From positions 1-33,418 of the forward strand of contig NW_005434650.1 of assembly GCF_000315625.1 (NCBI RefSeq): 33,418 nt of DNA, written 5' to 3'. Origin of the DNA: Guillardia theta CCMP2712. Taxonomy: Eukaryota > Protista > Cryptophyta. The notes under the pieces are model-generated. The model saw only the letters and a list, made by a program, of their open reading frames with translations, did not search any database and was not told where the DNA came from. The translations under genes were made by a program, and so were the position numbers. Positions 1-33,418 of this stretch are shown in pieces (position 1 is the first letter of the stretch; the number at the start of each line of letters is the position of its first letter).

Positions 1-61
1 GGAGGAGGTTAGGGAAGACGGAGGGGAGGGGGGAGGGGGAGAGGAGGGAAGGTGATCGAAG

Positions 62-1556
62 ATGGCGGGAGGGGAGAGGAAGGGGTTGATGAGCGTGGAA
101 GAACTGATGGAGGAGCTGGGGGAAGAGGACGAGGAAGGGGTGAGGAGGAGGAGGAGGATAGAAGTGGCGTTCAGGGTGATCCGGAGGGTAGAGGCCCGCG
201 CTCTGGATCTGTGCAGGGGAGCGAGAGAGGTCAGCATGATCGAGTGCGGGCTGGAGAGCATGGAGGAGTTCTGGCGGCTGGCGGAAGTGGAGCGGCTGTG
301 CCTTCCTTCGAACAGGATCAAGGAGATTGGGGTCAAGGGGATGATGGGGAACCTTGTGGAGCTCTTCCTCCAGGACAACATGATAGTGCGACTGGACGGC
401 ATAGGATGCGCCCGGAGGCTGAGGAGGCTGTGGCTGACAAGCAACGAGCTCCAGGACATCAGCGAGGTCGGTCAGCTGTCGGACCTCCGGGAGCTCTGGA
501 TGCAGGACAACAACCTGTCGGAGGAGGAGCTGTGGGCTGTCAAGGACCTGGAGCACTTGTCCTGCCTTGACGTGACGGGGAACCCGATCAGCAGCATGCA
601 GGCGCTCGTCCCCCTCACTCGCCTTCCTGCTCTTGTTGACCTCTCCTTCTCGGATGCTCACTTCCTGCCCTGCCCCATCAGCTCGAGGCCCGACTACAGG
701 AAGGAGGTGGTGTTCCACTGCGAGCGCTTGACGTTCCTGGACGGGGTGGAGGTGAAGGAGGAGGAGAGGGCGAAGATCAATGACGAGATGCTCCAAGAGT
801 CGTTGATGTTCGATGAGCGCATAAGAAGGATCAACAGCGAGTACGAGGGCAGGTACGACTCCATTGAGCTCGAGCAGGAGAAGGTAAGAGCAGGCTGCTG
901 TTGGCGACGCTCCTCCCTGACGAGGTGGTGGAGGCTGTGGATCAGATGATAGCGATGGAAGAGATCATGAAGCAGACGATGACGAACGTGTTCAGTCAGA
1001 TCGCACAGGCGAGACAGCAGGCTCATGCTGCTGCCCAAGAGGAGATTTCGAGGCTTCAGGTTGAGATGCTGCTGCATCGTTGCTGTCTGACGGTGTCCAC
1101 AAGAGCAAGCATGACGATGTTCAGAAGAAGCTCGAGCAGGTGAGCAGAGGATGAGGAGAGGGAACGAAGGAGGGAAGGAGGTAGGAAGGGAGGGAGCGAG
1201 AGGGAGGGAGCGACGAAGGAAGGGAGGGAGGGAGGGAGCAAGGAAGGGAGGGAACGAGCGAGGGAGCGAGGGAGCGAGGGAGCGAGGGAGCGAGGGAGCG
1301 AGGGAGCGAGGGAGCGAGGGAGGAAACGAAGGAGCGAGGGAGCGAGGGAGCGAGGGAGCGAGGGAGCGAAGGAGCGGGGAGGCGAGGGAGCGAGGGAGCG
1401 AGGGAGCGAGGGAGCGAGGGAGCGAGGGAGGGGGGGGAGGAAGGGAGCGATTGATCTTTCTGGTTGTCTCAGAGGATGGATGCTGATGGATCGGGAGGTC
1501 TTGATTTCAAGGAATTCAACGCTGGCGTGTGAGAAATATCTCATTTCATTGATACA

Positions 1557-1589
<33 letters not shown>

Positions 1590-1862
1590 TCCTCCTCCTC
1601 CTCCTCCTCCTCCTCCTCCTCCTCCTCCTCCTCCTTATTCTGTTTCTAGGAAGCTGCTCAAGACCTCGTCACTCCCTCCTCTCCTCCTCCTTCTCTTTAC
1701 TTGTTCCTCTTCTCTTTTCTTCTCTTTCTTCTTATCCTCCTTCAGCTTATTCTCTCTGCCCCCACCTGCATCTGATAAGTCCCCTCTCTCCTTCCCTGTC
1801 CCCTTCATGTTTACCCTTCTTTCTCCTCATTCCCTCTCCCCCCCCCTGGCCCCTCCAGCTGA
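62..1862 (+). CDS. LRRC9-like SDS22-type leucine-rich repeat protein with LRR cap, coiled coil and C-terminal EF-hand (multi-exon; 3' end uncertain)
   Basis: Repeats LxxLxLxxNxI (VERLCLPSNRI, LVELFLQDNMI, LRRLWLTSNEL, LRELWMQDNNL, LSCLDVTGNPI) are followed by a cap 'PISSRPDYRKEVVFHCERLTFLDG' and a helical segment resembling the LRRC9 N-terminus. Manual exons: 62-883, 925-1059, 1104-1139, 1473-1528, 1650-1667, then a possible stop at 1860-1862. An unspliced stop at 1530-1532 is also possible. Confidence 0.75.
1255..1430 (+). repeat. (GAGCGAGG)n 8-bp tandem repeat inside purine-rich intron 1140-1472
   Basis: Directly visible tandem units with a few variant copies. Confidence 0.95.
1479..1517 (+). 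other. EF-hand Ca2+-binding loop (DADGSGGLDFKEF) in exon 4 of the LRR gene
   Basis: In frame after phase-0 splicing 1139/1473. Canonical loop residues D1, D3, S5, G6, L8, D9, E12, F13. Not present in the supplied ORF track. Confidence 0.7.
1558..1635 (+). repeat. Compound (GCT)n(CCT)n microsatellite, intronic
   Basis: Directly visible; lies within intron 1529-1649. Confidence 0.95.
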
Positions 1863-1941
1863 AAACTCTCCAGATGTTGGACGAGGGAAAGAGCGCGGGG
1901 AGGAGGAGGGAGTGAAGTTTCAAGGTTCAATCAAGGGAAGA

Positions 1942-4900
1942 TTAATAAAAGACATCCGAATCACATGCTATCAACAGAGAAATCATTGCGAGCATCACTA
2001 GCGCGGCCGAGTACGAGACCCTCTGACCCACCGACGACACGCCTCCGTCCCTCCTCAGGGTCGACATGTCCTGCCCGATCTGAATCTCCACCGTCTCAAA
2101 TTTACAAATGTTGTTCCCCCCGCACACTCCACAGGCGTCCACGGACCGTCCTGAAGTCAAGATCAGCTGCGCTGCAAATGCCCCTGTCTTGTGCTCACGA
2201 CTCCACTCCTCCTCTCCCTCCTGCTGTCCTTCTCTCTCCTTCTCCTCTCCGTGCTCTCCCTCTCCCTTTCCCTCCTCCTCCCTCGCAGATCTCTCCCTCC
2301 TCCCTCTTTTCACCTGAGTTGACCGCCCCGTCGCATCCTCTACATGAATCGCTTCCTCCCGCGCAGAAAGGATAGCAGAACTGGTCGTTGGGGTTTTGGA
2401 AGCATCGAGGGGTCGCCTGATCGCAGCAACCACACTCGTCCACCTTCAAAAAGGAAGAGCATCAGTATCGAAGTCAGCCAAGCTCATCCTCCTCCTCTTC
2501 CTCCTCCTCCCTCACATTGCGGTTGTTCCCGTCGCAAACGCCGCATCTGTCGTACTTCTTCCCGCTGTTGATCACCCCGTCGCACCCTGTGCACGACTTG
2601 CTGTCTCCACCGCAGACTCCGCAACTGACGCGATGTCATCAGTCCTGAGGAGTGAACGCAAGAGCACGAGAAAGAGGAGGAAGGAGATGAGGAGGAGGAG
2701 GAGGAGGAGGAGGAGGAGGAGGAGGAAGTTACCTGTCAAAGATTTTTCCTGAGTAGGCGATGCCGTCGCATCCTACGCATGTCTTGTTGTTTCCGCCGCA
2801 GATGCCGCACTGATCCATCGGGATGCACTTGCCCGATGCATCGCGTCCGCATCTTCCGCAGGACAGGCACGACCGGCTGCTGCAAGTGAGCTGGGGGCAC
2901 GTGGACTGAACCTGTCCTCACCTGTCACCGCACCAGACTCCGCAAGCGTCGAAACCGTAGCAGGGCGTCACTTCCCACTGGAGAGGAGGGTCAGGACAGG
3001 ATCGCCTTCCGGCCTCTTCAGGTCTCACCATCACTGGCACAGCCGAGCCGGCGGGCTGATACTGAGTGCGCAAGGTTGTGATGAAGGTGTTCTTCATCAT
3101 GACATTTCGCAAGGCGGCTGGGAGGAGGGAGTGAGAGACGATCTCGGCAGGAGCAGATCGGGTCACCTTGGTTGTCCGTCAGGAGGCGAATGGAGATGTC
3201 GATCTTTCCGGACTCCGGGATAGACTTTGACTTCAGAGTACAGGTCTGGCAGTTTGTCATGGACCAGACTGCGTTCGTGTTGCCCTGGAGGCCTGCTGAT
3301 GACGTCTGGATCTGTCCGATGGTCACGCTGGTTCCTCCGACGGTGACCGGGTTCCTGTTGGTACAATCCTGATAGCAGACGCTGACGATGACAACACGGT
3401 CCTGGTCACACATAAACACAAGCTCGTCAGAGCAGCTCAGCAAGTCATCGACGTGTTCTTACGTCGGTCAGGTAGAACTGGTTCGTGCTCGGATCAGTCC
3501 CAAGTGCGTTCTTGAAGGCTGTCTTGAAGACGGCATCCTGGAACGTGCCCACGTCTCCGCCCACCCTCACGATCGCAGTGACCATGTAAGTAAAGTCGTT
3601 GACTCGAGTCGCCCAGGTGGAGGCAGCGCTAGCGGGGCAGAAGAAGCGGTTCGAGCCCCCGCAGACTCCGCACTTGTCGTAGACTTGGCAGCTCTTCCAT
3701 AGCTCGACCCTCTGCGTGTAGGCGTAGGGAGTCATCAGGTTGGTGGAGGACTGCAGCCGCTGCGACTGGAGGAATTGGCAGGGGACGAGAGAGCAACGTA
3801 TCCTGTCGATGCAGGAAGTTCCGTTGCCGTCGCACACGCCGCAAACGTCGAACACCTACCAGTCACGGTCAGGTGCCCTCCAGCCCTTCCTCAGTCCTCA
3901 CCTTGTACGAGTAGGCCAAACCATCGCAGCCTGCGCAGACTGACGCGTCCCCACTGCAGGAGCCGCAGGCATCTATTGTTTGACTCTGTGGTACAGTCAG
4001 AGACCGTGAGGCTATGTATGTTAGACTGCTCACTGCATCGCATTTCGGCTCAGCGCAGTTATTGTTTCCACCGCACACACCGCATCTGTCAAACTTCTTG
4101 GGCGAGTTGACTACCTCGTCACAGCTGACAAGTAGACAAGTCAGCTCAACGCGCTGAGGTTGGAGTCGCCGCACCCTTTCTTCATGCTGGCCGGCTCGAC
4201 ACACTTGCCGAAAGCGTCGAACTCTTTCCCGGAGAGAGGGATTCCATCGCAACCCAGACACTGCGAGAGAGGGTCAGAACACCGAGATGTTGTCTCGCTG
4301 CTGACCTTGGAGCCGTCTCCACCGCAGATGCCGCACATGTCATACTGTTTGCCAGAGCCTTCAACTCCGTCGCATCCTTCAGCACAAGTCAAGATCGTAC
4401 GGGCTTGCTATGCATGTTCGGCTACCAAGTTTGCAGTACGGGCTTGTCAGTTTCGTGTAATCGCAGTTGCAGTTTTCGACTTGGACGCTACCGGCGGAAC
4501 AGGTCTGAGCATGCAGCATGTCAGGACTAGCGTTGGGAGTTTGGGAGCTGAACCTTTTGGACTGGCGCAACTCTCGGAACATCGTCGGAGCCCATACAGC
4601 TCTGATTGTTTCCGCCGCAGACCATGCAGGTATCAAATTCCAAGACCGACCTCGGTATGCTGTCACATCCTGCAGCACCCGTTAGACCTACAATCGACAA
4701 GCAAAACTCGACAGCTACCGGCACACGATCTAGAGTTCCCTCCACACACTCCGCAGACGTCGTTGGTCTTTCCTCCCAGGCCGTAGCCGTTGTTCACAGC
4801 GCTGATCGAGGGCTGCCAAGGAAGGTCTGGACGAGGAATGCGGTCACAACCCGCGCACGATCTGTTCCAGTTGGGCGATGTGGGGCCCTGAACAGGTCTC

Positions 4901-7900
4901 AGGCTCGAGTGGTCACAGGCACAGAACCCTCACCTCGCTATGGCAGACAAGGTTGTTAGGGATGATCCTTTTTACAGGGCAGTTGACAAAGTTGGCAGGG
5001 CAATCAACTACAGGCGTGTTGCCTGCCATGGAAACATCACCGCCGGACACCTCTAGGTAAGTACAACAACTCGTGCTTACCTACGCATACTCCAGCATAC
5101 ATCCCACAGTAGTCCAGGTTCGCATTCATACCGTTGCACTGTCCGCAGCAGTCGACAACAGCACCGCTGCAAGACAGACACATCAAACGAGAAGAGCTGG
5201 AGTGTTTCTGCCTTCACCCGTTCGGCTGCCCACTGCCGACACAGTCGCAGATTCCTTCGCTCTGTACAGTCAACAGAGCCTTGTTGGCAGTTCTGTCCAC
5301 GCAGAGTCCACATACGCTGACCTGCATCGACAGTGAGAAAGCTAAAGTGAAAGCGTCATGTTAATCTTCACTTCTTGCGTGCCAGGGCAAACGGTCCCTT
5401 GAAAGTTGCACTGCCCTGATGAAGCTCGAGTCGCCAGATGAGCTTGGAGTGTAGATCCAAAAGCAGCACCTGCACGGTTGATCATCAGACCCAGCAATGG
5501 CAGAGGAATCGATAATGTCACCAGTGTACTTCAAGCTCACTGTAGAGGAAGTCGTCTGGTCCACACAAACTTCACACTTGTTCTTGAACTTGGGTGCCAA
5601 GCAAGGATTTCCTTCCCAGTCGCAGATCCCTTGTGTAGGCAGCTACACACAGTCCTTCAGTTACAAGAAAAGAAGCTGGGAGACTTACCGCTTGGTCCTG
5701 GCAGACTTGGCACTTGTTGTTGACTTTGAGCGGGTTAGAGATCAAACCATCACAGCTGAACACAAATGTTATCAATCATATTCATCCGATCATAACCATC
5801 AGATCATACCCGGCAAGAGTATCAACGGCCGCAAAGGTAGTAGCGTGAGGCGTGCGGCAGGTGATGAGGCCAGGCGTTCCCAGTGGATTGACAGTCTGTA
5901 TGTCTGTCTTCCACTTTGCGGTCACATTGTCCCAGTATCCACATCCTACCAACTGATCGAGCACAGGTCATCCTCAGTCACAACAGCACCATGCTCACTC
6001 ACCGTCCTTATCCCTGTCGTGTTGCTTCTGTTCTCGGGTGGCACGGTGAACACCTGCAGCTGCATGGTGATGGGGTTTGCCAAGTTGGCCACTTGCAGCA
6101 ACTGAGGCACGGTTCCGTCTCCTACTGTCCCAGCTTGATAGAAGTTGAGCACCACCGAGCTGCTTCTGCTCTTGTTCGCATCTGGCCCGAGCGAGGCGTA
6201 CGGATTCAGCTCGTGAACTTGCACGATGGTGTCGACCATTTTTTTCGCTGCCGGGACGCTCGCCATGGCAGCGCTTGCGACAGTTCCGAGATCCTTCGGT
6301 AACACGATGTTGTCGAGTCGGTTCGGAATGTTCACGATCTGGATAGTGACAGGCGACAGGGTGAGCTTATCGACCGCTTTCCTGATGGCAGTGATGTTCA
6401 ACGTGCTGGTCTCAGACTTGTACGGCTCTCCATCCACCCTTGACCTCATCGCAGCCTTGACGGTGTCGTCCAACATCGAAATGCACTTCTCAGCCGCGTC
6501 ACTGGCGGGCGACCTGCGCCGTGAGAGCGCCGTTGCTGACAGCTGGTTCACCAGGGCAAGCCCAGCAAGGACTGAGCTTGCCGTGTTGTCATCCAACGAG
6601 ATAGTCTTGTCCGCCAACAGCTTGTCATAGAACTGCAGCGAGGATGCCACCATTGCTGCTTTCTTCTCCGCAGACAGACCACCAACCGCCGACATCACAG
6701 AGAGCATGCTGGTGCCTAGCTGGCTCCTGACGGAATCTGGAATGTTGGGCGAGCTCACCATCCCCAAGGCGGTGGCCATTCCTTGATCGAGGACGTTTCC
6801 TAGGTACTGTGAGTCTGAAGGTAAGCTCATCAGTGCGATGGAAGTCAGTGCCAGAATCCTGCTCGGATCTCCTGAGGCGAGGATGCTGTTGATGTTGGAT
6901 CCTACATCCGAAGAAGAGTCCGCAGACACCGTCACAAGGCAATCTTGAGACGAAGAGGCTCCACAATTCGCTCTTGTGACAGCGCCCAGAGCGTCTGTGA
7001 CAAGACAGTACACTTGGAGAATGTTGGAATCTCCCTTGGGCAAGACAGTTCGCATGGTGGTCTCCATTGACTTAGAGCTGAGCTGAACAAGATTGTTGCT
7101 GGTCTTTCTGTAATCAACAAAACCAAACTCTATGGACAAAGGCAAATCTTCGTCCACCCAGAAGGGAGCTGAGAATTGAAATGAAGTAGAAAGAGCGATT
7201 CCTAAAGCTGGACTTACTATGAAATCACCCAGTGAAGGAGGCTTGTTCATAACAATATCCACGCTTGCAGTGCTTGTCAGCCCCGCAAAGGTTCCGAGCA
7301 AAGTGATGGAATACTTGTCTTGTGAGGCCATCAAGATACCAGGTTCCAACACAAGGCTCACAGTTCCCCGAGCCGTTCCTTCAGAGTATCTGTTTGGATC
7401 AACTTGAACTGTCGCAGCGTACTGGATCTGCGCAGGAGGCGGGTCAATGCTCCAACTCGTTTGAACCATGTCCTGCAAATTGGTTGGAGACGCGAAGACT
7501 TGACCAGTCAGCCTGATCTTCTCGTTCATGTTGTACTTCACCTTCAGCCCAGAAGTTATCTGGACGGAAGGAATGCTCACAGGGGCCAAGTAAGTTTTGA
7601 TTCGAACAACATCTTGACCATAGAATGCACTGGAAGTGACGTCCGATGGGCAGACGTCTCCCTGACTAGCGTACAAGAACACTCGGAGCATGATGTAGTA
7701 GTCTGTGCCTTGCGCCAAAGTGTGAGCTGAAATATTCCATGTTGGCTGCTGACTTGTCAGAATGACCTTGTTTGTCAATGCTTCAGTACAACTCCAACAG
7801 TACGTCAGATCTCTCAACCCTCGCTGCATCATTGGGATATTCGGGTTGTAGGAATTCGTTCCATCCAGGATGAGATCGTCTACGTATGACACAGTGCGAT

Positions 7901-10900
7901 TTCCTCCCACGATTTCTGCGACAGGATTGGAGGCTACAATCGTGACGAGAACAGTGCTGCTCTGTGACGTCACCGTTCCGAGATGCTGTGTGATAGTGAG
8001 AGTAAAAGGATACTGTTGTCCAGCAACGAAAGGCAAGGAAAAGCTTGGTATGAAGAGGTTGAGACTATTCTTCATGATGCTGCTGCTCTGGAATGCGATG
8101 GAAAAGTCTTGATCTGTACCGCTGTAACTCCATGCAAATGTTAAAGAGTAATTGGTCAGGCAAAAGGTCGAAAAGTTTGAAATTCCTTGGAGCGCAATGT
8201 CATCTTTCAGGTTGAAGTACTGCTCTTTGTCGCCGGAGATGCGCACTCGTCCTAAGCGTGGGTTTCTCATCGTCAAGTCGAATGTCCCTAGGCCACTGTT
8301 GCCAGCGAAGTTGGTTATGTTGAGCTTGACTGTGTACGACCCTTCCTTCATGCATGTAATATTGCAGTTACCGGATACGCGACAGGTCTCGCTGGGGTCA
8401 CACGTGAGGAAAGCAACGAGTGAATATCCCGCTGAAGGAAGGATCATCAACCCGGTGACACCTGATGGCCTTGTCTCGATCTTCCACTGAACCGACCTGT
8501 GCATCATCGTTACTAGAGATCACAGCTGAGGCATCGAGGCGCTTACGAAAAGTTCCTTCCAAGTCTTCCAGTACTCCTGTTGAAATGTAAGCTAACCGAG
8601 TGACTAAGGTAAGATAGGCTAGTACCTTCGCGCGTCCAGGCTGATCGATGCGCAGATGTCATGCTCCGAGAACCCATCTATCTTCACGACAGGGGTGGGG
8701 ATCGAGCTGAGAACTGTGGAGAGACGGATGGATTGATACAGATTCGGCGGGAACGCATAGGACTTGGCCAGCTGCATCTCAACATTTGTAGGAAGAGTCA
8801 CCGCCAACATGCCGAGTTGAAAGTTGAGCTCTGCCAAACTGACGATCCCATCAGGGGAAGCCGGAGTGGTCAGGATCCCATCGTAAGCTTCCTTGGAAGG
8901 ATCTTTCTGAATCAAGATTGGGGGCCAAGGGCTCTGGAAAAGAGAATTTCCCAGAAATCCTGAATTATTCTGCGGACGAATGAAGGAATCCATCCTGAAG
9001 GACGGATTCTTGCCTATCTTCATGATCAAGGTTGTGCTGCATGCATGTATCAGATGGCAATGAACAACTCTTTCAACAGAATCACTTGTCTGGGCTCCAA
9101 AGGCATGTAGCAGCAGTATCAGTGCCGAACAGCCCGACTGTTGACGCCTGTAAGAAGTTGAGGCATCCCGACGAGCTGGAGCTCAGGCTGGCAAGACTGC
9201 AATCAAGTGTGAGGTAAGGTAAGCAAGAAATCGATCAGGCGCACTTTCTGTCCGATAACCCAGCGATATCCGTTGCAAGGTTGAAGCGGAATCGGATCTC
9301 ATCGAAGACGCTGGACAGGAAAGCGCCGACTGATATCGGTATCTTAGCTGTCACAACCGCAACAGCTGTTTTTCTGTACCTGGATAGGGAGAATTTGCGA
9401 TGTACTGGAAGAATGTACAAGGAATATTGATGGCCGGGCAATCCTGAAACTTAGAGATGGGATAGAAGTCCACTCGGTTCAGGGTGACAGTCAGTGGGAC
9501 TCGGACTCCAACGGCGAACGGAGGTGCTGCACAAACTATGCTTGCATTTGTCTCTGAGGTCGCAGACAGAACAGAGGACTCTGAATATTGGTTTCCAAAT
9601 CTGCCGCGGCTTGTCAGCAATCAACATGCAGGAAGAATCAGTGCAAACCTGCACTGAAGGCGAGTGACTTCATAGAAGTCCACAGGATCCTTCGAGCACG
9701 TTACAACTGCCGTTGCTGGAACATCCGGTGGACAAGGGATCTATTCTCAGGATGATTAGAATTGATTTAGATCGATCAGAGGATGATGCCTGTGTCAACT
9801 TGGAAAATGAAGTGTTTGCACAATCGCAGATGGCATAGTCCGTTGAGAATATGCTGTCCCCATTGAAATCTTGTCCAAAGTCTTGATTTTGTGGGAACAG
9901 ATTGTTGGTCATACACCACAGCTCGTTGGCATAGCTGGAACCCAAACTGCAGTGGAGGGTAAATTTCGACTTCAACTGCATACTATGAGTATTTACCGGA
10001 GAGCCGCATCGTCGTTGGTGCAGCTGTAGTAAGCCTGAGGTGCTGAAGTGCCTTGCTTCTTGTAATAAAAGGGAAACTGGCATTGCCTCTTGATCGTAGA
10101 GCAAGCTGCAGTGCCCGTGCACGTGAGAGATTTGCGGGTTCCCTGAAGAACGGTCAGGTTTCTCTGCTAACATGAATCAGGAATCATATACATCTGCATT
10201 GAGTGTAGAGACCACACCACTGTTGAACCTGACGTTGCACCTGAGAGCAAGTAAGACAAACCAAAGCTTGAGAAGACCCTCACCTGCTGTAATTCACCAG
10301 CCCGCTTCCAATCAAAGTGACCAAAGTCCCTCCTGATACGGACCCAGCTGGAATCTTGGTATAATCAGCACTAGCAGCCAAGACACCTCCTTGTGCCAAG
10401 GCCAATGCAGGAGTTGGAACAACCTGGAAATGACTCGTCAGCATGCTCGGTTGCATCTCGCCAGTTTCAGAAAACCTGAGCAATCCTTGGGGCTGTGAAG
10501 TAGAAGTACGATAGAGAGTTGGAGTATTGTTGTTGATTTCCAGTCACCCGGATACTCACTGTGGTCAGCAGAATTCCACGTGGTGGCGACGAGCAGAGGA
10601 GGGTAGTATCATCCACTACGGTAGCGCTTACGATGGTGTACTGTTCGTGAAGGAAATGCGGTCAGACCCTTACAACGTGAGTAGAAGAGTCAAAATTTTT
10701 CTCACATTCAGAGCCGAGTCAATGAACTGACATTCGAAATTTTGTTGCGAGATGGTGAAGCGCGAAACTGACAGTGTAATCAAAGTATTTCCCACGTCTC
10801 GGCCTGATCGAGGGAATATTCTGAGCAGAGTGATGTCTTCGTAGTAGAAAAATTGGCTACCACCAAGATTACAGAATTTCAATGCATCGAGAAAGGCATG

Positions 10901-13900
10901 TACCGGGAGGCAAGGCTGGTGGACAACACCTTGTCGACCAAGTTAAAGGTGATGGAGAAGTTCACCTACAGTAGAGTTCAGTGGGGTCGATTGAGGGCAG
11001 GGTTTGAAAAAGTCAACCAGTCCAGTGACACCAGATCTGCAAGAACAATCACCCCATCGTTTGTCCAGCTGAAAGTTGTTCGTGGTGGGACAGAACTGGG
11101 CGGTAGGAACAGGTGAAGTCCCAAAGAAGGGATCATTCTTGGTGGTGTTGATACAGGAAGTTGTCAGAGCGCCATTCCATTGAAAGGGGAAGACGCAGGA
11201 GCTCTCCGTCGACTTTGTTCCGTTCACGAAGGTAGCCCTCCATTCGCAAGACTGGGGCGCGACGCATGTAACGGTGGAAGCGTCGATGAACGTCGTCGGC
11301 GAGTAGGAATTGATTCCAAACACACACCTAATGGAGAGTCAGGAGGTCCAGGCACACGGATGTTCGACTTCACCATGCAGGGCTCTGTGAAAACCTTGCT
11401 CCAAAAAGGGTGATCACTGTCCCACCCGACAAGGGGCCACCGGACGGCTTGATCGACGTCAACTCCGGCCTGCTCATGTCGTACTGATACACGAGAGACT
11501 GCAGGCAATCGTTAGCGACTGAAGAAAGAAAGTCACAGAAAGCCTTACACTCGGTGGCAACTGGTAAAGATTCAAACCAAGTTTGACGTTGATGTTACAG
11601 AGGAGTTCAGTAGTCGAGGTACACTGTTGGATCGGAAGGGTGACGTCGGATGCAGTGGTTGTTGCCGTGGCATGCATCTGAGACAAGGACGTGAAGTCGT
11701 ACGAGCTCACGTTGTATCGCATCAAAGGGGTTGTGCAGATTGTCTGGAAACAGTTGCATGCACACTTCAACGGGAACTCCCAGGCAGCGGGCATGACGCA
11801 TCGGACTTCGTTCGGATTGATGTAGATCGCTTTTCGAGAAACAGAACCAGTGGTAATGGTTCCATCTGTTATCATCGAAGCTGTGGTCGGGTAGAATAGG
11901 CATGACAGTTGAGGTACATCAACGAATCCTTGCCCGCGAATGAGGAGGGTACCGCCTCCTCCTCCTGAACCCGTCGACGGGAACAAGGTTTCGATGATCG
12001 GGTTGGCAAAGGTGAAAAACAGAGTGTTGGAATACTCCGCCGGTTCGCCGTTCAAGGAGACCGAGACCGAGACTTGACCTGTTGACGTCACAGTGGCCGG
12101 GGCCATACACATGAACGAGTCGATGACGGTTGATTTGACATACTTTGCGAGAACAGCTTGATTGCCGAACTTGCAGTAGATCTTCGCTGGCAAGGAAGTT
12201 GACGAGCCGCACCCTTCACTCGAAAGTACTCCGAGTGGGAGGGGGAGCTGTTCGTTAGGTCCAGGGCATCCTCTGTACTGATCGAACAAGTTGTTGCCAT
12301 CGACTTGCACCAATGTCGGTAAGCCAATGCTGGCAGCCTCTGGTTTCATACGCAAAATCTGTCAAGCTTGTCAAGACCATGCAAGCAACAGGTGAGAAGA
12401 CTTACGCTCGGTCGTTGATGAAACAAATAGTAAGCGTTTGACAGGGTGATATCGCCGGCATTCAAGAGATAACCAAAGCCATTCACAATGCCGTGGAGAA
12501 TCAGGCCGAGCTTCGCCCTTGGTCTCGCGGGAATGATGTCAGGAACAATCGCCGGGGCTTGACAAAGAGCCATGGTTTCGTTTACGATGGTTGCTCGAGT
12601 ATACTTATTCGGCACATTCCAACGATCTGCAACAGGAGCAATGCTCTGGTAGTCAAAAATACACCAGGCAAAGTTTGAATTGCTGCTATCACAAGGAATA
12701 GATGCTGTCTTGTTGCAAAAGTCTTTGCCGATAACTGTGATGTTCGTTTGAGCATCATAGATCCCGTTGGTGGGAGACACAGCAAGCACGCTAGGACGCG
12801 AGATGAAAAGAACATTAACATTCTGAGTTCCACTGTTTCCGACGAAAGACTTCGAATCGAGGGCAATGGAAACATACACCAAACTTGGATACTTGAGAAC
12901 AGGGCTGTGAATAGGGCACACAAGAAACGTAAAAAGTCACGAAAGTCTCAAAGAAGCATATGCAGTTCATACCTGGTGCAAGATATTGAATACAACCCTC
13001 CATTTAGGGCAAAATCAGCAGGGACAATCACAGTGCTGTTCGGCACGGCCTTGCAAACGCCCTGAATGCACAACATGGACTGGAATTTGCACATCGCCTG
13101 CACAACAAGGTCAACATCCATTAGCTCTCTTGCAAATCTGGTATACCAGAGCGAAGGAGCTATCCACAATCGTAACAACGTCGCAACCGTTGCAAGTCCC
13201 AGCGATCAGTTCTGGTCCGATGGTCACAACCACTTGGCTTCGCTTCTCGCAAGAAGCTTGCAGGCCGCACAGCGTGTTGGCTGCATCGGTGATAAGACCT
13301 GCTCCCGCACCGCAGTTGGCTCCGCAGTCCTTGAGGATCCTTGAAGGGCTCCAGCTGTAGATTACCGGGGAGCGGTAGAAGAGGATGCTAGAGTTGGATG
13401 GTCCGCTGTAATACTGACCTCCATCTGTGCTCAGTTGAACGATCGTGTTGACCGGCATCTCAGTGCACTCCCCCGCGAACAGGCAGTCTGCGATCGAGGT
13501 ACAGAACGTGCTGTCCTTGGGTCCTCCTCGACAGAAGCGCATCCGAGGCAGGATGAATCGAACAGTTGCAGGGCAGATGTTGGTGTCGCCAGTTGCCGTT
13601 GGGTTCAAGATGATGTTCGGGGCGAAACAGAAACTCATTGCGGCAACAGCGCTGGTGTAGTTCACAGGGCAGCAGGTGTTGGGGTTCATTCCCTCAGCCA
13701 GGCAGCAATCGTTGGGTCCTGTGGGGTTCTCATTCGTTGGAAGGCAATCATCCCTGGAGCAGTATCCGTTGAATTGTGCGCAAGTTCCCACGGCTCCAAT
13801 GACTGAGTGAATCTGCGCGGGTATCCTAGGAATGTCGACGCGAGCGTTTATGACCGCTATCGAAACCCTCAGCATGTTCAAGCTGTGCATCTTGACAAAG

Positions 13901-16900
13901 TCAAGACAAGCACTGTTCTCCACTGGGACCTTCTGAACTTTCTGGAAAGTGGCATCGACGTAGAGTTCTCTGATTTGTGTGTCATATAGATCGGAGTCAA
14001 CTGGAGCTGAATTCGAAGTCAGATAAGCCGTAGAGAACGGTCTGTGGAAGGTGAAACTCGACGTGTAGGTAGTGAACAGCATTTCAGAGACATCTGTGAT
14101 CGAGGTATCTGGTGAGAACTGAAGTGTGACTGTGGATGTCTCAGCAGCTCCTCGAGTGGGGAGGGTACATCTATATTGAGTATCGCTGATGAAAGTCGCA
14201 TCTCTCACGCAAGGACCTGGTTGTTGTCCTTGGATCGTCATACAGGGCATTTCTGGAAACCTGCACTTGGCAGGCCTCGAGGAGTCGAACGAGCTGCCCG
14301 TGATCGTAACAGAAACTTCCGTCTCAAACAGGCCGTAGAGCGGAAAGAATGACACAGATGCAGGAACTTGGAAAAGATTGAATGATACCCCATTGGGGGG
14401 CAAAAAGGACAGGCCGTTATCAAAGGATATTTGAACCTTCATCGTGACTTGGTAGTTGCCCTGGAAGACATCTGAAGTGCCTTGGAACGTTGCCGTGCCG
14501 ATGGTGAATCCAATCGAATCAGCGGATATTGCTCCAGGAGCCAATGAGTCTGCTGGTGATGTTTTTTTATAGGTCGAGTCACCATTGACGATTCTCACGA
14601 CGAAGGTAGTGCTCTGGAAGGTTGTGTATGGGCTGATCAAAGACGACAAGCCAGTTCCGAGCAGCACAGGTGAGACAGCAAAATAAGCCGGGATCTGTCA
14701 GAATGGAGGTCAGGAACACAGGAGAAGAGTACACGAAAATACAAACCTGACTGGGTTGCATAGTTTGAATGTTCACGTTGTACACAGTGAAGTACACGGT
14801 CTTGACAGGAGTCTCGGGCACCGTCAAAGGTGTATCACATCCAGATGGTCCTGTTCCCCCTTGGAAGTAGTTGATCTTGATTGGGAGAAATTGACTGTTG
14901 TGGAAAGAAATGCACGTGTGATAGTTTCCGGCTAGAAGGGAGGGAGTAGTACCCTTCATCTTGACAATGCCATCGCAAAATCCTCTATCCTCCACAAGAG
15001 TAAGAGGTACATCATGACCATTGGAGCAACAAGAGTCTGCATTGAGCGGGTCGCACACTCCTGGAGATAGGCGATAGATGATGTTGGTTGGCACCAGCAA
15101 AGATCGGTTGTACAAGAAACAATTGATTCCCGTGGTGTCACCTTTGTTGCAACTTGCAAGCTGTATGAACGTATTAAATGTTTCAGTTTTGTTCTCGCCT
15201 ATGAGCGTGTTCTTTGAGGTTCCGAATTGTGTCATGAAGGTATCCGCAAAAGATTCGAAAGTCTTGTCTAATACAACAGGAGCATCATAGAACGTCAGAT
15301 ACTTATTCAGTGCAGTCGTCCAGTCGTAACCATTGAAACTGATAGAAATAGCAAAGAATCCAGGACCTTGCACACTCGTGTGAGGCAATCGCACGGAGAG
15401 CGTGTCTGGAGAGATGAACATCGCATCGCACGAGACCCCCCCGGTTGCACACTGTAAATGCAAACATCAGCGAATTATGAAATCAGGGAGAAGTGAAATA
15501 CCGAATCCACGTTCGAAGCACTGAGCGAGCAGTTGCACGTTCCGCCGATCAAACAAGATTGGGTTGCACACTGGCTCAGCCGACATAGAGTTTGGTTTCT
15601 GAGCTGCGGATCGGTTGGAGCATTCTGCAAGCGAACAGTGAACGTCAAGTTTTCTTTGGCAGGCGAGTTTCTCGGATACACGTCAACTACTCCAACATCT
15701 TTCTGATAGCTCAAGTCGAAGTAGCGACCCTGGACACACGTCAGAGCAGCAGGTATCAGAGTCTTTCCATACCTTCAACGCACGTGAAGTTAAAGTTGTC
15801 TCCGGGTTCGACATCAACTGATTGCCTGAAGCGTCACAAGTTGAGAGCACGGTAGAGGAGCAATCCTTGAAGCTCCGTCGCATTGCAGCAATGCTGACTG
15901 TGCTGTTGAAGTACCGCGATGCCCCAGTTGGAAACAGCTGATTCAGAGGAGGAGCGGCGCAAGAGTAGCATCTGTCGACATCGGCACTGATGGGGTTGTT
16001 GCCTCCGCAGCAAGTTGCGCTTGTGACGGTTGCATTCCGCAAGTAGTACTTACTTCCAGTGTCAAATTGGAAATGGAATACGCAGACCAATTCAAAGGTG
16101 AAACCAACCCACTTCTTATAGGATCTCAAGCCAAAATTCAGACTTGTACCTCCGCTCTCCTTGGCGGTTACCGGAATGTAAGAAATCACATCCGGAGTGT
16201 ACGGGCACAGCTCTCCAGTAAATCCAAATTCAGAGGTCAAGTTCCGAAAGATTCCTTGCGAATCCATACATATACAGTTTGCACACCCGACCGATGAGCT
16301 GTACAGCTGGTAAGTATAGTTGAAGAGGATGTCCGCAGCATCTTTCAGATACAACTCGATGGCAAGAGATGGTGGTCCATAAAGCAGATCTTGAAGCTTC
16401 AGGGGATTCCATATTTGATAGGAGAGAGCCGTGACATCGTTGTTCACGGGCGTAGCAGAAACCACGGTAGAGCAAGACGATGGCGCTGTGCAGCCGGTGT
16501 AAGTCACCTTCAACATCAGCGAGTAACATGGGGAGGAAGAATAGCAGAGGTCCTTTCCAAAGATGGTCACGGTCTGATTCGCCCCCAGAATTCCTCCAGT
16601 ATATGGACTGATCGAAAGGATCGTAGGATCTCTGTAGTATCTGAAGAGTGGCTTGCCGTTGGGAGACGAATAGTCGATAACTTGTACCCCATTCAAGGAG
16701 ACATACATATCGAAACTTTGATCAGCAGTTCCAGGGGGGGTTGTACAAGTGACCTGAGTGCTACTGACATACTGAGCAGGTATGAAAACAGTAGTAGAGG
16801 ATTTCAGGACACAAGAAAGGTTCGCATAGTTCCCAAAGTTCGTCCCCACAAGAGTGATCTTTGAGCCACCTGACGCTCTTCCCAAACTCGGTCTGACCGA

Positions 16901-19900
16901 GCTCACGGTTGGATAATTTACGATGGGAATGGAGAAGAGGGTGGAAAAGAAATCGACCCCGTTGAAGCTGATATCCATCAGCACTGTATCAACCGACTTC
17001 CAAGCGTCCTGAATAGCCGGGAGCGTGCATTGAATTTCAGTATCAGAGATATTTTGTCCTGTATTGTTGCCTTCATTCTCGACCCCTTGCAGCTGCATCC
17101 ATTTATATCTACATGTGACGGGAAGACCCTGAAACCCTGTTCCCAAGAACTTCATTGTCACTGAATCGGCAGTTACTTGCCGTACGTATGGATTAGTGCT
17201 ACTTGTTATTATAGCACTGTACACGAGAAAGTCTTTGTTCCCAAAGTAGAAGAATGGGGGATTTGGGAAGCTTACTCCGACATTGAACTGTTGGCGCTGA
17301 GTGATGCTCTTGCCATTGCTGTCCTCCAAGGGGTTTGGTGTAACAAAGCTGATCAAGTTCGTTGATGCAAGGTACCCGTTGCTGATTGTTATATTTGCAT
17401 CAGTACGACCAAAAATGAGCTGGAAGTTGTTGAGATCGAATGCTCCAACGGAACACTTGTCTTTGGTAAGCTGCGTGTAGGAGAGATTAACCTGGTTTGT
17501 CTCCTGGCATATACTTTGAGACAGTATGAAGTTATCAGCAAAACTCAGAAGCACATTGAAGCGAGACCCCCCATCCACAGGCCCAAGGGACGGTGAAATC
17601 GACTGAACGTTGTAGTATCTCAACATAAGGAACTCGTCGGAGAAGTCAGCGCCGTTGAAACTGAGCCGGACCTTGTCTGAAACTGGAGTAGACTGTGCTG
17701 GCGCTGTACAGATAGTCTGCGTCGAGGATACGAATTTTCCAGGACTTATGACATCTCCAATCGAACAGAAAACGCTGTCAGTGCTCGTGAAGAAGTTTCC
17801 AAAGACTGTCACTTGGTTTCCCCCTGAGATTCCAGCAAAGGGGTTAGCAAGCTTCGATAGCTGAGGGTATGGATAAAAGAAGAAATTGGTGTGTGTGAGC
17901 GAGAGCTGGGAGTCATCCTGTCCTTGCCCATTAGGCGACAGGAAGAGAGAAGCCAACGTGGAGTATCCGAGCTTCGACCCATCACCGAGATCAGGTGTAG
18001 AACAGGTGACGAAGTTTGTGCTCCTGAAGGTAGCAAGCGTCTCTAGTCGCGTTCCTAAACTCTGTAGGGACCGATCAAACGAGAAAGATTTCAAGGTCTA
18101 CAGTTACCGTAATAAAGACGCAAGCCATGCCTCCTGTGTTTCTGAAGGTGCTTGCCTTGACGGCGAGATTCATAGGATTTGTGGCTACATGACCAAGAGG
18201 TTAGGAAACAAGGAGCTTTCAACTAGAACTATCCTCACCTTCCAACATGATCGTAGTCCCACCGCTGGCTGGGCCGAGAGAAGGGTACGCCGAAGCAACA
18301 CCGTAGGGCAGAATGTATTGGAAGGGGCTGTTGCCAACGTAAGATTGGCCATCGATGGCAAGCTCGGTAGGGAAGATGGCTTCCATCCCGATCTTGAGCT
18401 GAGGACTGCGCGGAAAACACGAATCAACATGAAAAGATATCTCTTGCAAGATTCAAAGATCACCTCCTACAGGTGATCACTGTATTGCTGAAGACTTGAA
18501 CTTGCCGTGAGACCTGTTTTGTGGAACTTACAATCTGAAAGAGCGGTATGAAATCGAAGAAATACCGCTGATCCAAAGCGGCATGAAGGCCATTGATTGA
18601 GTGTAGTTGGGCATGATGGAGAGGAAAAGTTATATCCGGTCAGAGTGATCCATGTACCTCCTGCAGCGCCAAAGTCAAACATTCTGAAAAGCGGAGCAGA
18701 AAAAGACAGCACCTCCAACAAATCCAGCAGAGGGTGTGATTGACACGAGGGTTGGAACAGGCACAGTATGAAAGAAGACTTTCGGCAACCCAGTCCTGGT
18801 CAGAAGGTGAGATACTTCGTTCTCAAGAGCAGCACCTCACATGTCGTGCCAGGGACCCTCGGTCGAGTCCCATTGCCCGTAGAAGTAATTCTAAGGTAAA
18901 TGTCAACAAACCGTATCCTTCGAGGCAGAAAGCAGGGACTTGTTACTGACCTGCCCTCCAATCGGAGGAAGGTACACCTTCAAGCAGGTTGGACAACCAA
19001 GACTGAGGCATATTAGGCAACAGAACAACTCAATAGTAGTTGAGTATACCTGCCGCATTCGCATGCATCCAAACTGAGGGAAAAATCTGTTGCTTCAAGA
19101 AAGATATCTTTGGGCGGAGCCGGACACTCCAGGGCTCCAGTCAAGCTGCTCGACTGATATGCGGGGGTATGGTATGCCCACCACTGAGTCAACTTGTCGT
19201 TCGATGTTGTACCAGTCGATTCTGCAACTCGACCGAACCTGAAGAACATGGTCAGATCGTCTTTCGTCCAAGCATCATGTAATAATTGACCTGCAATATG
19301 GCGTCAAAATCTGGTCGCTCAATGTTGGGATAATCAAATTATCTCCTTTCACAGTTACGATTGCTTTGCCAAGGACAGGAACGCAAACAGGATCGATGCT
19401 AAGGACGGCGTACGTGAAGAAGGTTGCTCCCACATTCTCAAACTGGTATCCATTCGAGCTCGTGTAAACCACGAGATTCTTGGCACGTTTCATCTGTGGC
19501 ACGGGACATTGGATAGTGGCGATGTTGATGAAGCTTCCTTGAGACTGACACTGATCATCCAGGGAAACAGGGTCATAGAACTGACAGGTGAAGATTCCAT
19601 TTTGCGGGAAGTATGAACCTGTGATTGTGATCTGCGATAACGGTAAGAGGGTGAGCGATTCAGGAGGGAGAACTCACTGTAGTTTGTCGGTTGATGTCTT
19701 GTGGGCCCCGATTCAAACCAATCGGGCGGAGCGGTGAATAACTAGGATTGAGCCTTTGAGTCTTCACCTCAGGGGTGTAATACTCAAAGTTGGCTGTACT
19801 TCCCTCGATGACTATGTCAGATCCACGGATCACTACCGATCCAGCCGTTGCGCCATCGATAGTGACACATTGCGTTCCCGCATAGTCGGCCTGAGGAGAC

Positions 19901-22900
19901 ATGCAGCTGAGCTTGTCTCCATCATTGTAATAGTCATAGAAATTTAGTTCCATCGGGGCCTTTCCAATCTTCCCATTCACACTTGCAATCTGCGCAGATC
20001 AATCAGTTAAGTTGGCTCAAGTAAGGTCTGCTGTCTGCTCAAACCAGCCATCCGTTGATTCCTCTTGGATCGCAAGGATTGCAGCCGTATACGATGACAT
20101 CGTCTCCGATCTTCGATCTCATCAGCAACCTTCATCGCACAATCTAACGAGTTTACCCTCAGGTCAAGAACCCCAGGAGTGTATTGGTAGAATCTTGACT
20201 CAGGAGTGTAATCCCGGACCACAGTCGCTCTCCAAACCTGTTACCTCAAGGTTAAAGATTGAAAGGACAAAAGATGGCTAGAATCTCACAATTTGGGTCG
20301 TTCGAACATCGACCTGCGGGTCGCTGCATGAGTGAAAGTTGCAGTACAAGGTTGTGCTGTTCGGAGCATTTTGCCAGTCCACGATAAGATTATTCCATGC
20401 GATTACTCTTTCCAACGCAGCGCCATTGAGTGTGATGGGTGTCATTCCCACTACTGGACCAACTTTGGGTGAGATGCTTGAGAGGGAGTAAGTTGGAGGC
20501 CTTGCGCAGTCTGTGTCCTCGTAACTGCAAATCACAAGTCAGGAGGAGCTTCTGTTTCAGCATGGTACATCATCACCTCAAACCATTCTGCACTGTACAA
20601 ATACAAACTTTGTTGGCACCGCTCGTTCCACAAATTCCTTTGTTGTTGCATTCGATCACTTCATTCTGTGGGCTGACTTTGCCGGGACATTTCGCAGTCT
20701 CGCAGTACTCCCCCACGTAGATCGCCGAGCGACCTCTGTCACACGTACAGACACCAGGACAGTCTGCCCCACCGCATGCGCCGGGTCCTCCTGAACAGAA
20801 ACCATGACCGCTACATGACATGTTGTTGAGACCTGTGGAAGATGCTCAGTCATGAAGATTCATGAGGCAAACAACTTCACCGCTGCAGACGGCTGGCCGC
20901 GAACAATTCATCCCACTCCATCCTTCATCGCAAATGCATCCCAACGAAGAACAAAGTCCATGACCCGAGCAGACCTGAATCGGCTTAGTGTAATCTCCAT
21001 TTTGGTAAATTCTGCTGTCTGCACACATATCAATCTCGCACTCTTCTCCTCTGTATCCTGCTTCACAATTGCAAAATCCACAGATACGTTTTCCCCTTCT
21101 GTTGCAATCAACAAGTATGGAACAGTCTGCGCCCTCAAAGTTCTTGTAACAAACACACGTTCCATTGTGCGTACAAGCTCCATGACCCGAGCACCCGGAT
21201 GGGCACAAGGAAATCTCACAGGCGCTTCCAGAATATCCTGCATCGCAGAAGCAAGTGCCATCGCTCTGGCAAACACCTCGAGATGAACAACCACTTGGAC
21301 ATGACAGTTTCGAACAGTCTTCTCCTGACCATCCAGGCGAACAAGCGCAAGATGTATTTGCGCAGATTCCATGACCAGAACAGCCAGCTGGGCAAAAGGT
21401 AATTGGTACACTGCAATCACTCGATGTGAACCCCTGATCGCAAATGCAGGTCTGGTTGGCACAAACTCCATGTCCGGTACAGTTGTTGAGGCATTTGAAG
21501 TCATACTGACACGAATCGCCCCACCAACCAGGATCGCACAAGCACGTACCCGATTGACACATGCCTCTCGCGTTGCAATCCATCGGACAAGACAACGAAA
21601 TAGATGATATTTGGATGGAACAGTCAATGCCAACGTATGAAACGTCACACAGACACATTCCATTGGCAGAACATGCTCCATGCCCAGAGCATCCCATGGG
21701 ACAGATCGATGTGGTATTGACTGCTGATGGGATGAGACCGTTGACTGGCATTGACAGCTCACAATATATTCCTGTGTAGCCAGGATCGCAAACACAGGTA
21801 GTGCTGTTAACGCACATCCCTCTACTTGTACAGTTCAGGTTGCAGCTGTCATAGACCATGGGTGTGTCGCAAATAATACCAACCCAACCTTGATCGCATA
21901 GACAAGTATTATTTTGTGTGCATGTCCCTCTGTTGCTGCAGTCTGCTGGGCATCCATTAGCTGATGCTAGACTGCAGTCTTGTCCAACCCAAGTAGGATC
22001 ACAATTACATGTGCCTGCCACCAACAAAGTTTAGAGGAATCATGACTAGAGCATGCATTTACCATTCTGACAGGCTCCATGTCCAGAGCAATTACCAGGA
22101 CATCCACCAGAGAGAATAGCGCTGGTATCGGTATACAAATTCAACAACATGTTTTCACAAAACATGCCTCCATATCTGCAGCAAGTAGCCGTCAGAACCG
22201 CAAATTTGCTCGACAGTGAAATAGGCTCCTCACCCGAATTCGCATGCACAACTGAAATTATTACCAGTCCCGACACACTGACCATGTCCACTGCAATTAG
22301 TGATACACGATCCCGTCATCTGTATGGGAGTACACGAACAACTGCCATTCGATCCGGAACCAACGTATCCAGCACTGCAGTTTTGGCTGCAAAGGAACAG
22401 CGAATCGACCAGGCTACAATCACCTCCGGTCCAACCCAAGTCACAGGCCTGCACAAACAAATTCATAAGCGTGAAGAGGCACATGAAATAAGATAGACTT
22501 ACGCAGACTCCGTTCATGCAAGATCCATGATATGAGCAGGATGACGGACAGGTATCGTTGGTTTGCCATTGAAGGGAACAGTCTGTTGAATACCATCCAG
22601 CTGTACACTCGCATACAGATCCATCAATACAAGCACCATGGCCACTGCAATTTCTTTGGCTGCGGGGGAATTACCAGAACATTACGGAAAGTTTCAAAGG
22701 AAATACCATGCAGTGGTAGTCAACTTTGCCATTTCGCATGCTACTCCCATCCACCCCATATCACAAAGACAAGAAGCATTCTGTCCAGCTTGTTTGATGC
22801 AACTCCTGCGCATTGTTCGAAGATCAGAAGAAGTCTCTTTCCTTGAAGATTTTGTTGCTTTACCCATGAATGCAAGGAGGAACGCAGGAGTCTATTATTT

Positions 22901-24108
22901 CACAGCTCGCACCCGTGTAACCCGATTGGCAACTGGAAATCAGGCCAGTCATAGGAAATCAAAACGTCAGCTTTTGACACTTGGCCTTTTATCCTTGTTC
23001 ATCACCGATACAAATAAACAGGATCATTCCTGACAAAGAACTTACATGCAATTTCCGCCGTCACACAACCCTCGGCCCGAGCAATCGTTTGGACAGAGTA
23101 TTGAGGAGCAGGAAGCTCCTGTATAATTTCCCACGCAAGCACACTTCCCATCAATACAAACACCATGACCTGGATAGCCGTCAGGAAAGGGTCTACACCA
23201 AACAGCATCGAAACCAACCAGAGCAATCGTCAGGGCACAGTGCCAGGGAGCAGTCCTCTCCTGTGAACCAAGGGGCACAATCGCAACGCTTCTTGACCTG
23301 GTTGCAAATGCCATTTCCAGCCTCGGCATTACACTTGTTCTTGCAGCTGAAAATATCGCAGGAGGTTCCTTCGTACCCCTCAAAACAAATACACTGGCCA
23401 TTTACACAATCTCCATTCAAGTTGCAGTTGCCGGGGCAGAGCTGAATCGAACATGTCCTCCCTTCCCAACCTGCCCAGCAGTGGCACTTTCCTGTCGTCA
23501 CATTACCTGATTCACAAAGTAACAGTCACGTGCATAATCAAGGCTATCAAGGTCAAATGATTCTTACAATCTCCGTGCCCGCTACAGTTCTTTGGGCAAA
23601 TCCCCACACTGCAATCCAAACCCGACCAGCCAGGTTCACATTGACAAATCCCTTCCGCGTCACAAACACCATTGATACAAACACCAGAGTTCCTACAAGA
23701 CCAGACTTCTGTGCAGTTTTCGCCCGTCCACCTGCATGGAGCCTTAGTCGTCGATTTCCCCATGATTGCGTGTTACCCGCTCTCACAAACGCATGTTCCA
23801 TTCAATCCGCAAGATCCATGAGGCCCGCATTGGCATGCATCAGACTGAGCCAAAAGTTTCCTCGTTGAAAAGCCGTCGCTCTGACATACTGTTGGGAAAG
23901 CGGTCAACTACAACCCTCTACCATAGCAGATTGACAAGAGCAGAAAAGTTTACGAGGTGACAGTATGCCCGCAGCAAGCAGTGCAGTCAACTAAGGTCTC
24001 ACCTTCCTCCTGTGCAGCATGAGATGTGTCGGGGAGAGCTGAGGTCAAGCATAACAGCAGCAGCAGCAGCAGCGGCGGCGGCTGCATGTTCCGCTTACTC
24101 CCCGCCAT
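1942..24108 (-). CDS. Giant multi-exon secreted/cell-surface protein: SP - EGF repeats - IPT/TIG repeats (+FN2-like) - PKD/REJ - GAIN/GPS - Cys-rich repeats (+SEA-like) - probable GPI signal
   Basis: Start ATG at 24108 or 24087 gives signal peptide [17 protein letters not shown]. Successive - strand ORFs carry extracellular domains and are separated by short GT-AG introns. I checked frame continuity by hand at most junctions from about 9120 down to the stop at 1942-1944. Continuity across 9200-23900 is inferred from domain context and not verified at every intron. Probably over 6000 aa. Confidence 0.8.
2100..5760 (-). other. Cys-rich tandem repeats (GCDGxxxSGKxxDxCGVCGGxxxxC) forming the membrane-proximal stalk
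   Basis: Examples: GCDGVEGSGKQYDMCGICGGDG, GCDGVINSGKKYDRCGVCDGNN, GCDGAVNSGRSVDACGVCGGNN. Confidence 0.85.
2680..2727 (+). repeat. (GAG)n microsatellite in an intron of the giant gene
   Basis: Directly visible. Confidence 0.9.
5815..6900 (-). other. GAIN domain ending in a polycystin-1-type GPS motif
   Basis: A helical region and a beta region end in CGYWDNVTAKWKTD...ITCRTPHATTFAAV (5815-5943). It has two Cys only, as in the human PKD1 GPS. Predicted cleavage HA|T between 5842 and 5841. Confidence 0.85.
6930..8700 (-). other. PKD-like/REJ module
   Basis: 'PVAEIVGGNRTVSYVDDLILDGTNSYNPN...LTYCWSC' and 'NKPPSLGDFIVSPALGIALSTSFQFSAPFWVDEDLPLSIEFG...LPKG...VTDALGA' are characteristic of REJ domains. 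Confidence 0.85.
9380..20490 (-). other. Array of IPT/TIG (plexin/fibrocystin-type Ig-like) domains with Cys-rich inserts
   Basis: Repeated 'S(I/V)xPxxGxxxGGTx(I/V)T(L/V)xGxNF...CxF...AxxxSxTx(I/V)xCxxP...(V/I)SLNG' motifs, e.g. SSVRPSLGRASGGSKITLVGTNF and SISPKVGPVVGMTPITLNG. Confidence 0.9.
11045..11240 (-). other. Fibronectin type II-like module
   Basis: SCVFPFQWNGALTTSC...FCPTTNNFQLDKRWGDC matches the FN2 consensus CxFPFxxxGxxxxxC...WCxTTxNyxxDxxWGxC, with F in place of the usual W. Confidence 0.8.
20500..23870 (-). other. Array of about 30 tenascin/teneurin-type EGF-like repeats
   Basis: Repeated CPxxCSGHGxCxxGxCxCxxGWxGxDCS pattern in ORFs 20846..22027, 23193..23501, 23042..23401 and 20573..20821. 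The count is approximate. Confidence 0.9.
24003..24108 (-). other. First exon with signal peptide; poly-Leu encoded by (CTG)n
   Basis: [35 protein letters not shown] followed by donor G|gtgaga. Confidence 0.75.
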
Positions 24109-24179
24109 GACCCATCCGCGCCCCTTCGACCACAAGTGATCAGGATATTGACTACAAATATCCGTTGTCAATTTATTCC

Positions 24180-25130
24180 CAATCACCCCCTCTTTGAAGG
24201 GGTATTGTATTCATCATGCAGGGGTGACAAATAGGGGGGGTATTCGCATAGTCAACGGAGTCTGTCCCTGTAGTGAATGATTTGGAGTTATAGTCAAGTC
24301 CATGACAAGCCGGGCCGGAACCGCACTAAGTGACGGTCTAACTTTGATGGTGAAGGATATGAGTCTCACCGGGCCGCGGCATCCGAACTTCCCCGCCGGC
24401 GGCTGCGGCGGGAGTCCGGATTCAGCCGACCCGGCCGCTGCGGGGGCGCGTTCCGGCGAGCTTGACTGAGTAATCGGACACCGAGTCTGACTCGCGGAGT
24501 GGTGGAGTCCGGTAATCGCCAGCCTGGCCAGTGATCGGCCCGGCGCCGCCGCGTTGCCGGGCCGGGCCGGGCCCGCCGCTGTGGTCCGAGGCCGCACTCG
24601 CTCAATGTGTACCAAAGGACCGGTACATTGGAGTATCAAAGTACCCCTGTAGGGCACTTACCCCACCTAGAGGTGCCTCACCCAAATCTCGCTGGTAAAA
24701 TGTACCCCTCCTTTCCTGCTGTTCCCGATCAGGACTGAAGGACTACCCCACCCCACAAACAACCCCAACCACCCCACCATCGAGTCACCCAGATTTGAAT
24801 TAACGGAGGTATGACCCCACCCATTCATTTTATAGCCTACCTCTTCACCACCCATTGATTACCCTCCAAGTACCCCATAAATTGCTGAGAAAGGTAGGGG
24901 TGTATACCACATAACCCCACGATAAGTCTCTGAAAGTAACCATCTACCCACCCTTGTGGAAATTCAACTATCAGCACAACACAATGCCACCCCGGACACT
25001 GGAACCCCCTACCACCCATGTTACACCCGTACCCCATCATTGCTATAGCATTGGTTACCGAAATTGGGGTATCAGTGGTACTAGGTAGTACCCCCACCCC
25101 CTGATTTGATCCCTGAGCCCCCCTTCACAA
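24180..25130. promoter_or_regulatory. Probable bidirectional promoter: GC/CCGG-rich core (about 24310-24600) flanked by outward-oriented ACCC(C) motifs
   Basis: Lies between divergent start codons (24108 on -, 25852 on +). No credible ORF. The motif orientation flips across the core. Confidence 0.6.
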
Positions 25131-25851
25131 ACCTCCGTCGGGACTCTATGGCAGCAGTGCTAGGTCGAACAGGGCAGCCTCAGCGGTTGAACGGGCTGGA
25201 GCAGGAGGATAAAGAGCATGTATCGCGATGCACATGTATGAGATTCACCTGGGTAGGGCCATGAGCGAGGATATAAGCAGAAGCAGCAGGCGGCTAGATC
25301 CTACGTGGCACCTCACAATGATTTTGTTGGTTTGGACGGTAGAATTGGTGAGCAAGAGTCTAGATCCATTCAAAGCAAACCAGTCAGAGTAGGAAGTGCA
25401 TGTGAGCGTATCAGACGAGACATGCTAGCATCATATCCAGTATATCGTGATGTCAGATGTGGCGATTGCTCAAGAGTTGCAAGGGATTTGGTTGTGGGTT
25501 GAAATGTTGGACTACATACATTGATTCCGATTACTGCCTGCATGTAGAGGAAGTTCATGTCATGTATGCTATGTTTTGAAAGGAAGCAAATCGAAGGCTT
25601 CAACTGTGTTCCTGCTGTCTTAGAAGCGTGCCAGAACTTGTTTTGAACCACAATACATCTGCTACCACTTCAGCGAGTCTCGAGTGCACTTGGGTTTGTT
25701 TGCCATGCTTGTATGAGGTGGTTCCTTGTTCATACTCTGACGGTCAGTGCAGGATGATGGAGTTCTGACAATCTTCTGCATGGAACAACTGTCCGGAAGT
25801 TAGAATCCTAATCCGCAAGAGTCTCTACCGAGCAAAGCCTCACAAACCTAA

Positions 25852-28800
25852 ATGACTGCAAGTGAGCAGACGGCAGTGAGAGTTGCCGTCCGGGTACGGC
25901 CTCAGACTGCAAGGGAAAGGAGCAATCGTGAGAAAGATTGTATAGCCTGCAACATAACTACAAGACAGGTGATTCTTGATTTCCTATTCCTTCTGTATTT
26001 TGACTCTTGATACGAGGCGATTATTGGAGAGCGGTCTTTCACATTCGATTATCTTTTTGATCCATCATCAACTCAGCAAGACATCTACAACCAGAGCGTC
26101 CGGCCTCTCGTGGATGCCGCACTCTCGGGTTACAATGCCACGGTGTTCGCATACGGGCAGACCGGTTCCGGGAAAACGTATACCATGGGCTCTTCGTCAT
26201 GGTAGATGAAGTTCTTTCCTTGATTTGCAAGTAGTCTGAAGTGGTGGCAGGGATGGATTGACAGAGGATGACCTGGGAATGCTTCCAAGAGCGCTCAAGC
26301 AGATATTCGAGGAGAGGGGGCGTCGTGAGCAGTCGTCAAACATGATTCTGCGTGCTTCGTTCTTGGAGATTCATAACGAAGAACTCCGTGATCTCCTCTC
26401 AATCCCGAGTACCCTTCCCTTCGGCATTGGGGCCAGGAGAGCGACGCTGCAAATTCGGGAGGATCCCCAGGGAGGAATATATTTTGCAGGGGCTGAAGAA
26501 CGTGAAGTGGAGAGCTTCAGGGACATGTGCGAGCTCTTGGAACAGGGAACTGCTCGCCGAGCAGTAGGCAGTACTGAGATGAATGCGCACTCAAGCCGAT
26601 CACATGCGATTTTTACTTTGATCATTGAACAGCGATTGATCCGCGAAAGCGACTTCCTGATTGCGCTCAACACCAGTGACGGGGCTGGAACAGAAGATGG
26701 TGCAAATCTAGCGGAAGAGGAGTACATTGTTTCGAAGTTCCACTTCGTGGATCTAGCTGGAAGTGAGAGATTGAAGAAGACCAAGGCAGAGGGAGAACGA
26801 TTGAAGGAAGGTATCAACATCAACTCTGGTTTGCTAGCACTTGGAAATGTCATTTCTGCTCTTGGCGACGAACAGAAGAGGCATTCGGTTCATGTTCCAT
26901 ATCGAGACTCAAAACTGACAAGAATGCTGCAAGACAGCTTAGGTGGAAATTCACGTACTCTCATGATTGCTTGTGTCAGCCCTGTTGACAGCAACTCTGA
27001 GGAAAGTTTGAATACGTTGAAATATGCGAACAGAGCAAGAAACATCAAGAATACACCAATAATCAACCGAGATCCAAACTCTCATCTGATAGCACAGTTG
27101 CGAAAAGAAATCAGCACTCTGCGGAGTATACTCAAAGAGAATGGGATCTATCACACCAGCTTGCAACCTGGAAGCCCAAATCAAACCTTCAATCACACTT
27201 CGTTTCCACTGCATGGTGGCGAGATTGGAAGGGACGGCGAAGAAGATGTGGATTGCATGAAATCAGTCATCCAAAACCTTGAACTGCAGCTGATCGAGCA
27301 GTCGAGGCTCGTGGACAGTTTCAAACTTGCGATGGCGGAGATTTACTCGTGCACTGAGAAGCTTCAGGACGAAACTCAAATCTTGCGGAACTCCCCGTCA
27401 GTGACCAAAGATTCCAGCCTCTGCTGCTCTCTCGATCAGATCGAAAAGCTTCTGAATGGGATTCAGGAGATCGAGGAAAAGTGTCGGACTAAGGCAGTTC
27501 TCCGGGCTGCTTCTCAGCCCTGCCATGGCCTGACCTCAGGCTGTGTCTCTCGTACTGTCTCCTCGGGGCTACCCAACGACTACCCGATGTTCTCTCCTCG
27601 AGTTGTTACTTCCTTGACACCTCGATCGGCGAATCAGGAAGTTTTATCTGAAGAGAACTATCACTACTCCCCTCGTCCGCATGGTGAGCCGCAGAACTTG
27701 GGTATCCACCTGCCTACGTTGGGCTTGTCCCAGTTGAACGAGTGTGGGGACTTTGATGAAGCGCCCCTCACCGATCGTTCCATCACTACTGGAGATGCGT
27801 CTGCGAGGCAACTACAAGACATCAGCGACCTGGACGCTGTCTTGGTAGAAAAGGAGAGGCTGCTGCAGGAGCTCGTGAGGAACCAGCGAGAGTTTGACAC
27901 CATGAGGAGTGTCTACGAGAAGAAGATGGAGGACTTGCAGCACAGCATTCGCGCAATCGAGGAAGAGAGGGATGCTACCGTGAAGGAGCTCGAATCGATG
28001 GACAAGCACAAGACAGCCACCTCCTCCTCCGAGCAGCACCGAGAGCGATGGAATACGAGGTTGAGACAGCTGGAGGAGGAGCTGAAACGAATGAAGAAGA
28101 AAGTCAAAGACCACGAAAGGCTGCTTGCCTTCAAGGAGCAAGGTGACCAAAAGATCGCGAACCTGGCGCAGGAGGTGGATCGTTTGAAAGCCTCCAGAGC
28201 GCAACTGCACAAGAAGATGGCCATAGAAGCGAAGGGGCACCGGGAGCAGCGACAAGCACTGGAGAAGCAGATCCTCTCTCTTCGGAAAGCCGAGCTGGCA
28301 TCGAAGAGAACCATAAGAGAGCTTGAGACCAAGTTGTCGTCGGCAGCTCGTGCTGAGCACGTTGTCAAGCGAAAGGCGCAAATTGCGTTGGAGAAACAGA
28401 AGGTTGCGGAGAAAGAACCCGAATTGAACGACAACAGCAAGAATCAGGATGTGCTTGACTGGTTCCAGAACCTCCTCAGACGGGCTCTGACAGCAAAGGA
28501 TGCAGAGAATCAGATCCAGATGAATACAAGGCTCAAAGCTCAGCTGGAGTCAGAGATGAATGCCTGCACATCCAGGATGAAGAGCATGGATACGAAGAAC
28601 GTCTCCGAAGTCGAGTTTGAGAGGCAGAAGCAAGACTTCTATGATGAGTTGGAGTATCTATCGGCAGAGCTGGAGTTCAGAACCCTGGAGACTGAGAAGT
28701 CTCGCAGGCTCGTTAACGATTGCTCGAACGTACAGCTCGAGATTCAGGAAAGGCTTCCGCGGCTGTCGGACGCTGACGTGAAGAGATTGATCCTCTTTTG

Positions 28801-31800
28801 CTATGAACAGCTCAACAGTGAAAGGCTACAATCGATGGAGTACAAAGAGCAAGCCCAGGAATCCGAGGCCTTACTCCTCGAAGCACGACGGGCACTGGAT
28901 GAATCGAGGCAGGCGTCGCAGTCCTTAGACAGGAAGCATGATGCAGCCATCACGCAGATGCAGCGGGAGTACGAGTCAAAGCTGATGTTCGTCTTCGAGC
29001 AGCTTGAAGAGGCGAACCGAAACTCTGGGCCCACAAAGACCATCCTTGACGAGTGCCGATCGACGGAGGAGCAGCATGCGAACCACCACGTGCTGGTGCG
29101 CGGGGAGGCCACGAGTCCGAAGAGCCCCGCGAGGGAAGCATGGAGCTCTAGCCCTAAGAAGGAGCTTCCCTCCTCCCAGCTCCGCAGAGATCTGGACAAG
29201 GACATGCCCGGCTGGCATGAGTCGCTCGACTCGTCGATGGAGTCGTCAGGAGCTGCGCAGCAAGCCGACTCAGAGGTCGACGGCTTCGACCAATCCAAGT
29301 TCCACTTCGGCCGTGACAAGAGCGCAAACTCCAGGTTGCCCCCACCTGAGACGAAGAGAACGAGCGCCAGCTCCACCTCGTCCTCCTCCACCATCGACGT
29401 CAGTGCGGTGCAGAACATGGTGATCGAGAAGGCCGACAGGATACTCGCCTCGTCGAGGAGCGCGTCATCCAGCAGTGGTCAGCCGACAGGAGGTGGCAGC
29501 GAAGAATCGCATGTGCCCCCAAAGGAGCCAATCAAGATCTCAAAGCTGCCGCTGGACAAACTCAAGAAAGCCTCGCCTGAGGCCAAGAAGCAGTCTGGGT
29601 CGTTGAGCGATCGATCCAACTACGTCCACCACCGTCACCCGGTCGAGCTGAGTTACGCCGCTGACGTTCTCGGCCTGCCCAAGAGCGGCAGGAAGGAGGA
29701 CTCGAGCAAACCGGCAGAGCGTCCGTCCAAGAACGCGAAGGTGGACAGGAAGAGCAAGTCGGACGAGTTGCGGATGATGCTATCCCACCTGTGGGACGTC
29801 CTTGACATCCCCGAGAGCCATCGCAGCAAGTTCAGGTTGGGCACCAGGAGCCTTGAGATGGTGTGCAGCTGAAGTTGTTCCCAGGAACATGGTCTCGTCA
29901 TTCAATTCAAGGACAGATTCCGTACTGCAGGTCCTTTGCTTCTCCCTCCCGCATCCTCTTGCCTTAAGTTCCTTCCTCCTCCTCCTCCTCCTCATCGTCC
30001 TCCTCCTCCTCCTCCTCCTCCTCCTCCTCATCGTCCTCCTCCTCCTCCTCCTTCTCTTGTGCTCCCTCCGCTCCCTCCGCATGACTCCCTTGCTTCCACT
30101 ACATTTTTCATCGCTCCTTGCCCCGCAGGCCTACGAGAGTGAATTCGCTCTACAAACAAGGCGAGCAAGCGCAGCCATCGAAGATTACAGAAGGAAGCTT
30201 GAGCAAGGTGCCCTTCTCCCTCCCTCCCTCCCTCCCTCCCTCCCTCCCTCCCCCTTCCCCCTTGACGTTTCCGTCTAGCTTGGACCGAGCTGGGCGTGTA
30301 CGAGAAGCAATACCCAAGTTCTTGAATCTGCTGGAGGATGTGAGGGACTTGAAGCCGAAGGAGCAAGCCGGTGAAACTTGTTTGCAGATAGGACAGAGGG
30401 AGCGGGAGACGGAGATCCTTCGGCTGGTCAAGAGTGAGCTCGCTTCCTTAGAGCCTCGCCTTGTGCTGCACCGTACAATCAAGGTTCGCATGTGTCCTCC
30501 TCCTCGTCTACCCTTTCCGCCTCTCCCACTCCCTCCTCCTCTCAATCCTCCCCTCCTACAGTTCTCTCCTCCCCTCGGAACACCAGCACTCTCACTCCCA
30601 CATCCTCCTCCTCTTCCCTTCTCTTCGACAGCCTTCACCTGCTCAACAAGGTGTTTGCAGGCACAGCTGACGAGGAGGGAGGAGATTCTGCAGAAACTGA
30701 GTGAAGGAGCAAAGGATATGAGCAACATGAACACAATGACAAGCCAGCACGACGTTTACAAGAAGATGCTCCGCGAGTACCCCAAGGTGAGCAGGAGGGG
30801 ATGAGGAGGAAGGGGAGAGGAACTGGGTAAAGAAGGAAGGGATGACGAGGGGGAGGAGCACGAGTTTGGTACCTGACTGCTGCTGTCATTGTCTGCAGTT
30901 GATCGCATCACTGCAGAAGCAGATCTATAAGTGGGATTGACCTGTTTCCCAACCCCCTCAACCCTCCCGCCTCCTCTCCTCTTCCTTTTCTCTCTTCCTC
31001 CCTATCTCCCTTCCTTTTGCTCTCCTCTCCTTCCCTCTTCCCCTCTCCACAACGGCGCAGAATCTCCTTCTCCCGCCTTTCCCCTCTGCTCTTGAATATT
31101 CTTTTGATCATCCCATCGCCGTCTGCAGGTGGCAGGAGCAGGAGGGCAGGACATTCATGGTGGGGTCAGTGAAAGCCCTGGACCTGCTCGAGAAAGGAGA
31201 AGCCCATGACTCTGTAGCTCGAGCGATCCACCTCAAGGTCTTCCTGCTCCCTCCCCTCTCAGCCCTCCATTCCCTCCTCTCCTCTCCTCTCCTCTCCTCT
31301 CCTCTCCTCTCCTCTCCTCTCCTCTCCTCTCCTCTCCTCTCCTCTCCTCTCCTCTCCTCTCCTCTCCTCTCCTCTCCTCTCCTCTCCTCTCCTCTCCTCT
31401 CCTCTCCTCTCCTCTCCCCTCCCCTCCCCTTCTCTCCTCTCTACTACTGTTCATTCACTTCCTCCATGTCCAAATTGTCACGTTGAGTTTCTCAGCTGAT
31501 CTCGACGACCAAGAGCACGGGCTCAGGCAGTCTTTCTCACCAGGAGGAAGAAGCGACTTCGAGCACCTGCGATGCTGATCAGGACTCCAGCAGCTCTCGC
31601 TCGGTATATACCCAGGCCTTAGCTCTCCTGTGTCCCTTCTCCTTCCTCCCCTCCTCTTCCCTCCCCTCTGCTCCCTTCTGCTCTCCTCCTCTCTCCTCCT
31701 CTCTCCATTTGTCCTCTTCGCGCTTCCCTCCAACGCTCCTCCCCGTACCTCACCATCTTGCAGTCAAACTCGGAGAAACCTCTTCCTGCACACTCGGAAG

Positions 31801-31850
31801 ACAAGTCAGAGGACAGCGAGCAGGCCACCCCCGTCAGAGAAACGTGTTGA
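25852..31850 (+). CDS. Kinesin-4 family motor (KIF4/KIF21/KIF7/KIF27-like) fused to a C-terminal PRC1/Ase1/MAP65-type domain
   Basis: Motor motifs [17 protein letters not shown] (26155-26178), [20 protein letters not shown] and [23 protein letters not shown], plus a kinesin-4-type coiled coil. Manual exons: 25852-25968, 26017-26201, 26251-29835, 29885-29930, 30129-30207, 30279-30339 (frame anomaly), 30388-30483, 30661-30786, 30899-30930, 31129-31237, 31496-31603, 31764-31850. The last exons are uncertain, and exon-like blocks continue to about 32520. Confidence 0.9.
29972..30053 (+). repeat. (CCT)n microsatellite with CATCGT interruptions, intronic
   Basis: Directly visible in intron 29931-30128. 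Confidence 0.95.
30216..30262 (+). repeat. (CTCC)n microsatellite, intronic
   Basis: Directly visible in intron 30208-30278. Confidence 0.9.
31274..31415 (+). repeat. (CTCCT)n pentanucleotide microsatellite, intronic
   Basis: Long perfect run inside intron 31238-31495. Confidence 0.95.
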
Positions 31851-33025
31851 CCACAGCGCAGGTGCAGTTGCCGCTGCTCCTCCTCCGCCTCTACTTCCTC
31901 CTCCTCCCTCCTCCTTGCCCTCCGCTACCTCCTCCTCAGCTCTCTGCTCTGCCTCTACCGTATCCGTCTCCTGCTCCTCCTCATCTTTTCCTTCAGCTGC
32001 GCCGCTCAACAACTTCTGCCATGGCCATTCGGTTTGAAGCTCTCAAGCAATCTTATGCCCAGGTAATTTTCTCCTTCCTTCCTCTACCCTTATCTCCTCC
32101 TTCCCCTCGTCGGCCTTTTCTTCCTTCCTTCGTCTTTCCTTCCTTACTGCTCGAGCCGTACTCCTTCCCCCGCCGCTTTCTGCGCTTGCTCTGCTTTCCG
32201 TCCGCTTCCTCACCCGCCAGCAGGTTCGCTCGAGAACTTCCTGCTTGTCCAAGAGCGACAAGTCAACCAGACAAGAACTCGTCAGGAGGTAGAGCATCTT
32301 TCTGATCGCCTGCCTTCTCCATTCCCTTCCCTGCCTCTTCCCGTCCCTTGCTCTCCCCTCCGCTCCCTCTCCTTCCCTCCATTCCTCCTCTGCTGCCTGC
32401 CCCTCCTCCCGTGCGCATCCTTCCTGGTACTCATTCCCGTCTGCGGTCTGACCTCTGATCGCAGGGCACTGGAGGAGAAGGGGATTCTACCTCGCTCCAA
32501 CAACTTGCGGATCAGGTGAGGAGGCGTGCAATGTGGTCGAGCCTGACGAGGAGAGCAGCGAACAGGATGAGAACGAGCAAAGGGAGGTGACAAGGAGATG
32601 CCGGGTGGGTGCGGGCGGTCGTGACTCTTCCGGCAGGAGCAAGGAGGACCGGTCCTTTCTCCCCGCGAGACGAGTACGTTGACCCCTTGCTCTTCCTGCT
32701 GTGAGGCTGACGAGATGACCCAGCATCCTACTCTGACAACCATCGCTTCCAACCGCTCCAGACCCCTAAAGACCCCTCCTCCTCCCTCCCTCCTCCTCCC
32801 TCCCTCCTCCCTCCCTCCCTCCTCCTCCCTCCCTCCTCCTCCTCCCCTCCCTCCTTCCCCCCCTCCCTCCTTCTCTTCCCCTCCTCTTCTTTCCACTTCT
32901 CTCCACCGCCCTTCATCCCATCCTATTCCATTCTACACCCCATGAACCAACTCGCCGGTCGCGTCTCGCCTTGTTGTGAATATTGTACTTGTTACCCTTT
33001 TATTCGGGCACATCGCTCGAAACGA

Positions 33026-33286
33026 TTAAATGGACAACACCTGAAGGAGGGAATGAAGTGAGAAGGGGAACAGGAGGAGCGAGACGAGGACGAGGACGGG
33101 AAGGAGGAGAGGGGGAAGAGGAAGGGGAGGATAACGACGAGGGGGGAAGGGAGCGAGGGAATTGGAAGGGGAAGGGGGAGGGGGAGGAGCTGAAGATTGC
33201 TGACCTTACAAGCATCATCATTACATGATAGCACATCGACATCTCCCTTCTTTATCTGCAAACCCAATTCTTCTGGCGAAGCTCTG
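33026..33286 (-). CDS. Probable 3'-terminal exons of an unidentified - strand gene entering from the right edge
   Basis: Branch/acceptor ctaac...cag precedes exon 33286-33205 (RASPEELGLQIKKGDVDVLSCNDDACK), then donor gtcagc, a pyrimidine-rich intron and acceptor ttcag, then VLSI-stop. No recognisable domain. Confidence 0.35.
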
Positions 33287-33325
33287 CTGTGCCGTTAGAG
33301 ATAATGAATGGGCGAGGAGACTGAG

Positions 33326-33359
33326 TGAGGAGGAGGAGGAGGAGGAGGAGGAGGAGGAA
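33326..33359 (+). repeat. (GAG)n microsatellite
   Basis: Directly visible. Confidence 0.9.
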
Positions 33360-33418
33360 GCGGCGGACGGAAACAGGAAACGAGGGAAAGGAGGAAATAG
33401 AGCGGAGTGAAAGTAAAC

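Follow-up and report, generated by a model that had tools for sequence, protein, structure and literature searches.

A kinesin-4 with a MAP65-derived tail in cryptophyte algae

The pairing of a kinesin-4 motor with PRC1 is the textbook minimal system for microtubule overlap length and has been studied in animals and moss. PRC1 is an antiparallel dimer: its binding domains are held at opposite ends. To our knowledge, the tails of KIF21A/B, KIF7/KIF27, kinesin-14, and KIF15 are WD40 or unrelated, and none is MAP65-derived. The N-terminal half of PRC1 dimerizes the protein (PMC7927185), its 1-168 region carries the KIF4A binding site (PMC10620760), and R377, K387, and K390 provide the tubulin contacts (PMC6857568). 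PRC1 with K387A/K390A continues to decorate midzone microtubules and to bundle them, and loss of the basic tail ends localization (PMC6683753). In moss, kinesin-4 and MAP65 are found on interphase overlaps (PMC10316633), and in Trypanosoma brucei the protein NuSAP2 carries a highly divergent, half-length MAP65/ASE1 domain C-terminally on a larger protein (PMC6144804). Kinesin tails are often specific to a lineage: among 1,624 kinesins from 45 genomes, one survey lists 105 architectures, and MAP65/ASE1 is absent from its text and supplements (PMC2867816).

Here, we describe a gene of the cryptophyte Guillardia theta CCMP2712 that encodes a kinesin-4. Its tail derives from a MAP65 and fails two of the tests that define one; that the protein is a midzone module is a hypothesis. 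The gene lies on the + strand of contig NW_005434650.1, in the 33,418-nucleotide stretch that we analyzed as a whole and call the window. The first-pass annotation of the window, made from the letters alone, knew of no such protein, and we found no kinesin-MAP65 fusion in the literature searched (subscription papers lay outside the search); the fusion is apparently undescribed. Like the pairs formed by KIF4A, Xklp1, Klp3A, or moss Kin4-I with PRC1, Feo, or MAP65, it brings together a kinesin-4 motor, a PF25764-type stalk, and a MAP65-family domain. Unlike them, it is one polypeptide, has no dimerizing, KIF4A-binding N-region, and has lost R377/K387/K390. With human PRC1 (4L3I, 3NRX/3NRY, 5KMG), Ase1, and MAP65, it shares the W..L repeats, the PK motif, the WE..G..F hairpin, the spectrin fold, and a basic tail, but it holds only half the domain at ~20% identity, with a divergent, variable loop and an attached motor. 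KIF21A/B and KIF7/KIF27 share its kinesin-4 stalk domain (KIF21-like). The likeness to NuSAP2 is one of architecture; that protein has not been reported to be a motor (PMC6144804). Elsewhere, the window carries an exon of a leucine-rich-repeat protein (62-949, + strand; LRR_4/LRR_9) and a very large, multi-exon surface-protein region (5946-22027, - strand) with tandem teneurin-type EGF repeats (20846-22027), IPT/TIG domains (13111-18094), and a REJ domain (5946-8507).

The gene starts at 25852, with the beginning of its motor split by two short introns, and probably comprises about 18 exons that end near 32769 and encode ~1,645 aa, the downstream part being placed by homology (Table 1). The guides were P0011 (UniRef A0A7S0ES40, with an automatic kinesin name there) and P0001 (EukProt), both from Hanusia phi, and P0012, an uninterrupted ORF on one 5,231-nt contig of run SRR15274662. 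The first-pass annotation had placed the motor and the first MAP65 motif in one 3.6-kb ORF, which is correct: the ORF at 26258-29872 (1204 aa, its motor portion starting after the P-loop) contains the motif at 29765, in the motor's exon. It had also proposed seven small tail exons between microsatellite introns. The seven exons, from 29885-29930 through 31129-31237, and their GT-AG borders stand; two of the introns, at 48-49 nt, are short and not microsatellite. The signature PK..W.EQEG..FMV spans exons 8-10 and, as anticipated, emerges only after splicing.

Table 1. Features of the kinesin-MAP65 gene in the window
Feature	Positions	Strand	Evidence or remark
Exon 1: start codon, first motor strands	25852-25968	+	tblastn of P0012; N-terminus matches Hanusia phi P0001
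Intron 1, 48 nt	GT donor at 25969	+	
Exon 2: motor with intact P-loop (GQTGSGKT)	26017-26201	+	homology-based; alternative donor possible at 26196
Exon 3 (3.6 kb): remaining motor, coiled-coil stalk, Ser-rich linker, first MAP65 helix	26251-29835	+	Pfam, motifs
Exon 3, motor with switch I/II and neck	to ~27075	+	
Exon 3, KIF21A-like stalk domain	~27806-28291	+	Pfam
Exon 3, low-complexity linker, ~240 aa, 19% Ser	29009-29728	+	
Linker, two short conserved helices	29390-29467, 29630-29683	+	in most relatives examined
Start of MAP65/PRC1-derived domain, inside motor exon	29729-29835	+	MAP65_ASE1 E 0.019; colinear with P0011
Exon 4: MAP65 rod part	29885-29930	+	spliced joints in 3 runs; 16/16 identical to P0011
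Exon 5: MAP65 rod part	30129-30207	+	homology, spliced contigs
Exon 6	30279-30339	+	one C missing after 30312; insertion in 4/4 runs including DNA
Exon 7: rod to spectrin-fold helix	30388-30483	+	homology, spliced contigs
Exon 8: spectrin-fold helix 1, degenerate tubulin-contact loop, to conserved PK	30661-30786	+	spliced contigs, alignment
Exon 9: spectrin-fold helix 2	30899-30930	+	spliced contigs
Exon 10: WxEQEG..FMV hairpin, last MAP65-fold helix	31129-31237	+	homology, model, spliced contigs
Exon 11: disordered acidic/Ser spacer	31496-31603	+	first letters are the loose end of 3/3 RNA-type contigs
Exon 12: spacer	31764-31861	+	homology to P0011; frame change at C-run 31828-31832
Exon 13: highly conserved basic C-terminal helix (RKSTT..RFEALKQ)	31997-32062	+	5 relatives; predicted helix
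Exon 14: basic continuation	32224-32288	+	homology
Exon 15: short conserved helix	32465-32515	+	homology
Exons 16 and 17, putative	32559-32586, 32637-32673	+	GT-AG, phases, partial similarity to P0011
Last exon	32724-32769	+	homology-based; ends where Hanusia protein ends; frame change at C-run

Transcription was followed over 27800-31262, short of the long microsatellite within 31263-32800, in three RNA-type runs from separate studies and one DNA run, the RNA label being the tool's guess. The RNA-type contigs are unbroken through exon 3 from 27800 onward and carry the joints 29835>29885, 29930>30129, 30339>30388, 30483>30661, 30786>30899, and 30930>31129, all GT-AG, with 30207>30279 seen as contiguous record positions; the DNA run carries none of the splice joints in this range. 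The joints of the tail, which the first-pass annotation had proposed to check against RNA, are thus seen in all three RNA-type runs. The stop at 29870-29872, which it had named as a possible transcript end, is ruled out by the spliced contigs, which continue downstream. Two other arrangements, a splice at 29860 and a direct join of 29835 to 30129, are also ruled out: the reads place exon 29885-29930 in between. Beyond exon 10, contigs of the RNA-type runs run on into the exon at 31496. One contig of 5,077 nt spans motor to tail. On the upstream side of 27800 it has 1,957 letters, and the coding sequence back to the start takes 1,851, so that by length it reaches the start codon; its 534 letters past 31237 fit the extended gene model. 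A single transcript joins the kinesin-4 motor and the MAP65 tail: the fusion is real and expressed.

Three one-base frame changes, each at a short run of Cs, fall in 2.5 kb of coding sequence: at 30312, 31828-31832, and ~32763-32766. The first puts exon 6 out of frame in the window and is an assembly error, since all four runs, DNA included, carry the missing C. The second is probably an assembly deletion that produces the apparent stop at 31848-31850, and other apparent frameshifts in the assembly may likewise be artefactual. The window also lacks a T after 30103, within an intron. The first-pass annotation had closed the gene at 31850; the Hanusia transcript protein is colinear with the window through about seven more exons, to ~32769, and on this colinearity we rejected the stop, which is very probably not the gene end.

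The motor classes as a kinesin-4, as the first-pass annotation had it, on PDB ranking, intact motifs, and the PF25764 stalk. The window was searched exon by exon, and relatives' database proteins stood in for the joined spliced protein; searched this way, both Pfam Kinesin and MAP65_ASE1 are matched. Exon 3 matches Kinesin at E 5e-78, and the KIF21A-like stalk domain (PF25764) scores E 5e-28 (98.5 bits against a cut-off of 33.1), its search bringing back KIF4-like proteins. All five of the P-loop, switch I, switch II, microtubule-binding loop, and neck linker are intact in exons 2-3. The closest protein found is that of H. phi, 84% identical over exon 3; when its motor was ranked against the PDB by phmmer, KIF4 came first (E 4e-101) and KIF7 just after (9e-92), and the first named motor outside kinesin-4 was KIF3B (4e-81). 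The fusion protein has no Cys-rich or WD40 tail.

The first-pass annotation had further identified the tail as a MAP65/PRC1 homologue, which is supported by Pfam, profile, and structural matches. The end of exon 3 alone matches MAP65_ASE1 at E 0.019 (profile positions 219-252), and the other small exons, searched singly, give no Pfam match because they are too short. In transcript-type relatives, the domain scores 46-58 bits (P0011 46.1, P0012 53.3) against a cut-off of 26.9, which P0008 also passes (29.7). The fusion tail covers positions 212-425 of the 477 in the profile, i.e., half. Searched against the PDB as a single sequence, the tail gave no PRC1 match; a profile built from three fusion proteins alone gave PRC1 4L3I (chain 239-436) as the sole significant sequence, at E 1e-5. 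With an AF2 model of the module (pLDDT 91), Foldseek places PRC1 entries at the head of its list (E 0.013), and the model aligns with 4L3I over 212 residues, within 226-450 (Z 9.7); the folding alignment included canonical MAP65s, so that this match is supporting, not independent. A shape search of the Atlas gave no row with TM > 0.4. On this modeling, the MAP65 part corresponds to PRC1 ~226-450, the last rod repeat and the spectrin-like three-helix fold.

Two parts of PRC1 are missing. A profile of 47 canonical N-halves recognized all 9 controls and gave no match to any fusion protein; by this comparison the dimerization/rod half is lost from the fusion, an apparent absence that the first-pass annotation had noted for the dimerization segment. 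The second loss is that of the tubulin-contact patch R377/K387/K390, conserved in 74-85% of 89 canonical homologues and gone from all four fusion proteins aligned. The D..R motif, present in 76 of the 89, occurs in none of the four; position 387, basic in 74% of canonical homologues, is S, A, or Q, and position 390, basic in 81%, is charge-reversed to D or E. The contact loop varies in length and sequence, and PRC1 positions 393/394/397 are still occupied by basic residues. In a quick tree, the fusion domains group into a single clade, whose stem is 2.97 changes per site long and for which no sister could be identified; because of this long branch, the donor lineage of MAP65 cannot be named. 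The idea of a self-contained crosslinker, a midzone module in one polypeptide, thus fits poorly: the R377 loop motif and K387/K390 are lost, the stem branch is long, and the geometry, a ~240-aa linker on an expected parallel dimer, is the opposite of PRC1's antiparallel arrangement. The loss of the dimerizing and motor-docking parts fits a Rosetta-stone history, in which a fusion makes the KIF4A-binding region 1-168 of PRC1 (PMC10620760) dispensable.

The fusion is common to cryptophytes. The first-pass annotation had suggested looking for the architecture in other algae, and it is present in H. phi, in P0012, and in further genomic relatives. P0011 and P0012 both combine Kinesin, KIF21A_4th, and MAP65_ASE1 above the Pfam cut-offs, L001 and L002 have uninterrupted ORFs, and an intron-poor marine metagenome gene holds the entire architecture within one ORF. 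In all, five further distinct genomic relatives show the kinesin-MAP65 order, among them four loci, one of which clusters with Teleaulax amphioxeia, where a kinesin exon is followed by the MAP65 exons in sequence and on one strand. An intron at one position of the MAP65 rod (29930/30129, before the A-Y-E motif) occurs in the window and in L004, L005, and L007, consistent with their orthology. Members are only ~47-52% identical to each other, which makes the fusion old within the group, and in all of them the module keeps its fold and its length. When 1.84 billion proteins were searched with a profile, 128 matches came up: fusion-type fragments, followed by canonical MAP65s that have neither a matching motor nor a matching stalk. 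Word-based searches for more fusions or a stand-alone cryptophyte MAP65 returned known members only, a blank that does not show absence. P0001 stops right after the first MAP65 motif, where P0011 has the full tail; it reflects either intron retention in the transcript or a short isoform that lacks MAP65.

The most conserved non-motor element, more so than the MAP65 domain, is the basic C-terminal helix encoded at 31997-32288. Five relatives match it over 23 aa at 78-96% identity, and it was located at L001:4771-4932, L003:16007-16147, L004:18151-18291, L005:9113-9253, and in L011 and L013. The 60 aa from RKSTT hold 14 K/R against 5 D/E, and the segment is predicted to be helical, not disordered. 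It resembles the PRC1 basic tail in charge, a likeness of composition. Its R-K/R-S/T sites resemble targets of basophilic kinases. In the linker, apart from its two short helices, the sequence is variable; these helices are possibly docking or autoinhibition motifs. Neither they nor the C-terminal helix has a Pfam or Atlas match.

Motor-plus-tail crosslinking, as in kinesin-14, KIF15, and other kinesins with a tail site, is the likely working mode of the fusion. In the reading that we favor, at a probability of roughly 45%, the motor heads would engage one microtubule and the tail would hold a second through a weak site, without the protein being a PRC1-like antiparallel crosslinker. By analogy with kinesin-4 biology, the stalk would pair two chains in parallel, with the heads moving toward plus ends, and the tail module would serve as a weak, diffusive second microtubule site, in contact through the basic residues that helix 2 still has and through the conserved basic C-terminal helix. 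The motor would tether and slide the second microtubule, gather at overlap ends, and limit growth there with no need of a separate recruiter, probably in mitotic or cytokinetic overlaps. Because both tail modules would sit at one end on flexible linkers of ~240 aa, PRC1's strict antiparallel selectivity is proposed to be lacking. A weakened grip is compatible with function, since PRC1 K387A/K390A still bundles in cells (PMC6683753). Against a weak second site stand the loss of the three best-characterized tubulin contacts, the charge reversal at K390, and the fast divergence of the domain.

These same losses lend some weight to a less likely reading: a pseudo-MAP65 tail without microtubule binding, acting as a cargo or docking scaffold (with kinases, CLASP-like factors, or a stand-alone MAP65 as candidate partners) or in motor autoinhibition through the C-terminal helix. 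The signature loop and LxxEEK motif, present in 67-76 of 89 canonical homologues, are absent from all four fusion proteins, the conserved surfaces are new ones (linker helix, last MAP65 helix, C-terminal helix), and the stem branch is long; yet the basic 393/394/397 and basic tail persist, and fold and length are kept across species. More doubtful is a broader proposal for cryptophytes, that one motor-crosslinker with a re-engineered microtubule surface builds and sizes the midzone, stand-alone MAP65 having been lost. It is improbable that the protein is an autonomous PRC1-like antiparallel crosslinker plus motor, a whole midzone length-control module replacing stand-alone MAP65. The fusion does join precisely the partners that work together in animals and moss (PMC10316633), the module still has the spectrin fold, and among 20 matches with the source looked up, most of them without a species name, no stand-alone MAP65 is labelled as cryptophyte; but the N-half for dimerization and rod is gone, the canonical tubulin contacts are lost, and a parallel dimer with a long flexible linker is expected.

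Kinesin-4 relatives are active in cilia too, and cryptophytes possess fixed microtubular roots. A non-mitotic role on flagellar roots, the rhizostyle, or furrow-gullet microtubule bands, or at ciliary tips like KIF7/KIF27, would suit these facts, the rank of KIF7 next after KIF4, and the interphase overlaps of moss (PMC10316633), but we consider it very unlikely: the motor is nearest KIF4, and NuSAP2, with a similar half domain, lies on the central spindle (PMC6144804). That the gene is an artefact of mis-joined neighbors or a decaying, frameshifted pseudogene, as the three frame changes and the truncated EukProt model P0001 might suggest, is rejected with near certainty, largely by the motor-to-tail RNA-type contig and the corrected frameshift, and the ORFs of L001 and L002 are uninterrupted.

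The conserved fusion suggests that the kinesin-4/MAP65 partnership also worked in the distant cryptophyte lineage. It offers a one-chain version for reconstitution, in which overlap control would operate with covalent recruitment, a parallel dimer, and a weakened grip.
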